Source: an uncultured bacterium (GTDB lineage Bacteria > Bacteroidota > Rhodothermia > Balneolales > DATFMH01). From it: a DNA stretch of 64,000 nucleotides. Both the position numbers and the translations under genes were made by a program. Of the stretch, positions 1-64,000 are shown piece by piece. Within the stretch, counting starts at the first letter, position 1, and every line of letters starts with the position of its first letter. The notes under the pieces are model-generated. The model did no database searches. It was not told the DNA's origin and saw nothing but the letters and a program-made list of their open reading frames with translations. The stretch is from NCBI GenBank assembly GCA_963787205.1, contig CAWBCD010000009.1, positions 67,524 through 131,523 on the forward strand. The letters are read 5' to 3'.

Positions 1-1589
1 GGAATGCACTGATTGTGCATCAAAAGCTGAAATATCCGGAAGGTGTAGCTACGGCCGAAGTGCTGAAGTCGGGTGAACAGAGCAGTTCGGATGTTAAATA
101 CCTTGTTTGGGCTGCCATCATCGGTGGAGTGATGAAATTTTGTGAACAAGGGATGAATCTTTGGAATGGCGTTTTCGAGAAAGCCAAAATACTTGGAACA
201 CGCGGTTATCTTTATTTTGGGGTTGACGTGTCGCCGGCTCTGATTGCCGTAGGATATATCGTTGGTTTAAATATTGCAGTACTGGTATTTGCCGGTGGTG
301 TCTTCAGCTGGTGGATCGCCATCCCGGTTTACATCGCCTCACACGGGGTCACGGCAAACGGCCAAAGTGCCGTTGATGTGGGGTATCAGATTTGGTCGGA
401 TCAGATACGTTATATTGGTGTCGGTGCTATGGTAATAGGCGGTGTCTGGGCACTGCTGGATCTTCGTTCATCGGTCGCAACTGCATTTACTGAGGGCTTC
501 AAAGCTTTCAAGGAGCGTGGTTCCGCTACTGTTAAGAAGATACGCACCGAGTACGATACACCGATGTCGTGGGTATTGATGGGTCTCGCCGTTCTGGTAG
601 TGCCCATATTCATAATTTACCTATCTGAAATCAGGACCGTAGGAATCTCCCTGATAATGGCGGTACTCATGATATTGGCGGGATTCCTGTTTTCGGCTGT
701 CGCAGGATACATGTCGGGTCTGGTCGGAAGTTCGAACAACCCGATTTCAGGGATCACGATAGCAACAATCCTGTCTTCCGCATTGATCTTACTGGTCCTG
801 ATGGGCAACGACGTAACACGTGGGCCGGCGTCCGCCATTTTGATTGGTGCCGTAGTTTGTTGTGCCGCATCCATAGCTGCTGACAACCTTCACGACCTGA
901 AGGCCGGGTATGTGCTTGGCGCAACGCCGATGAACCAGCAGATCATGTTGATTGTAGGTGTTGTGGCGTCTGCTTTTGTGATGGCACCGATTCTGACGCT
1001 GTTGCACACCGCATATGGATTTGGTCCCAAAACCGCAGCACACCCCGACGCATTGACGGCACCCCAGGCAACCCTGATGGCCAGCGTGGCACAGGGCGTT
1101 TTCGGCGGTAACCTTCCATGGGGCATGATCTGGATTGGTATTATTGTAGGTGCAGTAGTTATAATCGCCGATCAGATGTTGAAAAAAAGGGGCTCTTCAT
1201 TCCGTATGCCCGTCCTGGCAGTGGCTGTCGGTATCTACCTCCCGTTTGAACTCGACTGCGCGACGATGGTGGGCGGTGTGATCGCATGGATGGTTACCAG
1301 GTATCAGAATCGCAGGAAAAAACAGGATGATTTCGATGGCTCCAAGGAACGAAGCGATCGTGCCGGTCTTCTTTATGCTTCAGGGTTGATAACGGGCGAG
1401 GCACTGATGGGCATCATTCTGGCCATCCCCATTGCCTATTACGGCGGACTCAACGTGTTCAGTATCAAACGGTTGTTTGGAGTTCATGCCGATCCTTTTG
1501 AAGCATGGCCCGGACTCATCCTGCTGGCCATTGTGGGTTACTTCATGTACCGTATTGCAGCCAACGTGTTCAGCAGAAAAGAAGAATAA
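1..1589 (+). CDS. OPT-family oligopeptide transporter (5' end cut by window edge)
   Basis: The frame is open from nt 3 with no stop upstream of the GTG at 15. It is a polytopic membrane protein with OPT-like 'KYPEGVATAEVL' and 'SSNNPISGITIAT' stretches. The stop is at 1587-1589. Confidence 0.75.
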   Translation, partial: NALIVHQKLKYPEGVATAEVLKSGEQSSSDVKYLVWAAIIGGVMKFCEQGMNLWNGVFEKAKILGTRGYLYFGVDVSPALIAVGYIVGLNIAVLVFAGGVFSWWIAIPVYIASHGVTANGQSAVDVGYQIWSDQIRYIGVGAMVIGGVWALLDLRSSVATAFTEGFKAFKERGSATVKKIRTEYDTPMSWVLMGLAVLVVPIFIIYLSEIRTVGISLIMAVLMILAGFLFSAVAGYMSGLVGSSNNPISGITIATILSSALILLVLMGNDVTRGPASAILIGAVVCCAASIAADNLHDLKAGYVLGATPMNQQIMLIVGVVASAFVMAPILTLLHTAYGFGPKTAAHPDALTAPQATLMASVAQGVFGGNLPWGMIWIGIIVGAVVIIADQMLKKRGSSFRMPVLAVAVGIYLPFELDCATMVGGVIAWMVTRYQNRRKKQDDFDGSKERSDRAGLLYASGLITGEALMGIILAIPIAYYGGLNVFSIKRLFGVHADPFEAWPGLILLAIVGYFMYRIAANVFSRKEE

Positions 1590-1636
1590 ACCGGGAATTC
1601 CGACTTCTGTCTTCTATCTCCGGTATTCTAACTCCC

Positions 1637-2266
1637 TTATTTCCTATGCCGGCGTTCGAGTTCCCTGACGAGGTCGTCCAGACGTAATCCCTTTTCTGTA
1701 AGCAGAAGTTGCAGGTGGAAGATCAGGTCGGAAGCTTCGTAGATAAAGGCATCCTCCGACTCGGCAAGGGCGGCGATGACGGTTTCCACGCCTTCTTCGC
1801 CAACTTTTTGGGCAATGCGATTCAATCCTTTTTTGAACATCGAACTGGTGTAGGAATTTTCCGGCAGTTCTTCTTTGCGCTGGTATAACAAATCCTGCAA
1901 CTCTTTCAGAAAGCTGTAGTCGGCGGCCTTGACGAATGGCCGGAACTCCTGTTCGTGAAAGCAGGAAGTTTCTCCGGTATGGCAAGTTGGACCCTGCGGG
2001 TCGGCCAGTACGAGCAGCGTGTCGTTGTCACAATCTTTTTGCAAAGACACCATGTTCAGGTAGTTGCCAGACGTTTCTCCCTTGGTCCATAAGCGTTTTT
2101 TGGAACGGCTGTAAAAGGTAACTTGTCCTGATTCAACCGTTTGTTTTACGGCGTCTGCGTTCATATAACCCAGCATGAGGACCTGACCGGTGGCATAGTG
2201 CTGAATGATGGCGGGAACCAGGCCGTTACCTTTCTTAAAGTCGATATTCTCAGGATCGAATGACAT
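1637..2266 (-). CDS. hisIE: Bifunctional phosphoribosyl-AMP cyclohydrolase / phosphoribosyl-ATP pyrophosphatase
   Basis: The N-terminal half has the HisI signature (GLVPAIIQ..., WTKGETSGN, DCDNDTLL, CHTGETSCF). The C-terminal half is a HisE-type helical half. Length is 209 aa. Confidence 0.95.
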   Translation of the reverse strand: MSFDPENIDFKKGNGLVPAIIQHYATGQVLMLGYMNADAVKQTVESGQVTFYSRSKKRLWTKGETSGNYLNMVSLQKDCDNDTLLVLADPQGPTCHTGETSCFHEQEFRPFVKAADYSFLKELQDLLYQRKEELPENSYTSSMFKKGLNRIAQKVGEEGVETVIAALAESEDAFIYEASDLIFHLQLLLTEKGLRLDDLVRELERRHRK

Positions 2267-2723
2267 TACTTTAACTTCTGAAAAATGTTAATGGATATTG
2301 TAACAACGAATAAGGAAGTCAAAAGTATCCAATCCTGAAGGCAGATGCTACTTGTTTGTCAGTTGATGCTTTCCTGTCGTCACCATGTTCTGTCTTTCAT
2401 CTGTACTTTTCCTGCCTGAAATAAGTCAAATGATCCTTGCCTGCAATATTAAGGTGCAACTCCAGGATATCCGCCTTCGGGTCTGCCGCGATAAAAACAA
2501 GGCCCCGGACTGATTCATTTGGCATTAGATCGGTGCGGCGTAACGCCTCTGTGCTCTATTGAAAATGAGGCGCATCAAGTGATTTTATTTCCCCGGAGTG
2601 TTCTATTGTTCGTCTCGAAATGACAGTGAGAGGTTGGTGAATACGATTTCATTATATCTAACTCACGTTAAGATAGATACAGATTTTGACCGGCTTACGT
2701 TATCGTATCCTGATGTTAGTGAT

Positions 2724-3494
2724 TCAGTTAGTTAAAGCACTGAGCCGCACGGGCAGTCCGGCATCTCTCATTTCGGCTTTTAAAAAGCCAATCTCAATCT
2801 CTTTGTAATGGAAGATACTGGCCGCAAGCACGGCGTCGGCATGTCCTTTCTCAATGGCCTCGATACAGTGGCCTATGGTACCGGCGCCGCCGCTGGCTAT
2901 CACAGGGATCGTTACCAGTTCGTTGATACGCTGCAATAGTTCGATGTCGAAACCCGCCTTAGTTCCGTCACGGTCCATGCTGGTCAACAGAATCTCGCCG
3001 GCACCCCTGTCTTCGACTTCAGCAGCCCACTTCAAAGCATCCAGACCGGTGTCTTCACTGCCGCCTTTCACATATACGTTCCAGCTTCCATTGTGGCGGC
3101 GGGCATCAATGGCCGCAACAATGCACTGCGACCCGTAGTGGTCGGATGCACGTGTAATAAAATCCGGTTCCCGAACGATACTGCTGTTCAGCGAAATCTT
3201 ATCCGCGCCGGCATTGAGCAAGGCATCGATTTCCTCTTCGGTTCGAATCCCTCCTCCCACAGTAAACGGAATATTTATTTCCCGGGCGATTCGTGCAACA
3301 AGCGGTACGAGGGTCTTGCGTTTTTCCTTTGTGGCGGTAATGTCGAGGAATACCAGTTCGTCGGCCCCTTCATCGGAGTAACGTCGAGCCAGTTCCACCG
3401 GATCGCCGGCATCCCGTAGTCCTTCAAAGTTAACGCCTTTAACAGTGCGGCCGTCTTTGATATCGAGGCATGGTATGATTCGTTTTGTCAGCAT
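2724..3494 (-). CDS. hisF: Imidazole glycerol phosphate synthase, cyclase subunit
   Basis: '[23 protein letters not shown]...' and the TIM-barrel HisF motifs run throughout. I prefer the start at the internal Met (3494) because it matches the canonical HisF N-terminus. Confidence 0.95.
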
Positions 3495-3592
3495 AGGGTA
3501 AAGATACCCTAGCAAACCGGTCAGGAGCAAGTGATACCGGAAAAATCACTGTTCCAACTAACCATGTTCCATCAATGTGATAGTTGCTAATC

Positions 3593-4132
3593 TCAGTTCG
3601 TGCGAATCAGAATCACCCCATTCGCTGCCCGGACGCCATAGATAGAGGCTGAGGCTGCATCCTTTAGCACTTCGATAGATTTGACATTTGAAGGATCGAT
3701 ATACTGTATATCATCCGCACTCGATAAAGGGGTACCGTTCAGCACGATAAGTGGTTCAGAACTCCCGGAGAAACTGTTGGTCATGCCCCTGATCCGGATT
3801 GTGTATCCTGCACCACTCTTCAAAACCATCAGGCCGGACACTCTTCCCTGCAGATATTGATAAATATCACTGTAACCGCTTTTTTGGGGACCATTAGTGT
3901 TTACTGATGAAACGGAACCTGTAATGTTGCTGGACTTCTGGTATCCATAACCTACATCTCTGAGAGTGCCGAGCTTTATGGAATCTTGTTTCTGTTTAAT
4001 TAGCTGCTGTTGGATAGCCTGTATTTTTGCTACTGAAGCAGCATTTTCGTTATTGGTTTTTTGCTTGTCCTGGGCATACAGGGAACCGACGCAAAAAAGA
4101 AACATAAATAACGTAACGAACGCATAACGCAT
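3593..4132 (-). CDS. Secreted stand-alone TonB-dependent-receptor Plug-domain protein (no beta-barrel), paralog A
   Basis: A signal peptide 'MRYAFVTLFMFLFCVGSLYAQ' is followed by a SusC-type plug: 'VGYGYQK..ITGSVSSV...YLQGRVSGL...IRIRG..S....EPLIVLNGTPL....IDPSNVKSIEVLKDAASASIYGVRAANGVILIRTN' and then a stop. Confidence 0.7.
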   Translation of the reverse strand: MRYAFVTLFMFLFCVGSLYAQDKQKTNNENAASVAKIQAIQQQLIKQKQDSIKLGTLRDVGYGYQKSSNITGSVSSVNTNGPQKSGYSDIYQYLQGRVSGLMVLKSGAGYTIRIRGMTNSFSGSSEPLIVLNGTPLSSADDIQYIDPSNVKSIEVLKDAASASIYGVRAANGVILIRTN

Positions 4133-4258
4133 TGGAGTTACCTCTCGCATTAAAATTCCCATGTCTGAAAAACATGGTTCTTATTAATAAATAAGCACAG
4201 GCAGGATGGTATCTTAATCTTGAACAGATACACAGTCTTACCAATCACAACATGATCA

Positions 4259-4822
4259 CTATTTTTTGGTAGTGATCAATATTACGCCATTAGCCCCACG
4301 TGTACCGTAGATGGCGGCTGTTCCATCTTTTATAACATCAACGGAAGCAATATCCTGAGGATCTATCATGGTCAAAGCACTTTCCGCTGATACCGGCATG
4401 CCATCGATTACAAACAGCGGTCCACCCTGAAAATTAATGCTGTTGACTCCTCTGATCTGTATCCTATAACCATTGGGATTGCTGGGATCGTTCGATACTA
4501 ACACCCCGGGAACCCGTCCTATCAGGTATTCTGCCAGATTCGTATAAGGAGCAGATTGTAATGAAGAGATATTAACAGAGGAAATAGAGCCTGTAACCTG
4601 ATCACGTCTTTGAAAACCATAACCAACGTTCTGCATTATCGATTCATGGATTTGAAGAGAATCCAGTATGTTCGTGATAGTGGGAGTCTTAACAGTTTGG
4701 TATTCTACCTCGACTGCAGCTGTTTTAGAATCGGAGGTAGCTTTTTGATCTTTTTTTTCTTGTGCAAAAAGCTGCCCGGAAAATACAACACAAGTGAATA
4801 AACTGAGAATCACGAGTCTCAT
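4259..4822 (-). CDS. Secreted stand-alone TonB-dependent-receptor Plug-domain protein (no beta-barrel), paralog B
   Basis: It has a signal peptide and the same plug architecture ('VGYGFQRRDQVTGSISSV...IQIRGVNS...PLFVIDGMPV...IASVDVIKDGTAAIYGTRGANGVILITTKK' then stop). By eye it is roughly 40-45 percent identical to paralog A. Confidence 0.7.
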   Translation of the reverse strand: MRLVILSLFTCVVFSGQLFAQEKKDQKATSDSKTAAVEVEYQTVKTPTITNILDSLQIHESIMQNVGYGFQRRDQVTGSISSVNISSLQSAPYTNLAEYLIGRVPGVLVSNDPSNPNGYRIQIRGVNSINFQGGPLFVIDGMPVSAESALTMIDPQDIASVDVIKDGTAAIYGTRGANGVILITTKK

Positions 4823-5439
4823 GAGATTTCTCCGGGAGAAAAGTTGAAGATAGTTCAGTGATATTGTTCAATATAAAAAAACACGTAATAATTAAAATTA
4901 ATTTCTTTCATGTTAAAACATTATCAGTCTGATTTTAAATCGATTAACATTTTATTACGAAGATATTCTATCCCCTTTGACCTGATTTACAGGCCTCTTG
5001 TTGTAGCTTGTGAAAATTTAGATGCCAATCAGAGTCTTGTACTGCGGACGTCATAAACGGCTAATGTACCATATATGGCCAGGTACGCGTCCCATTAAAT
5101 ATTCAGCCAGGGTACATTGCACAGAGAATCAGGCAAATGCATGCAGCTCCCATGATTACTCTCCAGGAAACGTGATTGCATAAATAGTTGTTAGTGATCA
5201 AATTAGTATACGATGTTATCCTAACATTTTAAATTTTTTGAATATATGCCTTAAATTGTGTAGAAGGGATTGACCGATAATGGGTAATCTTTTCCCATCC
5301 TTTTAAGGGTACATGAGTTCAAATTATGGAGGCACTTGTTTACTCAATAAATTGTTTAAAATGGTATAGATTTGATTAATTCTTTTTATCAACATATTAG
5401 GGTCCTTATCGAGTATCGAATCATCTTATCTGAAATATT

Positions 5440-6978
5440 ATGATGTTGCCGAACCTCATTTTGAGGCAATTATATACAAACGAGAGTCTGACGCGCGAGG
5501 AGAACGGGTTTGCCTTTGAGCTGCGCAACAGGCTTAGCGATGCTGTTATAACCGAAGTGGTCAGCATGCAGATCGACAATAATGAAATTCCTCAACAGCA
5601 GCTCTGGGTTGAAAATGGAAAGGGAAGAATCCCAATTTCTGCTGTCTCAGAAAATGACCCGCTGATACTGCCCTATAATAACCGGATCAGGATAATATGC
5701 AGGGACGTCGCCCTTGGTGATGGACTTCACCCGTTGAAAATATCCTTTAAAACTAAGTCGTACGGACAAATCAACATTTCAGTGGAGGATCAGGTTAAGG
5801 ATGGGCAGGTGGAAACTGTTAAAATACCTTATGACAGGATCGATGATTACACGCCCGAAGCGATCAAGCGTCGCCAGGAGTTCATAAGCCGGTTTTCCGG
5901 CCGGGAGTTGGAACATATCACCAACTTCTCCTTTGACCCTAAGGTTGTACGAGGAAATATTGAGAATTTTTCCGGCATTGCTCAGATTCCACTTGGTTTC
6001 GTCGGCCCGGTGGTTGTGAATGGTGAATATGCACAGGGTGAATTTATTATACCACTCGCTACCACAGAGGGCACGCTGGTGGCTTCCTATAATCGCGGTA
6101 TTAAAGTCTTGAATCTGTCAGGAGGTGCCAAAACCACTATTCAGGGTGATGATATGCAAAGAGCACCGGTATTTGTCTTTGAGGATGCACGGGCATGCAA
6201 TGGCTTTGTCAGATGGATCAATGAACATGTGCCGGAAATCAGGCGGGAAGCAGAAAAAACATCCCATGTGGTACGGCTCGATTATATGGATCCCTATCTG
6301 AGCAATCGTTTTGTTTTTTTGCGGTTCAATTTTAAGACAGGTGATGCCGCCGGACAAAATATGGTTGGTAAGGCGACATTTTCAGCATGCCAGTGGATCA
6401 TCGAGAACTACAAGGGGATAGAGCATTTTTATCTGGAGTCAAATTTTGCTACTGATAAGAAGGCGTCGCACATCAATATCTTGAGAACCCGTGGAAAACG
6501 TGTAACAGCCGAGGCGATCCTGAAAAAGGAAGTTCTGAGAGATTATCTCCGCGCGGATCCTGAAACACTGGACTATCACCAGAGAATATCGACAATAGGG
6601 ACACTGTTTTCCGGGGCAAATAATAATGGAGCCCATTCTCCCAATGGAATTGCAGCTATGTTCATTGCAACGGGGCAGGATGTGGCCAACATTGCAGAGG
6701 CTACGGCTGCTCTGCTTTACACCGAATTGACTCCCAATCATGATTTGTATGTGTCTATCACTCTGCCTTCTCTCATTGTGGCCACCTACGGAGGCGGAAC
6801 CGGTCTGCCGACCCAGCGCGAATGCCTGGAATTGATGGGATGCTATGGCAAGGATAAAGTTAATAAGTTTGCTGAAATCATTGCTGCCGTCGTTCTGGCG
6901 GGAGAGGTTTCACTTGGAGCCGCTATTACTTCCAACGATTGGGTATCGAGTCACGAGCGGATGGGGCGTAACCGCTAA
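5440..6978 (+). CDS. Class I-type HMG-CoA reductase with an extra ~135-aa N-terminal soluble domain
   Basis: The catalytic region carries 'ENFSGIAQIPLGFVGPVVVNGE...IPLATTEGTLVASYNRG...DAAGQNMV...' . The first ~135 aa have no HMGR counterpart that I recognise. Confidence 0.85.
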   Translation: MMLPNLILRQLYTNESLTREENGFAFELRNRLSDAVITEVVSMQIDNNEIPQQQLWVENGKGRIPISAVSENDPLILPYNNRIRIICRDVALGDGLHPLKISFKTKSYGQINISVEDQVKDGQVETVKIPYDRIDDYTPEAIKRRQEFISRFSGRELEHITNFSFDPKVVRGNIENFSGIAQIPLGFVGPVVVNGEYAQGEFIIPLATTEGTLVASYNRGIKVLNLSGGAKTTIQGDDMQRAPVFVFEDARACNGFVRWINEHVPEIRREAEKTSHVVRLDYMDPYLSNRFVFLRFNFKTGDAAGQNMVGKATFSACQWIIENYKGIEHFYLESNFATDKKASHINILRTRGKRVTAEAILKKEVLRDYLRADPETLDYHQRISTIGTLFSGANNNGAHSPNGIAAMFIATGQDVANIAEATAALLYTELTPNHDLYVSITLPSLIVATYGGGTGLPTQRECLELMGCYGKDKVNKFAEIIAAVVLAGEVSLGAAITSNDWVSSHERMGRNR

Positions 6979-7056
6979 TCACAAAAAAATTATCAGATCC
7001 CGGGAACTTTTCATGACGCGATGCGTTATAATGTAAAAGATATAACACGGGGAAAT

Positions 7057-7467
7057 ATGGCAAAGCGTCTGATAAAGCGATATGAAAATCGAAAGTTATA
7101 CGATAAAGAAGGCGGAAAATATATTTCTCTGGAAGAGATAGCCCAGCTCATCCGCGAGGGAGAACAAATACGCGTAGTGGATAATGCGACGCGTCGAGAT
7201 ATTACATCGCAAACCCTTACTCAAATTATACTTGAAGAAGGGAAACAGGGAAAAAATCCATTATCAAGCGATGTGTTGCATGAGATTATTCGGCGCGGCG
7301 GTTCTTTCTTTGAGGAGAGTGTGAAGCTGGTTAGAACGCGTCTTGACAGTTGGGTATCCGAACCGATCAGCAGGTTGGTCAATGGGCCCCGTGACTTTGA
7401 TGCTTTACAGAAGAGGATTGAAGAGCTTGAAAAACAAGTAAACGGACTTCATAACAAGACAAAGTGA
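7057..7467 (+). CDS. phaR: PhaR-like regulator (PHB/PHA accumulation regulator DNA-binding domain)
   Basis: 'RLIKRYENRKLYDKEGGKYISLEEIAQLIREGEQIRVVDNATRRDITSQTLTQIILEE' matches the PHB_acc_N domain pattern. The start is taken at 'MAKRL'. Confidence 0.8.
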   Translation: MAKRLIKRYENRKLYDKEGGKYISLEEIAQLIREGEQIRVVDNATRRDITSQTLTQIILEEGKQGKNPLSSDVLHEIIRRGGSFFEESVKLVRTRLDSWVSEPISRLVNGPRDFDALQKRIEELEKQVNGLHNKTK

Positions 7468-7497
7468 TTTTTCATACAATAAACTCGGGAGGTAACG

Positions 7498-7944
7498 ATG
7501 GCTGAAAAAAAGAAAAAAGAAGAACAAACTGCGCTGACCAAATTCCAAACGGAAGTTTCCGAACGTTCACGTGATGTTTGGCTGGCTGGCTTGGGTGCCT
7601 TTGCAACGGTAGAAGAAGAAGGTAACAAGTTTTTTGACACGCTGGTGACCAAAGGCAAAGAACGTGAGGAAAAAGGTCGCAAGCAAATTGATAAAGTATA
7701 CGAGAAGGTCCGGAAGAGCAGAGAGGACCTATCCGAACAGGTAAAAGAACTGGCTCATTCCATCGATACACGGTTTGAAGCTGTCCTTGACCGGTTAGGA
7801 ATACCAACACACAAGGAAGTCGAAGAACTGATGAATAAAGTGGATAAGCTGGCAACTCAGGTAAGCAAACTTTCTGAGCATCTTGAAAAGAAAGATAAAT
7901 CAGAAAAGACCAATAAAGAGGCTCATACAGCAAAAATGGCCTGA
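7498..7944 (+). CDS. Phasin-family (PHA-granule-associated, PhaF-type N-domain) protein
   Basis: It carries the 'DVWLAGLGAFATVEEEGNKFFDTLVTKGKERE' core and a C-terminal 'LDRLGIPTHKEVEELMNKVDKL' coiled coil typical of this phasin family. Confidence 0.75.
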   Translation: MAEKKKKEEQTALTKFQTEVSERSRDVWLAGLGAFATVEEEGNKFFDTLVTKGKEREEKGRKQIDKVYEKVRKSREDLSEQVKELAHSIDTRFEAVLDRLGIPTHKEVEELMNKVDKLATQVSKLSEHLEKKDKSEKTNKEAHTAKMA

Positions 7945-7964
7945 ATTGGATAAAATATGACTTA

Positions 7965-8001
7965 AAAAAGCCGCACCAGTCATGGGGCGGCTTTTTTATT
8001 T
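7965..8001 (+). terminator. Rho-independent terminator after the phasin gene
   Basis: AAAAAGCCGC-accagtcatgg-GCGGCTTTTTTATTTT: a GC-rich stem followed by a T-run, about 20 nt after the stop codon. Confidence 0.8.
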
Positions 8002-8128
8002 TTATGACCATATATCGATTTATGTTCATAACCTGTAAGCAAATAAGTAGATTCTGTTCTAACTTATGAATAACTATCATTTCAGGGTCGCACTGAATTA
8101 TCGCGACCGTATCGTTCATCCATAAAGA

Positions 8129-9874
8129 GTGGGCATGGAAAAATCCGCACCCACATATGTTAACAAAGACACCACTGATGCGGAAGTCATCAGTAATGGT
8201 CAACAGAACCTGAACGGGCATAAGCCGAACCGCAAGCAGCCTGAGTTTCATCCACTGGCTCCTTATAAAGGGGTCCCACGTCGTATCCTGTTGCTTTATC
8301 GCCATGTTACGGGGTTGCTTGCCGGAGGATTGATCGCCTTTGTCAAGGCGATGCCCCCGGAAAAGAGGCGCCGTTTGCACACCCCTTTCAAGCGATTGTT
8401 TGCACTACTTATACGACCTTTTGTTAACAAGGAACTTCGCAATCTGCCGTTTCCCGATCAATTACGTCGCCGGCTTGAGATGCTTGGGCCGACCTACATA
8501 AAGCTTGGACAGATTCTCTCCATCAGGGAGGATATCCTGCCGGTAATCATAACGGATGAACTGAAAAATTTGCTAGACAGGTTGCCCGTCGTACCTTTTC
8601 CGGCTATTCGAAATATTGTTGAGGATGAAATGGGGCAGCCGCTGGAGGTATTATTCGAATCCGTGGAGGAAGAACCCCTGGCTTCGGCATCTATTGCACA
8701 GACTCACCGGGCACGAACAAAGGAGGGAGATGAAGTCGTATTAAAAGTCGTCAAACCGGGTATTCGTTCTTCCATACTCTCAGATCTGAAACTTCTGAGA
8801 ATGTTAGGATCATTACTGGAGTGGTTAATTCCACGATATCAACCCAAGGTGATCATTGGCGAGTTTTGCACCTATACCGAAAAAGAGGTCGATCTGACTT
8901 ATGAGGCTGATAATGCCGAATTGTTCGCTGCCAATTTCAAGGATCAGCTAAATGTGGTTTTTCCTAAAATTTATCGTGAGCTGAGTACACGTAATGTGCT
9001 CTGTATGGAGTTCCTCGATGGGTTTAAACCCGGTTCTGAGCAAACCAAAGATTTGGATGAGTTCGAGCGCCAATTGTTGATTGATTACGGTGTGGGAGCA
9101 ATTATCAAAATGCTTTACGAGGATGGATTCTTTCATGCCGATCTGCATCCGGCAAATCTGTTGATCATGAAAGGTTCGAGGGTTGGATTCATTGATTTGG
9201 GTATGGTTGGTCGCTTCAGCGAGAAAACACGCAGATATCTGCTGTTTTACTTCAACACATTGGTAAACGGGGATGTGGAAGGCTCCACAAAGTATTTGCT
9301 ATCAATTGCCAAAATGGGGAAAGGGTGTGATCCTGCAGCATTCAGGCGTGCTGTCGGTGATTTGTTCCGAAGATTTCAGATTTATTCGGCATATGGCCAA
9401 TTCAGCTTGGGTAAACTAATCCTGGAATCTCTCCGTGTTGGTGGACAGTTCAGTATTTTCTTCCCGGTGGAAATGACACTCATGGTCAAAGCTCTTGTGA
9501 CATTTGAAGGAGTCGGTCTGATGCTTGATCCAAACCTCGATATTCCGTCTATATCCCGCAAGCATATAGGCAGGATTTACCGCGATCAGTACGATCCCCG
9601 TCGACTGGCAAGAGAATTGATACGCAGCGGTCCCGAATTGGTAGATTTAATCATGAGACTACCTGATTTGTTGTCGGATGGCAGCCGGTATCTCGAAAAT
9701 GCCATGACCGAACGGCAGCCGTCAGACCCGATGGCTGGACTTCGGAACAGTATTCTGGCAGGATCATGTATCGTTAGTGGGGTGTTTGCTTACTTGCAGC
9801 ATGCTCCCTTCTATACCTGGCTTACCCTCTTTTTGATCAGCCTCCTTTTCATTGTGTTTGGTAAAAAAAGCTGA
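8129..9874 (+). CDS. ABC1/UbiB/AarF-family atypical protein kinase with C-terminal TM helices
   Basis: It has 'LGPTYIKLGQILSIREDILP', 'ASIAQTHRA', 'VLKVVKPG' and 'FFHADLHPANLL' motifs. The exact start (8129 GTG or 8135 ATG) is uncertain. Confidence 0.85.
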   Translation: MGMEKSAPTYVNKDTTDAEVISNGQQNLNGHKPNRKQPEFHPLAPYKGVPRRILLLYRHVTGLLAGGLIAFVKAMPPEKRRRLHTPFKRLFALLIRPFVNKELRNLPFPDQLRRRLEMLGPTYIKLGQILSIREDILPVIITDELKNLLDRLPVVPFPAIRNIVEDEMGQPLEVLFESVEEEPLASASIAQTHRARTKEGDEVVLKVVKPGIRSSILSDLKLLRMLGSLLEWLIPRYQPKVIIGEFCTYTEKEVDLTYEADNAELFAANFKDQLNVVFPKIYRELSTRNVLCMEFLDGFKPGSEQTKDLDEFERQLLIDYGVGAIIKMLYEDGFFHADLHPANLLIMKGSRVGFIDLGMVGRFSEKTRRYLLFYFNTLVNGDVEGSTKYLLSIAKMGKGCDPAAFRRAVGDLFRRFQIYSAYGQFSLGKLILESLRVGGQFSIFFPVEMTLMVKALVTFEGVGLMLDPNLDIPSISRKHIGRIYRDQYDPRRLARELIRSGPELVDLIMRLPDLLSDGSRYLENAMTERQPSDPMAGLRNSILAGSCIVSGVFAYLQHAPFYTWLTLFLISLLFIVFGKKS

Positions 9875-9885
9875 TTGGATTCCAT

Positions 9886-11151
9886 ATGCAGGTTCGAAAA
9901 AAAAACACATACCAAAGCCTGATACAATCCGATCATAAAGAAACGGATGAATTTGGTGAAAATGGAGTTCCACTGCACCATTCGGTTACGACGGAAATAG
10001 ACAATGTGCCACTCATTCGGCCGGATGAAGACCCAATAGATTTTGGGTATCTCGACAGCCTGGCGCGGGAGGTGGTAAAGCCGATCATTGATAACTATTT
10101 CCGGGCGGAGCTTATCGGTGCGGAAAAAATACCCGATCGTGGTCCCTATATTCTGGCAACCAATCACAGTGGAAATGCTTTCCCGCACGACGCCATTATC
10201 CTTGACGGATTGATTTGGATTTCCAAAGGATTACGAGAGGATATGAAACTTCGATCAGTCTATTCCTCCAAATTATCTGCTACCTGGTGGATGCGTCCAT
10301 ACGGGATAGATGATTGGTGGCGGCGTTGTGGCGGTATAGATATGAAATTCAGGAACTATGATTATCTAATGCAGCACGGTGGCCGAGTGATTTACTATCC
10401 GGAGGGTATACCTGGTATCGGAAAAGGTTTTAACCGCAGATACCAGCTTCAGCATTTTTACTCGAGTTTTGTTGTGATGGCAACAAAACATCATGCTCCT
10501 GTTTATCCGGTGTATTCCATTAATTCGGAATGGGTTAATCCGACCAGTATCACTTTCAAATGGCTGGATTATCTTTCCGATCGATTCCTGAATATTCCCT
10601 TTTTGCCGATGCCTGCTGCCATTATTGCTCTGTTTTTTCCATTTTTCTTTTACCTGGCCTTTCCGGCAAATATGAAATTTATTGTTGGAGATCCAATCGA
10701 TGTCAGGAGCAGACTGACAGAGCTGGGTACCGATCCCGATCATCCGGATAAAGATGTCATTCAACAGCTGGCCGACCGCATTCGCCACGAAATGCAGGAA
10801 CAACTTGACCAAAATCTGGAGATATATGGCAAGAAACCTTATGACTACCCTGGTCTCCGGGCATCTTTTCAAAAGCTCGGATGGCGTACCTTCCGCTACA
10901 CACCTTTTGGATGGCCCTTTCTGTTTATAAAACATGCCAGAGATCAACATCGTGGTCCGGCTGGAAACCGGCTTGTTAAGTGGTTGCGTGACCTGGATAT
11001 TTGGGCCTACTTCATCCCGCTTGGATGGATCATTATTTCTCTGTGCCGACGATTACGCAAGCCGCCTTATGGGTATCGTGGCCTCAGTAAAAGAGAGCGA
11101 ATTAAAAGAGAAGGCAAATATCTCTGGATGCTTGATCAGCAACAGTTTTGA
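9886..11151 (+). CDS. Lysophospholipid/glycerolipid acyltransferase-family protein (PlsC-like), putative
   Basis: 'ILATNHSGNAFPHDA' and 'YPEGIPGIGKGF' blocks resemble LPLAT motifs I and III. It starts 11 nt after the kinase stop. The canonical HX4D is not exact. Confidence 0.5.
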   Translation: MQVRKKNTYQSLIQSDHKETDEFGENGVPLHHSVTTEIDNVPLIRPDEDPIDFGYLDSLAREVVKPIIDNYFRAELIGAEKIPDRGPYILATNHSGNAFPHDAIILDGLIWISKGLREDMKLRSVYSSKLSATWWMRPYGIDDWWRRCGGIDMKFRNYDYLMQHGGRVIYYPEGIPGIGKGFNRRYQLQHFYSSFVVMATKHHAPVYPVYSINSEWVNPTSITFKWLDYLSDRFLNIPFLPMPAAIIALFFPFFFYLAFPANMKFIVGDPIDVRSRLTELGTDPDHPDKDVIQQLADRIRHEMQEQLDQNLEIYGKKPYDYPGLRASFQKLGWRTFRYTPFGWPFLFIKHARDQHRGPAGNRLVKWLRDLDIWAYFIPLGWIIISLCRRLRKPPYGYRGLSKRERIKREGKYLWMLDQQQF

Positions 11152-11154
11152 TAA

Positions 11155-11529
11155 TTATTGACTGTCGGCAGGGGTTAATTTAATTATGATGGATTGTGAA
11201 TCGGGACCAGCTTTTATCGTTTTGTCATATTCCCGATAACCATCTGCCGTTACCTTAACCATATAGGTCCCTTTATTAAGATTATCCAATTCGAAGGTCC
11301 CGCTTGAATTGGTCTGAACAGATATATCCTGATTTTGAATCGCAACCGTGGCATTGGTTACCGGTTTATTGGTGGAAAAATCGACTACAGTTCCTGTTAT
11401 TGTGCATGCGGAATCAGAGCTGATTACCCGGTATCCAGATGGTGCCTCTGCATAAACAGACACAATACTCATACTACCCATCAAAAATAATAAGAAAATA
11501 GAAAACAATGAGATGGATAAACGTTTCAT
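11155..11529 (-). CDS. Small secreted carboxypeptidase-regulatory-like (CarboxypepD_reg) domain protein
   Basis: A signal peptide 'MKRLSISLFSIFLLFLMGS...' is followed by 'ITGTVVDFSTNKPVTNATVAI...TNSSGTFELDNLNKGTYMVKVTADGY'. Confidence 0.65.
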   Translation of the reverse strand: MKRLSISLFSIFLLFLMGSMSIVSVYAEAPSGYRVISSDSACTITGTVVDFSTNKPVTNATVAIQNQDISVQTNSSGTFELDNLNKGTYMVKVTADGYREYDKTIKAGPDSQSIIIKLTPADSQ

Positions 11530-11733
11530 TGCAGGGCCTCCATTTATAGTCATGTTTACTTGTACCACTTGTTTTTTTAAAAAGATAAAAAAGTAAACAA
11601 CCCAGGAACGGAATTTTGGAATGACATAGATTGATTGCATGATATTTTAAAATGGTCACATATTGTAAATAAAAAAAAAGGCACTGGAAATCAATCCGCG
11701 TGCCCCTTGGTGTGATTGGCTATTTGATAAAGA

Positions 11734-11859
11734 TCATAAGATTATTGGTTCATCTATGATATTTTGATTAGGTGAAGTTGCGAAAGTGGATTGTGGATTT
11801 ACACTGCTAATCAAAGCAACAGCGAACAGGGCTGGAAGAAATATGGATAAGCGTTTCAT
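11734..11859 (-). CDS. Candidate 41-aa secreted peptide (not in the ORF track)
   Basis: My own translation gives MKRLSIFLPALFAVALISSVNPQSTFATSPNQNIIDEPIIL*. It is preceded by GAGAGGTGAtttatt-ATG and shares the MKRLSI N-terminus with the neighbouring gene. Confidence 0.3.
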   Translation of the reverse strand: MKRLSIFLPALFAVALISSVNPQSTFATSPNQNIIDEPIIL

Positions 11860-12166
11860 AATAAATCACCTCTCGTTTTAAATTGACTATTTCTTCAATG
11901 CACTCATTAATCTAAAGGCACAGACCATGCCTGTACATAAATAAGTGGCAAAGAGTTGTATGTTGTTGCGTGTTAACTATATGTGTGGCAAAGGGTTGAA
12001 AGGTGATAAATGCCGGGCGGTTGATAATTGCAATTTCACTCCATCAGGCGGGCAGACTATGGCCATGAAGGTCATATAATTATTTCTTAAGCCCGCTCTG
12101 GCGATGTATTTTAGGGACCCCAGATGCAGGAGATAATTGAGAAATGTTAAATGAAAACGGAATAGA

Positions 12167-13414
12167 TTAATCTGAATCGACGACCTTCCTGTGCCCATTG
12201 TTAAGTGGAAGCGGTGCTTGCAGGTCTTTCAGCAAATCATCCAGATTTGATAGAACCTCATTGGTTCTTTTGAAGGCTGTCTTGATTGAGCTTCCGTTCC
12301 TGCCCGTTTCGGGTTCATAAAGCGTCCTGCCGGGGGTGGTCAAAACATCACGATTAATAGTGATCTGATATTTTGATAAAATCTGTGAGAGTTCTCTGTA
12401 GTGTGTGAGAAGTTGTCGTCTTGTAGATTGATATCCATACTCACAGACTTCTTTTCTATTCTGAAAGCTAAAAATATTTGTAAAGAAGAGACGTGTGTCG
12501 GTTACCGAGGGCTCTATAACGATGAAATCGGCATCGGGATAGCGGTATTCATAATTTTTGAATCCGGTGAGCATGCGTGAGTGAATCATGGTACGGAATG
12601 TTTGAGAAAGCACCGCCGTCAGGCCCTGCTCTCTTATATCGTGCGAATCCGATCGATTTTCGATCGATTTGGTATCGACGGGGACTATGGGGTTGATGCA
12701 GAAAACAAGTTGTGCGCCTTTCTCCAGGGCCACACTGGCATGGACGGTCCGACGCGCCACACCGTCGATATAATAATTTCCATTGATATTGACGGGAGTG
12801 TATAAAACAGGTAAAGCCGTACTTGCCTGTACAGCTTTTGAGATTGGGATATCATCGAAAGGAGGTTCCCCGAAGTGAACAACTTCACTGCTTTCGAGGT
12901 CTGTGGCTATGATCCGAAGATCTTTTTTTAATCGATGAAAGTCATCTGTTCGGCCTTCGGTACTGAAATTGCGTTCCAGATATTCCCGAAGATGATCATT
13001 ACTGAAAATTCCAACGGGTAAAAGCGATGTCAGCGGATATAATGCACCCTCCAGTGTTAGATCGAGTGGATGAGTTACATAATTCCAGACTGCTTCGGAA
13101 ACAAGTTTAGGCAGCCGTTCAAAGCGTTCCCAATACTCAGTAAGTGCGGGTTTAAAAAATGTTTCCGGCGTTACCTGCATCACTTTGGACGATTTTGATA
13201 TGAATCCGCGTGCCAGGGTGGCAGGAGTTATGTTGTTTGCAAGACAGGCTGTAATGAAAGCACCGGCACTCACACCAACATAAATATCCAGATCATCAAA
13301 GTGGATGCCATCGAGCGATTCTTCAAGGGCGTTGAGTACACCGACCTCATAGGCAGCACCTTCGATTGCACCACCTGCACAGGCCAGTCCGATTTTGGTT
13401 TTTTGTTGGCTCAT
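12167..13414 (-). CDS. Patatin-like phospholipase family protein
   Basis: It has 'GLACAGGAIEGAAYEVGVL' (the oxyanion G-x-G-x-x-G), 'GVSAGAF' (G-x-S-x-G) and a distal 'DGG/DG' Asp region. Confidence 0.85.
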   Translation of the reverse strand: MSQQKTKIGLACAGGAIEGAAYEVGVLNALEESLDGIHFDDLDIYVGVSAGAFITACLANNITPATLARGFISKSSKVMQVTPETFFKPALTEYWERFERLPKLVSEAVWNYVTHPLDLTLEGALYPLTSLLPVGIFSNDHLREYLERNFSTEGRTDDFHRLKKDLRIIATDLESSEVVHFGEPPFDDIPISKAVQASTALPVLYTPVNINGNYYIDGVARRTVHASVALEKGAQLVFCINPIVPVDTKSIENRSDSHDIREQGLTAVLSQTFRTMIHSRMLTGFKNYEYRYPDADFIVIEPSVTDTRLFFTNIFSFQNRKEVCEYGYQSTRRQLLTHYRELSQILSKYQITINRDVLTTPGRTLYEPETGRNGSSIKTAFKRTNEVLSNLDDLLKDLQAPLPLNNGHRKVVDSD

Positions 13415-13501
13415 ATAGTCAATTAAAGAATATTAGGAAGCGCTTCCATTGAAATATAAACAATCTTCTGATCAGGTTTATTTTGACTGGATGTGAAGTT
13501 A

Positions 13502-14563
13502 TTAATGGACAGTGATTAACGGTTGGTTAGTATCTCTTCCAACAAGATGGCCAATCGGACGGAGGCACTCATCGGGTATGTGTTCTTCGTCATGAAGAAT
13601 CTGCAGCATTGCCGTCTCAGTGGCTTCATCGACAGCCACAAGAAGTCCACCACTGGTCTGGGGATCGCAGAGAAGGCGCCGCTGATATTCGGAGAGGTTA
13701 CCGATTTTATATCCATAGCTGTCCCAGTTCCGATTGGTTCCACCGGGTATGCAGTCCTGTTCAACGTAATAATCGATGTGGGGTAACAGGGGGATGTTAC
13801 CCATCATAAGTTCCGCACTAAGTCTGCTGCCTTCGCACATCTCACCCAGATGCCCAAGAAGGCCGAATCCGGTGACATCGGTAATAGCACAAACGCCCGG
13901 TAACTTTGAAAGCGCCTGCCCTGCCCGGTTAAGGTGCACCATGTTATCCCGGGCGATGTCTTTATGTTCTGCTTTGAGTTTCCCTTGTTTTTGTGCTGTA
14001 CTCAGGATGCCAACTCCCAAAGGCTTGGTCAGATATAGTTTATTACCAGCTTTTGCCGTGTTGTTACGTTTCAGGCGGTCGCGGGTTACCATCCCTGTTA
14101 CGGCAAGTCCGAAAATCGGTTCAGGGCTGTCAATACTGTGCCCTCCAGCTAAAGGGATACCGGCTTCTGTACAAATGGAACGGCCTCCTTCAACAACCTC
14201 TCTGGCATAATCCGGGGTGATTTTTGAGATGGGCCAACCCAGAATGGAGATGGCCATTAGAGGATCTCCCCCCATGGCATAGATGTCACTTATAGAGTTG
14301 GCAGCCGCAATTCGGCCAAAATCAAACGGATCATCCACGATTGGCATAAAGAAATCAGTAGTACTTATAACTGCCTGATCCTGCCCGATCTCAAAAACGG
14401 CAGCATCATCGCGGGAATCATTACCAACCCACAGCTTATCAAGTGGTCGTGTCGACTGTGATGTCTCCAGAATCTGTTCGAGAACCTTGGGGGATATTTT
14501 ACAGCCACAGCCTGCACCATGACTGTATTGTGTTAATTTGATGGGCTCAATATTAATGTTCAT
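13502..14563 (-). CDS. selD: Selenide, water dikinase (Cys-type)
   Basis: It is near-colinear with E. coli SelD: '[23 protein letters not shown]', '[20 protein letters not shown]', '[10 protein letters not shown]'. Confidence 0.95.
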
Positions 14564-15602
14564 GGGGTGTCAGGATATTTTTTAATGCAAATTCGCGTAT
14601 CGAACGAGCCTGTTGTTTCCAATCGTTCCCATTCAGAGGTATTGAAAAAACATTGTCGGAATCTCTTTTGGCTATTCCGTAGCGATAGGTTTTGTCGTAA
14701 TAATGAAGAGTCAGGTCGGCAACTTGTCCAAATTCCTCGTTTTCGATGGCCTCGAGTACCTGCCTGGTCCGCAACCCACCTAACCGCCGTTCGATCTTTT
14801 TAACGCAGTTCGCAAGCTGTTCTTTTGGGTAAACAGAATATTCACTGACCAGGTGCTCAATTCGCCGTTGATAATCAACCTCAACTTTTACAACCGGTGC
14901 CTGACGAATTTGCTCATATATTTTATCTGGCAGGATAATCTTGCCGATGCGGCTGCTCTCATCCTCGAGCCATACAGGACGTTCGGGATCGAGGCCGCTC
15001 CAGAGTATTGCCAGGGTATTTTCATATTGCTCATTCGTGGGCTGCTCCTCTTCACCGAGACTGCCGAATGCTGAACCCTTATGATTAGCCAGTCCTTCAA
15101 GATCGATAACCTGTTCCCCAAGTCCGGCCAGTTCTTTAAGGATATATGTCTTTCCGCTCCCTGTCATCCCTCCCAGAACAATGACAGGTCGGGACATTGT
15201 AAGTATTTGGAGAGACCAGTTGCGGAAACGCTTATATCCTCCTTCAAGCACCGAAACGTTGAATCCTGAAAACCGAAGTAACCATGACAGGCTCTCGCTT
15301 CGCATTCCACCACGCCAGCAATGGACAAGAACATTCCGTTGAGGGGCCTTCTTTTCTGCAGTTTCCACAAGATCCCGCATTTTAGGACCTATCAGTTCGA
15401 GGCCGCGTTTTATTGCGATATCCCGACCTTTTTTCTTGTAAAGAGTGCCAATCTCCTTGCGTTCATCATTGCTGAATAAAGGTAGATTGATTGCCTGAGG
15501 TATATGCCCTTGCTCAAATTCCGCCGGTGTTCGTACATCCAGTACGGGATACTGTTCTGCCTGTTGGATAAACTGTTTGATCGGAAGAATGTTATCGGAC
15601 AT
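14553..15602 (-). CDS. selU: tRNA 2-selenouridine synthase
   Basis: It has an N-terminal rhodanese domain with '[10 protein letters not shown]' and a P-loop 'GGMTGSGKT'. It overlaps the selD start by 11 nt. Confidence 0.9.
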
Positions 15603-15617
15603 AGAAGGTTACCCGAG

Positions 15618-16694
15618 TCAGTTTACCATGGATAAATTATAAGCATAGGGATAATTCCATTTCAGATCAACGTATACCGGTAGATGGTCGCTCGCAGTTC
15701 CTGCTTTGATAAATCCATAATCCAGGATTGGATATTTATCATTAACAAACAGATAGTCGAGTCTTCGATCCGGTGACTGGGATGGGAAAGTAAAATACTT
15801 GCTTTCATCTTTATAATAATCGGTCAATGGCACCATCTCACGGAATCCTGGAATACTCATCAGAATATTTAAGGAAGTATCTCCATTATAATCATCACTG
15901 CTGCCGTCAGCAAAATGACTCTTTCTTTTCGCGTTGTACGGAACCGTGTTTAAGTCACCACCGAAAACGGCAACTGGTTGCTGATCATTATTACCAGTTA
16001 CCAGATCCTTTAGCTGATATGCCTGCTGGATGCGATTATCAATATCATATGCTTCCAGATGATTATTAATGAATGTGATCTCCGAACCCCGAATCTCAAC
16101 CCGCACAACCTGACTGAAGCGGAATAAGTAAAACATATTGTACCAGAATGGGTTACTTGATGGCTTAGGCAGACGTACTACCTTATTCGATTCGATTGGG
16201 TACCGGCTGAGTACAGCCCCGCCTGAATTAATTTCACCGAATTGATCCTGCGGTGGCCAGTATGGGAAAGGTACGTAATTGACCTTCCATATAGTTGCAG
16301 GCGCTGCATATTCAAGCCCAGTCATATGGGCTAGTTGAGCCAGCTGATTGATATGATGGCTACGGGATGCATCAAAGTCCACTTCCTGTAAAAAAACGAT
16401 ATCCGGATTGTACTTCCGAATCACGGAGGCTATTTGTTGTAAATGTTCCTCCATCGTTTTGAAAGAGATCGGATGGTAGTTGCTATTGTCGGAATTTGGT
16501 CCATATGCATAGGCAATATTCCAACTCATGACACGAAGTTTATTCGAGTAGGCACTGTCCGGTTTCTGTGTTGCGTTGAAACGGGTAATATTACCCGGAT
16601 AAACACCGGCGCTCTGATAACCACCGGCTGCCCAGTATATCGCTCCGATAATCGCGATGATTATCAGTCCTACAAAAAAAAGAAATTTCTTCAT
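15618..16694 (-). CDS. Endonuclease/exonuclease/phosphatase (EEP) family protein, N-terminal membrane anchor
   Basis: It has 'VMSWNIAY', 'IVFLQEVDF', 'GGDLNT' and a C-terminal 'SDHLPV' typical of the EEP fold. Confidence 0.75.
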   Translation of the reverse strand: MKKFLFFVGLIIIAIIGAIYWAAGGYQSAGVYPGNITRFNATQKPDSAYSNKLRVMSWNIAYAYGPNSDNSNYHPISFKTMEEHLQQIASVIRKYNPDIVFLQEVDFDASRSHHINQLAQLAHMTGLEYAAPATIWKVNYVPFPYWPPQDQFGEINSGGAVLSRYPIESNKVVRLPKPSSNPFWYNMFYLFRFSQVVRVEIRGSEITFINNHLEAYDIDNRIQQAYQLKDLVTGNNDQQPVAVFGGDLNTVPYNAKRKSHFADGSSDDYNGDTSLNILMSIPGFREMVPLTDYYKDESKYFTFPSQSPDRRLDYLFVNDKYPILDYGFIKAGTASDHLPVYVDLKWNYPYAYNLSMVN

Positions 16695-17303
16695 ATAGCA
16701 CGGTTGCGAGCAAACATTTAAAAAGTGGTCTCCAAGTGATCGTAAACTTTTATAATCGGCGACATCGACTATTCACATACGTATGATCCGGATTACATCG
16801 TGTGTAACACATGAATAATCTTGGCTCACAAAGTAATAAAATTTAGGAAACTGCTGCGAAAGGTTTTTTTAAAAGATGAATCGGATTGGGGACCTGTTAT
16901 GCCCTGTTCATGTTAGATAAAATTCGATTGATAAAAGCGGAGTAAGCTGATTTATAAGTCCATTTCCAAAGAGTGAAACAAACATTAATCTTACTCAATA
17001 TTAATGAATTCAGTTAGAGACATTATATTATTTATGCGATATTTAACATTAATGGTGATCATACCTGCTATCAGGAGGATTTCGCATGTCACATCATTCT
17101 TTTTAAAGATTAGGATTTTTTAAAAAAGATCCGATTTGGCGTGGAGGACAAAAAAAACACGCATAAATAATGTGGTATATCTGCGATCGATCGGTTTTGA
17201 GAAGTGAGATTGCTTGCAGGCAAAGCAGGGTCCATGGTAAAGGTTGTACAACGCGATCTGTGAAAGCCCATGTAACTATCTATCAATCTAAAAGGATATA
17301 AAA

Positions 17304-18380
17304 ATGAAGAGAGTCTTAATTACAACTGGAATTGTCTTAATTGTAGCATCTGTAGGTTATGCTCAGGCGTTGGTTAAAGAGACGAAGGACGTTGTTTACT
17401 TCAAAGGTTTGGGGAACTATGAAGTATCACGTATAGTGAATATGACCGATAACGAAAAGAACGAATTTGAGAAAACCCATTTCAAAGGAGAGGGGCTTAT
17501 CAAGGGGGCCATAGCCAAAATGGTTTTAAAATCGCGAGAGCAGCGTGAAATCCTGCAGATCAAGGAAAACAAGCGTTTTGAAATCGACCCGGGGAAAAAA
17601 GAATACCAGGTTTTCCCTCTTATCAGCAAAGACACAGCAACTACACCGGCAATGGCTGAGGATAATGGGGCCGGCGAAACCGATGCTGAAGAGGCTGAGC
17701 CTCAAAACAATCAGGAGCAGGAAAGCGATGTTGAAGTAGTTCGCAGCGAGTTTACCGTAACCCCAACCGATGAATATAAAGACATCAACGGATTCAGATG
17801 CCGGAAGTATAACATGCTATGGCTTACCGAATTGCGCAATAAAAAAACGGATGAACGAACGACTGACAGCCTTTTTACGGAGATCTGGACAACTCCCAAG
17901 ACCAATGCCATTGCGCAGGGCGAGGGAATAGAAAATGAATTTAATAAAAACTATCTCGGGGGTATGGGGATAGATGCCGCTGCAACGCGTGAGATGATCC
18001 TTGGCACTTCATGGGTAAACCTGTTCCAGAAGACGGGTCAGCAGGATAATATGGAAAAACCGAACGCTTCAAACCAGGATGCTATCAACGAGATGAATAA
18101 AATTGAGGGGAGCCCAATACTTATCGATGGTAAATTTTTTGTTCTGCCAGATAATAAAAACGAGCAGAACGATGGAGAAAAAGAAGAAAAGAAAGATAAT
18201 GGGCTTAATGTAAAGAAAAGATTTGGTGGATTTCTACGACGTACCGTCGAGAAAAAGAAAGAAAAACCCAAGGGACCGCAGCCTGCAATCACTTATCATA
18301 CAGAGGTTGTTCAATGGGAGGTGACATCAGTTCAGACAGATTGGTTTACGGTGCCCTCTGATTACAAGCTTAAAAAGTAA
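17304..18380 (+). CDS. Hypothetical secreted protein with acidic/lysine-rich low-complexity segments
   Basis: It has a signal peptide 'MKRVLITTGIVLIVASVGYAQ' and a long clean ORF. I recognised no family. Confidence 0.5.
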   Translation: MKRVLITTGIVLIVASVGYAQALVKETKDVVYFKGLGNYEVSRIVNMTDNEKNEFEKTHFKGEGLIKGAIAKMVLKSREQREILQIKENKRFEIDPGKKEYQVFPLISKDTATTPAMAEDNGAGETDAEEAEPQNNQEQESDVEVVRSEFTVTPTDEYKDINGFRCRKYNMLWLTELRNKKTDERTTDSLFTEIWTTPKTNAIAQGEGIENEFNKNYLGGMGIDAAATREMILGTSWVNLFQKTGQQDNMEKPNASNQDAINEMNKIEGSPILIDGKFFVLPDNKNEQNDGEKEEKKDNGLNVKKRFGGFLRRTVEKKKEKPKGPQPAITYHTEVVQWEVTSVQTDWFTVPSDYKLKK

Positions 18381-18392
18381 GATATCGGAATT

Positions 18393-19799
18393 TCAGAAAT
18401 ACCTGAGTAACAGCTTAACTGTCAGATCTGCGATTTTCCCATAAGGCGGGTAAACCAATTTAAGCGGATTGAAACGGCCTTGCATTACAACCGAGCGCTC
18501 GTTTGAGAATGCGCGGAATCCGTAGAAACCATGGGTTTTGCCAAAACCGCTCTGGTTGACCCCGCCAAACGGGAGATGATTCTGGTTGAATTGTACCACT
18601 ACGTTGTTGATGCAACTGCTTCCAGCTCGTGTATGTAGATTTATTTTCTGCACATTGCCGCGGTTTCTGGTAAAAAGATACAGGGCAAGCGGATTGGGAT
18701 TCCTATCAATACATGCGATGGCTTCGTCCAGTTTGTTATAACGAATGACCGGAAGAAGAGGGCCGAAGATTTCCTCCTGCATAACCGGTGAATCATCTGT
18801 GATATTTCGAAGTACTGTTGGTTCGATGTAGTGAGTCGCGGGATCATAGTTTCCTCCAAAGAAAACCTCTGCGCCCTGATTTTGGGACTCCTCCAGAAGA
18901 TTGATCAGGCGCCGGGTGTGCCTGTCGTCGATCAGCCGGGCGAAGTCAGGATTTTTGAGTCGCTGTTCCGGTGATTTTCCATAACGATTTTCAATTTCCC
19001 TACCCAGAAGCGACAGAAACTCCATTTCCTTTTCTTCCTGTATTAAAACGTAATCCGGGGCTACGCATGTTTGTCCCGCATTCATAAATTTTCCCCAACA
19101 TATTTTTTGAGCAGCGCCGGCCAGGTTTGCGGTCTCATCGATGATCACAGGTGACTTTCCGCCAAGTTCCAGGGTGACGCTCGTCAGGTGATGCGAGGCG
19201 GCCTCCATCACCCTTTTCCCCACAGCAGGAGACCCGGTGAAGAAAACATGATCGAAAGGTAATTTCAGCAGTGACTGAGCGACCTGTTTATCTCCTTCAA
19301 TGACAGTAACCTCATCTTCATCAAAACACTCGTGAACCAGTTTTGAAATAAATCGTGACGTGCTCGGTGAAAACTCCGATGGTTTCAATACTATACAGTT
19401 GCCGGCGGCGACAGCAGATACAAGCGGTCCGATTGCCAGGTTGAACGGGAAGTTCCAGGGAGAAATAATAAGACACACGCCACGTGGTTCGTACTGGATG
19501 TATGAACGGCTGCCGGAGAAAGGAACGGGATTTTTGACCCGTTGCTTGTGCATCCAAATACCCAGATTGTCTAGCACATGCCGTATTTCACTGGTGACTA
19601 CAAAAATTTCTGACAGGTCGACTTCGGCCGGAGGTTTACGGAAATCCTGCCAGACCGCCTCGTGAATTTCTTCGCGGTGAGCCAGGATGTACGATAAAAG
19701 CCGCTTCAGTTTGGCTGCTCTCTTACTTCTGCTGCACGATGCGACCTGGTTCTTCCTGTTTTTCAACCGATCGAAAATATCCTGAAACTGGTTTTTCAT
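18393..19799 (-). CDS. Aldehyde dehydrogenase family protein (class-3-like)
   Basis: It has 'FTGSPAVGKRVM', 'ELGGKSP', 'NAGQTCVAPDY' and 'EEIFGPLLPV'. The start choice (19799 or 19832) is uncertain. Confidence 0.88.
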   Translation of the reverse strand: MKNQFQDIFDRLKNRKNQVASCSRSKRAAKLKRLLSYILAHREEIHEAVWQDFRKPPAEVDLSEIFVVTSEIRHVLDNLGIWMHKQRVKNPVPFSGSRSYIQYEPRGVCLIISPWNFPFNLAIGPLVSAVAAGNCIVLKPSEFSPSTSRFISKLVHECFDEDEVTVIEGDKQVAQSLLKLPFDHVFFTGSPAVGKRVMEAASHHLTSVTLELGGKSPVIIDETANLAGAAQKICWGKFMNAGQTCVAPDYVLIQEEKEMEFLSLLGREIENRYGKSPEQRLKNPDFARLIDDRHTRRLINLLEESQNQGAEVFFGGNYDPATHYIEPTVLRNITDDSPVMQEEIFGPLLPVIRYNKLDEAIACIDRNPNPLALYLFTRNRGNVQKINLHTRAGSSCINNVVVQFNQNHLPFGGVNQSGFGKTHGFYGFRAFSNERSVVMQGRFNPLKLVYPPYGKIADLTVKLLLRYF

Positions 19800-20070
19800 G
19801 ATCTGATCGCTCCAATATTGCCGGTATTCCATTGAAAGGCTGTTACCCCGGTAATATATCGGAAGAGAAGTTATCAATCCTGCTTACTTCTGTCATGAAA
19901 TGCTCTTTTTGCATATGTTATCATCATATGGCACGCTCATTCTTTCCACATTATAAGCCATGAAAGAGAAGGGGTTATCCGGCATACCCAATTCATGCGA
20001 TATCGATACTCAGAGGATTAACAGCCCGTTGTAAAGGATATACATCATCACAAGTAATCAGGATTTTATT

Positions 20071-21477
20071 ATGAAATCATCAGAGTTAACCCGAACTATT
20101 CCGTTTATCATAGGTATGATTCTGATGGCCATGCCGGTGGAGATTTTCGCTCAGCAGCTAGGCGAAGTCAAGAATCTGTCGCTGACTATCTATAATAACA
20201 ATCAGGCTTTGGTCAATGAAACCCGCATGCTGGATGCACAAAAGGGTGTCTTTACTGTAGGGCTCGACAATATTTCAACGCAGGTTGATCCTTCGTCGAT
20301 GGTGATTCGGTTCCCCGGCGAGGTAATCAAACAGGACTATAAGCAACAACATACAACTATGCAGGATGTGCTGAAATCGTACATTGGTCATCAGATCCGC
20401 TTCGTCAACACAACCGGACAAGTGAGGGGAGGAGAACTGGTAGCTTTGGATGGCGATCATGCCATTATCCATTCGCCGAATGAAGGCGGGTACATAGTTA
20501 TTAGTCATGTTTGGGATCACACGTTTATCCTGGATAATCTGCTTGCCAGGCCCAGTGATACCAATTCCATTACATGGACACTGAAGGATTCAAAAGGTGG
20601 AAATCAGCCTTTTCATCTTACCTATCAAACGGGTGGTCTCAGCTGGAATGTCCATTATAATCTGATTCTGCGGGAGGACCAGAAAGCAGATCTCAAAGGA
20701 TGGGCAAATATTGAAAATCAAACAGGTAATGATTTTACGAATACAGATATCTCTCTGTTAGCCGGGAATATCAACCAAAATGTCAATATCAGACCGCTTA
20801 GAATCGATTCGTATATGAAGGTTGGTGAATCAGCACGTGCAGCGAATGACGCTGCACCTCAGGAACGATCTTTTTCAGACTATCATCTCTATGAGTTGCC
20901 GGGGAAACAATCGATTTCGGCTCACAGCAAACAGATGGTTCCCTTAGTGGATGGGAATGATGTATCAGTGAAAAAAGAGTACGTGTATCAGCCCGGCGAA
21001 TATTATAGTGCGCCCGGCAGGGTAAACAGTAAAGCAGTTATGATCAGGTATACTGTGATCAACACAGAAAAGAATCATCTTGGAAAGCCATTGCCGGCCG
21101 GCGATGTATCTATTTACAAGAAGGATAACGGTTATCTGGTATTGTTGGGAAAGGACAGTATCAATCACACGGCTGTTGACGATTCGATTACCGTAACCCA
21201 GGGAGAAGCATTTGATGTCAAGGGATCAGACAAGGTCACCGATATCCGTCATATTTCACCCAAGGTCACAGAAAGGGATATTTCCGTAGCCTTATCCAAT
21301 CACAAAAAATCCGACATAACTGTTTCGGTAATTCAGCATTTGAGTAACAGAGATCAGATTATTAAATCAAACTATCCCTATAAAAAGAGGTCGGCGTACA
21401 TTTTTGAGTTTCGTATCCCGGTTAAATCGAAGAAAACGAATCGTCTCGAATATAGCGTACGCGAGACCAATCCCTGA
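20071..21477 (+). CDS. DUF4139-type secreted protein
   Basis: It has a signal peptide. The 'LTIYNNNQALVNETR...' N-terminal region and long beta-rich body resemble DUF4140/DUF4139 proteins. Confidence 0.5.
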   Translation: MKSSELTRTIPFIIGMILMAMPVEIFAQQLGEVKNLSLTIYNNNQALVNETRMLDAQKGVFTVGLDNISTQVDPSSMVIRFPGEVIKQDYKQQHTTMQDVLKSYIGHQIRFVNTTGQVRGGELVALDGDHAIIHSPNEGGYIVISHVWDHTFILDNLLARPSDTNSITWTLKDSKGGNQPFHLTYQTGGLSWNVHYNLILREDQKADLKGWANIENQTGNDFTNTDISLLAGNINQNVNIRPLRIDSYMKVGESARAANDAAPQERSFSDYHLYELPGKQSISAHSKQMVPLVDGNDVSVKKEYVYQPGEYYSAPGRVNSKAVMIRYTVINTEKNHLGKPLPAGDVSIYKKDNGYLVLLGKDSINHTAVDDSITVTQGEAFDVKGSDKVTDIRHISPKVTERDISVALSNHKKSDITVSVIQHLSNRDQIIKSNYPYKKRSAYIFEFRIPVKSKKTNRLEYSVRETNP

Positions 21478-21523
21478 AATTTAACGGGTTACTTCGAATG
21501 ACTTGAGAAGGTGTCGTTGTACG

Positions 21524-22246
21524 TTATTGCTCATTGTACTGAGCCATCTCCTGGAGTGTGAGTCGGCCTTCATAATAGGCGCGGCCGACGACGACGCCGT
21601 AGACCTTCGTGGCAGCTAATTTCTTCAGGTCGACGATACCGGACACACCGCCTGAAGCTATGAATTGAAGCTTGGGGTACATTCTCATCAGTTGCTGGTA
21701 TAGTGCGATATTCGAACCTTCGAGGGTGCCATCGCGGGAAATATCGGTACACAGCACATATTTTAACCCGGATGCGATCATCTCTTCGAGGTATTCCTCA
21801 TTCGATCGTGTGGCTTGCTCCTGCCATCCGGAGATGGCGATGCGGCCATTTTTCAGGTCCATGCCGAAGATGCACCGCTCGGGTCCGTATGTTGTCAGGA
21901 CCTTTCCCCAGGCGTCCGGGTTTTTAATAGCCATAGAACTGCTGATGATCTTGCTGATGCCGATATCCAAAAGTTTTGCTGCATCTTCATAAGTGCGAAT
22001 GCCGCCCCCCGTCTGTACGGATAAGCCCGTTCCTTCAATGATGCGCTGAATATGCGGAAGGTTGACAAAATGACCATCCCGGGCTCCGTTCAGATCGACA
22101 ATGTGGATGTGACGGAATCCGGCCTGTTCAAAGGCGTGCGCCTGAGTGAGAGGATCATGATTATAGATCTGAGATTGATCATAATCTCCTTTTGACAGGC
22201 GCACCACATTCCCATCAAGCAAGTCGATAGCCGGTATAACGTGCAT
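21524..22246 (-). CDS. hisA: ProFAR isomerase
   Basis: It has 'MHVIPAIDLLDGNVVRLSKGDY', 'HIVDLNGA', 'VQTGGGIR' and 'GVVVGRAYYEG'. The start is at the internal Met that gives the canonical N-terminus. Confidence 0.93.
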   Translation of the reverse strand: MHVIPAIDLLDGNVVRLSKGDYDQSQIYNHDPLTQAHAFEQAGFRHIHIVDLNGARDGHFVNLPHIQRIIEGTGLSVQTGGGIRTYEDAAKLLDIGISKIISSSMAIKNPDAWGKVLTTYGPERCIFGMDLKNGRIAISGWQEQATRSNEEYLEEMIASGLKYVLCTDISRDGTLEGSNIALYQQLMRMYPKLQFIASGGVSGIVDLKKLAATKVYGVVVGRAYYEGRLTLQEMAQYNEQ

Positions 22247-22433
22247 AGTAGAAAAACTGGTTAAATGTATGTATTGGGAAAATACAATTCCCCACATTAA
22301 AATGTCAGACAATGAGTTGCAAGAAAATCTGAAAAGAAGGAATGGTTACGATTAATAGTTCGTTGATTTTTTGTGGGTTATTGTTAATATACGAGTGTGA
22401 TCGGATTTTTTTGACGATTGCTGTTGGAATAAA

Positions 22434-24464
22434 ATGCTCATCTCCATTCGAAGAATATTAACATGTGTGACATTACTGGCAGTATATCTGTCGTGTAACC
22501 CTAATATTACATTTGCAGTATTACTGGTATCACAGGAGTCGGGTGGCGGCACGAAGGTCGCGTACAAACAAGGATTAGATCAACTTCAGAACGGCGACTG
22601 GCAGGCGGCAGTCAATACTTGGGCAACTGCTTTGAAAATACAGGAGGGCAGGCAGGCAATCGAATTAAAAATGGCCGTTCAATATATACAAACGGTCACC
22701 GAACACGAGGATGTCAGTAGCTATGCAGATGCCTGTAATTATTATCTGAATGCCTTCCGTCAGGCTAATTGGAATCGTGAACCCGAGGCCCTGAAAGAAG
22801 AATTTGACAGGCTAATGCCCATTGTCCCCCGCAAAGATCAGAAAGAGTGGAAAAAGGAGATCAAGCATAAAGATCCGGCGATTTTCGATAAAGTCGTAAA
22901 ATTTTGGGAGATGCTCGATCCAATCACATCGACTGCAATTAACGAGCGGCTGATCGAACACTGGAGTCGTATTGCGTATGCAAGAAAGCATTTTACAAGG
23001 GCACATAATACTGTCTATCATACCGATGACCGCGGGTTAATATATGTGAAATTCGGCAAGCCGGATCTGGAGGAGAAAAATACGGTCCTCCCACCAAATC
23101 AGATCATAAATCCAGTAACAGGTGGACCGCTATTGGTGAATGGGATGGCCTTCAGGCCCATGATCCCGCTTATACTGGAGACGGATCTGTGGAAATATGA
23201 TTTTTCAAATCGCGGAGAACCATCGTATTACCTGTTTGGTAGTAATGCAAAAGGTGGCGGTGAATATGGACTTCAGGCTGGAATAATGCATATGATACCG
23301 ACCTATGGATATTCTTTTGCCATGGCAGGGATGGATCGCAATGGCGGAGCGCTGATGATTAAGTATTCCATGATCGGAGAATTAATCGGGGTTACCGGTT
23401 ATTACGACAGGATCTATAATGAAATAACGAGTGCCTTGATTTCCCGAAATGCCAACAGAAATGCAGGAAGCGCAGTCTTTCAGGCTCCGGATATTCTTCA
23501 CCGGTTTGAATTCCAGGAAAGAGAACAATCACATCGTCGTGATATTGAGTCACCCGCATCGACAACGAGTCTGATAACTACTGGTAATCTCATTCCGGTC
23601 GACTATAATTACTTTCGTTATTTAAATGATGAGAATCAAACCGAATACCTGCTTGTTCTTGATCCCAATCTGAAAAAACTGGATAAACGTTTGAGCAATA
23701 AAAACCTGGAAAAGCACCCGGTCAAAGACCTGAGAATGAAAAGTTCGTTACTTGCAATCGATACTGTGGGTCATCGACATGTCTTTGCTACCCGTGATCT
23801 TAATTTGCTTCAGATCATGGATACGAGAGGTGACATTTCTTATTTCTTCAACCCGGATACTACCGGTCCATCTCCAATTACCGGAATCGATATTTTCGCG
23901 GACGAAGGTCGTGTGATCCATCCTTCCAAATTTCCAATTAAGATATTTAGCGATAATGGGCTGAAACATGATAGTGTGGCTTATCAGGGTGTCCAGCCCG
24001 TGTTTAGCACAGGCCCTTTACAATTACCTCTTCCCCATCCCATTAAGTGGGAACCGGGGCACATAGCCATTAGTGATCCGATTCTGGGATACCGGCAAAA
24101 TGTGGATTCAGATAAACGTATTCCATTTACCCCGGTACTGGATCCTACGTTTTGGAATGGCGATGAAATCCTGGTTTTCTTTGAAGTTTACGACCACGAT
24201 ATTAATAATTATTCGATCGAATTCAGCTATGAGAAGTACCAGGACAGTATCCTGTTGAAAAAACCAAAACCCTATAATAAAAATGCCAACGTTACGGCTT
24301 TGTTTAAGCGCGAGGGTGATCACGACAGAAAATGGTTCTACCTGAAACTCAATGGTTTCAAAGTGGGTGCATATAACCTGAAGATGAAGGTTAAAGACAA
24401 TAAGGGACATGTTCAGGGGACAAAATCCGTAAACTTCAGGATTGCAGAGGCACCTGATCAATGA
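22434..24464 (+). CDS. GWxTD-domain-like secreted protein
   Basis: It has a signal peptide. The 'HTDDRGLIYVKFGKPD' block fits the GWxTD(RG..YI.YG.P) motif with the GW replaced. Confidence 0.5.
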   Translation: MLISIRRILTCVTLLAVYLSCNPNITFAVLLVSQESGGGTKVAYKQGLDQLQNGDWQAAVNTWATALKIQEGRQAIELKMAVQYIQTVTEHEDVSSYADACNYYLNAFRQANWNREPEALKEEFDRLMPIVPRKDQKEWKKEIKHKDPAIFDKVVKFWEMLDPITSTAINERLIEHWSRIAYARKHFTRAHNTVYHTDDRGLIYVKFGKPDLEEKNTVLPPNQIINPVTGGPLLVNGMAFRPMIPLILETDLWKYDFSNRGEPSYYLFGSNAKGGGEYGLQAGIMHMIPTYGYSFAMAGMDRNGGALMIKYSMIGELIGVTGYYDRIYNEITSALISRNANRNAGSAVFQAPDILHRFEFQEREQSHRRDIESPASTTSLITTGNLIPVDYNYFRYLNDENQTEYLLVLDPNLKKLDKRLSNKNLEKHPVKDLRMKSSLLAIDTVGHRHVFATRDLNLLQIMDTRGDISYFFNPDTTGPSPITGIDIFADEGRVIHPSKFPIKIFSDNGLKHDSVAYQGVQPVFSTGPLQLPLPHPIKWEPGHIAISDPILGYRQNVDSDKRIPFTPVLDPTFWNGDEILVFFEVYDHDINNYSIEFSYEKYQDSILLKKPKPYNKNANVTALFKREGDHDRKWFYLKLNGFKVGAYNLKMKVKDNKGHVQGTKSVNFRIAEAPDQ

Positions 24465-24587
24465 TTATCGACCAATAAGGAATTGGTGTGCAGGCGGTTT
24501 TACGATAAACTGACAGTTGTGATTATTGATAACTATAGTAACGTGAATTCGTGATAAGAAAACAGGATCTATTCAACCCCGGATTGT

Positions 24588-24607
24588 ATCCGCCGCGGCG
24601 GATTTTA
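24588..24607 (+). terminator. Candidate intrinsic terminator
   Basis: ATCCGC-cgcg-GCGGAT is a 16-bp perfect palindrome followed by TTTTA, about 125 nt after the GWxTD stop. Confidence 0.5.
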
Positions 24608-24704
24608 GTGTTCATTTGAAATGATGTTTTTTCTGTAAAAATTTAAAATCATTAACTTATGTGTAATTTTATGGTGAATTAAGCCCGAATGGACTTGAAC
24701 ATGA

Positions 24705-24911
24705 ATAGCACCGGGTGACAAGCCGGTTGCAGGACTTATCTATGGCATTTTCATCTGGACAGTGATGAATTTTCTGGTTGTGCCATTATCCAACACTCAG
24801 AAATTCCCATTAACCCTCAGTCATGCATTTTTTGGGGCACTGTATGTGATGTTTTGTGTCGGTTTGCCGGTATCGCTCATGTATCACCGTTTTAAAAGTA
24901 AAAATCTGTGA
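24705..24911 (+). pseudogene. C-terminal remnant of a small membrane protein
   Basis: The open frame '..GDKPVAGLIYGIFIWTVMNFLVVPLSNTQKFPLTLSHAFFGALYVMFCVGLPVSLMYHRFKSKNL*' begins right after a stop and has no plausible start before the first TM helix. Confidence 0.35.
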
Positions 24912-25055
24912 TTGGGATATTGGCAGAAACCACGTTGCCCATTCTGTTTTGAGCGCTATCAGTAGTTAACAATGTATTTTATCGTTGCTTGGAGCTCTGG
25001 ATTTTGATAGCTATAATCATTCCAATGACCTGCATTGAAATTCATACGGTGGATT

Positions 25056-25847
25056 ATGAGAAAGACAACTTTATTATCAATTCTGCTTTTACTGGCACTG
25101 AATGTGTCGGCTCAATCTCAAACTTCAGTCCCGAATACAACGGGTCCATGGGTTCAGCTTTTTAACGGGGAAAATCTTGACGGATGGATACCTAAGTTTG
25201 CAGGATATAAATCCGGTGTGAATTACAAGAATACGTTCCGTGTCGAAGACGGATTGCTGAAGGTGTCCTATGATCAGTACAAGCATTTTGACGGGCAGTT
25301 TGGTCATCTTTTCTATAAGAAGAAGTTCTCAAGCTATATCCTGAGAGTTGTGTACCGTTTTGTGGGAAAGCAGGTGCCGGGTGGTCCGGTTTGGGGATAC
25401 CGTAACAACGGCATCATGATTTTCTGCCAGTCGCCCCAAAGCATGCGTATAGATCAGGCCTATCCGGTTTCCGTAGAAGTGCAGCTGCTGGGCGGCAACG
25501 GGAAGGATAAGCGACCCACAGCCAATGGATGTACGCCAGGTACAAACATTGTGATCGGCGGCAAACTGATAACTCAACACTGCAATCCATCAACCTCCCC
25601 CACATTTAATGGTGATCAGTGGGTTACGGTGACCGTAGAAGTGCATTCAGATTCCCTGATCCGTAATTACGTAAACGGTAAGTCCGTCTTCCAGTTCAGC
25701 AAACCACAGCTTGATCCCGATGATCCGGATGGAAAGCGATTGTTACAGAAAGAGCCTAAAATTCTGAAAGACGGGTATATCTCAATACAGGCGGAAAGTG
25801 CGCCGACTGAGTTTAAGGTGATTGAGATTAAGGAAATCAAGGATTAG
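25056..25847 (+). CDS. DUF1080 (3-keto-disaccharide hydrolase-like) domain protein
   Basis: It has a signal peptide, 'WVQLFNGENLDGW', 'FRVEDGLL' and a C-terminal 'GYISIQAESAPTEFKVIEIKE'. Confidence 0.7.
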   Translation: MRKTTLLSILLLLALNVSAQSQTSVPNTTGPWVQLFNGENLDGWIPKFAGYKSGVNYKNTFRVEDGLLKVSYDQYKHFDGQFGHLFYKKKFSSYILRVVYRFVGKQVPGGPVWGYRNNGIMIFCQSPQSMRIDQAYPVSVEVQLLGGNGKDKRPTANGCTPGTNIVIGGKLITQHCNPSTSPTFNGDQWVTVTVEVHSDSLIRNYVNGKSVFQFSKPQLDPDDPDGKRLLQKEPKILKDGYISIQAESAPTEFKVIEIKEIKD

Positions 25848-25862
25848 AAATTCGAAAATAGA

Positions 25863-25918
25863 AATTAGGATGTCAGGCAGGGGTGATTCGCGAATCACCC
25901 CTGCCTGACATCCTAATT
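25863..25918. repeat. 56-bp perfect palindrome (28-bp arms)
   Basis: AATTAGGATGTCAGGCAGGGGTGATTCG|CGAATCACCCCTGCCTGACATCCTAATT, checked base by base. It lies between convergent genes and could act as a bidirectional terminator. Confidence 0.95.
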
Positions 25919-25934
25919 ATAAAATAGTCCATTG

Positions 25935-26492
25935 CTAGACCCTGCCTTTAGATTCACCGTTGACCAAGGCTGCACCAATGAGATGCGCTACGCGCAGGGG
26001 TTCGGGCATCGTAGATTTTTGGAGCGTGGATCGGATCAGTCTTTTGGCGTCATGTTCCGTCGTACCGGAGAAAGAGGCAAAAATTCCATCATCGATTTCT
26101 ACAGACGATGGATTGTTATTTAAAACGGGCAGCAAATCGGACAACCCTGCTGCTATGAGTGCTGTGTCGAGGGTGCTATTGTGGGTGTTCTGACGAGTGA
26201 CGGTGATCACCGGCAGGTTTAATTCCCGTGTAAGTGTAGGGAGATGCAACAACCCGAGTCCGGCGATGGTGATACCTCCAAAAACGATTCCCTGAAGGGA
26301 GGGTGTCCATCGCAGCTCCCTGATCCAGCCGATCAGGAATCGTGTTGCATCCGGATCGTCAATCTTCATCCTGTTCACGGCCACCCCATCGACCAAAGTG
26401 GCTCCCTCCATCATCACGGCCACGACAGGTACCGACGTGTCTTTTCCCTTCGTAAAGGGAGCATCGTCAATTCCAAGAACATGAGGTCGCAT
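25935..26492 (-). CDS. DUF99 / UPF0215 (endonuclease-V-like fold) family protein
   Basis: 'VLGIDDAPF...VPVVAVMMEG...DGVAV..MKIDDPDAT..L...I......LQGIVFGGITIAG' matches my memory of the mostly archaeal DUF99 family. Confidence 0.6.
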   Translation of the reverse strand: MRPHVLGIDDAPFTKGKDTSVPVVAVMMEGATLVDGVAVNRMKIDDPDATRFLIGWIRELRWTPSLQGIVFGGITIAGLGLLHLPTLTRELNLPVITVTRQNTHNSTLDTALIAAGLSDLLPVLNNNPSSVEIDDGIFASFSGTTEHDAKRLIRSTLQKSTMPEPLRVAHLIGAALVNGESKGRV

Positions 26493-26494
26493 AA

Positions 26495-26515
26495 CAGTAA
26501 TCAGTTAACAGTAAA
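26495..26515. repeat. Heptamer array CAGTAAT CAGTTAA CAGTAAA
   Basis: Three 7-bp units start 2 nt from the DUF99 start codon. Confidence 0.7.
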
Positions 26516-26527
26516 ACAATTAACACG

Positions 26528-26559
26528 ATGTAGGGGTGATTCGCGAATCACCCCTACAT
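26528..26559. repeat. 32-bp perfect palindrome sharing a 24-bp core with 25879-25902
   Basis: ATGTAGGGGTGATTCG|CGAATCACCCCTACAT. The core AGGGGTGATTCGCGAATCACCCCT is identical in both palindromes. Confidence 0.95.
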
Positions 26560-26720
26560 TCAATTCATAAAGGTAACAAGAAATAAAAACCGGGGAACCA
26601 GCATTCTCAAATTATTGTCCCATTAGACTCACCATTAGTAACTTTACCCTGTTGATCGCTGAAAGTTGACTGCCGATAGCTTTTAACACTTAAACACCCT
26701 CACACCTTAACACTTCCCAA

Positions 26721-27455
26721 ATGAATCTCACAGGAAATACCATTTTAATAACCGGTGGCACCTCCGGTATCGGTTTAGCCTTTACAAAAGAATTCCACAG
26801 GCTCGGAAACCAAATTATTATTTGCGGACGCAGAAAGGATCGGTTGAGTGATATTGGAAAACAGTACCCGGGCATTGTCACTAAGGCGTGTGATGTAAGC
26901 AGTGCAAAAGAAAGAGAAGAATTAGCAAAGTGGGCTGTTACTAATTATGATGATCTGAATGTGTTGATTAACAATGCAGGGATTCAATATGCTTTTGATT
27001 TCCAGAGTGCAGTGGATGCAAACAAACTCTATTCAGAAATTGATATCAATTTCAAGGCTCCCGTTCATCTTGCCTCGCTATTTGTGGGCCATCTGAAAAC
27101 AAAAACGCAATCGGCAATCATCAATATTTCTTCCGGACTGGCGTTCGTTCCCATCGCTTTTATGCCGGTATATTGCGCAACCAAGGCTGGTATCCACTCA
27201 TTTACTCTTTCCTTGCGGCATCAATTAAAAGACACCTCTATAAAAGTTTTTGAGATAGCGCCACCATCCGTTGACACGGAACTTGGTCATGATCGCAGAG
27301 CCGATAAGACACAAACACACGGAGGTATGCCGGTTGAGGAGTTTCTTAGAGAGGCTATGGAAGCTTTGGAAAATGATACCTACGAAGCTTTGATCGGTGG
27401 AGCCAAAAACCTGCACGATCAAAATGAAAAATTATTCGCCGCAATGAATCATTGA
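26721..27455 (+). CDS. Short-chain dehydrogenase/reductase (SDR) family oxidoreductase
   Basis: It has the 'ILITGGTSGIGLA' Rossmann motif, 'NNAG' and the 'YCATKAG' catalytic Y-x-x-x-K. Confidence 0.88.
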   Translation: MNLTGNTILITGGTSGIGLAFTKEFHRLGNQIIICGRRKDRLSDIGKQYPGIVTKACDVSSAKEREELAKWAVTNYDDLNVLINNAGIQYAFDFQSAVDANKLYSEIDINFKAPVHLASLFVGHLKTKTQSAIINISSGLAFVPIAFMPVYCATKAGIHSFTLSLRHQLKDTSIKVFEIAPPSVDTELGHDRRADKTQTHGGMPVEEFLREAMEALENDTYEALIGGAKNLHDQNEKLFAAMNH

Positions 27456-27532
27456 TACTTGACAATTCATAGGTAAAAACATCAGGGATTTGATATTGCC
27501 AGGACATGCAACGACTTTTCTGACCCTGACTT

Positions 27533-27605
<73 letters not shown>

Positions 27606-28847
27606 TTAAAACGACCACCGCAGCCTCGCATAAAGCAGGTTCGGTGTGGGGTAGATTTGCTCAATGGCCTTGTTGCGAATAATCTGTGCCAGCAGAAGAA
27701 AATCAATATCCTCGGTTACCGAATAGGTGATTTGCGGAATAATGATAGTCAGCCGGTTGGAGAAACCTTCAATTCCGGATAATCCTACATTAAGAAGAGG
27801 TGTCGCCGGAAACGTTACCTGGGCAAAGCCGGCTGTACGGGTGATGAACAGGTTGTTGGCCTGCAACGTCTCACCAAATAAAGCTTGCGGATTTAGTCTG
27901 GACGGGGCATTTCCGTTATAGAGGAACTCGCCGCTGATATAGAGACCGCTGCTAAAGGCATAGTCGCCCGATGTAGACAATAGCAGGTAGAAATTTTTTG
28001 CAGGATGGGAATATAGCGGGTGATAGATTGAAAACTCTCCCTTAAACCCTGCCTGGCCGATGGAACCGGCCCAGCCACCACCCACAACGGCCTGATCGTG
28101 ATAGTAGCCTCCCAGAAACTGCAGATCATATAATCCTTTATGCGTGCGAATCAGGATTGCTCCAACCGATTGCTTCATATTGTGCCGATCCGGTTTGAAG
28201 GCAAATTCGTACCCGGAGGCAAACCCACTGAAATACTGCAGACGGATGGCATCGGAACCCGGCTTCTCCTCGTAATCGAAGTCCAGATAGGAATAGGCGT
28301 TGAACAGGTCGTTGGGATTCCAAACATATGTTTTCCCCCAGTTGATGCGCTGCCGTCCCACGTCGAGCTCCCATTTTCCGGAATACCAGGTGGCATATAA
28401 ACGGTCGATGGAGGTATTCAGGATGGTCTGTTTGGTATCGATCCAGTTCCAGCTCAGATCCACGAGTCCCTGGTCCTGGGAGATTATTGAACCATACCCG
28501 GGTGTATGCCGAACCGTGTATCCATTAAACAACCGCGTTCTCTCGGCTGCATTGATCTGAAAAGACATATTTGGCTTCCATTGAAAATTAACCCGGTTGT
28601 GAAGCAGGTTGTCATAATGAAGAGTCTGGAAGGAGTTATCAACCTGGAGCATCCCCAATTCTTTGACGTAGCCATTAGCCGTCAGATGGGGAATACGAAA
28701 CTGGCCGTAAGCCAGAAAGGGAACCAACAAAAGCAGGAAAGCTATAACGAAACCCGCCGTGATTTTTCGTGCCTGTGTGGCGATTCTCAAAAGGTAATCT
28801 CTCTTACGTTTAGTTTTATTTGAATAATAGTATAGTCTGAGATTCAT
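27606..28847 (-). CDS. Putative outer-membrane beta-barrel protein (last gene of the ABC operon)
   Basis: It has an N-terminal anchor/signal 'AGFVIAFLLLLVPFLAYGQ', an alternating beta-strand-like sequence rich in Y/G/N, and a C-terminal '...YARLRWSF' aromatic terminus typical of OMPs. Confidence 0.55.
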   Translation of the reverse strand: MNLRLYYYSNKTKRKRDYLLRIATQARKITAGFVIAFLLLLVPFLAYGQFRIPHLTANGYVKELGMLQVDNSFQTLHYDNLLHNRVNFQWKPNMSFQINAAERTRLFNGYTVRHTPGYGSIISQDQGLVDLSWNWIDTKQTILNTSIDRLYATWYSGKWELDVGRQRINWGKTYVWNPNDLFNAYSYLDFDYEEKPGSDAIRLQYFSGFASGYEFAFKPDRHNMKQSVGAILIRTHKGLYDLQFLGGYYHDQAVVGGGWAGSIGQAGFKGEFSIYHPLYSHPAKNFYLLLSTSGDYAFSSGLYISGEFLYNGNAPSRLNPQALFGETLQANNLFITRTAGFAQVTFPATPLLNVGLSGIEGFSNRLTIIIPQITYSVTEDIDFLLLAQIIRNKAIEQIYPTPNLLYARLRWSF

Positions 28848-28922
28848 TGTATTAATTTTATTGTCACAGAAACACGGAGGTAACACGGAGCAAAGTTCTA
28901 TCTATCTCTTGATTTGTGGGCA

Positions 28923-29636
28923 CTATTCACCTATTTCTTTCTTCATAACATCCTGCATCACATCGCTTGCAATATGTCCGTCAACCAAGGTAATGACACG
29001 CAAAGCACGGTCGATCACGCGCTGGTCGTGTGTGGCAAAAATAAAGGTCATGTTTTCTTTGCGGTTCATTTCAGCCATGAGATCCATAAGCTGACCGGTA
29101 GATACCGAATCGAGGTTGGCCGTTGGTTCGTCGGCCAGGATATACCGGGGTTTGGATGCCAGGGCTCGGGCAACGGCAACTCGTTGCTGTTGGCCCCCGG
29201 AAAGCTCTGAGGGCCGATTGTCCATCCGGTCACCGAGCCCTACTGTGGTCAGAAGTTCTTCACTTCGTTGGCGACATTCCTTTTCTGACAGGCCTTGTAA
29301 CCGCATGATAAACTCAACATTTTCGCGTGCCGTAAACACAGGGATCAGGTTATATGATTGGAAGACGAACCCGATGTTGTGCAACCGGAAATCGATGAGT
29401 TTGCTGTCACTCAGGTTGGCCAGGTCGCTGCCGCTGACATGCACGCTGCCCTCATCCGGGCGGTCGAGTCCCCCAAGCATGTTTAACAGTGTCGACTTAC
29501 CCGATCCGGATGGTCCGATGATAGCTGCAAAATCTCCCTGGTTGATACTCATCGTTACATTATTCAGGGCGCGCACAGGGACCTTTGTCTCTTGGTATGT
29601 ACGGGTTAAGTGTTCGGTTTCAATAACTTTTTCCAT
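28923..29636 (-). CDS. ABC transporter ATP-binding protein (MacB/LolD-like)
   Basis: It has Walker A 'GPSGSGKST', the signature '[15 protein letters not shown]' and Walker B 'ILADEPT'. Confidence 0.93.
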
Positions 29637-29647
29637 GAGAAATAATA

Positions 29648-30862
29648 TTACCAGGTTCTTATTGCTTGAATAGGTCTTAGCTTGAGAGCCTTTCGGGCGG
29701 GATAGAATGAAGCCAGCAGGGCGGCGATGATCATCATAACGGCGACGACCGGGTATAGATGGGGATCCATTTCAGGACGTACGACCGAGCTGAATCCATA
29801 CTGTTGTCCATAAGCCAAAAATGCCAGGTCGATCCCGGTGTGATAAGTCAGCCGGATAGTTGCCCATGCTATTCCGAGACCGATGGGTACGCCTGTAAAA
29901 CTGAGCATCATCGTTTCGATGACAATCATACCAAACACGCGAAGTTTACTCATCCCGACAGCCATGAGCATCCCAAGCTCCCGGGTACGTTCCAGGATAG
30001 CCATGAGCATGGTATTTAGTATGGCCAGAATCAGGGCAAAGATGATAATGCCCATAATGATTGAAATCTCGAGGTTCATCTGGTCGTTTATAAGCTGAAA
30101 TTCAGGAGCAACGGTTTCCCATGACTGTATTTCGAGCTTGGGATGTTCTTTCTGCAACCGGGCGGCAACAGCGGATGCAGCCTGGGAGTCATCAAGCCGC
30201 AGGAAAATTTCCTGGATAGCGCCCGGCGCCCCGATCAGACGCTGTAAATCCTGGGCACGCACATAAAGCTGAGTTTCATCCCTGGACTTGTCATCGCTGC
30301 GAAACAGACCGGAAATACGAAAAGCGCCGGCTGCGATCTCATTGTGAACGTCCTGAAAAGTCAGCACGATTTTAGATCCGAGATCAACTTTCAAACGTTT
30401 GGCAAGAGCCTCACCGATGACCACACTATTTTTCTTGTCATCTCCAAAATAACTACCCTGTGTGACGTAATTGTGGATATCGAATACCTGCGGTTCCCGC
30501 TTAGGATCGATTCCACTGATCGTAACTCCATATGAGTTTGTCGCGCTCGAAGCCAGTCCCATCGCAGTAGTGTGAGCGGCGACACCAACTACTTGCGGGT
30601 TCTTCTCAATCGACGAGATCACTTGCTGCGGGTCCGGGACGGTATCGGAAACGAGTTTCTCGTTAAGGTAACCGGGCATATGAATCTGAACATGCCCCAC
30701 ATAATTGTTGAGCTGGTTACGCGTACGCTCACGGATCATGCCATTGTAGAATGCCATGACGAAGAGTCCGGCCCACACGCCCAGGATCACAGCCAGCAAA
30801 ATGACACCGCTGCGAACCGGGTTCCTCCAGATATTTTTCCAACAAAGCTTAATCAGATACAT
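29648..30862 (-). CDS. ABC transporter permease, FtsX/MacB/LolCE-type
   Basis: It has the '[18 protein letters not shown]' N-terminus, a large periplasmic loop, and C-terminal FtsX TM helices. Confidence 0.88.
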
Positions 30863-30922
30863 GGAATGATGTGGTTCAAGGTTATAGAAAATAAGTTCCT
30901 GTGTTTGACTCTAAATCTTTCA

Positions 30923-32161
30923 TTACGGTCGTAATGCCTGCCCCGGATCAAGCCGGTGAGTGTACCAGACCGGGTAGAACGAGAAGATCATCGCCAGGAT
31001 CAGGACTGTCAGGGCCTGATTGTAGAAGATGGATGGGGCCAGTGAGAATGGCAGAATCGGTTCAACGCCGAATTCCAGCATCATTTTGGCCATGTCTCCG
31101 GTGAGTGGTATCGGATGCAAATAAAAATATCCGAGGATTGGGAAGGAAACGGCCAGCCCAACAAGCGTACCGATCATCGCAATCATTACACCTTCAGTAA
31201 GCAATAATCCGCCCAGGCGCAGGCGCGACATGCCGACCGAAAGCATGATGCCCAGTTCTTTGCGTCGCTCTGCTGTCATCATTAGGATCGTGCCTAAGAT
31301 GCCAAATCCAATGATCAGGTACAGGATGAACAAAAAAATTAGCCCACCTCTGTCGTCAGCTTGTATCATTTGGTCCATATCCGGCATTAACTTTTGCCAG
31401 GTCATGACCTCGTATTCCGGTGCGGCTTTTCCATCAGAAGACGACAATTTTTTTCGCAGATCCGAGGCCACCTGAGGACCTTCCTGAGGATGTTCGGTGA
31501 GAATAGCAAGGGCGGTTACGTGGTTGGGCATCGCAAAGAAGAACTGGGACTCATTGATCGGCATGTAGACAAGTGCCCGGTTCATCGTCGGATCAGGCAT
31601 ATGTACAATGCCTGCGACGGGGTATTTACCGGCGGCACTCTGACCATGATATCCCTGCCCGATAAGAACCAACGTATCTCCCGGTGCGAGTTCAAGTTGT
31701 TTCGCCAGTTCATCCCCTATAATGACCGACCTGGCTGTTTCACTGCCCCAGTATTTCCCCTTGATCAGGTAATGTTCCGGATTTCCCAATAATTTTTCTT
31801 TTTGGGGATCAATACCCAGGATATATGCGGCACGGGTTATTTTTTGTCCCGCAGCCAGTGCGTATCCCGAAACTCTCGGTACCCATGTTGTCACGCGCTT
31901 CTCGGAAGCAAGCGCCGACTTCAGCGAATCGGTAACCACAAAGCTGTTATCCAGGGTCTGATCGTCCCAGTATCCATGCTTATGGATCTGCAGGTATCCG
32001 GTGATGTGACCGGCTGTGTTCTCGATCATCATCTCGTACGAACCAAGCTGCATGGATCGGGTCAGAGCTGATAATACAACCGCCAGCAGCACCGAAAACG
32101 CCGTGATAAGCGTTCGCCGCTTATTCCTCCAAATATTTCGCCAGGCTAATTTTAAATACAT
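30923..32161 (-). CDS. ABC transporter permease, FtsX/MacB/LolCE-type (TTG start)
   Basis: 'MYLKLAWRNIWRNKRRT' is homologous to the paralog's N-terminus, which supports the TTG at 32161-32159 as the start. Confidence 0.85.
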   Translation of the reverse strand: MYLKLAWRNIWRNKRRTLITAFSVLLAVVLSALTRSMQLGSYEMMIENTAGHITGYLQIHKHGYWDDQTLDNSFVVTDSLKSALASEKRVTTWVPRVSGYALAAGQKITRAAYILGIDPQKEKLLGNPEHYLIKGKYWGSETARSVIIGDELAKQLELAPGDTLVLIGQGYHGQSAAGKYPVAGIVHMPDPTMNRALVYMPINESQFFFAMPNHVTALAILTEHPQEGPQVASDLRKKLSSSDGKAAPEYEVMTWQKLMPDMDQMIQADDRGGLIFLFILYLIIGFGILGTILMMTAERRKELGIMLSVGMSRLRLGGLLLTEGVMIAMIGTLVGLAVSFPILGYFYLHPIPLTGDMAKMMLEFGVEPILPFSLAPSIFYNQALTVLILAMIFSFYPVWYTHRLDPGQALRP

Positions 32162-32162
32162 A

Positions 32163-32202
32163 TCAGTTAACAGTTAATAGTTAACAGTTAGCAGTAAACA
32201 GT
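32163..32202. repeat. Heptamer array CAGTTAA CAGTTAA TAGTTAA CAGTTAG CAGTAAA CAGTG
   Basis: There are about 5.5 units, beginning 1 nt from the permease start codon. Confidence 0.9.
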
Positions 32203-32274
32203 GTCATTTTTTTTTGTAAGGAATTGATATAAACTCGTTCTTAACAGGAAAAAGCTGTTCATATATGATGAGAG

Positions 32275-32643
32275 ATGATGAAGAATAATTTGTATGATAA
32301 ATCGTACGCCTTTTCGTTGAGTATCATCAGGAATTATCAATTTTTGATTTCTGAAAAACATGAGTACATCCTCTCGCGTCAGTTGTTAAAGTGCGGCACA
32401 TCTATTGGAGCAAATGTTTCAGAAGCAAATGGAGCGATATCAACGGAAGATTTTTCAGCTAAAATTTCAATAGCATACAAAGAATGTCTTGAGACCAAAT
32501 ATTGGTTATCTCTTCTGAAAGATGCCCGATACATTGAACAGTCAACATTCGAAGAACTACATCCTAAAGCCGACGAACTTGCCAAAATCCTCTTCTCGAT
32601 TCTTAAAAAAACACGCATAAACAAGGCCTCCGGTAACTGTTAA
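32275..32643 (+). CDS. Four-helix-bundle protein (23S rRNA intervening-sequence protein family)
   Basis: It is 122 aa. 'YDKSYAFSLSIIRNYQFL...SRQLLKCGTSIGANVSEANGAIS..DF..K..IA.KE..ET.YWL.LL' is the hallmark of this family. It lies on the opposite strand from the surrounding operon. Confidence 0.85.
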   Translation: MMKNNLYDKSYAFSLSIIRNYQFLISEKHEYILSRQLLKCGTSIGANVSEANGAISTEDFSAKISIAYKECLETKYWLSLLKDARYIEQSTFEELHPKADELAKILFSILKKTRINKASGNC

Positions 32644-32667
32644 CTGTTTATTGGTTACTGATCACTG
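32633..32667. repeat. Inverted heptamer array GTAACTG TTAACTG TTTATTG GTTACTG ATCACTG
   Basis: The unit is the reverse complement of the 32163 array. It covers the stop codons of both convergent genes. Confidence 0.85.
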
Positions 32668-33600
32668 TAATCTTTTCATGTTTTGGGTGGAAAAGAAACT
32701 GAGGGGGATGGGTTGATTGAATGTGAGGGAGTGGTACATCAGGATGGTTTTGTTGCCTGGTTTGTCGGTTGGGACCATCTCCATTCGCGCAGGTAATTCC
32801 CGGCCACCCAGATCCTTGATATCCGATGCATTCATGGTATTGACCAGGTTGCCATCTTCATCAAAAAACTCGATCCGCAGCTCCATGTATTCTTTTTGAG
32901 TGATCCATATCAACACCTTTCCCCATACTACGGCTGCATCCGGCTTTGGGATCATCATAATCTTGTAGCATTTGTAACCGGCGATGGTGCTATCTCCAAC
33001 CAGGGAATGGGTGTAATCGGTGACCATCGATGATTCCTTCACCAGGTCATCATTTTTGAAATCGGAGCCCATCCACGACTGCATCATCATCGATGGCGGC
33101 AGCTTGACCACCCGGCTGATGCTCGGTACCCAATTCCATATTTCCGTCTTCCGTTTCAGGAAGGCTGTGCCCTTATCCCGGGGTGGATCTGTAACCAGGA
33201 TCATGGAATATTCGGTACCTTTCGACCAGGCTTTCATATCGACGGTGCGTGACCAGGTCGGCCGTTCAATCTTCATAGTCATGGTAGCTTCGGAACTCTC
33301 GCCACGAACCTTCTGATCGGCTTTTTGAACGATCTCTTTGGCATTCTGGGCCAGGGATTGTGACACGGCATAACCCAGAAGAAAAAGTAACGTCATGAGG
33401 AATGACAGGATAAGTTTCGGTTTTTGGGTTTTGTGTATCGGGTTATGAGTTAAAGTCCACCTTCGAAGGGAGCTGGGGGATGAGCTCAGCGTCTCACCAG
33501 AGATATATTTCTCTACAACTCCAACAAACCCGTTCTGTTGGATCAGGACAATCTGCAACCCGGATCTAATTTCGTTGTTCCAATTTTCCATATGACCCAT
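32662..33600 (-). CDS. LolA-like outer-membrane lipoprotein-sorting family protein
   Basis: 'YKCYKIMMIPKPDAAVVWGKVLIWITQKEYMELRIEFFDEDGNLVNTMNASDIKDLGGRELPARMEMVP' is typical of the LolA_like family. The start is uncertain (TTG 33609, ATG 33600 or 33591), and the hydrophobic signal-like segment lies only ~70 aa in. Confidence 0.7.
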   Translation of the reverse strand: MGHMENWNNEIRSGLQIVLIQQNGFVGVVEKYISGETLSSSPSSLRRWTLTHNPIHKTQKPKLILSFLMTLLFLLGYAVSQSLAQNAKEIVQKADQKVRGESSEATMTMKIERPTWSRTVDMKAWSKGTEYSMILVTDPPRDKGTAFLKRKTEIWNWVPSISRVVKLPPSMMMQSWMGSDFKNDDLVKESSMVTDYTHSLVGDSTIAGYKCYKIMMIPKPDAAVVWGKVLIWITQKEYMELRIEFFDEDGNLVNTMNASDIKDLGGRELPARMEMVPTDKPGNKTILMYHSLTFNQPIPLSFFSTQNMKRLQ

Positions 33601-33611
33601 TGTTTTCAAAG

Positions 33612-34247
33612 CTAATTAGTGTATTGTTGAATAATAGACTCAATAATTTCATCGAGTGGGTACTCCGGCCATGCGACTTCTCCCGGTTCCACTGATTTAG
33701 CCCCGGAATTTTGGACCATATCCAGCATGAGGATATAATCAAGCACGAGTCCATCGAGTTGTGCCCCCAGTTTCCATATTTCGATATCGGGATTGTCGAC
33801 ACCAAGATCTACGAGTAATTCCCGGATCACCTGGAAGTATGTTTGGGTATATTTGAGAAAAATTTTCTCCACCCTGTCGTTTGCCGATATCTGAAAAAAC
33901 ATGCGTATATATAGTTGCCAGAATTTAGGATTGGATTTGACAGAATCCCTGGTTGATTCGAGCATTTGTCGAAAAGCTTTCTCAGGTGATTGCTTTTTGA
34001 GTTTCAGATCATCAAGTGATGGCAGTATGCTGCGGAATCCCTCCAGAATCACCTCTTCCATAAGATGCTCTTTGCTGTCGAAGTAATTGTAGAGCAATCC
34101 CTTGGCAATACCGGCTTCACGTGCAATGGCCGTGATACTGGTAGCCTCGAATCCTTTTTGGCCGAACAGTCGCAATGCCGCGTTAATGATGTCTTTCGTT
34201 CGTTGCTGGCGAATTGCCTCAAATTGTTCCGGTGTACGCGGACTCAT
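33612..34247 (-). CDS. TetR/AcrR family transcriptional regulator
   Basis: The N-terminal HTH is 'AALRLFGQKGFEATSITAIAREAGIAKGLLYNYFDSKE'. Confidence 0.9.
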   Translation of the reverse strand: MSPRTPEQFEAIRQQRTKDIINAALRLFGQKGFEATSITAIAREAGIAKGLLYNYFDSKEHLMEEVILEGFRSILPSLDDLKLKKQSPEKAFRQMLESTRDSVKSNPKFWQLYIRMFFQISANDRVEKIFLKYTQTYFQVIRELLVDLGVDNPDIEIWKLGAQLDGLVLDYILMLDMVQNSGAKSVEPGEVAWPEYPLDEIIESIIQQYTN

Positions 34248-34255
34248 ATCTGCTT

Positions 34256-34912
34256 TTAACTTTCTTTTATTCTCGCTTCAATTACACAACTCGGAAAGGT
34301 GAGTTGTGTGAAACTGCATTTCTGTTCAATTGCAAAACCCGCTTCCTGCAGGAAAGTCTCCAGATGGATAGGACGGCAATGGGTCATAAGACGGGGGAAG
34401 GTCTCGGCGACCCATCCCCAAAAACGGTAAGATGAATTATTACCGGCTTCCATATATGCGAGAATCAATTTTCCGTTGGGTTGGAGCATCGATCGGAATT
34501 CTGATAGTATCGAAATGTATTGGTCAACAGGAAGCAGATCGAGTACATACGAACTGATGATCCTGTCGAAGGATCCGAAACTATCCGGTAAATTGGTTAT
34601 ATCCGCTTGGAGTAACTGTACGTTTTTGTGCTTTCCACATTTATTTCTTGTTTTTTCAAGCATCACCGCCGAGAGATCGATGCCAACATTCCCACCGTTT
34701 TGGTTTTGACCAATGATCCTTGAAAAGAGGCGCCCGGTACCCACTCCTGCCTCCAGCACGTTCTGTCCGTCCCGTATATCCGCCCATTGCAAAATCGTTT
34801 GCAGTGCTTTCTCTTCCGTCAACCGGCTCCAGACATCGTACAACCTGGCCACCCGGCTGTAGAGCTTTTCGATGAGTGAGGGGTCATATGTACGAACAGT
34901 GATTTGATTCAT
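34256..34912 (-). CDS. Class I SAM-dependent methyltransferase
   Basis: It has motif I 'VLEAGVGTGRL' and 'GKLILAY'. It ends 8 nt before the TetR start. Confidence 0.8.
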   Translation of the reverse strand: MNQITVRTYDPSLIEKLYSRVARLYDVWSRLTEEKALQTILQWADIRDGQNVLEAGVGTGRLFSRIIGQNQNGGNVGIDLSAVMLEKTRNKCGKHKNVQLLQADITNLPDSFGSFDRIISSYVLDLLPVDQYISILSEFRSMLQPNGKLILAYMEAGNNSSYRFWGWVAETFPRLMTHCRPIHLETFLQEAGFAIEQKCSFTQLTFPSCVIEARIKES

Positions 34913-35144
34913 CTGAAAGATCTGAATTATAATTGACTGAACGTTCAATCAAAATATTATATTTGTTTTTAATTTCCAATAGGTGTTAGAAGCGAAGTCA
35001 AAAAAAACACGTTAGCAGCGCTTCATTTTTTTATGTCAGATAGAATCAAAGAGAATGAACAAATCATGTATTATTACCTTTTCCTGTGATTCTCTATTTT
35101 ACCGGAGTGAGAGTGAGTAACCGTAAGGATAAATCAGGATTATC

Positions 35145-35606
35145 ATGAAATTCAGGGAGTTCCTTATTAAGAGATGGGAGTATGATCGATGGGCAACAGA
35201 CCAGATTATATCGTCGATGAAGGGACAGAAAGTTACCGATGAATATTGTCTACAGAGTCTTTCTCATCTGCTTAACGTAAACAAGATCTGGCTTGATAGA
35301 ATGAGGAAAGGATCATCTGATATGTCTATGAACGAATACATGAGCCTGGAGGAGTGTGAGCGATTATCAGGTATCATTAACACGGGTATCCTGGAATTTA
35401 TCAGAAGTCAGCATCCTGATCACCTGTTCTCAAAATGCCGCTATAAAAACACAAAAGACAAAATCTTTGATGATTCGTACATGGATATGCTGACACAAAT
35501 GCTGAACCATGGAGAACACCATCGGGCACAAGTCGTTTTTCAGATGAGGAGTATAGGGGCTATTCCACCTGCCACCGACTACATTTTGTATATTCGCATG
35601 CATTGA
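35145..35606 (+). CDS. DinB-family (four-helix, metal-binding) protein
   Basis: It has 'WEYDRWATDQII' and a C-terminal 'LNHGEHHRAQV'. Confidence 0.65.
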   Translation: MKFREFLIKRWEYDRWATDQIISSMKGQKVTDEYCLQSLSHLLNVNKIWLDRMRKGSSDMSMNEYMSLEECERLSGIINTGILEFIRSQHPDHLFSKCRYKNTKDKIFDDSYMDMLTQMLNHGEHHRAQVVFQMRSIGAIPPATDYILYIRMH

Positions 35607-35609
35607 GGG

Positions 35610-36500
35610 TTACACCGGCGGAGATGCCTCATGGATAGCTTTTTCGGCGGCTTTCATTCCTAATCCCCAGCGATTGTCGAGCGACTTCCGGCTGAAGTCG
35701 AGGCTATCTCCGAGGAATTCATCAGGCAGAATAAGTACCGTTTCAAAGTGAAACATTAGTTTTCCTTTCCTGTTCTTTATCGGATGACCAACCTGTTTGA
35801 TGATCTCATTGATATCAAGGTATCGTTCAATGTCATTGAGCAGAACTTCATTCAACAGGATATCGAGTGTCTGTTGGGCAATGTCTACGATGTCTTTGGT
35901 ATCCTTGTGGTAGATGCGGTCGGTCAATGGTTCCGTTCCAATGATGATAATCCGATCGGGCGCCTGACCAAGTACGTCGTGCAGCGGAGAGATATTCCGT
36001 ATCCCACCATCTACATATAGCCCGTCATCGACAGATATAGGTGGCCATACAATAGGTTCAGCTGTACTGGCAACTACCTCATCAACAAGATGTTGCACGT
36101 GTATTTCATTTACATATTCTCCTGTTTTCAAATTAACCCTGCCGGCCGTGAAGGGAATCTTGAGTGGTCGATTGGTCAGGTACCGCCGGGCCAGTTGGAA
36201 AAGGGCCGAGTTGCTGGCAAAGGACATGGGCGGTTTGCCAATGCCGATTTTGTATTTCACGTAGCGAAGAGCGGTATTTACAACCGATGGTTTTGTCGTG
36301 ATATCCGATTCAGTGATTGTCTGCCACAAGTGGAATAAGGGATCCGCCTGATCGGTAGCCAGCATGGCACCGTTAAGGGCTCCGGCGCTAACCCCGGCAA
36401 TCAGATTGAATTCAAAATGATGATCCAGGAGCACTTTTATCGCTCCGGCTTCGAAAGCGCCTTTCGCTCCTCCCCCGTTTAGAACAAGTGCTGTTTTCAT
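35610..36500 (-). CDS. Patatin-like phospholipase family protein
   Basis: It has 'LVLNGGGAKGAFEAGAIKVL', 'GVSAGALNG' and 'VDGGIRN'. Confidence 0.88.
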   Translation of the reverse strand: MKTALVLNGGGAKGAFEAGAIKVLLDHHFEFNLIAGVSAGALNGAMLATDQADPLFHLWQTITESDITTKPSVVNTALRYVKYKIGIGKPPMSFASNSALFQLARRYLTNRPLKIPFTAGRVNLKTGEYVNEIHVQHLVDEVVASTAEPIVWPPISVDDGLYVDGGIRNISPLHDVLGQAPDRIIIIGTEPLTDRIYHKDTKDIVDIAQQTLDILLNEVLLNDIERYLDINEIIKQVGHPIKNRKGKLMFHFETVLILPDEFLGDSLDFSRKSLDNRWGLGMKAAEKAIHEASPPV

Positions 36501-36603
36501 TTCAATTTGACTAGCTTAGCTATGAATAGTTAAGGTAATACACGAAGATAATGTAAGCTTTTCCAGCTTTGTGTGTCATTTAAATAAGATTATTCAATCA
36601 AAA

Positions 36604-36662
36604 TTGCCACAGAGGCGCGGAAAGACACAGAATTTTCGTGTTCTTCTGTGACTCCGTGGCAA
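36604..36662. repeat. Two-tier hairpin built from CACAGAG / CTCCGTG motifs
   Basis: The outer arms TTGCCACAGAG / CTCCGTGGCAA pair at 10 of 11 positions. The inner arms CACAGAA / TTCTGTG form 7 bp with an 11-nt loop. It lies in the divergent region between the patatin gene and ppc. Confidence 0.7.
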
Positions 36663-36982
36663 ATACCTTCCCTGACAATCAAATACACGGAACGCAGCAG
36701 TTCTTCTTCAGCGTTTTTGTAGCAAAAAAAGGCTGACGCATGTTCACCATGCTCAGCCTGATGGATTGGGTGGTATCTCGCTTATTTTTGAAAGGAGTAC
36801 TGGTATGGTACGGTCTTTACATGAAGCAGATGTTACCCAACTGTTACTTTTGTTTTATGGAAAAATGGGTTCGATCAGGAATGAACTTTTTGTGCTGAAT
36901 CAGGTTTCCTAATTTGACATTCATTTACAAATTGAGATGCCTATATTAGGCACTCTTATATGCGGAAGAAAATAAAGGAAAT

Positions 36983-39739
36983 ATGCGACGTTGGTCAGGA
37001 TTACAGATAAAAGCTGAAGGAAGTGGAATTTCAAAACCTCTGAGTGAGCAGGTAAATCTCCTGGGCAGCCTTTTGGGGCATGCCATCAGAAAACAGGCAG
37101 GTGAGGAAGTTTTTCAGGACGTGGAGCATTTGAGGCAACTCTGCAAAAAAGCCCGGGAGACTGGTAACCCGTCTGGCTGGGAAGAGGTTCGTTCACTCAT
37201 AAAAGAAATGGATCTGGAAACTTTAGTCTGGTTGATCCGCTCGTACTCTGACTTTTTCCACCTTGTGAATAAAGCCGAACAACAGGAAATCATTCGGATA
37301 AACCATGAGCGCAGTATGGCTGAGAACGGCGGTTTTCGTCCGGAATCGCTGCTTGATGCTGTCAGGAAGTTGAAGGAAAGAGGCAGAAGCTTTGATGAAG
37401 TTATCGAAATTTTCACCAGTCTGGATGTTCAGCCGACACTGACGGCCCATCCGACCGAGGCACGTCGGCGCAGTATCCTTTACAAACAGCAACATATTTC
37501 TGATATCCTGGCAAAGCTACAGGATACACAGCTTACCCCGGAAGAACAGGATGCACTTTACACCGATCTCTACCAGAATATCCTGATGCTCCTAACGACC
37601 GACTCGCTGCGTGAAGAGCGGTTGACAGTTGAAGATGAAGTACTGCACGGATTGTATTTCGCAAAAACGACGCTTTGGCAGGTTGTTCCGCGTATGTATA
37701 GCGATTTGTCGGATGCAATGGAACAGGTGTACGGGAAGCGGCCCGAAATTCCGTTGATGCTCCGTTTCCGCTCGTGGATTGGGGGAGACCGTGACGGGAA
37801 TCCGCATGTAACTCCAACGGTGACACGTTTTACATTTAAGCAGCACCGGAAGGTAGTGTTGCAGCTTTACCAGGAGGAATTGCAACAACTTCATAGAGAA
37901 TTGAGTATCTCGGGCAGATATGTCCAGTTGCCTGTTGACTGGTTGCGGCGAAACGGCTTGAAGAACGATGAGGAAGAACCGTTACGTGGTCTGATCCTTA
38001 AAATTCTGCAAAAGATTGATGAAACTATAATCGCTGTTGATACCGATCAGGAGTTAGACTACACGGTAGGTGAGTTTCGGAATGAACTCGAACAAATCCG
38101 TCTTGGCCTGGAATATGCCGGTCTGCAGGATCTGGCCAGGGATGGTCGGTTACATGATCTGATTATCCGGGCCAATACCTTCGGATTTCATCTGGCAGCT
38201 CTCGATATCCGGCAGCATAGCGGAGTGCATGAAGAGGTAGTAGCTGAAATGCTGCGACTCGGGGGTATTTCTGATGATTACACCAAATTATCCGAAGAAC
38301 AACGTATACGATTGCTCACCAGCGAACTTACTAATCCCCGTCCGCTACTAAGCCGTGATGCGGTAACCAGCGAGTCAACCAAGACATTGCTGGATGCTTT
38401 CGAAGTGGTTCGTGAGGCGGTAAATATTGACCCGGACAGCATCGGTTCCTATATCATTAGCATGACGCATGATATCAGCGACATGCTTGAAGTGCTTGTG
38501 ATTGCCAAAGAAAAGGGGCTCTGGAGCTACCAGGATGGCAAGGTTAAAAGTGCACTTGATGTTGTGCCCCTTTTTGAGACAATTGAAGATCTGAATGAGG
38601 GAAGCGAACGGCTCTCCCGGCTCTTCGAAAATGAGATTTACCGGAAACATCTCAAGGCACGTCTCAATTTCCAGGAAATCATGTTGGGGTATTCCGACAG
38701 CAACAAAGATGGTGGTTACTGGATGGCTAACTGGGCCCTGCATAAGGCGCAGCGCAACCTGAGTGATACCTGTCGTAAATACGATATTGATTTCCGATTA
38801 TTCCACGGTCGCGGCGGTACAGTCGGACGTGGTGGTGGTCGAGCCAATCGTGCCATCATGTCGCTGCCCGCCTCTTGCCACAACGGACGCATTCGTTTTA
38901 CAGAACAGGGTGAAGTGATCACATTCCGGTATGCGCGTGAAGCCATAGCACATCGCCACCTTGAGCAGATATTAAATGCTATGATTGTATCCACATCAGA
39001 GGCCCGTTTCCAGACTAAGGAGGAGCAGTATAACCTGGATGCGACGACCTACAAAGTGATGGAAGAAATAGCTGATAAATCGATGAGTGCGTATCGTGGT
39101 CTCATTGATCACAAAGATTTCTGGCCCTGGTATCTGAATGTTACGCCGGTTAGTCATATCAGCCGGTTGCATATTGCCTCCCGACCGGTCTCGCGTGCAA
39201 AAGGCAGTGAACTAACCTTTAATGATTTACGCGCTATACCGTGGAATTTTGCATGGACGCAGACACGATATAATGTGCCCGGGTGGTTTGGCATGGGCGA
39301 GATACTGGAAGAAGTATCTCGCAAACCCGAAAATCTTGACCTCCTTAAGTCCAACTACAGTACCTGGCCTTTTTTCAGGGCTGTTCTGAATAATGCCCAG
39401 CGGGAGATGGCACGGAGTGAACTGCTGATTGCCAACTACTACCATCGTGAAGCGGCACCCGACAGCAGCACTGATTTTCACAAAATTATTGGTCAGGAGT
39501 TTGAAAAGACGAAGAAAGCCATACTGCAAATTACGGGTGACAGCACCTTACTTGGCCGGAGTCCGGTAATTGAGAAATCGATCCAGCTGCGGAATTCTTA
39601 TACAGACGTTCTCAATTTTATACAGATCGCGTTGTTAAGCCGATGGAAGCAGGCCACCGGGGGTGATAGGGATGCTGTTGGTCGTGCCATTTTATTGAGT
39701 CTTAACGGAATAGCGGCCGCGATGCAAAGTACCGGCTGA
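36983..39739 (+). CDS. ppc: Phosphoenolpyruvate carboxylase
   Basis: It has 'VQPTLTAHPTE', 'GYSDSNKDGG', 'FHGRGGTVGRGGG' and a C-terminal '...AAMQSTG'. Confidence 0.96.
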   Translation: MRRWSGLQIKAEGSGISKPLSEQVNLLGSLLGHAIRKQAGEEVFQDVEHLRQLCKKARETGNPSGWEEVRSLIKEMDLETLVWLIRSYSDFFHLVNKAEQQEIIRINHERSMAENGGFRPESLLDAVRKLKERGRSFDEVIEIFTSLDVQPTLTAHPTEARRRSILYKQQHISDILAKLQDTQLTPEEQDALYTDLYQNILMLLTTDSLREERLTVEDEVLHGLYFAKTTLWQVVPRMYSDLSDAMEQVYGKRPEIPLMLRFRSWIGGDRDGNPHVTPTVTRFTFKQHRKVVLQLYQEELQQLHRELSISGRYVQLPVDWLRRNGLKNDEEEPLRGLILKILQKIDETIIAVDTDQELDYTVGEFRNELEQIRLGLEYAGLQDLARDGRLHDLIIRANTFGFHLAALDIRQHSGVHEEVVAEMLRLGGISDDYTKLSEEQRIRLLTSELTNPRPLLSRDAVTSESTKTLLDAFEVVREAVNIDPDSIGSYIISMTHDISDMLEVLVIAKEKGLWSYQDGKVKSALDVVPLFETIEDLNEGSERLSRLFENEIYRKHLKARLNFQEIMLGYSDSNKDGGYWMANWALHKAQRNLSDTCRKYDIDFRLFHGRGGTVGRGGGRANRAIMSLPASCHNGRIRFTEQGEVITFRYAREAIAHRHLEQILNAMIVSTSEARFQTKEEQYNLDATTYKVMEEIADKSMSAYRGLIDHKDFWPWYLNVTPVSHISRLHIASRPVSRAKGSELTFNDLRAIPWNFAWTQTRYNVPGWFGMGEILEEVSRKPENLDLLKSNYSTWPFFRAVLNNAQREMARSELLIANYYHREAAPDSSTDFHKIIGQEFEKTKKAILQITGDSTLLGRSPVIEKSIQLRNSYTDVLNFIQIALLSRWKQATGGDRDAVGRAILLSLNGIAAAMQSTG

Positions 39740-39915
39740 CAAGATCAGCTATCGGTAATTATAATCAGTGATCAGTTGAAACGCAGGAACTGATAAGAAT
39801 TGGTTGTTTGCTGGCAACTGTCCGTCAATCACAAAAAAGCGTATTGATCAGGCAAGCAAAGTGTAGAAAGGTTTCTTGAAAAGTTTCATCTTGTTAAAAA
39901 ATAACCCATATCAAG

Positions 39916-40398
39916 ATGAGAATCCGAAAGCCTGCACTCAATTTCATTATAGACAGCGTCTCTTTCTTTGCGTTTGTCTTGTTGATCACCACCGGTGTAT
40001 TGATGCGTTATTTGTTGCCACCGGGATCCGGACGCATTTCCACAATTTGGGGCTGGAACCGCCACGATTGGGGTGACATCCACTTTTGGATAGCAGTAAT
40101 CTTTCTCAGTATCCTGGCACTTCATTTGATACTGCACTGGGACTGGGTTGTTTGCAGGATTAAAGGCCGCCAATGTGAGGATTCCCAGGCACGTTTCCGG
40201 GTTTTAATGGCCGTTATTGCAATCGTAGCACTTCTTGCCCTGGCACTGTCACCACTCCTGAGTCCTGTTGAAGAAAATCCCAACTCTGCACCACGTCGTG
40301 GCCGATTCGGCCATTTACAAACGATCAACCCGCCCCACCCGGATCAGAGTATAATTCTACTGAGATGGGAAAAAGACCGGTTTACCAGTCTAACCTGA
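39916..40398 (+). CDS. DUF4405-like membrane protein
   Basis: 'NFIIDSVSFFAFVLLITTGVLMRYLLPPGSG....WGWNRHDWGDIHFWIAVIFLSILALHLILHWDW' fits the DUF4405 pattern. Confidence 0.55.
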   Translation: MRIRKPALNFIIDSVSFFAFVLLITTGVLMRYLLPPGSGRISTIWGWNRHDWGDIHFWIAVIFLSILALHLILHWDWVVCRIKGRQCEDSQARFRVLMAVIAIVALLALALSPLLSPVEENPNSAPRRGRFGHLQTINPPHPDQSIILLRWEKDRFTSLT

Positions 40399-41841
40399 TC
40401 AGTCCAGCAGAGACTTAAGTGGAGTTTCAATCCCTTTGGTATCGATTTGCTGCAGGAACTCACTGATACGACCTGCCAGGCCATCAACGAGAGTCAGATC
40501 CCGATCCCAGAATTTTTGATTCTCCAGCACCTGATTAGCAATCTGTTGATAATCACCTGTCTCCCACGCATCCTGGATAAACGCGATGACCTCCTGATCG
40601 TCATTCAAAGGAATTTCATTCCCAAGCCACTCGCCTTTATAGAAGCGAATGAGGGAAGCCAGGGAGAACAACAAATGGTCCGGCAGCTCACCTTTCAGAT
40701 CAATAAATTTCAGAACAGAGGGGAGTACCCTCACTTTGTACTTGGAGATCGAATTCAGGGAGATCGAGAGCAGTTGATGTTTGATGAAAGGATTGCGAAA
40801 ACGATCCAAAACATCGTTTGCAAATGACGTAAGCTCTTCTTCGAAAAGATCCAGAGTTGGGATAATTTCCTGTTGAAGTGCCTCTTGCAGAAAATGACCT
40901 ACCACGTCATCAGTGATAGCTTCGCGAACTGTCTTCAGTCCGTAAAGGTATGCTACCGGTACCATAGAAGTATGTAAGCCATTCAGAATACGAACCTTCC
41001 GAGTGCGATATGGTGTTAAATCGCTCACGAACTTAACATTCAGACCCGCTTCTTCGGTTGGCAGAATGGTTTTAATCCATTCGGGTCCCTCAATCACCCA
41101 TAAGTGAAAAAACTCGCCGGACACGATCAGCTTATCACTATAGCCAATTTGTTGTTCAATTTCGGCTGCACGGTCTCCTGGATAGCCGGGTACAATGCGA
41201 TCGACGAGCGTATTACAGAAAGTTATCTGGTTTTCCACCCAATCTTTGAATGAACCATCCAGATTCCAGAGATCGGTATACTGCAGTATGATTCTTTTCA
41301 GGTTGCTGCCGTTTTTATCGATCAGTTCACATGGGATGACAACAAGATCTTTCGGTGGATTTCCATTAAAATGCGTGTACCGATGATGAAGCAGGGCTGT
41401 TAATTTACCGGGAAAGCTGTTGGGCAACTGTTCGTAGGAAGTATCCCTCTCATCGAAAGCGATTCCAGCCTCTGTTGTGTTGGAAATGATAAACTGCAGA
41501 TCAGGGTTTTCTGCCTGTATCAGGAAGTTTTGATAATCATCATAAGGATTGATGGCATCGTTGACTGAGGTGATAAGGCGCGTTAAATCCTTCTGTTCGC
41601 CGTTCTGAATACCTTGAAGAATCAGATGATAAAGGCCATCTTGCTTCGATAGTACGGAGGCCATTCCCCTCTCTATTGGCTGGATAACCTGAACGGATCC
41701 GTTAAATCCGGCTTTCTCATTCAAAACATCAATGATCCAGTCAACGAAGGCCCGGAGAAAATTCCCTTCTCCAAACTGAAGTACTTTTACCGGATGAGTT
41801 GTTGAAATATTGGCGGTTTTTCGGTTTAGAGGTTTAAGCAT
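40399..41841 (-). CDS. uxaB: Tagaturonate reductase (altronate oxidoreductase)
   Basis: It has 'VLQFGEGNFLRAFVDWIID', 'SNTTEAGI', 'IPCELID', 'CNTLVDRIVPGYP' and 'FRNPFIKHQLLSISLN', colinear with E. coli UxaB. Confidence 0.92.
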   Translation of the reverse strand: MLKPLNRKTANISTTHPVKVLQFGEGNFLRAFVDWIIDVLNEKAGFNGSVQVIQPIERGMASVLSKQDGLYHLILQGIQNGEQKDLTRLITSVNDAINPYDDYQNFLIQAENPDLQFIISNTTEAGIAFDERDTSYEQLPNSFPGKLTALLHHRYTHFNGNPPKDLVVIPCELIDKNGSNLKRIILQYTDLWNLDGSFKDWVENQITFCNTLVDRIVPGYPGDRAAEIEQQIGYSDKLIVSGEFFHLWVIEGPEWIKTILPTEEAGLNVKFVSDLTPYRTRKVRILNGLHTSMVPVAYLYGLKTVREAITDDVVGHFLQEALQQEIIPTLDLFEEELTSFANDVLDRFRNPFIKHQLLSISLNSISKYKVRVLPSVLKFIDLKGELPDHLLFSLASLIRFYKGEWLGNEIPLNDDQEVIAFIQDAWETGDYQQIANQVLENQKFWDRDLTLVDGLAGRISEFLQQIDTKGIETPLKSLLD

Positions 41842-42219
41842 GCAAATTTTGGGTTTTGATTATGGATACCACCTGAATTGTTAACCCCCGAAAATAATAG
41901 TCGCAGGTAATGGCTTTTCGAAATCCTTATTTTACCGGTAACATTGCCTGACGAAAAATAACAAACGATACACCAAATGCAAGATAATGATAAAATTTTG
42001 CCTCCACAAAGAAAGTGAAATTTGAATTGAAACGTAATGAAACAGGGTTTTAAAGAGACCTAGTGCTAATACCAGTTAATTTGTAAAGTAATTAGCCGCG
42101 GATTTACGCGGATCCAAACAGATTAAATCTAAGTTTATCTGTGCCAATCTGTGGTTAAAGCGGTAACGACTAACAACTTTAACTGACCCATAGACTAAAC
42201 TTATTTTATGGTTATGACA

Positions 42220-43257
42220 CTAGCGCCTATCAATTCCTTTTTTTAACGATGACTTTCGAATCACAAGGTCGGGGTCCAGCACCGTCTTTTCCTGATTATG
42301 AAGCAGTTCTTTGTTATCAACCTGTCTCAGAAACAGTTTTGCTGCCGTCTGTCCCATCATCTTGCCATGCTGGTCAATAGTAGTAAGAGCCGGATCTACA
42401 AATGTGGTGAAGACCTCATTACTGAATCCGACAATAGCAATTTGTTCAGGGATTTTGATACCATGCCTTTTCAGGTGATGCATGGCACCGATAGCCGTGT
42501 AATCACTTGCTGAGAATATAGCATCGGGCAACGGATGCATGGCAAGCACCTGTTTGCCCAATTCTTCCCCTGTTTCAAGTTGAGTCTCACCATATAGCAC
42601 AAGGTTTTTGTCGAAGTTCAGACCGTTGGTGATCAGTGCCTGTTTATAACCCCTGAGCCGTTCTTTATAAATACTTAAATTCTGCTGGCCGCTGAAGTGC
42701 ACAATACGCCGGCATCCTTGATGGATCAGATGCTCAACGGCTTTATAGGCTCCAAGAAAATCGTCGATGACCACGGAGCTGGTATTGAGTTCGTCCGTAA
42801 CGCGGTCAAACAGGATAAGAGGTATGCCCCGTTTCTTTATTTTCAGGTAATGATCAAATTCAACGGTATCCTTGGCGATTGATGCAAGAATTCCATCAAC
42901 CTGGGCTTCCAAAAGTGCATCAATGTTAGCTTTTTCTTTGGATATCAGATCATTGGACTGACTGATGATTACACGGTATCCGGACCTGTTTACCACTTCT
43001 TCAATTCCCCGGATGATTGTACCAAAAAAGTTACGGTCTGCCGTTGGTACAATGACCCCGATCAGATTGCTCTTCCCCTTTCGGAGTGCTGCTGCAAGGC
43101 TATTGTGCTGATAGTTTAACTTTCGGGCAACCTCAAGAACGGCTTCTTTCGTTTCCCGGCTGATCCGGGGGTGGTCCTGCAAAGCCCTGGAAACAGTAGA
43201 AGCTGTTACATTCAGCTCTTTAGCGATATCATGGATGGTAGTTCTTTTCTTTGCCAT
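42220..43257 (-). CDS. LacI family transcriptional regulator
   Basis: It has the HTH 'TTIHDIAKELNVTASTVSRALQDHPRIS' and a periplasmic-binding-protein-like core. Confidence 0.92.
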   Translation of the reverse strand: MAKKRTTIHDIAKELNVTASTVSRALQDHPRISRETKEAVLEVARKLNYQHNSLAAALRKGKSNLIGVIVPTADRNFFGTIIRGIEEVVNRSGYRVIISQSNDLISKEKANIDALLEAQVDGILASIAKDTVEFDHYLKIKKRGIPLILFDRVTDELNTSSVVIDDFLGAYKAVEHLIHQGCRRIVHFSGQQNLSIYKERLRGYKQALITNGLNFDKNLVLYGETQLETGEELGKQVLAMHPLPDAIFSASDYTAIGAMHHLKRHGIKIPEQIAIVGFSNEVFTTFVDPALTTIDQHGKMMGQTAAKLFLRQVDNKELLHNQEKTVLDPDLVIRKSSLKKGIDRR

Positions 43258-43486
43258 GGATAGTATTTAGGAGAAGCGATACATTCCATTAATCATTGCC
43301 TGCCTGCAGTAAGGTGATGCAACAAGTGTTCATGCTATAACCCTGGATCGCGTAAAAGCTTAAATGGTATCCCCAACAGAGGAGAAGATAATAAAGGAAT
43401 CGCGATATCGCTTGTTTTTGATTAGTGAAAAAGCTCTGTGATTGTATATTAATTTTAAATCAGTGAATAAAGCTGTATTAGCGCTT

Positions 43487-43903
43487 ATGAATACATCAAG
43501 GTCCTTGACATTTAAGAGATACTGCAAGACTCTGACTTTGCGGGATGATCCCGAACTTATTGAAGAATACAAGACTGTCCATGCAAATGGTGGACTATGG
43601 CCCGAGATAACACGGGGGATGAAAGAAGTCGGGATCATCGACATGGAGATATTTCTTTTCGGTAACCGGGCCTTCATGATTATGGATACCACGGCAGATT
43701 TTGATCATGACAGTGCGATGTCTCTTCTTGCAACCAAGCCCAGACAAAAAGAATGGGAGGCATTTGTTTCCCGGTTTCAGAATACCTCAGCAGACGCAAC
43801 AGCCAAAGATAAATGGCAGTTGATGGAGCGTATCTTCAAGATGGACCCCAAGCACGAGAATTCACCCGAAGAAGGCCAAATAGAATACCTTCACGATCTT
43901 TGA
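43487..43903 (+). CDS. L-rhamnose-mutarotase-family protein
   Basis: 'FKRYCKTLTLRDDPELIEEYKTVHANGGLWPEITRGMKEVGIIDMEIFLFGNRAFMIMD' fits the family. I prefer the ATG at 43487 over the TTG at 43442. Confidence 0.6.
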   Translation: MNTSRSLTFKRYCKTLTLRDDPELIEEYKTVHANGGLWPEITRGMKEVGIIDMEIFLFGNRAFMIMDTTADFDHDSAMSLLATKPRQKEWEAFVSRFQNTSADATAKDKWQLMERIFKMDPKHENSPEEGQIEYLHDL

Positions 43904-43960
43904 AAGAGGTATCGGTGCATGCTAATACGTATGGATAATCTCCCGTGATTATCACCCGCC

Positions 43961-45613
43961 TTACAAAGACACCCCCCGCTTCCATGGGATGAAATCATCC
44001 TGATCCAGTTCCATTGCTTTCGTTTTGAACTTGCCACTGGCCAGATCAATGATGTAATCGAGTATTTCTCCGCCAACATCTTCAATGGTTTTATCACCTG
44101 AAATGATAGAGCCGCTGTCGATGTCAATGATATCGGGCATTCTCTGTGCGAGTACAGTATTCGAAGAAATCTTAACGACAGGTGCAATTGGATTTCCGGT
44201 TGGTGTGCCCAGGCCCGTTGTGAATAACACGATATTGGCGCCAGCTCCGGCGAGTGCGGTTGTGCTCTCAACATCGTTTCCCGGGGTACATAGCAGATTC
44301 AGACCTGCCTTATTCACATATTCAGGATAATCGAGTACGTCGGCTACCGGAGATGTTCCACCTTTCTTTGCGGCACCCGCTGATTTCATGGCATCTGTGA
44401 TCAATCCATCCTTGATGTTGCCGGGCGAGGGGTTCATATCGAAACCGGAGCCGGAAGCGACAGCCGCATTTGAATAGGATCTCATTAAGGCAATGAAACG
44501 ATCAGCACTATTTCCGTTCACACAGCGGTTAATCAATTCCTGCTCAACGCCACAGAGTTCGGGGAACTCAGACAAGATAGTTTTCCCACCAAGGGCGGCC
44601 ATCAGATCGGAGGTGTGGCCAATAGCTGGGTTTGCAGATATGCCAGAGAAGCCGTCTGACCCTCCACATTCCAATCCGATAACGAGCTTATCCAACGGAG
44701 CCGGCTTACGTTCCAGCTTGTTTGCTTCCACTAATCCCAAAAATGTCTCACGGATAGCCTTTGACAGCATTTCGTATTCCGTACCACTTTTCTGTTGTTC
44801 AAAAACGAAAAGAGGTTTCTGGAAATCAGGATCAAGCTCCTTGATTTTTTGGCGCAGAATATCGACCTGCGCGTTTTGACAACCCAGACTCAAGACCGTG
44901 GCACCGGCAACATTCGGGTTGTGGATATAACCGGCGAGCAACCCACAAAGCGCCTCGGCATCCTGACGAATACCCCCGCAACCTCCTTCGTGAGTCAGGA
45001 ATTTGATTCCATCTACATTCTCGAAGATCGGTTTTTTACGCCTGAGATCGGACGGTTTGGGTGGGGTCGTTTGCTTTTTTATGGTTTCGGTTTCACCCTT
45101 TTGGTACAAACCGACGAGTTCTGAGACATATCGCTTGTAAACTTCCGGCTCAGAATAACCGAGCTCTTGCAGGAACGCGTTTTTCAGCATGGTGACGTTC
45201 CGGTTTTCACAAAAAACCATGGGTATAACCAGCCAGTAGTTGGCCGTCCCAACCTGACCATCCGCGCGATGATAACCGAGGAAGGTTTTTCCCTTCCATT
45301 TGCTCACATCCGGAGCCGTCCAGGATGCTGTCCGGCTCTTTTCATGAAAATCGGAGGTGACATGCTTCACATTTTCCGTTGATAGTAGTCCGCCTTTGGG
45401 TATAGGCTGGGTAGCCTTTCCAACCAGGAGGCCGTACATATAAATGCTGTCTCCGGGCTTCAGATCAGCAAGAGCAAACTTGTGTTTTGCAGGTACATGT
45501 TCACGTAAGCTAATCGGCCCCAATCCGTTGCTGATTTGTTCATTTTGCTCCAAATCAGTAAGGGCTACAAGGATATTATCGTCGGGGTGGATCTTGAGGG
45601 TTTTTACTTTCAT
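43961..45613 (-). CDS. uxaA: Altronate dehydratase
   Basis: It has the N-terminal SAF domain 'IHPDDNILVAL', 'GLECGGSDGFSGISANP', 'PSPGNIKDGLIT' and 'PGNDVESTTALAGAGANIVLFTTG'. Confidence 0.93.
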   Translation of the reverse strand: MKVKTLKIHPDDNILVALTDLEQNEQISNGLGPISLREHVPAKHKFALADLKPGDSIYMYGLLVGKATQPIPKGGLLSTENVKHVTSDFHEKSRTASWTAPDVSKWKGKTFLGYHRADGQVGTANYWLVIPMVFCENRNVTMLKNAFLQELGYSEPEVYKRYVSELVGLYQKGETETIKKQTTPPKPSDLRRKKPIFENVDGIKFLTHEGGCGGIRQDAEALCGLLAGYIHNPNVAGATVLSLGCQNAQVDILRQKIKELDPDFQKPLFVFEQQKSGTEYEMLSKAIRETFLGLVEANKLERKPAPLDKLVIGLECGGSDGFSGISANPAIGHTSDLMAALGGKTILSEFPELCGVEQELINRCVNGNSADRFIALMRSYSNAAVASGSGFDMNPSPGNIKDGLITDAMKSAGAAKKGGTSPVADVLDYPEYVNKAGLNLLCTPGNDVESTTALAGAGANIVLFTTGLGTPTGNPIAPVVKISSNTVLAQRMPDIIDIDSGSIISGDKTIEDVGGEILDYIIDLASGKFKTKAMELDQDDFIPWKRGVSL

Positions 45614-45629
45614 CGTGTAAACTGTTTAT

Positions 45630-45649
45630 TTGCGCAATCGATTGCGCAA
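45630..45649. promoter_or_regulatory. 20-bp perfect palindrome; candidate LacI-family operator in front of uxaA
   Basis: TTGCGCAATC|GATTGCGCAA lies 17-36 nt upstream of the uxaA start codon. No U-run follows it on either strand. Confidence 0.45.
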
Positions 45650-45751
45650 GTTACAAAACTACGCAGAAGGATTAAAGAAGTTATCAAGAAATCAGGCGAA
45701 TCCGTATCTGCAATTTTTAAATATAAAATGAGAGGAGTGGAAATCGGGGCG

Positions 45752-46363
45752 TCAAACGGTAACTGATGACGAATCTTTTACAATAGTAAGAAAGTTTGAC
45801 AGCAGATGTTCGCCGGTACTTCCCGATTTCTCGGGGTGAAACTGAACACCCAGGAAATTATTGTTGGCAACTACGGAGGCAAAACTGTTGATGTAATCAC
45901 ATGTCGCCAGGGAATATTGATTTACAGGCGCATAATAGCTGTGAACGTAGTAAAAATAATCTTCTTTTTGAATGCCTCTTAAAAGACTATGATCAGCAAT
46001 TTTAGTAAATGTATTCCAGCCCATATGGGGTACTTTACCCCGGATGCTGTCAAATTTCCTGAGTTTCCCCGGGATAACACCCAGCCCGGTGCTGGATCCT
46101 TCTTCGGATTCCTCAAATAGTAACTGCATCCCAAGACAAATGCCCAGCAGAGGTTTTTTAATGCCTTTCATCCAATCAATGAGGTTGTGTTCATCAAGAC
46201 TTCTCATGGCTGAATACGCATGACCAACGCCCGGGAATATGTATCCATCACAATGACCCAGTTTCTCGAGTTCGTTGGTTACGGTAAAGTTCACATTCAG
46301 ACGGTTCAGCGCATTAGTAACCGAGGCAATATTACCTGCTTCGTAATCGATGATTCCTATCAT
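45752..46363 (-). CDS. hisH: Imidazole glycerol phosphate synthase, glutaminase subunit
   Basis: It has 'MIGIIDYEAGNIASV', 'PLLGICLGMQLL' (catalytic Cys) and 'GVQFHPEKS'. Confidence 0.94.
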   Translation of the reverse strand: MIGIIDYEAGNIASVTNALNRLNVNFTVTNELEKLGHCDGYIFPGVGHAYSAMRSLDEHNLIDWMKGIKKPLLGICLGMQLLFEESEEGSSTGLGVIPGKLRKFDSIRGKVPHMGWNTFTKIADHSLLRGIQKEDYFYYVHSYYAPVNQYSLATCDYINSFASVVANNNFLGVQFHPEKSGSTGEHLLSNFLTIVKDSSSVTV

Positions 46364-46390
46364 AATGGTTGATTGGAGGTGGTTTCAGTA

Positions 46391-48097
46391 TTAATTATCG
46401 GATTCCAGGGGTTCTTGTCTGCTTGCCGACGGAGGTGCAAGAATCTTTTTTATCGTTTCTGAATGATCGCTTTCAGCCAAAATCAAAAGCTGATCCTTAT
46501 TATGGAATTTAGTACTTCCGTTTGGTATGACGATGTCGCCATCGTGCAGTAAAGCCACTACTTTTGCCTTGTCACGCAAAGGAGAAGCCTCCTCTGAGCT
46601 TAGGCTCTTGCCGCGTAGGGGACTATTCTCATCAATCTCACCGAGGAGAAAGTTTTTACCGTTTGAGAGATTGATAGGTACACCAGACTGAATGAGTTGC
46701 AAAAGTTCGAGATGACTTAAATCACTGGGTAGTTTGATATCTTTGTTTTGCAACATTCGGTAGGCCAGCCGCCAGTGTTCTTCCTCATGAGAAGGAGAAT
46801 CATAGCGGTAGGGCACTTGCCCCTTGTACATTGTTTGATGCTTGGCATGGCGCGTAAGGAATTCCTGCAAGAGGTAACTGACAATCACTGCAATACCGGC
46901 GGGAATAAGAAGTTCATAACCGCCGGTCATCTCAGTGACAAGGATGATAGCAGCGATAGGCATGCGCATAGCAGCGCCCAGGAAGGCCGTCATACCTACA
47001 ACAACAAATCCGGTTGACGACTGATGAAACAGATGCGCGATAACGCCACCTATCATAGCACCAATGAACAAGCTCGGGATAATATCTCCGCCAGAACCTC
47101 CCGAACCGACGGTAAATGAAAAGGAAACCATTTTGGCGATGATCAGGATAAGCATGATCTTGAGCGTAATATCACCGTTGAGGGTGATTTGTATCCATCC
47201 ATAACCAGCACCAAGTACCTGGGGAAGAAATAAAGCAAGAATACCGGTAAGAAGACCACCAATGGCAGGTTTTATGAATTGCGGAATCCGCAGTTTCGTG
47301 AAAAAAGATTTGGTCTCGAAATAAAGGGTCGGCATAAAGGCTGCCAATAAACCGCAGGCTATACCGAGAAGAGCAAACTCACCGAAGTTGGTAATATTGT
47401 TAAAATTGAAACTCTGTGTTATGGAGAACAGGGGTTCCCAGCCAACTATCAAAGCATTAAGCGCGTAGGCGACGAGACTGCCGATCAATGCGTATATGAG
47501 AGCCGAAGATTCAAATTCAATACTGGAATAGAGCACCTCAACGGCAAAAAAAGCAGTACCAATGGGTGAGCGGAAGATTGCTGAAAGACCGGAGGCCATC
47601 CCGACCAAAATCAGGAGACGCCGTTCACTGACCTTTCGTTTCATTATCTGGGCGTATATGGAACCAAGTCCTGCGCCAATCAAAACTGTTGGCCCTTCTC
47701 GTCCTGCCGAACCCCCGGATCCAATGGTAATGGCGGAGGCAATCATTTTAACTAATGGAACGCGTTTACGAATAAGGCCGCCCTTTCGGTGAAATGCCTC
47801 AATACCTGCATCAGTGCCTTCTTCGGCATCAGGAGCAACTTTGTAGATCAAAAGTCCGACGATCAAACCGCCTGCAGCCAGTACCAGGGGAATAAGCCAA
47901 AGTCCATGGGCACCGATATGTTGAGCCAGAGTACCGCCCTCGGAGGGCAACATAGGTTCTTTGTATCCTGCAATATCCTGGAGGAGTAACCGGTTCGACC
48001 ATTTAAGAAGAAAGATGAAGAGATTGGCTCCCAATGCCCCTAAGATTCCGATTGCAATGGAGTCGAGTATCAGACGATTTTCAGTGATTTTGCTCAC
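46391..48097 (-). CDS. ClC-family chloride channel / H+-Cl- antiporter with C-terminal TrkA-C (RCK_C)-like domain
   Basis: It has 'GSGGSAGREGP', 'GLSAIFRSPIG' and 'GGDIIPSLFIG', plus a soluble C-terminal domain 'VVALLHDGDIVIPNGSTKFHNKDQLLIL'. Confidence 0.85.
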   Translation of the reverse strand: MSKITENRLILDSIAIGILGALGANLFIFLLKWSNRLLLQDIAGYKEPMLPSEGGTLAQHIGAHGLWLIPLVLAAGGLIVGLLIYKVAPDAEEGTDAGIEAFHRKGGLIRKRVPLVKMIASAITIGSGGSAGREGPTVLIGAGLGSIYAQIMKRKVSERRLLILVGMASGLSAIFRSPIGTAFFAVEVLYSSIEFESSALIYALIGSLVAYALNALIVGWEPLFSITQSFNFNNITNFGEFALLGIACGLLAAFMPTLYFETKSFFTKLRIPQFIKPAIGGLLTGILALFLPQVLGAGYGWIQITLNGDITLKIMLILIIAKMVSFSFTVGSGGSGGDIIPSLFIGAMIGGVIAHLFHQSSTGFVVVGMTAFLGAAMRMPIAAIILVTEMTGGYELLIPAGIAVIVSYLLQEFLTRHAKHQTMYKGQVPYRYDSPSHEEEHWRLAYRMLQNKDIKLPSDLSHLELLQLIQSGVPINLSNGKNFLLGEIDENSPLRGKSLSSEEASPLRDKAKVVALLHDGDIVIPNGSTKFHNKDQLLILAESDHSETIKKILAPPSASRQEPLESDN

Positions 48098-48150
48098 AAA
48101 TCAGTTAGCATTTTTAATTAAAATTATCATAGCCCGTTTAACCGATTAGT

Positions 48151-49041
48151 TTACAACACGCCTTTTGAACTGGGAATATTGTTCAGATTACGTTCATCGC
48201 GGTGGACACACTGACGCAGAGCCCGTGCAAATCCCTTAAAGCAAGCTTCAACCTGATGATGATCGTTTTCACCGGTGAATTCAACATGCAACGTGGCCTC
48301 CATTTTAATGGCCAGCGAGTAAAAGAAATGATGAACCATTTCGGTCGGAAAATCCCCGACAAACTCCCTGTGGAATTTACCTTTGAAAACCAGGTACGGG
48401 CGTCCGGAAAGGTCGAGAGCCACCAGCGCGCGCGCCTCATCCATGGGCAATACAAACCCGTAGCGTTCAATGCCTTTTTTGTCGCCGATGGCCCGGTTGA
48501 TTGCAGTACCCAATGCCAGAGCGGTGTCTTCAATAGTATGATGTTCGTCAATCTCCAGATCACCCTTGCATTGGATGCTGAGGTCGATTTGTCCATGCCT
48601 GGCTATCTGATCAAGCATGTGATCAAAGAACCCAATTCCGGTACTGATATCTGGTTTCCCCTCGCCATCAAGGTTGATATCCACATGGATATCGGTTTCA
48701 CCGGTTTTCCGGTGAATATGGGCCGTACGTGAAGGGAAAAGCAGGTTGTCGACGAGCTGCTCCCAGGTAATTTGAGAGGCCAGCTCCTTGTCTGATGAGT
48801 CGAAGAGAAACAGCCCGGAGCCATGACCACGGACAGTATAATCGGCAGGTTTTCCGGCAATAGGCTGAATGATGATCGACTCCTGTCTTATCAGGCGTAC
48901 CTGTTCTTCAGAAAGTGTGATGTCACCCATCAATTCCCACCCGTTTTGTAACAGCCTGCGCATCCCGGAAAGGCTGCCAGCTCTGAGATAAAAGTCTGGG
49001 TTGACAGGCTTAATAGCAGTTGGGTGAATTAGTATCTTCAT
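48151..49041 (-). CDS. hisB: Imidazoleglycerol-phosphate dehydratase with a non-canonical ~125-aa N-terminal domain
   Basis: The C-terminal ~195 aa is a textbook IGPD ('RKTGETDI', 'GIGFFDHMLDQIARHG', 'GDLEIDEHHTIEDTALALG', 'NDHHQVEACFKGFARAL'). The ATG at 49041 forms an ATGA overlap with the hisC stop. Confidence 0.9.
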   Translation of the reverse strand: MKILIHPTAIKPVNPDFYLRAGSLSGMRRLLQNGWELMGDITLSEEQVRLIRQESIIIQPIAGKPADYTVRGHGSGLFLFDSSDKELASQITWEQLVDNLLFPSRTAHIHRKTGETDIHVDINLDGEGKPDISTGIGFFDHMLDQIARHGQIDLSIQCKGDLEIDEHHTIEDTALALGTAINRAIGDKKGIERYGFVLPMDEARALVALDLSGRPYLVFKGKFHREFVGDFPTEMVHHFFYSLAIKMEATLHVEFTGENDHHQVEACFKGFARALRQCVHRDERNLNNIPSSKGVL

Positions 49042-50105
49042 GGCAGCAGTGATGTTAACTGGTTTATCAACAGATCGTTTTCTAATCGCGTTCCGACCGT
49101 GATACGGAGGCAGTTTTCGCAATGGATCTGATCACCCCGATATCGTACGATGATCCCTTGTTCAGCGAGCCGCCCGTAAACAGAAAGAGCATCAGGCACA
49201 CGAACAAGCAGAAAGTTGGCATCAGAAGGGAATACCTTTTCAACGGATGGGATATTCGTGAGTGCTGAACGCAATCGTTTCCTCTCTTCCAAAAGCTCAG
49301 AAACATGTTTTTGCATGAGTTCTGTGTTGTCCACAGCTTTTTCAGCAGCCTGAAGAGTGAGTTTATTAATGTTGTAAGGTGCCTTCACGCTCATCATTAA
49401 CCGGATGATTTCTGTTGATGCAATGGCGATGCCAAGACGCAGCCCGGCAAGACCGAAAGATTTAGAGAGCGTCTGCAGAATAACAAGATTTGGAAATTCA
49501 GCAATGCGCCCGGAAAGACTTTTTCTCGTACTGAAATCAATGTAAGCCTCGTCAAGAACGACAATCCCCGGATAGGAATGGATGAGAGTCTCAATCTTTT
49601 CGAGACTCAATTCATTGGCTGTTGGATTGTTCGGGGAGCATAGAAAGAGCAGTTTGGATTTCTCGCTTGCCTGTTCCAAAATGTGAGCGGGCTCCAGGTC
49701 GAAGTCCGGTGTAAGGGGCACTGAAGTAATGCCACAATCCTGTATCGATGCAGCCACTTTGTACATGCCGTACGTAGGCGGGGTTATGATAATGTGATCG
49801 ACGACGGGTCTGCAAAAAATCCGGATTAAAAGATCTATGGCTTCATCGCTTCCGTTGCCAACGAAAACATTTTCAGTAGAGACTCCCCGGAAAGCGGCAA
49901 GTGCTTTGCGAAGCTTCTGCTGATGAGGATCAGGATATCGATGCAGCGAATCGGGATCATCGATGTTGGCACCGAGGGCATTTTCATTGGCATCCAGCAA
50001 GATACCTTCCTCGTAATCATCCCGGGCGCACCGGTAAGGCGTCAGTTCCAGGATATTGGGCCTGACCAGCTTTTCAAGTTCAAACTGTGTAATGGAGGGT
50101 TTCAT
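49038..50105 (-). CDS. hisC: Histidinol-phosphate aminotransferase
   Basis: It has 'LDANENALG', 'YPDPHQQKLRKALA', 'NPNNPT' and 'TLSKSFGLAGLRLG' (the PLP lysine). Confidence 0.94.
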   Translation of the reverse strand: MKPSITQFELEKLVRPNILELTPYRCARDDYEEGILLDANENALGANIDDPDSLHRYPDPHQQKLRKALAAFRGVSTENVFVGNGSDEAIDLLIRIFCRPVVDHIIITPPTYGMYKVAASIQDCGITSVPLTPDFDLEPAHILEQASEKSKLLFLCSPNNPTANELSLEKIETLIHSYPGIVVLDEAYIDFSTRKSLSGRIAEFPNLVILQTLSKSFGLAGLRLGIAIASTEIIRLMMSVKAPYNINKLTLQAAEKAVDNTELMQKHVSELLEERKRLRSALTNIPSVEKVFPSDANFLLVRVPDALSVYGRLAEQGIIVRYRGDQIHCENCLRITVGTRLENDLLINQLTSLLP

Positions 50106-50128
50106 ATTGTCATTAAAAACGTAGGGGA

Positions 50129-51424
50129 TCAGGATTCTTTTAATTGTTGCAGACGCAGTTCAACGGCCTTTTTATGGGCTTCCAGTTGTTCAACTTCTGC
50201 CATCTTCATAACGGTCGGGCCCAGTGTTTTCAGTCCGGACGGAGACAGCTCCTGAACCGTGATTTGTTTGCGGAAGGTATCTGTGGATACCCCGCTATAC
50301 ATGCGGGCATAACCATACGTCGGCAACGTGTGATTGGTACCCGAGGCATAATCGCCGGCGCTCTCAGGAGACCATGGACCCAGGAAAACAGAACCAGCAT
50401 TCATCACATGATCCAAAATACGCTGAGGGTCTTCCGTATTAATGATGAGATGTTCGGGTGCGTATTGATTTGAAAAAGCCACTGCATCGGCTTCGGTTTG
50501 AACTTTGATGGCGTGACTTTTAGACAGGGCTTTTTTTGCCGTATCACGACGTGGCAGAGCTTCGAGTTGAGCGTCAAGTTCTGCCTGCATTCCATGGAGA
50601 TCAAAACCGTCGATGGCTACGAGGATGACTTGGCTGTCCGGCCCATGCTCAGCCTGGGACAAAAGATCAGCGGCGACAAATTTAGGATTCGCCTGCTCGT
50701 CAGCGATGACCAAAACCTCCGAGGGGCCGGCCGGCATATCGATGCTGATCATCGCATCAGAATTCTGCAACAGCATTTTGGCGGCCGTGACATATTGGTT
50801 ACCCGGACCAACGATCTTGTCAACTTTGGGTACTGATTCAGTCCCGTAGGCAAGAGCAGCGATAGCCTGTGCGCCACCGGCTTTGAGAATTACCTTCACT
50901 CCAAGCCGTTCGGCAATATATTTGATTTCCGGAGCGATGTTACCATTTTTGTCCGGTGGCGTTGCAATGACAATTTCGCGACATCCTGCGATTGCAGCCG
51001 GGATGCCAAGCATAAGAGCAGTTGAGGGGAGAATGGCCGATCCGCCGGGTACATATAATCCGACGCGCTCAATCGGTCGTGCCACCCGCCGGCAGAGAAC
51101 GCCCCGTACGGTTTCGACTTCCAGCTCTATTCCAATCTGTGCCTGGTGAAAACGGTAGACGTTAGTCCATGCTGTGTCGAAGGCTTCTTTGACATCTTTG
51201 CTGAGCTTGCGGGCGTTATTCGTACCCGGATTCTCAGTTGGTTTTTCCAGATCAGTCCCATCGAATTTTTTTGTGTATTCCAGAAGAGCCTCATCACCGC
51301 GTTGACGAACTTGATCGAGAATCTCCTGTACTCGTTCATAGATGTCCGTGCTGTTAATTCGCGGCCTTGCGCAGAGATCTGCCCGCTGCTCTTCACTTAA
51401 ATTTGAATAGACATTTACATCCAT
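50129..51424 (-). CDS. hisD: Histidinol dehydrogenase
   Basis: It has '[17 protein letters not shown]', '[13 protein letters not shown]', '[14 protein letters not shown]', '[11 protein letters not shown]' and 'YAPEHL'. Confidence 0.95.
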
Positions 51425-51434
51425 GATCTCATCC

Positions 51435-52304
51435 TTAAAGAATCATATTCTGAATAGGCAACATGACGATACCGGTAGCTCCGGCTTCTTTCAGTTTTTC
51501 CATGACTACCCAGAATTCCCTGATGGAGATGACAGAATGGATGGCGATCATATCCGGGTTGGCGAGCGGTAAGACAGTCGGGCTGTTCAACGATGGAATG
51601 ATATGTGAGATTTTTTCCAGAGATGACCGCGGTGCATTCATCATGATATACCGGCTCTCATCTGCTGTCTGCTGACCACGAATGCGTACCAGAAACTTAT
51701 CGATGAGATCTTGTTTATCCTGGCTGATGGGTTTGCTGGTTTGAATGAGTTGGGTCTGCGACTCCAGAATGGTATCCAGCTCAATCAAACCGTTTGCCTT
51801 GAGTGTACTTCCGGTTGATACCAGGTCGCAAATAGCATCAGCTACATCCAGAGCAGGCGTTATTTCGACCGCACCTGAAATAGTGATGATATCTACGTCG
51901 ATTCCCTGGGACTCGAAGAAACGTTGTGTCAGCCGGGGATAACTGGTGGCTACTCGTTTTCCCTGGAAATCCTCAACCTTTCGAATATCAGAACTTTTTG
52001 GAGCGGCCAGCGAGAGGTGGCAATGTCCATAGTTGAGATCGAGCAAGACCTGGACGTCGGCATCTCGTTCAGCAGTGACATTTGCACCGACGAACCCAAT
52101 GTCGCAGACACCATCCTGCACATATTCGGGGATGTCGTCATCCCGGATAAGCAGGATCTCAACATCGAAGTTGCGGCTGCGAACCATCAGGCGGTTTTTA
52201 TAGCCGTCAAATTCAAGGCCGATGTTTTTCAGCAGGGTTACCGTTTCGTCGGTCAGACGTCCATTTTTCTGTATGCCAATGCGTAATGATGTACTGGTTT
52301 CCAC
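51435..52304 (-). CDS. hisG: ATP phosphoribosyltransferase, long form (GTG start)
   Basis: It has '[11 protein letters not shown]', '[22 protein letters not shown]', '[14 protein letters not shown]' and a C-terminal regulatory domain. Confidence 0.93.
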
Positions 52305-52439
52305 GGGTACTAATCTTTTTTTGAGTTATAAATAATTGGATTTTCTAAACAATAAACAAGCATAATGCATGAATGGTGTTAACAGTTGTGTCGTTCGGAA
52401 AAGCTCGCTGATGGGTAGGGAGGTCACGCTGACCAGGAT

Positions 52440-52487
52440 TCAGTGAGCCGAATGGTGATGATGATGCGAATGGCAATGTCGATGCAA
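52440..52487 (-). promoter_or_regulatory. Candidate his leader peptide (minimal form TTG-HRHCHSHHHHHSAH-stop; in-frame GTG at 52556 would give 38 aa)
   Basis: My own translation of the minus strand: TTG CAT CGA CAT TGC CAT TCG CAT CAT CAT CAC CAT TCG GCT CAC TGA. Nine of 14 sense codons after the start are His. It ends 135 nt upstream of hisG. Confidence 0.5.
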
Positions 52488-52611
52488 GGCAATGAGGATA
52501 TGGGAGCTTTCCAGTGCCCTGTCAAATATGCTTGATATGTCCGTTGTTTCTATCACGACAGCGAAGTTACTGAAACATCATTAAAGATGCATGAGTTAAC
52601 GATAATTTTAT

Positions 52612-52641
52612 AGTAGTGGAAGTAGTGAGTAGTGAGTAGTG
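52612..52641. repeat. Heptamer array AGTAGTG (ga) AGTAGTG AGTAGTG AGTAGTG
   Basis: There are four units, one offset by 2 nt, followed by TTGCAAG-TTTGCAAG-TTGTGAC. It lies in the divergent region between the his leader and the aldo/keto reductase gene. Confidence 0.85.
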
Positions 52642-52762
52642 AGACCTGTTGCAAGTTTGCAAGTTGTGACCTATCCCGACGAGACTTCATGAATCTTCTT
52701 TTGCACAAATGTGTTATAGCCACAAACGAATTCAGAATATATTTAAGTAAGCAGAGATAATT

Positions 52763-53749
<987 letters not shown>

Positions 53750-53815
53750 TTTTTTTCTTTTTTGAAGATGACTGGGGTATTCAGTGTTTTGTTGATAATG
53801 TAAACGCTGGGTCAA

Positions 53816-53842
53816 TCCCCCTTGCCCCTTTTCTAAGGGGGA
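53816..53842. other. Hairpin TCCCCCTT-(11 nt)-AAGGGGGA
   Basis: It is an 8-bp perfect stem, with alternative inner pairing CCCCTT/AAGGGG. No U-run follows it. Confidence 0.5.
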
Positions 53843-53897
53843 ATTATTAAGCAATCGACAATTCATTTATCTGTTGTCCAAACCAGAGGTGTCTATT

Positions 53898-54683
53898 ATG
53901 TCCGATAAACCGTCGAAGAAAGAGTACAAGAAACAGCTTCGGAAGCTCCAGATCGAGCTTGTGAAGCTACAGCGTGATATCATTGAGAAACAGAAGAAGG
54001 TGTTTGTCATCCTGGAAGGTCGTGATGCGGCAGGCAAGGATGGCACGATCAAGAGAATCACGGAACATATGAGTCCGCGGGAGACGCGTGTGGTAGCTCT
54101 TGGCAAGCCGTCTGACAAAGAGACGCTCTCATGGTATTTCCAGCGATACGTTCCGCATCTGCCCAGTGGCGGTGAACTTGTGCTGTTCAACCGGAGCTGG
54201 TACAACCGGGCTGGTGTAGAACGGGTGATGGACTTTTGTTCCGACGATGAATTTGAGACCTTTATGAGCGAAGTGGTCTCATTCGAGGAGTTACTGAACA
54301 AATCGCATCTTCAGTTTTTCAAATATTACCTGGATATCAATAAAGAAGAACAAAAGGAGCGTCTCGAGGATCGTAAAGAAGATCCACTCAAACAGTGGAA
54401 GGTGAGTCCGATTGATGAGAAAGCCCTTAAAAAATTCGACGACTATTCCATGGCCCGTGATGAGATGTTTGCGAGGACACATACCGCTTCAGCTCCGTGG
54501 ATCATTGTACGAGCAAATCATAAGAAGACGGCAAGGCTCAATATTATCCGTGATTTTCTGACACGCATGGATTATCCGGGTAAAGACCACGAATCGGTGC
54601 TGCCTGATCCAGATGTCGTCTTTACGTATGAGAGAGAATCATGGGAGAAAATGAAGAACAGTGAGAAATCTGTCAAAGGATAG
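53898..54683 (+). CDS. ppk2: Polyphosphate kinase 2 (PPK2)
   Basis: It has 'VILEGRDAAGKDGTIKRI' (Walker A), 'WYFQRYVPHLPSGGELVLFNRSWYNRAGVERV' and a lid region. I prefer the ATG at 53898 over the TTG at 53874. Confidence 0.9.
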   Translation: MSDKPSKKEYKKQLRKLQIELVKLQRDIIEKQKKVFVILEGRDAAGKDGTIKRITEHMSPRETRVVALGKPSDKETLSWYFQRYVPHLPSGGELVLFNRSWYNRAGVERVMDFCSDDEFETFMSEVVSFEELLNKSHLQFFKYYLDINKEEQKERLEDRKEDPLKQWKVSPIDEKALKKFDDYSMARDEMFARTHTASAPWIIVRANHKKTARLNIIRDFLTRMDYPGKDHESVLPDPDVVFTYERESWEKMKNSEKSVKG

Positions 54684-54706
54684 TATTTACAACATGTTGT
54701 AGTAAT

Positions 54707-54946
54707 ATGACTTGCCAGATAACATTCCTGCCTTTCAATGTGACGGACGCCGAGCACGAAGTGCAGCGTATCATAGATCTTCTGGATTCATATGATATTA
54801 TCTACGACGTACACGATTTATCAACAACCATCCGGGGTGAGCCGGATGTAATATTCTGGATGATCAGGGATATTTATGAACAGGCAGCAAAGTATGTAGA
54901 CATCTTCAGGTTGCACGTAGAGTTACTGAATAAAAAGGATTCCTGA
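54707..54946 (+). CDS. MTH1187/YkoF-like (DUF77) small protein, putative
   Basis: The 79-aa ferredoxin-like pattern 'ITFLPFNVTD...VQRIIDLLDSYDIIYDVHDLSTTIRGE.DVIFWMIRDIYE' resembles the family but is shorter than typical members. Confidence 0.4.
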   Translation: MTCQITFLPFNVTDAEHEVQRIIDLLDSYDIIYDVHDLSTTIRGEPDVIFWMIRDIYEQAAKYVDIFRLHVELLNKKDS

Positions 54947-54979
54947 CAGATATCGTATATCCCTGTAGCGGTGTTGTTT

Positions 54980-56437
54980 TTATTTGTACTTTACTTTAAT
55001 GGTCACGGCTACTCTGGATGATTCCTTCGGAGACAATTGAACATCACCTGGTAGTTGAATCTGACGAGTCAACTTCGTTGTTTTGCTGATATCTGAAAGG
55101 TCGATTTCAGCCGTAGAAATCGATTTGATTCCTTTGTCATCAGCATCAGTTATTTCTACATGGATCTTAGACGGACTGATTGAGATTCCTTCCAGTATTA
55201 ATCCTTTTGGGAGGTATCCGGTTGTATCAATCTTCACCGGAAGCAGGCGGGATAAATATTTTTTCTTGTGAATGGTAATGGTTTGCGGCAGAGTTTCGTA
55301 AACATGAATGTCTGCGGGCAAATTCATATTGTTGCGACTGATAATCAGATCTTTTGAATTGGGATCCACCTTCGAAAGATCGAAAGAGATAACAAGCTGT
55401 GAGGAGTCGAATAAACGAAATGCCTGTTGTGAACCCGAAAGAGTGACACGCGCATTTACCGGTACGGAGTCGGTGAGGGCTACTTTACTCGATTTCAGGT
55501 TTTTAAATTCGATCGGCACCTCGAATGTCCGATACAGATTGCCGGTTTGGTAAGCGAAAGCGAACCAGAAAGTCACGGCAAGTGCAACGGAGAAGATAGC
55601 CGTGCGCAGGCTTCGTTTTTTCCACCAGACCAGATGATTTTTCCCCTCATCGCTATAGTGTTTGAGCCAAAATGCTTCAAGGTGGTTCTTCAGCTCTCCT
55701 GGTGAAGATAACACGTTAAGCTCACCACCTGAGGCCACACTGATGACCCCGCGTTCTTCTGAAACAACAATTACGAATGCGTCGCACAGCTCCGAAATAC
55801 CTAACGCCGCCGCATGTCTGGTTCCGCCGCTTCCTATCTTATACAGTTTGGTGGATAGCGGGAGATGGGTGCCAAATTTCAGAATCCTGTCTGCTTCAAT
55901 CAGAACAGCCCCGTCGTGACCAGGTGATTTTGTGTTGAAAATACTCAGGAGCAGCGGAATGGTGATCTCCCCGTTCAGCGGGATGCCGCCGTGCACATGC
56001 CGGTCCCACGATTCACTTCCCCGAATGATGATGAGTGCACCGGTTCTTGCCGCAGCCATCTTCGAAGCCGCTTCAGTCAATGTGTCAATGGTAAGTGACG
56101 ATGACGGCAGAGTTGGCCGACCACTGAGAAAGCGCCACGTCCCAAGACGATCCATAAACCGCCGGATATCCGACTGGAATACGACGACAATCCCAATGAG
56201 GATTACAAAAAAGAGCCCTTCCATTAACATCTCTGTTAAATACATATCGAGGAACCGGGCCAGGAAATAGACAGCAACAAGGATGAAGACACTGAGCATT
56301 GCCTTCCATGAGACACTTTGTCTCAGCCAGTTTATAATGGCATACAGGAAAAAAGAGATAAAGGCAATATCGAGGACATCAACAAAACGGATATGGTGGA
56401 CAAAGTCGCGCAGAAATGTAGCGATGGATTCGGGCAT
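54980..56437 (-). CDS. cdaA: Diadenylate cyclase CdaA fused to a C-terminal TM + YbbR (CdaR-like) repeat region
   Basis: It has three N-terminal TM helices and a DAC domain ('GALIIIRG', 'SPGHDGAVLI', 'GGTRHAAALGISE', 'VIVVSEERGVISVA'). A TM helix ('AIFSVALAVTFWFAFAY') then leads into ~200 aa of YbbR-type beta repeats ('FEVPIEFKNL...', 'LPVKIDTTGYLPKGL...ISPSKIHV'). Confidence 0.85.
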   Translation of the reverse strand: MPESIATFLRDFVHHIRFVDVLDIAFISFFLYAIINWLRQSVSWKAMLSVFILVAVYFLARFLDMYLTEMLMEGLFFVILIGIVVVFQSDIRRFMDRLGTWRFLSGRPTLPSSSLTIDTLTEAASKMAAARTGALIIIRGSESWDRHVHGGIPLNGEITIPLLLSIFNTKSPGHDGAVLIEADRILKFGTHLPLSTKLYKIGSGGTRHAAALGISELCDAFVIVVSEERGVISVASGGELNVLSSPGELKNHLEAFWLKHYSDEGKNHLVWWKKRSLRTAIFSVALAVTFWFAFAYQTGNLYRTFEVPIEFKNLKSSKVALTDSVPVNARVTLSGSQQAFRLFDSSQLVISFDLSKVDPNSKDLIISRNNMNLPADIHVYETLPQTITIHKKKYLSRLLPVKIDTTGYLPKGLILEGISISPSKIHVEITDADDKGIKSISTAEIDLSDISKTTKLTRQIQLPGDVQLSPKESSRVAVTIKVKYK

Positions 56438-57195
56438 TTGGTGTATTTGTTTTAAAACGGAGAAATTTCTAAAACCTGGTTGATAGTCAATTGCGAAAGG
56501 TACAGCATGGCAGCATTATAAAGTATCGGATTTATTTTCTGGTCCGTGTCAATGTTCGTGTGTCTAATATTATATAGATCAGGATTTTATTATTGAGATC
56601 ATCAAAGAAGTCATCTAAAGCAGATTGAATTCAGTTACTCTGTTTATTCTCGATTAACGCGTAAGTGTATAGTCGATATGGATAAAATAATCAGCATTTA
56701 TAATCAATAATTCCCTGCTGGATTTCCAGGCAATGGTGATTGGTTCGTAATAGGTGTGATGATTGTGGTGTGAACTGGGTAAATGTGACAAAGGCCGGAT
56801 GCAAAAATCAAGGATAGCTGAACGGTACGGGCCGTTAATAAAAGTAATAATGAAAAGGTCCCCGGCATGGATTGATTGACTGTTTCATATATCGTTGTTT
56901 CCTTAAAACCTCTTATTTTAGAGTAAACTTGTAATACGGGTTATCTGTATTCCGTTAACTGCCTATCCAATCTGTAGAGGACGAATTAAGGCAGCCTTGT
57001 TATGCAGACCCGGAACGGCAGTTTGAGGTTAGATAAGCTCTTAACGCTGATACAGGAAAAGTAATCCCAAAGGATCTGAGGAAGTAAAGGCGCTATCTGC
57101 GCTCTTTTTCAGAAGTAATCGAATTCTTAGTATTTTAAGCCCTGATTTTTACCAAGGTATATCGATACCAAAGCTGACAGGCATCAAAGGAATAC

Positions 57196-58992
57196 ATGCA
57201 GCACATTCGCAATTTTTGTATAATCGCTCACATCGACCACGGGAAGTCCACCCTGGCCGACCGTCTCCTCGAACGCACGGGTACCATAACCGAGCGTGAG
57301 ATGCAGAACCAGGTCCTTGACGACATGGACCTGGAGCGGGAGCGTGGAATTACGATTAAAAGTCACGCTATCCGTATGGCCTACAAGGCATCGGATAAAA
57401 AGACGTATGTATTCAATCTGATTGATACCCCGGGTCACGTCGATTTCTCTTATGAAGTATCACGGGCATTGAAAGCCTGTGAAGGTGCCCTCCTTGTCGT
57501 CGATGCTTCCCAGGGAGTTGAGGCCCAGACCATCTCCAACCTCTATCAGGCTATCGACCAGGATCTGGAGATTATCCCTGTGTTAAACAAGGTGGATCTG
57601 CCTGGAGCCGAGGTTGATGAAGTGTCCCAGCAGATTATTGATCTCATCGGATGTAAACGTGAGGAGATTCTGCAGGTATCCGCAAAAACCGGAGTCGGTG
57701 TAGAGGATCTCCTTGAAGCCATTGTAGAACGTATCCCACCTCCGAAGGGTAGCGCTGAAGCGCCGCTTCGTGCTCTTATATTCGACTCCGTGTTTGATGC
57801 CTACCGGGGTTCGGTTGTCTATGTTCGCATCTTCGACGGCACCTTGAAGAAAGGGGATCCGATCCGGTTTATGGCTACCGGCAAGGAATATGAAGCAGAG
57901 GAGATCGGCTATCTCCACATGAAGAAATTTCCAACAGATGAGATAACGGCAGGAGAAGTTGGCTATATCATCGGCAGTGTGAAATCAATCCAGGATACGC
58001 GAGTCGGGGATACAGTGACTACGGTCAGTCATGGTGCATCAAAGCCCATTCCCGGGTTCAAGGTCGTTAAGCCGATGGTCTTCTCGGGAATCTATCCGAC
58101 CAATGCCGATGATTTCGAAAACCTGCGATCTGCTCTTGAAAAGCTTCAGCTAAACGATGCCGCACTACAGTTTCAACCAGAAACATCGGCGGCACTTGGA
58201 TTTGGTTTCCGTGCCGGATTCCTCGGTATGCTGCACATGGAAATTGTGCAGGAACGCCTCGACCGCGAATTTGATATGGATATCATTACAACTGTTCCTA
58301 ATGTGCAGTTCGATGTATTGCTGACAAACGGTGAAAAGGAAGAGGTGGATAATCCGAGTGAGATGCCTGACCGTGGTGTTATTGAAGAGATATATGAACC
58401 GTATATCCGGGCTCAGATTATCACTCCGGCCGATTACATCGGACCTGTGATGAAGCTTTGCCAGGAGCGCCGCGGCGTTTATGTGAATACTCACTATCTC
58501 GATACCAAGCGTGTGGATATCACGTATGAGCTTCCTCTCGCAGAGATCGTTTTCGATTTTTATGACAAGCTTAAAAGCAATACCCGCGGGTATGCATCGC
58601 TCGATTACGAATTCATTGAACGCCGGGAAGGCGATCTTGTGAAACTGGATATCATGCTAAACGGCGATCCGGTCGATGCGTTGTCGACCATCGTGCATCG
58701 TGACAAGGCGTATGAGTGGGGACGTAAGTTGTGCGGTAAACTTAAGGAACTGATTCCGCGCCAGATGTTTGAGGTGGCTATTCAGGCAGCAATTGGAAAT
58801 AAAGTCATCGCACGTGATACCATTCGGGCCCTGCGTAAAGACGTTCTTGCTAAATGTTACGGCGGGGATATTACCCGAAAACGTAAACTTCTCGAAAAAC
58901 AAAAAGAGGGTAAGAAACGTATGAAGCAGGTGGGCAGTGTGGAAATTCCGCAAGAAGCCTTCCTCGCAGTACTATCCATGAGTAATGATTGA
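57196..58992 (+). CDS. lepA: Translation elongation factor 4
   Basis: It has '[22 protein letters not shown]', 'DTPGHVDF', 'NKVDLP' and the C-terminal LepA-specific domain. Confidence 0.97.
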
Positions 58993-59005
58993 TCCCGTGA
59001 TACGA

Positions 59006-59614
59006 ATGATCCGAAAAACCACCCTGTTTGTCCTTTTCCTGGCCCTTGCTGAAGCAGGTATCGTTCATGCCCAGCAATACAACATGTTTAAGGCGCCGAC
59101 CATACGCAAGGTCAATCACGCCGACCGGGCTAAATTCCATAAACGATTCAAGGATATAAAGTGGACCGGGCAGGGATTATACCAGAAAGCTACGATTGAT
59201 CATGTGCCGACCATTGAATTGAGAGCGCGGCTCCAAACCCTTTTTGGAAACCCGACGCAAACGCTGCCGGATATGGTCGGTAAAAAGAATTTTCGTCCCG
59301 GTATGTTTGTGGAGTTTGAGTACTGGCTTGTGGTGAACGACTCCATTCCAATGATGCTACTGGATGTGGACGGACCTTTTGAGAATGGTCTAGTCTACGT
59401 CGGTGCAAGCCGTTACATTGACCTGATGCCCGAAGTAAAGCGGACACTTTCAAGGGAATTGATGAATGTGAAGAAACTGGGCGATTTTAAGGATTATTTT
59501 TACTCGCCCGAAAGGGAAAAATGGTTCCTGGTCGAATACCAGAATGGGAAGTTTTCTCATAATCAGATATCCCAGCCCAAAAGGCTCCATTTTCCTAAAG
59601 AAGATATGAAGTAA
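59006..59614 (+). CDS. Hypothetical secreted protein between lepA and lepB
   Basis: It has a signal peptide 'MIRKTTLFVLFLALAEAGIVHAQ'. I recognised no family. An alternative ATG at 58985 overlaps the lepA stop. Confidence 0.5.
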   Translation: MIRKTTLFVLFLALAEAGIVHAQQYNMFKAPTIRKVNHADRAKFHKRFKDIKWTGQGLYQKATIDHVPTIELRARLQTLFGNPTQTLPDMVGKKNFRPGMFVEFEYWLVVNDSIPMMLLDVDGPFENGLVYVGASRYIDLMPEVKRTLSRELMNVKKLGDFKDYFYSPEREKWFLVEYQNGKFSHNQISQPKRLHFPKEDMK

Positions 59615-59638
59615 TAACCAGTATTAACTGCGTAAATC

Positions 59639-60739
59639 TTGGCAAACAAATCCAGTAAAGAACAGAACAAACCCCGCGGGAAAGAGCGGTTAAATCAAAA
59701 GCATCACCACCTGAACAAGAAGGCCAAATCGTGGGCCCGCGAGTGGTTGGATGCAATTATTTTTGCAGCTATTGCTGCGCTGATCATTCGTGCCTTCTTT
59801 TTTGAAGCTTACCGCATCCCGACGCCATCTATGGAGAAGTCGTTGCTGGTCGGTGACTTTCTGCTGGTATCCAAAGTGAATTATGGTCCGCGTACTCCAA
59901 TGTCAGTCGGTATTCCATTCACGAGTGTTCACATTCCTGATTTAACGATTCCATGGATTCGTCTTCCGGGATTTGAGAATGTCGAGCGATATGATGTGGT
60001 CGTCTTCAATTATCCAATCGATCATGATGTGATATCGGAAAAGACCAATTACATCAAGCGCTGCATTGGATTGCCGGGTGATACGTTGTCAATCAAAGAC
60101 AAAGTGGTCTACATCGATGGTAAGCCAACCAAGATATTTCCAACCATGGAAGAGACTTATGTGGTTACGGTCAAGGAAAGGTTGAGGCTGAGCCCGGCTC
60201 GTGTCGAACAGGCCGGGGGCAAGATTTTTCAGATGGTGGATCAGGGCAAGTATATCGTCAACATGACGGAAGCGACGGCGGATAAGATGAGTAAATGGCC
60301 CGAGATACAGAGTGTGAAACCGAACATCTACCCAAAAGATTACGATGAATTCCAGAATTCACGGTTTACTTTTTCTCGTGGGATTGATGGCAACAGGGAT
60401 CAGTTCCCCGCCGTTGTCGTGCCCTATAAAGGGGAAAAAGTGCATCTAACGGATAAGGACTGGCACCTGTACGAAAACATCGTCGAACGCTATGAACACA
60501 ACAAGGTGTCCAAGCTGGGTAATGATTTTACGATCAACGGGGTGCACACCAATGAGTATACCATCAAGCAAAATTACTATTTCATGATGGGAGACAACCG
60601 GGACAACAGCGAAGACAGCCGTTACTGGGGATTTGTGCCGCATGATCACATCGTAGGTAAAGCCTTCGTTGTGTATTTCTCATGGGATAAGGACCGGATG
60701 CTGCCGCGTTTCGACCGCATCTTCCACTTAATACATTAA
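59639..60739 (+). CDS. lepB: Signal peptidase I (TTG start)
   Basis: It has 'IPTPSMEKSLLVGDFLLVSK' (catalytic Ser), 'YIKRCIGLPGD' (catalytic Lys) and 'GDNRDNSEDSRYWGFVP'. Confidence 0.92.
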   Translation: MANKSSKEQNKPRGKERLNQKHHHLNKKAKSWAREWLDAIIFAAIAALIIRAFFFEAYRIPTPSMEKSLLVGDFLLVSKVNYGPRTPMSVGIPFTSVHIPDLTIPWIRLPGFENVERYDVVVFNYPIDHDVISEKTNYIKRCIGLPGDTLSIKDKVVYIDGKPTKIFPTMEETYVVTVKERLRLSPARVEQAGGKIFQMVDQGKYIVNMTEATADKMSKWPEIQSVKPNIYPKDYDEFQNSRFTFSRGIDGNRDQFPAVVVPYKGEKVHLTDKDWHLYENIVERYEHNKVSKLGNDFTINGVHTNEYTIKQNYYFMMGDNRDNSEDSRYWGFVPHDHIVGKAFVVYFSWDKDRMLPRFDRIFHLIH

Positions 60740-60897
60740 AACGACTGAATTTGTAATACATGCCCATTGTTTAAGATGCTGGTTCTGGCGTCCTCGCCTG
60801 GCAATAAGCGTTCATGACGTTCCGATCCCCATGCACTCGGGACCAGAAACCCTTAGCCTTTTCCTGATGCCCGTATTCCCCTATTTTCCTCGGTCTC

Positions 60898-61998
60898 TTA
60901 ACTGATCGTCTTGCCGTGCTCCCCTTTCTCACGGTCGGCAAGCTGCCCGCAGCCGGCGTCGATGTCATCTCCCCGGCTCCGGCGCACCGTGGCACGTACT
61001 CCCTGGTCGGTTAGTGCCCTCATGAACTGATCCAATCGATCCTCTTTGGCTCGCTTCATCGATACACCATTCACCTGGTTATACATGATGATGTTGACCT
61101 TGCTGGGGATCCAACGGGCGATTTTCGCCAGGTTTTGGGCATCTTCGGGACCATCATTGAAATGATCGAACAACAGGTATTCATAGGTTATCGGCTGATT
61201 GGTAGCAGCGAAGTAATGTTTGAGTGCTTCTTCCAGTGCCTTCAAATTCAGTGATTTGTTGATGGGCATGATCTGAGTCCGTTTCTCATCTGTGGGAGCA
61301 TGCAAGGAGACCGCAAGATTGAACGGCTGTTTCTCATCTCCAAGTTGCCGGATTTGCTTTGCCAGACCAACCGTGGAGACGGTGATGCGACGCTGTGAAA
61401 GGCCGAGGCCCAGCGGATCGTTTATGATGGCTGCCGATTCAACGACCTCGTTGTAGTTGTGCAGGGGTTCTCCCATGCCCATGTAGACGATGTTCGTGAT
61501 TTTTTTACCGAAGCGCTGTCCGCTGAACTCGTTTATGTAGGTGACCTGATCGACGATTTCACCCGCCGCCAGGTTTCGAAAGTATCCCATCTTTCCGGTG
61601 GCGCAGAAAGAGCATCCGAAGATACATCCGACCTGCGAAGACACACATACGGTAATGCGGTCTGCCGAGCCGTCATCATTCATTCCCGGGATAAGTACCG
61701 ACTCGATGTGCTTGCCGTCATGCAGGGCAAACAGAAACTTCACTGTTTGATCGGAAGCCTCCTGCATGTGGGAAACTTTAATGGGATGGATGACGGCTAC
61801 TTGGTCAAGCTTCTCCCTCAGATCCAGCGACAGGTTCGTCATTTCAGTAAATGTCTCCGCCCGTTTCTGATAGAGCCACTGAAAGATTTGGTCTGCCCGG
61901 AACGATTTCAGACCGAGTGAGTCGCAAAACTCACGCAGTCCTTCCCGTGAGAGAGTTTTTAGATCGGTTTTGGTCGTTGTAGTAATGGGTTCGCTCAT
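60898..61998 (-). CDS. rlmN: 23S rRNA/tRNA (adenine-C2)-methyltransferase, radical SAM
   Basis: It has 'FRADQIFQWLY', 'CVSSQVGCIFGCSFCATG' and a C-terminal 'GDDIDAGCGQL'. Confidence 0.94.
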   Translation of the reverse strand: MSEPITTTTKTDLKTLSREGLREFCDSLGLKSFRADQIFQWLYQKRAETFTEMTNLSLDLREKLDQVAVIHPIKVSHMQEASDQTVKFLFALHDGKHIESVLIPGMNDDGSADRITVCVSSQVGCIFGCSFCATGKMGYFRNLAAGEIVDQVTYINEFSGQRFGKKITNIVYMGMGEPLHNYNEVVESAAIINDPLGLGLSQRRITVSTVGLAKQIRQLGDEKQPFNLAVSLHAPTDEKRTQIMPINKSLNLKALEEALKHYFAATNQPITYEYLLFDHFNDGPEDAQNLAKIARWIPSKVNIIMYNQVNGVSMKRAKEDRLDQFMRALTDQGVRATVRRSRGDDIDAGCGQLADREKGEHGKTIS

Positions 61999-62888
61999 AG
62001 ATCAAAGATACGTAAAATGACAGGGTAACACAGGGTATAGGGGAACAAGAAAGAAAAGAATCGTTAGGATCATCGGACATAAATTATTGTGGAGTTTCTC
62101 ACTCGCACTCTGAATCTGTCATTCTGATTTTCTCCGACCTGTCGGAGAAAGTAGAATCCCGTTAGAGTCTGAATCGATCGTTGCACCAGGATAACGAGAT
62201 CCTACGTTGTCCGCCACGGCGCACAACATCAGGATGACATCCATGTGCAGAGATTTGCTTGGGCTAATCCAGTGTAGTCCCACCCAACCCTAACAATATC
62301 GATGTAACCCTGAGCCCAAAACGGGATCCGACGCGATGTTGGTTCGAAAGTCGTACCAATATGAGGATGACATTAACAGTTACTCATTGCTTATCAGTCC
62401 CTTAACAAGCTCATCAGTCAACTCGTCTGCAGAGGTACGCCGAAGTCTTAAAAAATCGATACAAAACCTAGCTCCATGCCCCTATGTAGGATGTGAAAAA
62501 GTACAAAAACAATGGATAAATCTTCTTGTTGCTGGCGAGTGAAGACCAAATACAGAAAAAAAGTTAACCTGACATTGTAAGTTCTTATGCAAACAAAATC
62601 CTTGCGGATTTTAGGGTGTATAGAATCAACAACTTTAAACCTGCACCAAGCCATTCTTTTTCCTAACTCTCTGGTTTTTTAAAACCGGTTTTAAATAAAC
62701 GGCCGTTTTCTGCTCTATCAAGCAGGTAGATAACTCCTACGGCAAGAGGTGAGAAAATAAATTCATGATACCTGATGGGAATAAATCGAAAAAGTAATAA
62801 ATATATAGATGCTAAAAAAGACTATAAGAACGATTCCATTATAGCTTTTACTGTGTTTTAACCGGTCAAAATCAGGCGTTATAGATGT

Positions 62889-63395
62889 TTAAAAAGCCAG
62901 CAGCAATAACGTACTAAGATTAATCAAGGCATGAATAGAGGCTGTTATCCCAAAAGCTTTTAAAAAAGAATCCTTGTTATTGACATAAAAACTCCAGGCT
63001 AAGATTAAACCTGCAGGTAAAACTAATGATGCTTTAAAAAGGCCATATTCAGGCCAGTGAGCTAAGGCAAATAGCAGGCCATCAACTACAATAATGAGAG
63101 GTGTATACGAAGTAATCTTGCTTAATAAAGTAAGAAATAACCACTGAAATATAATGGTTTCTATAATTGGACCTAAAATACAATCATATAAAAATTTCTT
63201 TATGAAGCTCGTATAAGCTGGAAACAGATGAGACTGAGTGATATTGATGTGTCCATGATGGTAAACGAGGGTACCCATTATAAGTAAACCGGCCATTAAA
63301 AACGTCAATATCTTAGAAGTAAAAAATAATTCTATTACAAACCTTACCGGTGAATAGGACTTCGTTTTATTGAGATAAATACTGATAAATTTCAT
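62889..63395 (-). CDS. CPBP-family intramembrane protease (CAAX/Abi; bacteriocin-immunity-type)
   Basis: It is polytopic, with 'GPIIETIIFQWLFL' (degenerate EExxxR position) and 'LLFALAHWPEY' (the FxxxH motif). I prefer the ATG at 63395 over the TTG at 63422. Confidence 0.6.
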   Translation of the reverse strand: MKFISIYLNKTKSYSPVRFVIELFFTSKILTFLMAGLLIMGTLVYHHGHINITQSHLFPAYTSFIKKFLYDCILGPIIETIIFQWLFLTLLSKITSYTPLIIVVDGLLFALAHWPEYGLFKASLVLPAGLILAWSFYVNNKDSFLKAFGITASIHALINLSTLLLLAF

Positions 63396-63556
63396 TTTTA
63401 ACGTGTTATAAAAACCTTGCAAAATCTTAAAAAAGAGCTTGCAATTGCCAGCCAGAAAAACAATCTTTTTCTAAATTTTTTTTATCAAACTCGTCTTATA
63501 TAATGTAAAACTTTGTACACAGATCCATTTTATAAGTTAACATTTATAAAGTATTA

Positions 63557-63597
63557 AATAAGAAACATTGCCCATATTATGAACAACATTTCTTATT
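63557..63597 (-). terminator. Hairpin downstream of the peptide gene
   Basis: AATAAGAAACATTG-(13 nt)-CAACATTTCTTATT. The outer 9 bp are perfect and an AT-rich tail follows. Confidence 0.45.
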
Positions 63598-63637
63598 TAA
63601 AGCAAACTTTATTATCTGTCAAACAAAGCGTAAAAGA

Positions 63638-63784
63638 TCACAAAAGATCATAGAGGACCTTAATTAACAGCGAATTATCAAGTGCCTCTCTAAAAGCGGC
63701 ACCGTATCCTTCTCCCGATTCATAGGCAGATTGTACGCTACCCCCATTCGTTTCGATAAGTTCTGAATTTGATAAAGTTTCCAT
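63638..63784 (-). CDS. Double-glycine-leader peptide A (48 aa; not in ORF track)
   Basis: My own translation gives METLSNSELIETNGG|SVQSAYESGEGYGAAFREALDNSLLIKVLYDLL*. The leader fits LSxxELxxIxGG exactly. Confidence 0.6.
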   Translation of the reverse strand: METLSNSELIETNGGSVQSAYESGEGYGAAFREALDNSLLIKVLYDLL

Positions 63785-63877
63785 ATAAGCAATGGTTAAA
63801 AGTTAAGTTTTAATATAGATTTTTTTGAAATTTGCTTTCCTCGAAAGCAAGGCATAAATACATAGAAGACCGCCTTG

Positions 63878-64000
63878 TTAGGAATCCTTTCCCAAAAAGA
63901 AGCCTTTTACAAAGCCTACCAAAAATGCTCCAATTCTTGGATCAAACATGATGGGACTTACAAGACCACCATCTATTTTTTGTAGTGATAGCCTATCCAT
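63878..64000 (-). CDS. Double-glycine-leader peptide B (40 aa or longer; ATG coincides with the window edge)
   Basis: My own translation gives MDRLSLQKIDGG|LVSPIMFDPRIGAFLVGFVKGFFLGKDS*. It has a hydrophobic Gly-rich core containing GxxxG. The true start may lie beyond nt 64000. Confidence 0.5.
   Translation of the reverse strand: MDRLSLQKIDGGLVSPIMFDPRIGAFLVGFVKGFFLGKDS

Follow-up and report, generated by a model that had tools for sequence, protein, structure and literature searches.

Why would two perfect palindromes with an identical core stand on either side of a single bacterial gene? We examined this question in a stretch of 64,000 nucleotides (the window) from an uncultured member of the Balneolales. 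A sequence-only reading of this DNA had reported a 56-bp and a 32-bp perfect palindrome that bracket one 185-aa minus-strand gene of the DUF99 family. It offered two explanations: a REP-like repeat family that also provides a terminator, or the termini of a single-gene cassette acquired horizontally. Direct reading and a repeat search bore out the description of the palindromes. The one downstream of the gene (pal1) is made of two 28-nt arms (25863-25890 and 25891-25918) and the one upstream (pal2) of two 16-nt arms (26528-26543 and 26544-26559). Arms are 100% complementary with a spacer of 0 in both cases, and these are the sole spacerless perfect palindromes of such size in the 64 kb window. 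Their shared 24-mer core has no further match in the window when up to 3 mismatches are allowed and had 0 matches in 100 shuffles. By simple arithmetic, about 1.5e-5 perfect 32-bp palindromes are expected per 64 kb. The features of the locus are collected in Table 1.

Table 1. Features of the window at and around the Endo_dU gene.
Feature	Coordinates	Strand	Basis or content
3-keto-disaccharide hydrolase family gene, convergent neighbour	25035..25847	+	Pfam PF06439, E = 4.9e-31
pal1, downstream palindrome	25863..25918	.	Direct reading, repeat search, RNA fold, terminator scan
Core copy 1	25879..25902	.	AGGGGTGATTCGCGAATCACCCCT; tag GCAG...CTGC; model R1 47.2 bits
Endo_dU (formerly DUF99 / UPF0215), 185 aa	25935..26492	-	Pfam PF01949, PDB 2QH9, homologues
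Heptamer array immediately before the Endo_dU start codon, reading ACTGTTA / ACTGATT on the gene's strand	26492..26525	-	Tandem Repeats Finder
pal2, upstream palindrome	26528..26559	.	ATGTAGGGGTGATTCGCGAATCACCCCTACAT; holds the canonical 28-nt unit GTAG...CTAC
Core copy 2	26532..26555	.	AGGGGTGATTCGCGAATCACCCCT; model R1 53.1 bits
Conserved block, proposed Endo_dU promoter	26566..26585	-	Alignment A1
Short-chain dehydrogenase gene, divergent neighbour	26721..27455	+	Pfam PF00106

The protein encoded between the palindromes matches PF01949 over residues 4-176 of 185 (E = 7.7e-33, 113.8 bits, cut-off 32.7) and PDB 2QH9 with E = 4e-20, placing it in the Endo_dU family. This family comprises endonucleases that cut DNA 3' of deoxyuridine (PMC11585767), and nuclease activity of the window protein is predicted from its family. 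The gene had been described as archaeal-type, which found no support: its closest 120 homologues are all bacterial (Balneolales, Rhodothermales and Gemmatimonadales) and the bacterial members of the family are monophyletic (PMC11585767). It had also been judged more GC-rich than its neighbours. This is correct (0.525 versus 0.462 and 0.424), but among the 53 window ORFs (mean 0.464, sd 0.039) the gene has z = 1.6, with z = 1.2 for GC3. Endo_dU is thus slightly GC-rich and no outlier.

Gene order in relatives bears directly on the cassette. The neighbours of Endo_dU are the same in six Balneolales lineages with 86-88% protein identity (L090-L094, L103/L106 and L108/L109). The 3-keto-disaccharide hydrolase gene is a kept neighbour in L090-L094, L106 and L108, and Endo_dU has the same orientation relative to it in all 11 syntenic-relative assemblies whose contig reaches that gene. 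The gene belongs to a same-direction cluster encoding TetR, a LolA-like protein, FtsX, FtsX, an ABC ATPase, a 388-aa protein and Endo_dU. Between the last two genes sits the short-chain dehydrogenase gene, which is present in the window, L090 and L109 and absent from L091, L092 and L103/L106; elsewhere the 388-aa gene is directly upstream of Endo_dU. The palindrome sites of the relatives are in the same places, where the copies are perfect, compensated or decayed, and the gene is kept in the six lineages whatever their state. In more distant relatives the gene occurs in other contexts, with no palindrome there. Among the 53 window ORFs we found no Y1_Tnp (RAYT) or other transposase, integrase, recombinase or invertase.

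Several features had made a mobile unit attractive, whether the palindromes were taken as the ends of a horizontally acquired cassette or of an invertible or deletable segment recombining between the 24-bp cores. The palindromes bracket a single gene and no more, any palindrome is its own direct as well as its own inverted repeat, homologous recombination needs little less than 24 bp, and the gene has different contexts in more distant Balneolales. Such a unit is nevertheless very improbable, since gene order and orientation are kept in six lineages, palindromes decay in place, relatives with other contexts lack them, the 64 kb hold no recombinase and the GC content is unremarkable. In addition, the gene phylogeny is bacterial, and tblastn of the protein against the 89 loci in other genomes that carry the exact 20-mer of the palindromes found DUF99 beside none of them. 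We rejected the horizontally acquired single-gene cassette, and the whole reading of the palindromes as mobile ends is largely refuted. An invertible element agrees neither with the lack of an invertase in the 64 kb nor with the single orientation in all 11 assemblies. These comparisons show Endo_dU to be an ordinary, vertically inherited bacterial gene, putatively for DNA repair.

The palindromes are copies of a small GTAG-tagged, REP-like element, and on balance we consider it somewhat probable that they act as RNA stem-loops and owe their symmetry to templated correction at the DNA level. Both fit a REP-like hairpin family with the unit GTAG-GGGTGATT-CGCG-AATCACCC-CTAC (full 28-mer GTAGGGGTGATTCGCGAATCACCCCTAC). 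This 28-nt unit is a short stem-loop palindrome with a stem of 8-12 bp and a CGCG loop. Its centre, TTCGCGAA, is palindromic in itself. The tag of pal2 is GTAG, whereas that of pal1 fits GYAG, and the tag is present on both strands and base-paired at both ends of the unit. In pal1 the family core is extended by locus-specific arms of 16 bp. As RNA, pal1 folds with -49.9 kcal/mol (z = -11.9) and pal2 with -22 to -23 kcal/mol (z = -5.1). Across the family the stem pairing is kept: in 7 of 12 pairs both sides have changed, pairing holds in 91% of cells, and such values were reached in 0 of 500 shuffles. Run over the window with filters off, a covariance model built for the family (R1) recovered the two sites only, with a next-best score of 13.6 bits (E = 0.26). 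Over 77 kb of relatives it found copies only adjoining DUF99, and a metagenome scan for DUF99 relatives yielded 4 loci.

The location of the copies is also that of REPs. Pal1 is centred in the 87 bp that separate the stop codons of two convergent genes, those for the 3-keto-disaccharide hydrolase and Endo_dU; pal2, in relatives without the dehydrogenase gene, and a third copy in the L092 lineage lie between same-direction genes. The first explanation of the sequence-only reading is therefore supported in kind, by the GTAG tag, the short GC-rich stem-loop, the spacer location and multi-copy occurrence elsewhere with no link to DUF99. The copy number is another matter. The 64 kb hold two copies, both at one gene, and the 2-3 copies visible in Balneolales, clustered at one locus, are not REP-like, whereas the sequence is multi-copy in cyanobacteria. 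An E-value scan of positions 24500-28000 with Rfam gave only spurious microRNA and small-RNA matches far below thresholds, and a known RNA family was rejected on this basis.

Among the five lineages folded, an upstream-site hairpin is present in three (the window, L092 and L103). It reads ATGTAGCGGTGATTCGCGAATCACCGCTACAT in L092, with a compensatory change of a G:C to a C:G pair, and GTAAGGGTAATC-ACTGGG-GATTACCTCTAC in L103 (-17.3 kcal/mol, z = -3.9); the L108 copy has decayed to GGTGATTTGCTAATCAC. The upstream hairpins of L103, L090 and L091 have diverged too far for model R1 to find them; with about 65% identity to the canonical unit, the same GTA...TAC ends and the same position, they are of uncertain homology. 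Downstream, no trace of the hairpin was seen in four of the six syntenic lineages (L090, L091 and L103 among them), and the other two have only relics, with 19 of 24 core positions matching in L092 and about 16 of 21 in L108. Since it is untraceable or a relic in these lineages, the downstream hairpin is dispensable, a point against the favoured account. The two cores in the window show zero changes over 48 nt, whereas sister lineages lost 5-6 positions each. The third family member, a 54-bp near-perfect palindrome around GTAGGGGCGCTTCGCGTAGCGCCCCTAC, occupies the next spacer in the L092 lineage only, and in the window, L090 and L091 this spacer has other sequence. In the L092 lineage, each of the last three genes of the same-direction cluster is followed by a family member.

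The surroundings of pal2 suggest where transcription of Endo_dU starts. The conserved block upstream of it reads TATTTCTTGTTACCTTTATG on the gene's strand, is kept in 6 of 6 relatives with the same gene order and is invariant in columns 2-13 of alignment A1. It holds TACCTTTA, located 8 nt 5' of pal2, which resembles TAnnTTTG, the -7 promoter box of Bacteroidetes. We propose this block as a candidate Endo_dU promoter. With pal2 8 nt after the promoter-like block and 35 nt before the ATG, the palindrome would therefore form the 5' end of the Endo_dU message or lie close to it. Between pal2 and the start codon, the CAGTNAA heptamer array of the sequence-only reading is real but loose (period 7, 4.7 copies, 67% matches). 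Similar arrays precede the start codon in most relatives, including some whose gene has a different genomic context (L099 and L100, for instance, have GATAACT x8); L098 and L110 have none there.

Pal1 begins 16 nt past the Endo_dU stop codon and passes a consensus terminator scan on the minus strand. Its tail on the gene's strand, AAUUUCUAUUUUCG, is U-rich but interrupted, and the plus-strand tail is A-rich. Pal2 has no preceding stop codon in the window, and the U-tract after both stems is imperfect. Judging from sequence and folding, the most likely role is that of RNA stem-loops, and the transcription start is likewise a prediction. The copies settled in the final spacers of the same-direction cluster in an ancestor of this Balneolales lineage. 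As an RNA hairpin with a U-rich tail, pal1 would end the Endo_dU transcript and protect its 3' end, and would also block the convergent 3-keto-disaccharide hydrolase transcript, which would run into it. In relatives without the dehydrogenase gene, pal2 would also lie 3' of the upstream gene and would insulate or stabilise its message like REPs inside operons.

The exact symmetry of the palindromes, the 56-bp length of pal1 and the identity of the cores are probably best explained at the DNA level, with no need for recent acquisition. The window and L108 have the same right arm, CCTGACATCCTAATT, but different left arms. L108 and L092 have AATTT where the window has AATTA, which carries the base required for symmetry. 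Intrastrand template switching (quasi-palindrome correction) or conversion between copies would have overwritten one arm with the complement of the other. Long palindromes with the same centre and unrelated arms recur, in the third copy of L092 (54 bp) and in L084 from a member of the Chloroflexota (54 bp). Ripley in 1982 and later the Lovett laboratory are said to have described quasi-palindrome template-switch mutation, in which an imperfect palindrome has one of its arms overwritten with an exact complement of the second arm. Such a process would fit the asymmetry seen when the window is compared with L108 and L092. It is known from laboratory mutation assays, whereas here it would have acted in nature over about 16-28 nt.

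Most of the 89 loci with the exact 20-mer in other genomes are multi-copy sites in Okeania, Dapis and Oscillatoriaceae; the genomes of Okeania SIO2F4 and Oscillatoriaceae M33_DOE_052 have about 20-25 loci each. The 32-mer of pal2 is identical in two cyanobacterial loci (L002 and L026), and most cyanobacterial copies carry the GTAG tag. The cyanobacterial 28-mer is found inside heptamer arrays (AGTCAGA), inside MITEs (small non-coding transposon derivatives) with the ends CAGGACTTACGCA...TGCGTAAGTCCTG, and in frame within large ORFs (VGVIRESPL in L001). The exact 20-mer also occurs at conserved single sites in Chloroflexi, where pairs of Anaerolineales and Dehalococcoidia genomes retain it at matching loci despite diverged flanks. 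Conservation of the exact centre amid such flanks looks more like sequence-specific recognition than like a mere hairpin. The genome collection searched had no match to the exact 20-mer in Balneolales genomes. Searches of 7.3 Gb of plasmid and 2.3 Gb of phage sequence found none, IMG/VR gave one copy, and we rejected a plasmid or phage as carrier. No RAYT or other transposase was found in the window, and no tyrosine (Y1/RAYT) transposase recurs among the 111 ORFs that flank copies elsewhere. A search of published full text for the 18-mer found no paper, and the supplements of the GTAG-REP survey do not contain it.

Marine filamentous cyanobacteria have the element in abundance; in Chloroflexi, Balneolales and other bacteria it is sporadic but conserved. 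We suggest only tentatively that the 28-mer could be a very small sequence-specific element common to several phyla, spread or kept by a horizontally moving factor that would recognise the exact sequence, and enlarging itself through templated inverted copying of its flanks; the window copies would then be traces of exchange. Under such an account, the 54-56-bp palindromes, perfect or nearly so, of three unrelated genomes are taken as self-enlargement by flank copying. The hosts plausibly share habitats.

GTAG REPs have stems of 6-13 bp and loops of 2-4 nt, lie between same-direction and convergent ORFs and are known from Proteobacteria, Cyanobacteria, Chloroflexi and the PVC group; from Bacteroidetes-related phyla the same survey reported only CGTC-type repeats and no GTAG REPs (PMC3733652). 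The family described here shares with them (Di Nocera et al. 2013, PMC3733652; Nunvar et al. 2010, PMC2817692) a GC-rich stem-loop of 20-40 bp headed by GTAG/GYAG with a very short loop, an extragenic position between same-direction or convergent ORFs, a supposed function as RNA hairpins, sub-families that differ by compensatory stem changes, and occurrence in Cyanobacteria and Chloroflexi, where most 20-mer copies lie. By contrast, the published tag is unpaired and at one end (with GYAG and GTRG variants allowed), whereas that of the window unit is paired and on both strands, and the centre of the window unit is itself palindromic. GTAG REPs typically have more than 100 dispersed copies, as opposed to the 2-3 visible at one locus in Balneolales, and accompany a RAYT gene flanked by repeats, which the window lacks.

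Elhai and colleagues reportedly described in 2008 the small dispersed repeats (SDRs) of Nostocaceae as hairpins of 21-27 nt that carry compensatory mutations and lie embedded in mini-transposons and tandem heptamer arrays. The cyanobacterial 28-mer copies occur in exactly those contexts and the window copies adjoin heptamer arrays, a likeness of context to SDR1-8. SDR-like repeats were found nowhere outside Nostocaceae (PMC5861425), whereas the present copies are from Oscillatoriales, Microcoleaceae, Chloroflexi and Balneolales. Like intrinsic (Rho-independent) terminators, pal1 combines a GC-rich stem with a U-rich stretch just past a stop codon, and the consensus scan picks it up. However, the stems in the window are far longer than usual (26 and 14 pairs), their U-tracts are broken, and their sequence is common to both sites and to other phyla, unlike ordinary terminators. 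In E. coli operons, REP hairpins such as those of the malE-malF spacer are said to stabilise mRNA (Newbury and colleagues, 1987). The L092 arrangement, with a family member after each of the three last genes, is the one that gives differential 3' protection there. In the window, by contrast, insertion of the dehydrogenase gene in the opposite orientation has uncoupled pal2 from the gene that precedes it in those relatives.

The copies might instead be neutral relics of a tiny selfish palindromic element, similar in kind to the cyanobacterial SDRs, that inserted into heptamer-rich spacers, with no host function and persisting by palindrome self-correction. The cyanobacterial contexts (heptamer arrays, MITEs and the reading frames of large ORFs) would suit such an element, as would the arrays that adjoin the window copies, the decay of the downstream copy in L092 and L108, its absence in L090, L091 and L103, and the confinement of the third copy to the L092 lineage. 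We consider neutrality unlikely because the upstream hairpin persists in three of the five lineages folded, with compensatory changes, because the window cores are unchanged where sister lineages changed, and because the exact 20-mer is retained in the Chloroflexi pairs. Nor was a mobilising enzyme found in the window or among the ORFs flanking copies elsewhere, and we know of no such enzyme for the palindromic element. Another proposal treats the palindromes as duplex DNA, that is, as operators that a dimeric regulator binds at both ends of the gene, possibly with looping of the intervening 653 bp, and through which it controls the repair nuclease. The dyads are perfectly symmetrical and spacerless with the centre included, pal2 is at the predicted transcription start, the two cores are identical, and exact sequence beyond what pairing requires is kept across Chloroflexi species pairs. 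Even so, operator function is quite improbable, given 20-25 occurrences per cyanobacterial genome, some inside MITEs and coding regions, the loss of the downstream site in relatives, a length of 56 bp that far exceeds that of operators, and the lack of an adjacent regulator gene. The likely operators of the window are different palindromes beside or upstream of their own regulator genes, namely TTGCGCAATCGATTGCGCAA (45630-45649), close to a LacI gene, and TTGACTGAACGTTCAATCAA (34933-34952), which precedes the TetR operon, so we rejected identity with a TetR or LacI operator.

For Endo_dU the result is deflationary: its striking palindromes are no mark of horizontal transfer, and identical palindromes flanking a gene are not, alone, evidence of a cassette. 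The interest lies in a REP-like hairpin that is identical over 28-32 nt across Cyanobacteria, Chloroflexi and Balneolota with no transposase visibly attached. A common recognition factor, if real, would bear on how REPs and 'very small mobile repeats' spread, and the long perfect palindromes that recur with one core would show templated growth of palindromes in nature.

Two perfect palindromes that share the 24-mer AGGGGTGATTCGCGAATCACCCCT (25879-25902 and 26532-26555) enclose the Endo_dU gene (formerly DUF99; table below). No further palindromes of such quality were found in the 64-kb window with a repeat search, and the 24-mer had no third match in the window at three or fewer mismatches; 100 shuffled sequences gave no match at all. 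With its filters off, a covariance model built for the palindrome family recovered these two sites in the window and no others. The sequence-only reading of this DNA had described the identical cores and a single enclosed gene, and both descriptions were borne out. The heptamer array it had reported beside them is real but loose (26492-26525).

Coordinates and properties of the features discussed (L-numbers are comparison loci in other genomes; other coordinates are those of the window)
Feature	Location	Strand	Description
Downstream palindrome	25863-25918		56 bp, perfect, no spacer; direct reading and repeat search
Upstream palindrome	26528-26559		32 bp, perfect, no spacer; direct reading and repeat search
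Endo_dU gene	25935-26492	-	185 aa; PF01949, E = 7.7e-33; PDB 2QH9, E = 4e-20
Tandem heptamer arrays, intergenic	26492-26525, 27520-27605, 32164-32202, 32634-32648, 52621-52643		units TAACAGT, CTGACCG x12, CAGTTAA x5.6, AGTAGTG
8-mer repeat	26683-26713		TTAACACC x3.9, immediately 5' of dehydrogenase start codon
Short-chain dehydrogenase gene	26721-27455
23S_rRNA_IVP gene	32275-32643		four-helix-bundle protein; low GC, 0.366
Operator-like palindrome	34933-34952		TTGACTGAACGTTCAATCAA, upstream of methyltransferase-TetR operon
Operator-like palindrome	45630-45649		TTGCGCAATCGATTGCGCAA, 17 nt upstream of altronate dehydratase gene, near LacI-family gene (42220-43257)
Ordinary terminator of this genome	7963-7998		textbook bidirectional intrinsic terminator AAAAAAGCCGC...GCGGCTTTTTT, 3' of phasin gene
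Upstream site	L092		perfect 32-mer with compensatory change, ATGTAGCGGTGATTCGCGAATCACCGCTACAT
Upstream site	L108		decayed copy, inner stem retained: GGTGATT-TGCT-AATCAC
Upstream site	L103/L106		other yet stable hairpin, ends GTA...TAC as in window: GTAAGGGTAATC-ACTGGG-GATTACCTCTAC; -17.3 kcal/mol, z = -3.9
Upstream site	L090, L091		weak versions only
Third family member	L092 4558-4611		ATATAATCGTGCTGTAGGGGCGCTTCGCGTAGCGCCCCTACAGCACGATTATAT
In-frame copies; half-site repeats	L001 2855, L032, L054, L076, L080; L045, L046, L049
Copies just 3' of truB	L043 92-111, L079 5513-5532, L065 1613-1632
Chloroflexota copy	L084 7072-7125		54-bp perfect palindrome; 20-bp centre identical, arms unrelated
Microcoleaceae bin copy	L025 4436-4455		72-bp perfect palindrome at contig end; possibly an assembly artefact
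Viral-contig copy	L101 4451-4470		within larger inverted repeat CTTGACAACACC...GGTGTCAAG

Among the lineages compared, only the window has a hairpin at the downstream site (-49.9 kcal/mol, z = -11.9). Recognizable core relics are present there in L092 and L108, two Balneolales relatives whose spacer can be aligned with that of the window, and no trace of a palindrome was found in L090, L091 or L103. A third family member, a 54-bp near-perfect palindrome around GTAGGGGCGCTTCGCGTAGCGCCCCTAC, occurs in the L092 lineage (also L093, L094 and L102) between the ABC ATPase gene and a 390-aa gene. This spacer has a different sequence and no third palindrome in the window, L090 and L091; in L090 and L091 it holds an unrelated multi-hairpin element with the ends CTCGTTCC...GGAACGAG. 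The third member therefore shows that the family was present and copying inside this clade; each member follows one of the final genes in a cluster of the same direction. Among 18 members of the family, 7 of the 12 stem pairs have changed on both sides, and the observed values were reached in none of 500 shuffles. This covariation supports conserved pairing or dyad symmetry, an RNA hairpin and a symmetric DNA site not being separable by the test.

We searched species-representative genomes in one scan with the 20-mer GGGTGATTCGCGAATCACCC and found 89 loci, versus approximately 0.5 expected by chance from the size of the database. Marine filamentous cyanobacteria (Okeania, Dapis, Trichodesmium, Oscillatoriaceae) account for the majority, two of their assemblies having approximately 20-25 loci each, and the consensus in these cyanobacterial genomes is GTAGGGGTGATTCGCGAATCACCCCTAC; the exact 32-mer of the window also occurs in L002 and L026. 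Single copies were found in Anaerolineales, Dehalococcoidia, another Chloroflexota genome, Cloacimonadota, a Porphyromonadaceae genome bin, Acidobacteriaceae and Rhodobacterales. In two genome pairs (L010/L038 and L043/L079) the 20-mer is 100% conserved at matching loci with diverged flanks. None of the 89 loci encodes a DUF99 homologue, no transposase family recurs among the 111 ORFs flanking copies, and plasmid and phage collections contained zero copies of the palindrome; the sole viral-contig match to the 20-mer (IMG/VR) is in L101. The cyanobacterial copies lie in heptamer arrays, in a family of MITEs (small non-coding transposon derivatives) with the ends CAGGACTTACGCA...TGCGTAAGTCCTG, and in frame within large ORFs, contexts that match those reported for the "very small mobile repeated elements" of Elhai. 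Some of these ORFs are very large, and in a 1850-aa protein the palindrome reads VGVIRESPL. The half-site CGCGAATCACCCCTACA forms short tandem repeats beside full cyanobacterial copies. In two Dehalococcoidia genomes and one Okeania genome the palindrome lies next to truB, which encodes tRNA pseudouridine-55 synthase. Its core, GGTGA-TTCGCGAA-TCACC, is loosely similar to the T-arm of a tRNA. This may be a coincidence.

By anatomy and setting the palindromes are REP-like (REP, repetitive extragenic palindrome). They resemble members of the GTAG-tagged REP super-family in the survey by Di Nocera et al. in having a GTAG head, a GC-rich stem of 8-12 bp and a minimal loop, in sub-families set apart by compensatory changes, and in placement between same-direction or convergent genes (PMC3733652). 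Such REPs have been reported in Cyanobacteria and Chloroflexi, among other phyla (PMC3733652). The earlier suggestion of a REP-like repeat was broadly right. REPs are further defined by a high, dispersed copy number and by a RAYT transposase, but in approximately 140 kb of Balneolales sequence the family was confined to the surroundings of this gene cluster.

The sequence-only reading had alternatively proposed a horizontally acquired cassette carrying an archaeal-type gene. The closest Endo_dU homologues are from Balneolales (74-88% identity), Rhodothermales (~55%) and Gemmatimonadales (~51%) and the bacterial members form one clade (PMC11585767), so that label is not apt. Proteins of this family cleave DNA 3' of deoxyuridine (PMC11585767). 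Relatives at 86-88% identity (contigs L090-L094, L103, L106, L108/L109) keep the order of two MacB/FtsX genes, ABC ATPase, 388-aa protein, an optional short-chain dehydrogenase and Endo_dU, followed by a convergent 3-keto-disaccharide hydrolase gene, a 663-aa protein and HisA; Endo_dU genes at 75-81% identity have other genomic contexts. The gene is slightly more GC-rich than its surroundings, as had been noted by eye, at z = 1.6 (0.525 versus a mean of 0.464, sd 0.039, for the 53 ORFs of the window). In Pfam scans of all 53 ORFs the matches were to housekeeping genes, and transposases, integrases and invertases were not among them. The cassette was rejected on every one of these tests, and cassette ends or a recombination switch are essentially excluded as explanations of the palindromes.

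The window and L108 share the right arm of their downstream palindrome, CCTGACATCCTAATT, without a difference, but not the left arm. The window reads AATTA, with the base required for symmetry, at a place where both L108 and L092 read AATTT. One arm was thus apparently overwritten, and template switching at a quasi-palindrome would have rewritten it from the other. This pattern, in which the core is shared but its perfectly symmetric arms are unrelated, recurs in the third copy of L092 and in L084. Both window cores have zero changes over 48 nt, whereas the downstream copies of sister lineages have each lost 5-6 positions, which suggests that conversion or selection has acted in the lineage of the window. 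That the palindromes are a purely neutral selfish relic is unlikely. It is rather improbable that they are a symmetric operator for some putative regulator: the palindromic centre and the conservation at the sequence level suggest one, but an operator is hard to reconcile with multiple copies inserted in MITEs and ORFs, and the likely operators of the LacI and TetR genes of the window, adjacent or upstream, are quite different.

The heptamer arrays of the window resemble cyanobacterial short tandem heptamer repeats. In most relatives an ACTGWTA-type array directly precedes the Endo_dU start codon, even in some where the gene has other surroundings, such as L099 and L100 with GATAACT x8 just 5' of the ATG; no array precedes the start codon in L098 and L110. 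In Nostoc, heptamer repeats are reported to lie beside start codons of DNA-repair genes (preprint 10.1101/2022.06.06.494920). The window, L090 and L109 carry the dehydrogenase gene, and L091, L092 and L103/L106 lack it. Its segment of approximately 1.1 kb (flanks 26640-26720 and 27456-27605) lies between similar arrays, (CGGTCAG)12 versus CGGCAGTCA..CAGCGATCA, and recombination between them could be a route to its deletion or insertion. The 23S_rRNA_IVP gene lies between inverted arrays, CAGTTAA x5 and TTAACTG x2-3 (flanks 32164-32202 and 32634-32660). It is at another position in L091 and absent in L092-L094, and so behaves like an insert that varies within a gene cluster conserved in other respects.

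The REP-like palindromes lie at both ends of the Endo_dU gene. The downstream one begins 16 nt past the Endo_dU stop and 15 nt past that of the convergent gene, is followed by a U-rich tail on the Endo_dU strand and is terminator-like by consensus scan. The upstream one begins 8 nt after a block that does not vary in any of the six relatives sharing this gene order and ends 35 nt 5' of the Endo_dU ATG; the block includes TACCTTTA, which is similar to the Bacteroidetes -7 promoter consensus TAnnTTTG. Since the dehydrogenase gene is divergent from Endo_dU in the window, the Endo_dU promoter must be within the intervening 228-bp spacer, so that the mRNA would begin at the upstream hairpin or close to it. 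REPs protect messages within operons. Most likely, stem-loops at both ends would in a similar way shield this nuclease gene from outside transcription and would protect its message. Beyond this reading stand two features of the element, its identity in sequence across phyla and the clustering of its copies at one locus in Balneolales.

Follow-up and report, generated by a model that had tools for sequence, protein, structure and literature searches.

What is a small gene for a four-helix-bundle protein, bracketed by inverted arrays of heptamers, doing in the middle of a transporter operon? The question is raised by a 64,000-nucleotide stretch of DNA (hereafter the window) from an uncultured bacterium of the Balneolales. 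In this stretch, a minus-strand operon starts with a gene for a TetR-family regulator (33612..34247), continues with genes for a LolA-like protein (PF17131, 32662..33609) and a first FtsX/MacB-type permease (30923..32161), and comprises in its downstream part genes for a second FtsX permease (29648-30862) and an ABC ATPase (28923-29636). The cassette sits in the short spacer between the LolA-like and first permease genes.

Anatomy of the cassette

Re-examination of the sequence confirmed the core of the original prediction, that is, a four-helix-bundle ORF between inverted heptamer arrays inside a transporter operon. The ORF (32275..32643, plus strand) encodes 122 aa and was assigned to PF05635/TIGR02436 from profile matches and a structure model. 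The upstream forward-type array (32164..32203, plus strand) reads CAGTTAA, CAGTTAA, TAGTTAA, CAGTTAG, CAGTAAA, CAGTG, and TRF scores it (32164-32202) at period 7, 5.6 copies, score 57 and consensus CAGTTAA, or TAACTGT on the other strand; it is a tandem 7-nt repeat of the TAACTGA family that fits the pattern CAnTnAn. It begins at 32164 rather than at 32163 as first read. Seen from the minus strand, it forms a (TAACTGn)n leader and stops 2 nt short of the first permease gene's start codon, which is an ATG (32159-32161, minus strand) and not the TTG, 1 nt from the array, that had been supposed. The downstream reverse-type array (32633..32667, plus strand) reads GTAACTG, TTAACTG, TTTATTG, GTTACTG, ATCACTG, in units reverse-complementary to the upstream one, and it spans the stop codons of two convergent genes, the ORF (32641-32643) and the LolA-like gene (32662-32664). 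The two arms are perfect complements over 13 nt (32164-32176 and 32634-32646), and their longest good register covers 29 nt at 83% complementarity (32162-32190 and 32634-32662).

A 71-nt leader runs from the upstream array to the ATG of the ORF. Alignment of cassettes picks out in it a TGTAAGGA box (32215..32222, plus strand), which is kept across Balneolales cassettes with long leaders and possibly belongs to the cassette's own promoter. A simple scan for sigma-70 promoters and terminators stayed at chance level, giving as promoter only a chance-level site at 32241-32269.

The repeat system is also found outside the cassette. The repeat search returned a solo array of the same system (26493..26525, plus strand) with cassette-type units (TAACAGT, AATCAGT, TAACAGT and so on), which is without a four-helix-bundle gene and adjoins the ATG of the minus-strand gene 25935-26492.

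The four-helix-bundle protein

The ORF product scores well above the cutoffs of both PF05635 (E 1e-25; 90.3 bits, cutoff 33.8) and TIGR02436 (98 bits, cutoff 24). Its alignment-based AF2 model (a single-sequence model was discarded at pLDDT 58) has a pLDDT of 92 and helices at residues 6-26, 32-52, 57-83 and 89-121, and Foldseek matches it to 2RLD (TM 0.85-0.96) and 2GSC (TM 0.75-0.85), that is, to a four-helix up-down bundle. Both of these relatives consist of chains A-E, S23p and Avd are described as pentamers (PMC4990558), and by analogy with the solved structures the window protein most likely forms a pentameric ring. A dN/dS of 0.05-0.07 at dS of about 0.6-1.0, with premature stops in 4 of 81 gene copies, shows that the protein is under strong purifying selection, long-term and in place.

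The same fold is found in Avd of DGRs (PDB 4DWL and 8UBE; TM 0.70-0.78 at 15-17% identity), a pentameric barrel that, within the DGR ribonucleoprotein, contacts a defined RNA element. We know of no reading of tandem heptamers by Avd. The locus is not itself a DGR, as had been stated from the outset: RT-like YxDD contexts are absent from window ORFs of at least 200 aa, no RT Pfam match was obtained for the neighbouring genes called in syntenic loci L081-L083, and a local repeat search of 32100-32720 gave no template/variable repeat pair.

A recurrent three-part module

The cassette was compared with 161 close homologues (81 genome loci and 80 metagenome loci) from at least six phyla, and with 18 distant plasmid paralogues. 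Inverted CAnTnAn arrays flank about 80% of the close homologues, both arrays being called in 66 of the 81 genome loci and 60 of the 80 metagenome loci. Against a background rate of 0.06 per 200 nt of each strand, runs of at least three in-phase CAnTnAn units were found upstream of 68 and downstream of 72 of the 81 genome homologues; the arrays are about 14-fold enriched at the gene flanks and their inverted polarity is fixed. Upstream units are 418 forward vs 150 reverse, downstream units 434 reverse vs 169 forward, and the flank inverted-repeat score (median 40, vs 18 for a direct-repeat control) exceeds its control in 72 of 81 loci. Five is the commonest number of units (exactly five in 104 of 252 arrays), and the number differs between close relatives. 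Callable arrays are absent in some 15-20% of homologues, including many Balneolales with degenerate CAGTGTG-like units, and a phage collection yielded two weak matches only, of which the one examined had no clear arrays.

Period 7 is also best on both flanks in 17 of the 18 distant paralogues (35-57% identity). Their units (GTCGGAG, GAGGTCG, GCAATTC, GTAATTC, AAAATTC, AAATCGT, ATTAGTG, AATTAGG) are unrelated to CAnTnAn yet match between flanks, mostly inverted. An all-frame stop-codon insulator was rejected as a general explanation of the arrays, since GTCGGAG-type units contain no stops on either strand. The possibility, raised in the original prediction, that other four-helix-bundle genes carry flanking arrays was thus strongly borne out in both sets of related loci, and the cassette is a copy of a widespread, conserved module of three parts: a forward array of about five units, a PF05635 gene of about 120 aa and a reverse-complement array.

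Arrays of this kind also occur alone. Directly before start codons in related loci, 15 solo arrays are reverse-type and 5 forward-type, and in three loci (L052, L064, L069) the solo array differs in type from the locus's own cassette. Intergenic direct repeats of TAACTGA are known from Beggiatoaceae, Cyanobacteria and Bacteroidetes, as arrays of 2-6 units that stop 1-2 nt ahead of start codons and change in 7-nt steps; S1, Csp and CsrA have been proposed as binders, and the four-helix-bundle family is never mentioned (MacGregor, 2015; PMC4679880). The likeness extends to the taxa, to the unit (ATAACTG/CAGTTAT, which is G-type) and to the position against start codons, the cassette array ending 2 nt before the permease ATG and the solo array of the window abutting one; the 15:5 excess of reverse-type arrays before start codons agrees with that report (MacGregor, 2015). 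Unlike those repeats and the STRRs, which were reported alone, the arrays considered here come in inverted pairs that enclose one particular gene, and its product co-varies with the repeats.

Could the association be coincidence, the arrays being generic slippage-prone intergenic repeats of STRR/TAACTGA type, used as translation leaders or all-frame stops, in spacers that a small gene merely tends to occupy? Solo arrays in the window and in related loci, a unit number that varies among close relatives, and the many unit variants that give stops in all three frames (7 not being a multiple of 3) would all be expected. However, the flank enrichment with fixed inverted polarity, a unit sequence that changes with protein subfamily and N-terminal motif, and the finding of no other gene family enclosed by array pairs already speak against this explanation, which we regard as very improbable.

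Co-variation of repeats and protein

The two arms of a cassette agree at unit position 3 in 65 of 66 loci, at position 5 in 49/66 and at position 7 in 36/66, the last being near random (null 29). Base 3 also tracks residues 4-6 of the protein, and does so in 65/65 loci: every protein paired with a G-type array has S at -3 or N at -2 relative to Tyr7 (NNLY, SLVY), and none of those paired with A- or T-type arrays has either (NVTY, NVLY, NIV...). The window protein has the motif N4-N5-L6 before the near-invariant Y7. Derived on the genome set, the motif rule was then followed in 49 of 50 metagenome loci, in a set that may have some organisms in common with the first. Mutual information with base 3 peaks at residues 2-8 (0.88 at residue 5, at most 0.45 in other columns), and this restriction to N-terminal residues argues against simple clade structure.

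Clean switches within clades were seen in Acidobacteria (L070), Hymenobacter (L052), Cyanobacteria (L019, L041, L044 and L045) and between the window and L020. The 16 switches inferred in all are an upper estimate because the underlying NJ tree, on a 107-residue core, is weakly resolved. In a Nostoc-plasmid subfamily, the same protein positions switch with units of another kind (GCAATTC, GTAATTC, AAAATTC). Part of the co-variation could be linkage, as the N-terminal codons adjoin the upstream array and recombination could move both, but the downstream arm switches too, and Balneolales arrays lie 70-130 nt from the N-terminal codons. Carry-over of array sequence into these codons was considered and rejected as a general explanation: the AAC AGT TTA of some cyanobacterial copies does contain CAGTTTA, but the idea fails for NNLY (AAT AAT TTG) and NVTY. 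Comparison of about 180 related loci suggests that the protein recognises its own repeats.

An RNA stem?

In the original prediction, the cassette was linked to the intervening sequences (IVS) of 23S rRNA and its arms were thought to form an RNase III-type stem. The link is apt. The IVS of Coxiella has 3-4 tandem heptamers (GACAGAT) directly upstream of its S23p ORF, with strains differing by whole units, and its stem, heptamers included, is cut by RNase III; the ORF is decaying and apparently untranslated (PMC4990558). Like the IVS of Coxiella, Leptospira or Xanthomonas type, the cassette encodes this protein family in what would be the loop between terminal inverted repeats, its 29-nt arms being able to enclose the ORF. 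Whereas they are located in helix 25 or 45 of 23S rRNA, the cassette lies between protein genes of an operon; it is also found in both orientations, and its ORF, unlike that of Coxiella, is under strong purifying selection.

If the likeness extended to processing, the arms would pair into an imperfect duplex of about 30 bp, and RNase III would either excise the cassette RNA or cut the operon mRNA in two, with the LolA-like cistron on one side and the permease cistron on the other, leaving heptamer periodicity and protein as secondary features. A stem is thermodynamically possible on both strands. The arm duplex has a predicted energy of -31.5 kcal/mol (plus strand) or -24.4 kcal/mol (minus strand), beyond the mean of shuffled arms (-12 +/- 3 kcal/mol; best of 300 shuffles -26.8); both the MFE and the centroid structure of each strand contain the long-range stem, as had been foreseen; and the symmetry of the cassette yields the same stem in either orientation.

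However, the arms do not vary as a helix selected for pairing would. Their 379 mismatches (55 sense G-U, 69 antisense G-U, 255 other) contain no wobble excess and no strand bias, an almost invariant position 3 next to a partly concordant position 5 and a near-random position 7 is not a helix signature, and mirrored unit order is weakly above shuffled (13 of 1000 shuffles reach it). The fold of the operon strand has a z of +0.42, partnerless solo arrays are common and the co-variation with the protein N-terminus is left unexplained. An Rfam scan of 25500-34500 found no rRNA or other family, only sub-threshold chance matches. With position 3 alone rigidly shared and no G-U excess, the data are better explained by recognition of a shared motif than by base pairing; the claim that the arms exist to form a stem is not supported, and an IVS-like processing site seems unlikely.

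History of the junction

The cassette occupies the LolA-like/FtsX junction in 30 Balneolales-like loci, sense in 10 and antisense in 20, so that the antisense placement first described is not a fixed feature. Cyclobacteriaceae without the cassette have 12 nt between the LolA-like stop and the FtsX start, which provides the empty site anticipated in related ABC operons. In one near-identical strain, with an identical LolA-like protein, the cassette is replaced at this junction; an Rfam scan of the alternative insert in L082 returned sub-threshold chance matches only. A recent inversion was considered and rejected, the closest opposite-orientation pairs sharing only about 75% LolA identity. Protein identity tracks LolA identity and, judged by these identities, the cassette at this junction is an old resident of Balneolales, largely vertical, in either orientation, and not a recent mobile insertion. 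Of the mobile-insertion footprint that had been offered as an alternative to a stem, the insertion relative to other Bacteroidota holds up; a recent arrival does not.

Selfish mobility deserves a hearing nonetheless, with the arrays as terminal inverted repeats, the protein as a mobility or maintenance factor that synapses both ends, and host recombination or replication moving, inverting and deleting the element; effects on host genes would then be incidental, and empty array hairpins would be non-autonomous derivatives. Proteins 60-77% identical are spread over Bacteroidota, Cyanobacteria, Acidobacteriota, Planctomycetota, Omnitrophota and Beggiatoaceae, copies are found on conjugative plasmids, and insertions interrupt unrelated operons (hsdS|hsdR, drmD|mmeI, cas2|cas1, RND adaptor|permease). 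One site can hold both orientations, there is an empty site as well as presence/replacement polymorphism at identical LolA, and some 18 forward/reverse array pairs lack an ORF, with no cargo gene from outside the PF05635 family. That a repeat-binding protein might be a mobile element has moreover been proposed (MacGregor, 2015; PMC4679880). Yet a helical bundle of 120 aa has no recognisable catalytic domain, the cassette contains no transposase, and inspection by eye revealed no obvious target-site duplication at the ends of the window cassette and no direct duplication outside the arrays, a recent matched empty site being unavailable. An old, largely vertical cassette at the LolA-like/FtsX junction and a dN/dS that speaks of long-term selection in place also count against this explanation, which strikes us as improbable.

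In being a small intergenic unit with imperfect inverted repeats at its ends and non-coding derivatives, the cassette resembles integron cassettes and MITEs. Unlike an integron cassette, it has arrays on both sides rather than a single 3' attC, and no integrase among its neighbours; and its ends differ from those of both in being arrays of short tandem units, not unique terminal repeats.

A possible mechanism

On balance, the cassette is probably, though by no means certainly, a resident module that pairs a repeat array with its own binding protein, a binding that we infer from sequence comparison. Like its solved relatives, the protein would assemble as a pentameric ring, and the ring would bind arrays sequence-specifically, one subunit per heptamer, with the N-cap residues of helix 1 (N4-N5-L6-Y7) reading the variable third base of CAnTnAn. 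Owing to the symmetry of the cassette, a transcript crossing it in either orientation would enter by a forward array and leave by a reverse one, and the host gene that follows (in this case the FtsX permease gene) would have a (TAACTGn)n leader adjoining its start codon. Solo TAACTGA repeats of Beggiatoaceae are placed in the same way, and it is for this reason that the protein is proposed to act on leaders or ends, setting its own expression and that of the array-adjacent gene, possibly by translational control or as a transcriptional roadblock or insulator. The protein would also have targets in solo arrays at other places in the genome.

TRAP, a beta-sandwich 11-mer regulated by its ligand, reads triplet repeats with spacers on RNA. 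It offers a functional analogy only – a homo-oligomeric ring beside a start codon, one subunit per repeat unit, repeat count equal to subunits – as the folds are unrelated and the resemblance of the four-helix-bundle protein is putative. In the literature, no binding experiment was found for any non-DGR member of the PF05635 family, and no paper, the Coxiella note aside, that joins PF05635/TIGR02436/S23p with heptamer repeats, in a search that left out most subscription journals.

Significance

STRR heptamers of Cyanobacteria were reportedly described by Mazel in 1990, and two of them, STRR2 (TTGGTCA, read CAATGAC) and STRR3 (CAACAGT, read CAGTCAA), fit CAnTnAn. Crystal structures of the S23p or '23S rRNA IVS protein' family have been available since 2006, and no function outside DGR Avd is known to us. 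Recognition of arrays by these proteins would join two orphans, the S23p family and the tandem heptamer repeats (STRR in 1990, TAACTGA in 2015), whose spread across phyla lacks an explanation. It would also answer the call to identify the repeat-binding protein, possibly itself the mobile element (MacGregor, 2015; PMC4679880), by supplying (i) a named candidate binder, (ii) a predicted stoichiometry of 5 x 7 nt per pentamer and (iii) predicted specificity determinants in residues 4-6, together with natural specificity variants (G, A or T at unit base 3; GCAATTC vs GTAATTC).

A wider reading, which is tentative and falls somewhat short of probable, is that PF05635 proteins are sequence-programmable binders of repeats and form a large family, in which each paralogue, as a pentamer, is matched to its own 7-nt tandem code, one subunit to a heptamer, and owes its specificity to a few N-cap residues of helix 1. 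The cassette might then seed and spread heptamers and be the source of STRRs, of the TAACTGA leaders of Beggiatoaceae and of the heptamers in rRNA IVS, forming small post-transcriptional or insulating regulons, and the presence of the protein in rRNA IVSs as well as in R-M, CRISPR and transporter operons would be accounted for. The reported association of PF05635 with CRISPR adaptation modules may reflect insertions between cas genes and not a functional partnership. For annotation, the cassette accounts for small 'four helix bundle' ORFs that are lodged, in one orientation or the other, inside operons and, if the code holds, the family would represent a compact, naturally diversified scaffold for nucleic-acid recognition.

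The cassette and its surroundings

The four-helix-bundle ORF (32275-32643, plus strand, 122 aa) is flanked by two minus-strand genes and matches PF05635 (E 1e-25) as well as TIGR02436, both far over cutoff. Its neighbours encode a LolA-like protein, two FtsX/MacB permeases, an ABC ATPase and a TetR regulator. The left array (32164-32202; period 7, 5.6 copies, consensus CAGTTAA, TRF score 57) and the right array (32633-32667), which consists of reverse-complement units, share a 13-nt perfect inverted pair and, according to a repeat finder, a 29-nt register with 83% complementarity. The original prediction rightly placed both convergent stop codons inside the right array and erred in two details on the left, where the array starts at 32164 (not 32163) and the permease start is an ATG 2 nt away (not a TTG 1 nt away). 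A TGTAAGGA box, found at 32215-32222 and at the matching position in L003-L068 (L numbers denote related loci from the genome, metagenome or plasmid scans), is followed after 14-16 nt by a TC(A/T)TA-like element. Both are kept ~60-75 nt before the ATG in long-leader Balneolales cassettes, and the box is missing where the array lies directly against the ATG.

On the minus strand, the left array is exactly a TAACTGA-type leader for the permease. Intergenic TAACTGA direct repeats, in two to six copies that mostly end ~1 nt ahead of start codons, are abundant in Beggiatoaceae, Cyanobacteria and a few Bacteroidetes (MacGregor 2015, PMC4679880). That study proposed a binding factor whose identity was unknown (S1, Csp or CsrA), found no mechanism for horizontal spread, raised the possibility that a protein binding the repeats is itself the mobile element and never mentioned the PF05635 family. 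TAACTGA is the G-type unit of the CAnTnAn system described below, types being named after the third base. The same configuration recurs in a solo array of this unit type (TAACAGT AATCAGT TAACAGT AAAACAA TTAACAC; 26493-26525), which has no four-helix-bundle gene and abuts the ATG of the minus-strand gene 25935-26492. Among related loci, solo arrays directly before start codons are in the TAACTGA-leader orientation in 15 cases and in the other in 5.

The window holds further repeats. Twelve near-perfect copies of a GC-rich heptamer, CTGACCG (27520-27605, TRF score 149), which does not fit CAnTnAn, lie between the convergent genes 26721-27455 (plus) and 27606-28886 (minus), with no partner gene seen in the window. 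A palindrome, GGGTGATTCGCGAATCACCC, occurs in two exact copies (25881-25900 and 26534-26553; chance expectation 0), each the core of a longer hairpin right behind the end of a gene or next to the solo array, and resembles a dispersed element of REP or terminator type. Another heptamer type, AGTAGTG, is present in three perfect intergenic copies (52621-52643) upstream of a gene starting at ~52764, and forms a 15-copy array in the cyanobacterial locus L044.

A widespread three-part module

Scanning one genome per species yielded 80 loci, with proteins 60-77% identical to that of the window, in Balneolales, Cytophagales, Cyanobacteria, Acidobacteriota, Planctomycetota, Omnitrophota, Desulfobacteraceae and Beggiatoaceae. 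Nearly all have period-7 arrays on both flanks, with the sense-strand unit C-A-n-T-n-A-n upstream (418 forward vs 150 reverse units) and its complement downstream (434 reverse vs 169 forward). Other four-helix-bundle genes do have flanking inverted arrays, a point that the original prediction had singled out for checking within this genome: 68/81 loci have an upstream array of at least three in-phase units and 72/81 a downstream one, against a background of 0.06 such arrays per 200 nt per strand in the rest of those loci. When the upstream flank was aligned locally with the reverse-complemented downstream flank, the median score was 40 (18 for the direct control), the inverted score being the higher in 72 of the 81. 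The downstream array usually starts at or over the stop codon, and many cyanobacteria also have the ATG inside an array. In a metagenome scan, both arrays were called in 60/80 loci, the flank being long enough in 67.

The period extends further than the unit. For 18 far more remote members of the family (35-57% identity), on plasmids and in one phage contig, the best period was 7 on both flanks in 17, with units (GTCGGAG, GAGGTCG, GCAATTC, GTAATTC, AAAATTC, AAATCGT/AATCCCC, ATTAGTG, TCCGCTC, AATTAGG) that are unrelated to CAnTnAn yet match between flanks, mostly inverted (L171 and L184 look direct). Among the loci examined, 54 forward/reverse array pairs bracket a PF05635-family gene and ~18 form short hairpins without an ORF; no cargo of another family was found inside such pairs. 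Our search of mainly non-subscription literature turned up no paper that ties the family to heptamer arrays as a general feature. Comparative sequence data show a conserved three-part unit, long resident in the operon in both orientations.

In plasmid loci (L172, L174, L184, L185, L175), family members with arrays are also wedged into other operons, between hsdS and hsdR (Monoglobus; pseudogene), drmD and mmeI (Planktothrix), cas2 and cas1 (Anabaena cylindrica) or an RND adaptor and permease (Chondrinema), or adjoin cas1 (Pseudanabaena). Such insertions may explain the reported association of '23S rRNA IVP' with CRISPR adaptation modules (PMC10910872). In the GTCGGAG subfamily of Nostoc plasmids (L170 and L177), the cassette adjoins xisH/xisI and Tn7-like tnsA genes, and the upstream array repeats a Shine-Dalgarno-like GGAGG right before the start codon.

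History at the LolA-like/FtsX junction

Among loci with a LolA hit, the cassette occupies this junction in 30 (in 20 antisense to the operon, the window's arrangement; in 10 sense) and is absent from it in four. The empty site that the original prediction proposed to look for was found in relatives: in Cyclobacteriaceae the LolA-like and FtsX genes are 12 nt apart, and in Gracilimonas mengyeensis (L084) the 97-nt gap (3754-3850) is gene-free. This gap contains a short hairpin with heptamer-like units in opposite order (ATGAATG CTAAATG ... CATTCAT ... CATTCAG), which may be the remnant of a lost cassette. The loci L083 and L082 encode an identical LolA-like protein; L083 has the cassette and L082 an unrelated 371-nt non-coding insert (4958-5328) that gave no match in an Rfam scan. 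Several short GC hairpins occur in that insert, together with a 47-nt inverted repeat in its interior; ahead of the permease ATG lies a degenerate array (TTAATTACTAATTGATAATTA).

Identity to the window's four-helix-bundle protein roughly tracks LolA identity, as expected under vertical descent, and the closest pairs of opposite-orientation cassettes share only ~75% LolA identity. The gene bears the mark of purifying selection, with dN/dS of 0.05-0.07 at dS 0.6-1.0 among orthologous cassettes; premature stops occur in 4/81 genome copies. Junction distribution, identities and dN/dS together indicate that the cassette is an insertion relative to other Bacteroidota and, in Balneolales, an old selected resident that has been flipped and occasionally lost.

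RNA stem or recognition motif

The architecture and the 'cassette' idea of the original prediction stand; its RNA-stem rationale is possible, yet finds no support in comparative mismatch and position tests. In the Coxiella 23S IVS, three to four GACAGAT heptamers precede the S23p ORF, and the first is the RNase III cut site (PMC4990558). In the window, folding predicts the long-range stem on each strand (MFE and centroid), with arm duplex energies of -31.5 (plus) and -24.4 kcal/mol (minus) against -12 +/- 3 for shuffled arms, and whole-region z-scores of -2.99 and +0.42, respectively. An RNA helix would favour G-U mismatches on the functional strand and keep every unit position complementary. 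The 379 arm mismatches in 65 loci (55 sense G-U, 69 antisense G-U, 255 neither) have no G-U excess or strand bias, transitions making up the share expected by chance. The consensus units of the two arms have the same base at position 3 in 65/66 loci (null 25), at position 5 in 49/66 (null 37) and at position 7 in 36/66 (null 29), and unit order is mirrored only marginally above shuffled order. The invariant C1, A2, T4 and A6, with the shared type-setting base 3, suggest a recognition motif, inverted at both ends.

The protein varies with this base. Of all alignment columns, those of residues 2-8 carry the most mutual information with the base-3 type (0.88 at residue 5). Beyond the N-terminus no column exceeds 0.45, which speaks against the types being three old clades. 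Relative to the near-invariant Tyr7, G-type cassettes all have S at -3 or N at -2 (NNLY, SLVY etc.); neither residue is so placed in any A- or T-type cassette (NVTY, NVLY, NIV etc.), with agreement in 65/65. Both characters change 16 times on a neighbour-joining core tree that excludes the N-terminus, an upper estimate because this tree is weak. Clear switches within clades are seen in L070 (Acidobacteria), L052 (Hymenobacter) and L019/L041/L044/L045 (Nostocales-type proteins), and between the window (G, NNLY) and the nearest relative at its own site, L020 (A, NVLY). The rule, fixed on the first set, then held in 49/50 metagenome loci (some organisms are possibly in both sets), the exception being a phase-calling artefact, so that the sequence co-variation is replicated. 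Carry-over of array DNA into N-terminal codons accounts for some cyanobacterial cases and fails for NNLY and NVTY. At the aligned positions, the Nostoc-plasmid subfamily has xSIA with GCAATTC, xTIT with GTAATTC, QHIT with AAAATTC and VGIA with GTCGGAG. The type-tracking residues cap helix 1 in a confident AF2 model (pLDDT 92).

Functional implications

This model matches 2RLD (BT_0352; TM 0.85-0.96; chains A-E), 2GSC (Xcc0516; chains A-E) and Avd, the accessory protein of diversity-generating retroelements (4DWL, and 8UBE in a ribonucleoprotein). Published work describes both S23p and Avd as rings of five subunits, with Avd in contact with a defined RNA element (PMC4990558; bioRxiv 10.1101/2023.10.23.563531). 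Five units is by far the commonest array length (104/252 arrays; 41 have four and 35 six), from which, given these pentameric relatives, we infer five heptamers per pentamer. The pentamer would bind the arrays, one subunit per heptamer unit, and this binding would control expression of its own gene and of array-adjacent genes, or insulate the cassette.

Follow-up and report, generated by a model that had tools for sequence, protein, structure and literature searches.

A putative histidine-sensing leader ORF upstream of hisGDCB in the Balneolales and beyond

Leader-peptide attenuation is textbook knowledge for the Proteobacteria and needs a ribosome that follows close behind RNA polymerase. In Bacteroidota and related lineages, translation starts without Shine-Dalgarno pairing and the primary sigma factor is a different one; transcription-translation coupling in these organisms has, to our knowledge, been little studied. 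A short His-codon-rich ORF, found directly before hisG on the minus strand of the 64-kb stretch of DNA analysed here (the window), raises the question of whether a His leader peptide controls a histidine operon outside the Proteobacteria and, if so, by which arrangement of RNA structure and ribosome position. A first-pass annotation had proposed such control from the ORF, its His run, a stem overlapping its end, a small hairpin inside that stem and a TTTT run, and these observations of the sequence are right in all details. The features at issue, all on the minus strand, are:

52440-52556, minus strand: leader ORF of 38 codons plus TGA, with a GTG start and 10 His in its last 20 codons
52452-52466, minus strand: run of five consecutive His codons (CAT CAT CAT CAC CAT)
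52443-52445, minus strand: an extra His codon, CAC, immediately 5' of the leader stop
52305-52439, minus strand: leader-to-hisG spacer of 135 nt, which beyond the stem is C-rich, G-poor and little structured
48151-52304, minus strand: putative regulated operon hisGDCB, assigned by Pfam matches
51435-52304, minus strand: hisG (Pfam HisG and HisG_C), an ORF of 289 aa with a GTG start
50129-51424, minus strand: hisD (Pfam Histidinol_dh)
49038-50105, minus strand: hisC (Pfam Aminotran_1_2)
48151 to about 49040, minus strand: hisB (Pfam IGPD)

The minus-strand frame that opens at GTG 52556 encodes VIETTDISSIFDRALESSHILIALHRHCHSHHHHHSAH* and closes at TGA 52442-52440, 135 nt before the GTG of hisG (52304). 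It contains no in-frame ATG, as the annotation had noted, and a TTG is present at 52487. Across all six frames of the 64-kb window this ORF is the sole site with at least five His in 8 codons, while 17 sites have at least four. CAY trinucleotides account for 3% of positions. A divergent aldo/keto reductase gene is located at 52763.

Were the ORF a regulator of hisG, its His codons should be retained before hisG in related organisms, and an alignment of relatives had been suggested for this reason. The HisG relatives in the species-representative genome set are Balneolales (Balneolaceae, Gracilimonas, Fodinibius, Rhodohalobacter and Cyclonatronaceae), and the His run upstream of hisG is kept in most of them: about 60 of 80 loci carry a His-rich short ORF, defined as a stop-free frame with at least four His in 8 codons, whose end lies 70-135 nt ahead of hisG. 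At one outlier locus the His-rich frame ends 286 nt before the gene. This placement is specific, with 91 His-rich windows (74 + 17 per 150-nt bin) on the sense strand of the 300 nt before hisG in the 80 loci, compared with 0-4 per 150-nt bin, about 1 on average, elsewhere on both strands of the same loci. Metagenome contigs add further His leaders, including some from loci whose HisG is only about 50% identical; on one distant contig, whose HisG groups with proteins named Ignavibacteriaceae, the leader encodes MNFNTLYHHHHFNSHMLCRC. Together, the Balneolales genomes and metagenome contigs gave a set of 104 distinct leader sequences, the relatives being MAGs or metagenome contigs.

Of the final 25 codons in these 104 leaders, 33% encode His, and the last sense codon is His in 49 of the leaders, that of the window included. 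Runs of consecutive His vary from 2 to 6 in relatives, and the family comparison reveals peptide sequences that drift while the in-frame His codons persist. The leader frame has 834 CAY codons, compared with 39 and 45 in the two alternative frames, which contain 87 and 58 stops; the frames were picked by His density, so that the CAY contrast is partly built in, whereas the start-codon and promoter evidence given below is independent of that choice.

The clade to which the window belongs, assembled by protein search and contig look-ups, consists by HisG identity of L161-L163 (97%), L164 (95%), L003 and L165 (94-95%) and L166 (86%); a metagenome scan for closer relatives returned none, the best match having 69% identity. 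In all six clade members the GTG opens an uninterrupted frame as far as the leader stop, even though the ORF middle diverges; in L166 this part is rewritten to YMMPEAAAYRAARPAV instead of SIFDRALESSHILIAL. L166 also has an in-frame 6-nt deletion within the His run, and L003 and L165 carry insertions of 150-250 nt farther down the spacer. Somewhat more distant are L167 and L168 (74% HisG identity), whose leaders are 35-codon ORFs with HHHHHH or HHHH.

Two starts had been offered for the ORF, GTG 52556 and TTG 52487, and the choice between them bears on how the transcript begins. The former lies next to the following element:

52562-52569, minus strand: -7 box-like element TAACTTCG, 5 nt before the GTG; the Bacteroidetes consensus is TAnnTTTG

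The box in the window deviates from this consensus by a C in place of T at position 7. The box TAACTTCG, the 5-nt gap and the GTG are conserved together in the clade (L003, L161, L164 and L165), and L167 and L168 have TATATTTT, again a 5-nt gap, and GTG. In 72 of the 104 leaders a TAnnTT(T/C)N box is followed 2-8 nt on by an in-frame start from which the frame is open to the stop, the distance from box to start being 4 nt in 36 and 5 nt in 26 of them (62/72). The start codons of these 72 leaders are GTG in 47, ATG in 23 and TTG in 2, and the median leader ORF length is 25 codons. When the family is aligned on the box, the profile displays a TTTG -33-like element about 20 nt upstream and, beyond it, an A/T-rich stretch; in the window itself the -33 element is weak. 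Such a -33/-7 promoter layout has been described for Bacteroides (PMC7366714). Exact TAnnTTTG boxes occur 43 times just upstream of leader ORFs and in the spacers of 2 of the 104. The motif is informative only by its position relative to the leader start, since it is not enriched in the window as a whole (35 found versus 42.7 expected). A sigma-70 promoter scan likewise gave no enrichment, as expected for the lineage.

GTG 52556 thus fits the family pattern better than TTG 52487, and we regard it with moderate confidence as the start of the putative leader ORF. A second box, CATATTTG at 52530-52523, would favour TTG 52487; it is not conserved, reading CATATTAG in L161 and CATATTTT in L003, and is not found in L166 either. 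CTG 52514 was also considered as a start and reads TCG in L003 and L165. A box of the -7 type would put the 5' end of the transcript at the start codon or no more than a few bases from it, and would thus make the leader ORF leaderless or nearly so. For comparison, 5' UTRs of less than 10 nt make up only about 3.7% of those in B. thetaiotaomicron (PMC7366714). A promoter between the ORF and hisG, which had been named as an observation that would speak against leader control, does not appear in the motif scan: TAnnTTTG is absent from the leader-to-hisG spacer of the window.

The end of the leader ORF forms part of a predicted stem, the components of which are:

52440-52448, minus strand: 5' arm (T5) GCTCACTGA, the last two sense codons plus the stop
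52396-52411, minus strand: 3' arm (T3) TCAGCGAGC (52411-52403) plus the tract TTTTCCG (52402-52396)
52422-52434, minus strand: inner hairpin GGTCA-GCG-TGACC, in the loop of the stem

T5 pairs with T3 at 8 of 9 positions and TTTT (52402-52399) then follows. This stop-spanning stem is the minimum-free-energy fold, with -15.2 kcal/mol and z = -2.1 versus dinucleotide shuffles. Folding of the longer region 52300-52560, which had been put forward as a check, did not bear out a stable structure overall (z = +1.1 versus shuffles); only the local stem is stabler. The T5:T3 stem is kept in all six clade members, with 94% of alignment cells paired and a loop of 28-41 nt. No double (compensatory) changes occur in it in the six-sequence alignment; L166 (GCTCAC/GTGAGC) repairs the A.C mismatch of the window to A-U, and L161 loses one pair. 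The inner hairpin is also kept in relatives; L003 and L165 have insertions on both sides of it, then GTTTTA, and L166 has CTTTCTTTTT between the inner hairpin and the 3' arm.

A similar structure is found in the wider family. The stop region (-18 to +35 nt) of the 104 leaders is stabler than shuffles, with a mean z of -1.32 and 29% below -2, whereas its flanks are not stabilised (ORF body, z = -0.24; distal spacer, z = +0.12 and mean MFE -2.5 kcal/mol). The arms vary by lineage and include GUGCA/UGCAC, GUACA/UGUAC, ACGC/GCGU and GUAGC/GCUAC, as well as UCUGUGC/GCACAGA, UCCGGU/ACCGGA and GCUCAC/GUGAGC. A helix enclosing the stop codon is present in 87% of leaders versus 78% of shuffles, and as this excess is modest, the energy z-scores were relied on instead.

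If the stem is one state of a switch, a competing pairing is required. Two further elements within the ORF are relevant:

52504-52513, minus strand: segment A TGGAAAGCTC, a candidate alternative partner of the 3' arm and T/C tract
52486-52520, minus strand: in-ORF hairpin AGGGCA (52520-52515)/TGCCTT (52491-52486), seen in minimum-free-energy folds

The first-pass annotation had failed to find an antiterminator. That result stands for the classical 2:3 helix, for which no partner of T5 emerged from visual inspection, minimum-free-energy folding or folds with ribosome footprints masked, but not for every alternative, as a candidate pairing of the 3' arm with segment A (A:T3) exists. The stretch GAGCTTTTCCG (52406-52396), which includes the T-run, is complementary to segment A (52513-52504), which itself sits in the loop of the AGGGCA/TGCCTT hairpin. 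The predicted A:T3 duplex has -12.7 kcal/mol in the window (z = -3.4 versus shuffles), -15.4 in L161 and L164, -15.1 in L003, -13.9 in L165 and -13.2 in L166, and in the window, L161 and L164 it is 3.2-3.9 sd better than with shuffled upstream sequence. In the six-sequence alignment, 85% of cells in the A:T3 helix are paired. Two pairs are changed on both sides from A-U to G-C (columns 47/171, in L003 and L165), and a G.U becomes G-C in L161 and L164; the covariation score is reached by 17 of 500 shuffles, from six related sequences only. A:T3 and T5:T3 share GAGC (52406-52403) and are therefore mutually exclusive.

Folding was also performed with a 29-nt ribosome footprint masking successive His codons. 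Masked folds of L161 switch to A:T3 as the minimum-free-energy helix, while those of the window retain T5:T3 until codon 33 or later and then lose it, without adopting A:T3. Family-wide, pairing of the 3' arm and tail with the upstream ORF is slightly above chance (mean z -0.5, p = 6e-4). We consider the evidence for an A:T3 switch, which comes from folding and alignment, to be suggestive and not conclusive. An in-ORF hairpin is present in most lineages: in the six-sequence alignment AGGGCA/TGCCTT has 92% of cells paired, every change in it being one-sided, and in the Balneola/Gracilimonas group RNAalifold predicts GAUGUCC/GGACAUC with 12 one-sided pairing-keeping changes and 1 break. For the Rhodohalobacter group it predicts a stem of 7 bp that closes a 32-nt loop and precedes a U-rich tract, with no double compensatory changes.

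Our results are consistent with a real His leader-peptide regulator of hisGDCB, analogous to hisL, and we judge this to be very likely the right interpretation of the locus. The central proposal of the first-pass annotation, that a His leader peptide may control hisG outside the Proteobacteria, is strongly supported by the comparison of sequences, in that His ORFs with their own promoter box are found in the same place in most Balneolales and on the Ignavibacteriaceae-like contig. From the ORF with its position and conservation, from the stems and the spacer composition, and from the distance of the promoter box and the lack of a second one, we infer a probable scheme of transcription start, translation, stalling, switching between pairings and termination as follows. 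The supply of charged tRNA-His would be read by the leader ORF and would set hisGDCB expression. A Bacteroidetes-type promoter (box 52569-52562) would start the transcript at or near GTG 52556, and a ribosome would translate the 38-codon ORF. When His-tRNA is plentiful, the ribosome would pass the ten His codons, terminate at TGA 52442-52440 and leave, after which the last codons GCUCACUGA could pair with UCAGCGAGC to form the stop-spanning stem-loop of -15 kcal/mol; transcription would then end in the C-rich, G-poor spacer, through the weak U-run, Rho, or both. When His-tRNA is scarce, the ribosome would stall either within the His run (52466-52452) or at the last His codon, and its footprint would cover the 5' arm and block the stop-spanning stem. 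The freed 3' arm and U/C tract (52406-52396) could then pair with segment 52513-52504 behind the ribosome, and with A:T3 formed, RNA polymerase would read on into hisG. Occlusion of the 5' arm combined with A:T3 capture is, in our view, the most likely form of the switch. A ribosome at the stop codon would, however, also cover the 5' arm, and occlusion alone does not obviously separate plenty from starvation; discrimination would need fast ribosome release, the long loop (28-41 nt), or polymerase pausing at the in-ORF hairpin.

How transcription would be ended is the point on which the main alternatives differ. The same His-sensing leader could act through Rho-dependent termination, with a C-rich tract of about 190 nt (the His codons plus the spacer) loading Rho once exposed by the departing ribosome, and with stalling masking or refolding part of it, which resembles tnaC, mgtL and speFL. 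The spacer features fit a Rho loading site: the spacer of the window has 25% C and 13% G, and the C/G ratio is about 2 in 78-nt windows from 52530 to 52340, which places them in the 95th-99th percentile of the whole window. Family spacers average 10% G and 24% C, and their median C-minus-G is +0.154 compared with +0.012 in 136 control regions, namely the remaining 5' intergenic sequences examined in these loci (p = 2e-24), with CAY codons accounting for part of the C excess. The spacers are also unstructured (mean MFE -2.5 kcal/mol, z = +0.1), the U-run is not conserved, and canonical hairpin-plus-T-run sites barely exceed shuffles in this genome (24 versus 18-19 expected). However, with the ribosome stalled in the ORF the 135-nt spacer would be bare, and masking is therefore not self-evident; moreover, about half of the family (46% of leaders) has at least five U in 8 after the hairpin versus 27% at random spacer positions, hinting at intrinsic terminators. 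We regard Rho-dependent termination as doubtful overall, if a serious possibility.

The U-tracts lead to the classical attenuator, in which the pairing 52448-52440/52411-52403 with its TTTT would be the terminator and an antiterminator would use the 5' arm (2:3 versus 3:4). This is the intrinsic terminator that had been proposed for the window, and it is favoured by the -15.2 kcal/mol stem followed by UUUU, by a convincing stem with U6-7 in L035, L056, L058, L070 and L083, and by a T-run after or just downstream of the inner hairpin in L003, L165 and L166, as if one hairpin or another were always to have a T-run behind it. The annotation itself had conceded a short U-run, and at 4 nt, without conservation in the closest relatives, it is indeed so. 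The proposed terminator fares poorly in the five closest relatives, where the T-run varies: against TTTT in the window, it reads TTTC in L161-L164, TTCT in L165, CCCT in L003 and ATCTTC in L166 (UUUC, UUCU, CCCU or AUCU as RNA). Further against it are the loop of 28-41 nt, the missing 5'-arm partner and a terminator scan of leader plus spacer that gave no match. It is likely that this model in its textbook form does not apply to the window, although many family members look like intrinsic terminators with unusually large loops; many others, including the clade of the window, do not.

A stalled ribosome might also act after transcription, by freeing a sequestered hisG start or by guarding the 5' end of a leaderless transcript against decay, and the near-leaderless layout indeed resembles that of mycobacterial polycysteine ORFs (bioRxiv 10.1101/834739). 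The first His comes at about codon 7 in most of the family, where a stalled ribosome would cover the 5' end; in the clade of the window it is at codon 19. Translational attenuation through pairing with the hisG start was rejected, complementarity being no better than shuffles: the leader 3' region against the hisG start gave mean z values of +0.17 and +0.11 (n = 103 and 94), and for the window leader they were +1.4 and +0.8. We consider post-transcriptional action of either kind quite improbable. A functional small His-rich peptide, for instance one binding metals as His-rich peptides can, or a chance ORF, is very improbable indeed, given a position tied to hisG across an order and beyond, no sequence conservation past the His content, the sole such site in 64 kb, and 91 His-rich windows versus about 1 per bin.

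Taking the preferred scheme of occlusion and A:T3 capture beyond the window, we tentatively suggest, as something possible rather than probable, that the Balneolales, an Ignavibacteriaceae-like lineage and possibly other members of the FCB group share an undescribed class of nearly leaderless His-sensing leaders. Such leaders would lack a classical antiterminator; with the regulatory His codons placed in and about the 5' arm, the stalled ribosome would block the stop-spanning stem, the 3' arm would be captured behind it, and termination would rely on Rho or a weak U-tract. If true, this would be direct evidence of functional transcription-translation coupling in a phylum without Shine-Dalgarno-based initiation. 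The more than 100 distinct, unannotated His leaders would provide a simple natural reporter for the coupling question, and cultured hosts exist in Gracilimonas, Fodinibius and Rhodohalobacter.

The family also fills an annotation gap, its ORFs being absent from protein collections, Rfam, Pfam and NCBIfam. An exact-sequence look-up of the leader peptides in a collection of 15 billion proteins found none, and five family peptides, including that of the window, matched 0 Pfam or NCBIfam families at E up to 10. The enterobacterial his leader hisL is represented by the Rfam family His_leader (RF00514). An Rfam covariance search of 51800-53200 with E up to 10 gave only a spurious lncRNA match, and 12 related loci searched with E up to 1 gave no match to His_leader, a T-box or a riboswitch. 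The searchable literature yielded no account of the Balneolales/Ignavibacteria elements, and none of a layout or stop-spanning stem such as theirs.

Leader-peptide attenuators outside the Proteobacteria were reportedly predicted by Vitreschak et al. in 2004, with mention of Bacteroidetes/Chlorobi. A His leader upstream of hisZ/hisS has been described in bacilli (Naville & Gautheret 2010, PMC2965389). Like the present family, both sets of predictions concern non-proteobacterial, His-codon-rich ORFs upstream of his genes and were made by sequence comparison; unlike the layout in the window, they assume terminator/antiterminator pairs.

Rho-dependent attenuators with a leader ORF include tnaC-tnaA, mgtL-mgtA and speFL-speF, which sense Trp, Mg2+/Pro and ornithine, respectively, partly via arrest peptides. 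In these systems, too, untranslated sequence rich in C and poor in G comes after the leader ORF; the window and the family have such a tract, unstructured and at least about 80 nt long, and the position of the ribosome could similarly decide Rho access there. The signal in the window would differ from theirs in being plain codon starvation.

The mycobacterial polycysteine ORFs, which are leaderless and act translationally (bioRxiv 10.1101/834739), share with the leader ORF a leaderless or nearly leaderless first cistron, regulatory codons clustered towards the 3' end and a predicted link from tRNA charging to downstream biosynthetic genes. Their regulatory codon tract pairs with the start of the downstream gene; such pairing is absent from the window, where an unstructured spacer of 135 nt separates the leader ORF from hisG.

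The closest comparison remains that with hisL. Both are short, His-codon-rich ORFs that immediately precede hisG in the same orientation, with the His codons gathered at the 3' end, and in both stalling would presumably lead to higher expression of the operon. The two differ in detail: hisL has seven consecutive His codons, compared with five consecutive within a dispersed set of 10 in the window, and the leader in the window has a GTG start, practically no 5' UTR by our placement of the start, a Bacteroidetes-type promoter, a stop codon within the 5' arm of the main stem and a U-tract that is weak and not conserved. No set of alternating helices corresponding to the A:B/C:D/E:F helices of hisL was found in the window. 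On the evidence of its sequence, the leader ORF described here would be a functional counterpart of the enterobacterial hisL and not a homologous member of that family.

Within the His-rich leader ORF upstream of hisG, a hexamer recurs throughout the leader family, about 16–24 nt downstream of the leader start codon. Its position in the window, and those of the other repeated elements considered here, are as follows.

52533-52538, within the minus-strand leader ORF: the hexamer ACATAT, found at the equivalent position in most leaders (for example at the related hisG loci L035, L058, L167 and L168)
52621-52643: tandem heptamer repeat, AGTAGTG on the plus strand and ACTACTC/CTCACTA on the minus strand
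25863-25918: perfect palindrome of 56 nt
26528-26559: perfect palindrome of 32 nt

In most lineages the hexamer is read as CAT ATC (His-Ile), and in the window's clade together with the more distant L167 and L168 it is read as GAC ATA TCA or AAC ATA TTG. That the same six nucleotides are kept while being read in two frames argues against a peptide-level constraint, and this comparison of leader sequences points to one acting on the DNA or RNA.

The leader itself is not universal, as no His-rich ORF is present upstream of hisG in approximately one quarter of Balneolales hisG loci. These include L006, L007, L011, L015, L024, L063, L065, L068, L074 and L075, among which L006 and L068 are Cyclonatronaceae, and in one such lineage a divergently transcribed gene begins within ∼175 nt upstream of hisG. 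On this distribution, loss or replacement of the leader has occurred several times.

Between the leader stop and the hisG start, the spacer carries insertions of ∼150 nt in L003 (about 2345-2480) and ∼250 nt in L165 (about 740-980), both flanked by CTTGTTTA and TTGTTTCGAAAATCC, in relatives whose HisG identity is 94–95%. In predicted folds of the Gracilimonas/Balneola group (L008, L009, L013, L016 and others), a run of pyrimidines in the spacer (AUCCUUUU, UUUCGUUUC) pairs with hisG codons 3–7 (GAACGAAGGAU); such modelled pairing could reflect a chance match of U/C-rich with purine-rich sequence, or could occlude the start region.

The divergent intergenic region contains the heptamer repeat, which precedes the promoter box of the leader by ∼50 nt, with 3.3 copies in the window versus 8–12 in close relatives (L003 and L161–L164). 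Copy number varying in this way beside two divergent promoters could affect promoter spacing or strength. Elsewhere in the window, the two palindromes share the common core AGGGGTGATTCGCGAATCACCCCT and are separated by 653 nt.

In the Rhodohalobacter group (L050, L056, L058, L062, L100 and L107), the start region (A)AGUG is able to base-pair with the CACU conserved within CACUACCC, which lies directly 3′ of the first U-rich tract and is then followed by a second T-run. This pairing would be a contact between the 5′ and 3′ ends of the short leader transcript.

Follow-up and report, generated by a model that had tools for sequence, protein, structure and literature searches.

A putative class IIb-like two-peptide bacteriocin operon with a CPBP/Abi protease gene in a low-GC islet of an uncultured Balneolales bacterium

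Introduction

The closest described counterpart of the locus reported here is plnE-plnF-plnI of Lactiplantibacillus plantarum, in which PlnI is the immunity protein (PMC4467070). CPBP/Abi proteins are described as conferring bacteriocin immunity (Kjos 2010, as cited in PMC9298176). Every class IIb bacteriocin characterised so far carries a GxxxG motif, and double-glycine (GG) leaders range from 15 to 30 residues (PMC2850506). A narrow literature search on the order name and bacteriocin retrieved no characterised peptide bacteriocin from Balneolota, and in the wider FCB group the literature yielded few unmodified GG-leader toxins beyond the bacteroidetocins.

We analysed a 64-kb stretch of DNA, hereafter the window, from an uncultured bacterium of the Balneolales (Balneolota). 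Its last 1.4 kb represent most of a low-GC islet of about 1.8 kb which, on balance, we read as a class IIb-like two-peptide bacteriocin operon.

Results

Organization of the Locus

At the end of the window, the minus strand carries in order pepB, pepA, a terminator-like hairpin, and a CPBP/Abi protease gene; pepB, pepA, and the CPBP gene together span at most 1.1 kb. We delimited the following features.

62620..64000, no strand: low-GC islet, ~1.8 kb long in relatives, ~0.4 kb of it past the window edge (GC content)
63878..64000, minus strand: pepB, 3' 40 codons and stop codon of a 51-aa double-glycine-leader prepeptide (full length from relatives)
63832..63850, minus strand: small hairpin between pepB and pepA, of uncertain role (folding)
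63638..63784, minus strand: pepA, 48-aa prepeptide (ORF and family alignment)
63554..63600, minus strand: long RNA hairpin resembling a terminator or attenuator, 3' of the peptide genes and 5' of the CPBP gene (folding)
62889..63395, minus strand: minimal CPBP/Abi (Rce1-like) intramembrane protease of 168 aa, putative immunity protein (PF02517)
62650..62880, minus strand: degraded remnant of a small ORF found 3' of the CPBP gene in relatives (comparison with L001 and L005)

The two minus-strand mini-ORFs of the initial annotation were correct in both position and translation. The AT-rich edge segment that it had noticed by eye is also borne out, with a GC content of 0.31–0.34 over 62.5–64.0 kb versus 0.45–0.52 in the neighboring genes. 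Individual islet features range from 0.25 to 0.41, compared with 0.46–0.52 in rlmN, lepB, and lepA, and the islet as a whole stands at 31–34% versus ~48% for the genome. Sister cassettes are all at 30–34% GC and their flanks at 38–46%. In the syntenic Balneolales MAG contig L006, the islet occupies positions ~9400–11200. Recent horizontal transfer, considered from raw nucleotide identity, was rejected because the islet and its flanks are alike in identity and only synonymous divergence differs. At the islet border we found no tRNA or tmRNA as integration site, and Rfam gave no credible match. A scan for sigma-70 promoters returned 0 matches versus 5.7 expected; it is uninformative, as FCB-group promoters are expected to depart from this consensus.

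Two Double-Glycine-Leader Peptides

The initial annotation had suspected that the pepB leader extends past the window. Indeed, the ATG at 64000 corresponds to an internal Met in relatives, whose peptides are 94–100% identical, and 11 codons lie beyond the edge. The full-length copies (L001 2543–2698 and L005 92–247) give a prepeptide of 51 aa, MENLHKLGLSEMDRLSLQKIDGG followed by LVSPIMFDPRIGAFLVGFVKGFFLGKGS, with a 23-aa leader ending in DGG. The predicted mature peptide, LVSPIMFDPRIGAFLVGFVKGFFLGKDS, has 28 aa, a net charge of +1, and the motif GFVKGFFLG. The pepA prepeptide has a 15-aa leader, METLSNSELIETNGG, ending in NGG, and a predicted mature peptide of 33 aa, SVQSAYESGEGYGAAFREALDNSLLIKVLYDLL, with a net charge of −3. 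Gly-Gly occupies positions −2/−1 in both prepeptides, and both leaders fall within the 15- to 30-residue range.

The GG-leader consensus of Havarstein et al. from 1994/1995 is said to comprise hydrophobic residues at −4, −7, −12, and −15 and an acidic residue near −8. The pepB leader carries I, L, M, and L at the four hydrophobic positions and Ser at −8. In pepA, Leu is found at −7 and −12, Met at −15, and Glu at −8; its leader had been claimed to match the consensus at every position, which fails at −4, where it has Thr and not Ile, Val, or Leu. Distant homologs have Ile at this position.

GxxxG spacing, proposed earlier for both cores, was found as GEGYG in pepA and as GFVKG plus GFFLG in pepB, and each of the eight mature peptides examined has at least one such motif. 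In the pepA family, this motif (the G24/G28 pair) is invariant and belongs to 16 invariant columns of the family alignment, which include L4, S5, E8, N13, G14, G15, G24, and G28. The mature peptides are mostly anionic, with net charges from −5 to +1, in contrast to typical membrane-active class II bacteriocins.

Both peptides are very rare: pepB has a single representative among 1.84 billion proteins and the pepA family eight clusters among 5.8 billion. Weak tblastn matches of pepA in L026, L028, and L013 were rejected, as they lie inside larger unrelated genes. The search with GG-leader and bacteriocin models that had been suggested for these peptides gave only subthreshold matches: in Pfam and NCBIfam scans of all peptides, no curated model of either kind, TIGR01847 included, reached its threshold. 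The best matches were PF10439 (Bacteriocin_IIc), obtained with pepB (E 0.064, 13.7 bits versus a cut-off of 27.1), PF04369 (E 0.21), and NF038034 (E 0.78).

The GG motif alone is weak evidence, a loose regular expression for GG leaders giving ~1.7 matches per 64 kb in shuffled sequence. When the last 1.5 kb were shuffled 1,000 times, matches averaged 0.005 per shuffle, and two or more never occurred together. On the real sequence, the expression detected pepA only; it missed pepB because the leader is cut by the window edge.

Conservation and Selection

It is the comparative sequence data that constitute the decisive evidence for the predicted peptide genes. Metagenomes contain several variants of the cassette from Balneolales-like organisms. 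The cassette adjoins rlmN in three close lineages: that of the window, L004/L005, and L001–L003 with L006–L008. At least three further variant types, with CPBP proteins only 36–45% identical, keep the same order of two GG peptides followed by CPBP. The two GG-peptide genes and the CPBP gene, first regarded as one locus from the window, are therefore a conserved module, with the pair directly upstream of the CPBP gene in every variant found. The rlmN loci of 28 other Balneolaceae contain no tblastn match to cassette proteins and no match to the GG-leader expression. A GTDB scan with RlmN had a best match at 67% identity and hence found no close genome.

None of the three close lineages has lost either peptide ORF, its start codon, or its GG site. 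Leaders are conserved and cores variable: the pepB leader resembles that of L098, MDNLNEMGLVELNSSDQKNITGG, there joined to an unrelated core. Homologous peptide pairs are retained at 35–46% identity. Between L092 and L089, the dN/dS ratios of the two peptide genes are 0.16 and 0.12 (the latter for the pepA homologs), with p values of 5e-5 and 1e-6, which indicates at the codon level that the peptide genes of the distant variants are under purifying selection. Within the window's clade, pepB has dN/dS ratios of 0.09–0.2 (p 0.035–0.045) in two of three pairwise comparisons; selection on pepA is indistinguishable from neutrality (p 0.1–0.5), and its C-terminus is altered by a 10-nt indel. For the CPBP gene, purifying selection within the clade is clear (dN/dS 0.07–0.26, p <1e-5). 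Intergenic DNA of the islet is 90–93% conserved in close relatives, similar to pepA (90%). L089 has an additional pair of genes, for a CPBP and a small transmembrane protein, that lacks peptide genes and resembles an orphan immunity locus.

The CPBP Protease

The assignment to the CPBP family is upheld by a match to PF02517 over residues 74–169 of the 177-aa ORF (38.6 bits versus a cut-off of 22.4). We rejected TTG 63422 as start codon, as the alignment of homologs favors ATG 63395, which gives 168 aa. In the CPBP alignment, E79-T80...Q84, F109xxxH113, and H155xxxN159 are invariant, and the catalytic Glu, His, His, and Asn are all kept. Motif 1 reads ETIIFQ and departs from EExxxR: the first Glu is invariant, but the second is replaced by Thr and the Arg by Gln in all seven members. 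SilX likewise has Gln for Arg in this motif (PMC9298176). Motifs 2 (FxxxH) and 3 (HxxxN/D) are present as F109-A-L-A-H113 and H155-A-L-I-N159, both invariant. The AlphaFold2 model, built from the 7-sequence alignment, is all-helical with six long helices and a short one (mean pLDDT 64); a Foldseek search of this low-confidence model against the PDB gave no match with E <1. The position of the gene suggests that its product is an immunity protein and that the three genes form one operon.

RNA Hairpins

The hairpin noted downstream of pepA is real and strong: positions 63600–63554 form ~22 bp and then run into a U-rich tail (−26.5 kcal/mol, z −5.5). Folding of four relatives (L001, L005, L089, and L092) gave an equivalent hairpin 3' of the second peptide gene in each (z −5 to −7), with a different sequence in L089 and L092. 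The hairpin proposed to separate the peptide genes (63850–63832, TTGCTTTC-GAG-GAAAGCAA) is present, yet does not stand out from its 81-nt context (z −1.0). Substitutions in L005 retain U-G and G-U wobbles in it on the minus-strand RNA.

Flanking Genes

A winged-HTH gene precedes every cassette whose upstream sequence is visible. In the intact sister cassettes, it encodes a protein of ~105 aa with a canonical GG-leader motif, NLSKEEMRQTIGG, near its C-terminus and, behind the motif, a variable hydrophobic tail of 13–18 aa. In the window's clade, this regulator is a pseudogene, N-terminally truncated and with an in-frame stop (L001-type), to which L004/L005 add a frameshift. Downstream of the CPBP gene, relatives carry a small ORF (87 aa in L001, 83 aa in L005), which in the window lacks a start codon (ATG to ACG) and has a 1-nt frameshift and a premature TAG. 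Distant cassettes have at this position a two-helix membrane protein of 74–76 aa. Homology of the degraded ORF to the 74-aa membrane protein was rejected, as no similarity is detectable.

Search for an Exporter

The initial annotation expected an exporter just beyond nt 64000. This prediction failed in L006: the next 10 kb past the peptides include stress genes, and neither a C39 ABC transporter nor HlyD is encoded there. The products are an S9 peptidase, AhpC, an aldo-keto reductase, SOD, pirin, OsmC, a protein of unknown function, Transgly_assoc, and a small membrane protein. The 64-kb window likewise lacks C39 ABC exporter and HlyD genes, its sole ABC ATPase belonging to a MacB/FtsX-type system 31 kb from the cassette. 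The dedicated ABC transporter and accessory protein of class IIb loci are thus absent from the 64 kb to one side and from the 10 kb to the other, the latter in the syntenic relative. In sister cassette L100 (contig Ga0209918_1022557), a C-terminal ATPase domain of an HlyB/MsbA/PCAT-class exporter lies directly upstream of the HTH-peptide-peptide-CPBP genes; the N-terminus of this protein, where a C39 domain would be expected, is off the contig. This domain would amount to a partial rescue of the exporter prediction.

Discussion

The first description of the locus, as one for a bacteriocin or signaling peptide, holds for the locus type because the layout is that of plnE-plnF-plnI, class IIb bacteriocin genes with an Abi immunity gene; its placement of the exporter does not hold. 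Adjacent prepeptide genes lie alongside a gene whose immunity role and membership of a shared operon are suggested by its position. We propose that both peptides would be made from one transcript, with the hairpin limiting how much transcription reads through to the CPBP gene. Export, with cleavage of the leaders behind Gly-Gly, would fall to a PCAT whose gene lies elsewhere in the genome. Both mature peptides, as helices, would then act jointly on target-cell membranes through their GxxxG motifs, and the CPBP protein would protect the producer. With a pseudogene for a regulator, a degraded downstream ORF, and no adjacent exporter, the copy in the window's genome may be partly decayed and may have retained only some of its function, for instance chiefly immunity.

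Taken further, these signs of decay lead to an alternative that we consider unlikely, albeit worth serious weight: a relic or orphan-immunity islet of a bacteriocin family, whose toxin is no longer made here and whose CPBP gene is kept against the peptides of neighbors as the peptide genes drift. Besides the truncated regulator, with its in-frame stop and the L004/L005 frameshift, the degraded ORF, and the lack of a nearby exporter, it would account for the contrast between clear purifying selection on CPBP and a pepA not distinguishable from neutral (p 0.11–0.54), and it has a parallel in the peptide-less CPBP module of L089. However, the peptide ORFs, starts, and GG sites are intact throughout the three lineages, pepB shows low dN/dS ratios in two of the three comparisons, and the hairpins are retained with changes that preserve wobbles. 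The substitutions are also too few to demonstrate relaxed selection.

A signaling system appears decidedly improbable. In it, the GG peptides would serve as pheromones and the HTH protein as the regulator, and the role of the CPBP protein would be to process the pheromones or to modulate a sensor, as has been proposed for SilX of S. anginosus and MroQ of S. aureus. CPBP proteins can serve signal-peptide maturation instead of immunity (PMC9298176), and both the invariant catalytic residues and the HTH gene directly upstream of the cassettes would agree with such a role. Yet no cassette has a histidine kinase, response regulator, or peptide-binding regulator, and in the window's clade peptides and CPBP persist although the regulator is a pseudogene. 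Two long mature peptides (28–38 aa), always paired and with invariant GxxxG, fit two-peptide toxins better.

The GG-leader motif at the end of the intact HTH proteins leads to a still bolder proposal, which we rate as very improbable: a self-contained system without PCAT. The tail of the HTH protein would be released as an autoinducer, the protein being either a regulator fused to a pheromone precursor or a long "borrowed-domain" leader like those of NHLP/Nif11, and the ETxxxQ-type CPBP would be the maturation protease for three GG peptides and not an immunity protein.

Also very improbable is maturation independent of a PCAT in which the CPBP protease itself removes the leaders of the two peptides or aids their release. 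This would account for the absence of an exporter near the locus in the window's clade, and CPBP is always directly coupled to the peptides with its catalytic residues kept; CPBP proteases are moreover implicated in other peptide processing, namely SagE with streptolysin S and SilX with SilCR (PMC9298176). Against it, C39 domains recognize their substrates by the GG leader (PMC2850506, PMC7018657), and exporter genes of known class IIb systems can occupy a separate operon, though nearby in the cited examples (PMC2850506). An ABC exporter adjoins one sister cassette, and a protease alone cannot carry peptides across two membranes.

Finally, chance small ORFs in AT-rich noncoding DNA, which the weak GG motif and an intergenic conservation equal to that of pepA might have suggested, are effectively refuted by the comparative data, that is, by homologous pairs at 35–46% identity with dN/dS ratios of 0.12–0.16 and conserved leaders.

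Read as a two-peptide bacteriocin operon, the cassette would combine peptide sequences that, compared with available models, appear new and outside known families with a locus of a known kind. It defines small peptide families very rare in public data, with a compact CPBP partner of 168 aa. Two peptides and one putative immunity gene make a simple, synthesizable test system, which could reveal whether two-peptide toxins of acidic character are effective in diderms and by what means CPBP/Abi proteins guard against two-peptide bacteriocins. A module of GG peptides and CPBP can persist without an adjacent exporter, and mining rules that demand a neighboring PCAT would miss such loci.

Three known systems can be compared with this locus. 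Bacteroidetocins of the Bacteroidales also come from diderms of the FCB group, are unmodified peptide toxins, and have a short GG leader of 15–16 aa, as in pepA (PMC6671954). They differ in consisting of a single, four-cysteine peptide related to class IIa and in a locus with a PCAT, a thiol oxidoreductase, and a 5-TM protein; they have no immunity protein or CPBP, and their producers are self-sensitive (PMC6671954). The streptococcal blp/pnc and sil loci (PncO/PncP and SilX) contain GG-leader peptides clustered with CPBP proteases, for which a role in immunity or processing is possible (PMC9298176). PCAT and two-component genes are present there, whereas here regulation would fall to a small winged-HTH protein, where intact, and no kinase is present. 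Plantaricin EF shares no sequence similarity with the cassette, PlnI has 257 aa versus 168 aa for the CPBP protein, and the pln ABC transporter and accessory genes (plnGH) immediately adjoin the operon, whereas none lie within ~10 kb here. The host here is a diderm of the Balneolota and not a Firmicute, and pepA is anionic. The organization is nevertheless alike: two adjacent GG-leader genes are followed on the same strand by a gene for a CPBP/Abi membrane protein (PMC4467070, PMC2850506), the prepeptides are of similar size (56 and 59 aa in plantaricin EF versus 51 and 48 aa in the cassette), GxxxG occurs in the mature peptides, and the exporter is encoded outside the peptide operon.

A Low-GC Islet with Two GG-Leader Peptide Genes and a CPBP Gene

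The low-GC islet at the 3' end of the window is best read as an operon for a two-peptide bacteriocin of class-IIb-like type, in which an Abi/CPBP gene would provide immunity. When the ORFs of positions 62400-64000 were listed on the minus strand, both mini-ORFs were found exactly where the initial annotation had put them.

Features of the islet, its surroundings and its relatives
64000-63878, minus strand: pepB, 40 aa visible inside the window
63784-63638, minus strand: pepA, 48 aa
62290-62620: segment of ~330 nt, present in the window and in the close lineages L004/L005, absent from the L001-type lineage
62091-62241, minus strand: structured palindromic element of ~150 nt, between the islet and rlmN
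27606-32161, minus strand: only ABC system in the window, MacB/Lol-type with FtsX permeases (MacB/FtsX part with the ATPase at 28923-32161), not a peptidase-containing exporter (PCAT)
L001 (close lineage) 2166-2477: HTH gene remnant just past the window edge, truncated and interrupted
L092 109-420, L099 93-410 and L100 672-998 (metagenomic contigs): winged-HTH-like protein of ~105 aa, upstream of every intact cassette

The leader of pepB is longer than its visible part, as had been suspected: relatives encode 51 aa with the full leader MENLHKLGLSEMDRLSLQKIDGG, which carries hydrophobic residues at −4, −7, −12, and −15. The leader of pepA, said to fit the consensus at every position, departs from it at −4, where a threonine replaces the hydrophobic residue. 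The leader residues and a G24xxxG28 motif are invariant across the pepA alignment, and all eight mature peptides examined contain GxxxG. Most of these are acidic (net charge −5 to +1). A loose GG-leader regular expression is by itself weak evidence, with ~1.7 matches per 64 kb in shuffled sequences. When the last 1.5 kb was shuffled 1000 times, the expression matched 0.005 times on average and never twice or more; in the real sequence it misses pepB because of the truncated leader. Every match of the peptides to curated models is sub-threshold. pepA was recovered in 8 clusters among 5.8 billion proteins and pepB as one representative among 1.84 billion; neither belongs to a described family. 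The comparative data exclude a chance origin of these ORFs.

The next gene is indeed of the CPBP family, matching PF02517 (Rce1-like/CPBP) at 38.6 bits (Pfam gathering score 22.4). Read from TTG 63422, it encodes 177 aa; alignment with homologues sets the start at ATG 63395, giving 168 aa. E79, H113, H155, and N159 are invariant, and motif 1 reads ETxxxQ. The hairpin following pepA (63600-63554) is strong, with ~22 bp, −26.5 kcal/mol, a z of −5.5, and a U-rich tail. The smaller one between the peptide genes (63850-63832) is present, at a statistically ordinary stability (z −1.0). In both hairpins, the changes between close lineages create G-U wobbles, which pair only in minus-strand RNA; this indirectly supports transcription of that strand.

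Sister Cassettes in Metagenomic Contigs

The module is conserved: the same arrangement occurs in other metagenomic contigs beside CPBP homologues 36-45% identical. The order is a winged-HTH-like protein (HTH_11, E 6e-4, sub-threshold), two GG peptides, and CPBP. A first peptide has, for example, the leader MKNQAGLIALGESELYINGG and the core SCPSCHQLTSSNGGFDDGYSLQQIVDFFHGFYDGFTES; the second, a pepA homologue, has MEKLSNSEMLVINGG and GKGSPAYKAGKEVGEYLHDAVDFINAIQAFKWAAELL. In L089 and L092, the sister cassettes folded, a long hairpin (z −5 to −7) separates the second peptide from CPBP. In L089-L092, a 74-76-aa two-helix membrane protein follows CPBP. L098 carries another peptide pair, whose first leader, MDNLNEMGLVELNSSDQKNITGG, is like that of pepB and whose core is unrelated. 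A two-peptide bacteriocin cassette would be expected to show just this: leaders conserved, cores variable, always in pairs and always ahead of CPBP. Comparison of L092 with L089, at dS 0.5-0.8, revealed purifying selection on both peptide genes (dN/dS 0.16 and 0.12; p 5e-5 and 1e-6). Together with the motifs, this selection supports the predicted peptide ORFs as real genes.

L089 also harbors a second tandem pair of CPBP and 74-aa membrane-protein genes (2785-3555), with no GG-peptide genes in front, which resembles an orphan immunity module. At their C-terminus, the intact HTH proteins carry a GG-leader motif of canonical form, GFQKNLSKEEMRQTIGG, and after it a hydrophobic tail of 13-18 aa that varies between them (FFIKRIPLYLLVQ, YYRKYFHCIYLFSDLKFI, YAKHSGPLYVFMQ); an internal methionine would yield a 20-aa leader. 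The regulator gene may in this way include a third GG peptide, similar to a pheromone, either as a fusion or nested within it.

Composition and State of the Cassette in the Window's Clade

The edge segment described as AT-rich has a GC content of 0.31-0.34 over 62.5-64.0 kb, against 0.45-0.52 in the adjacent genes; every cassette has 30-34% GC, with flanks at 38-46%. Between the window and L001, dS is 0.04-0.26 for the islet genes (62889-64000) versus 0.62 for rlmN and 0.78 for lepA (57196-61998), an at least 3-fold lower synonymous divergence. Intergenic identity is 90-93% in the islet and 55% in the rlmN-lepB spacer. These values point either to an islet exchanged more recently between lineages or to a strong constraint on its composition.

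All three lineages retain both peptide ORFs, start codons, GG sites, and hairpins. CPBP is clearly constrained within the clade (dN/dS 0.07-0.26, p below 1e-5). Constraint on pepB is weak and shows in two comparisons out of three (dN/dS 0.09-0.2, p ~0.04); for pepA, whose C-terminus is altered by a 10-nt indel, selection is not distinguishable from neutral. The L001-type HTH gene is missing ~27 codons at its start and contains an insertion with an in-frame stop; that of L004/L005 has an additional frameshift. The ORF downstream of CPBP is 87 aa long in L001 and 83 aa long in L005; in the window, its start codon is gone, its reading frame is shifted, and a TAG ends it prematurely. These signs of decay fit the same module in a relic or orphan-immunity state, a reading that concerns its present activity, not its kind.

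Two other elements lie between the islet and rlmN. The structured element, also found at L001 4037-4190 and L005 1972-2125, forms a three-way junction (−54.9 kcal/mol for 130 nt, z −5.6), one stem of which differs in sequence between lineages. It is palindromic, since its covariance model matches both strands. The model detected a second, diverged copy between rlmN and lepB in L001 (5554-5720), where the window has none, and matched none of 28 other Balneolaceae loci. Given this intergenic copy and the lack of any Rfam match at E<=1, the element resembles a mobile repeat of MITE/REP type more than a leader. ORFs run on both strands of the ~330-nt segment and overlap; none matches Pfam, and their lengths are 68 aa each in the window and 91 aa in L005.

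Relatives and the Exporter

Contigs with pepA relatives are syntenic (peptides, CPBP, rlmN, lepB, and lepA). One, L006, comes from the Balneolales MAG GCA_035266485.1 (phylum Balneolota, FCB group). For RlmN, identity to GTDB species representatives reaches 67% at most, with best matches in Gracilimonas, Balneola, and other Balneolaceae. At the rlmN loci of 28 other Balneolaceae, the cassette proteins had no tblastn match and the GG-leader expression none either.

The initial annotation expected the exporter, as probable, beyond nt 64000. For a position just past that point, this was not borne out in the closest available relatives, since neither a C39 ABC transporter nor HlyD is encoded in the 10 kb that follow the peptides in L006, and the window's sole ABC ATPase goes with a pair of MacB_PCD/FtsX permeases and a protein of 426 aa with no Pfam match. 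Here the exporter genes lie at least 10 kb away or are absent. The ten largest ORFs of the window are housekeeping genes or have no family match. Immediately upstream of the islet, L006 (1-9400) carries a series of genes for oxidative and general stress (AhpC, aldo-keto reductase, Fe/Mn SOD, pirin, OsmC, and GlsB/YeaQ-like Transgly_assoc); the same 10 kb encode an S9 peptidase, a 273-aa protein with no assignment, and a small membrane protein. In L100, a fused ABC exporter directly precedes the HTH gene; the part on the contig is its C-terminal ATPase domain (1-642; 44% GC beside a 31% GC cassette). The exporter is of the HlyB/MsbA/PCAT class, whose members the ATPase domain alone cannot separate, the N-terminus being off the contig.

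Proposed Function and Comparison with Known Systems

The bacteriocin reading draws on gene order, leaders, GxxxG motifs, a CPBP domain with invariant residues, an internal hairpin, and conservation in the family together with purifying selection. Counted against it are the sub-threshold model matches, the acidic peptides, the pepA threonine at −4, ETxxxQ, and the regulator's decay in this clade. As established elsewhere (PMC2850506; PMC7018657), a C39-peptidase ABC exporter would cut the leaders after GG during export. The two mature peptides would pair helix-to-helix through GxxxG, like class IIb peptides (PMC2850506), and CPBP would protect the producer, as CPBP/Abi proteins do against bacteriocins (Kjos et al. 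2010, cited by PMC9298176 and PMC4467070). In known class IIb systems, exporter genes may occupy a separate operon, nearby in the examples given (PMC2850506). A signalling role with CPBP as a processing enzyme would have precedent in SilX and MroQ (PMC9298176), but the locus has no sensor kinase or peptide-binding regulator. A PCAT-independent route through CPBP is possible but unsupported.

A narrow literature text search found no characterised bacteriocin from Balneolota. In architecture, the closest known system is plnE-plnF-plnI (PMC4467070). By lineage, the bacteroidetocins come closest, but each is a single Cys-rich peptide, the PCAT is encoded next to it, and an immunity gene is lacking (PMC6671954).
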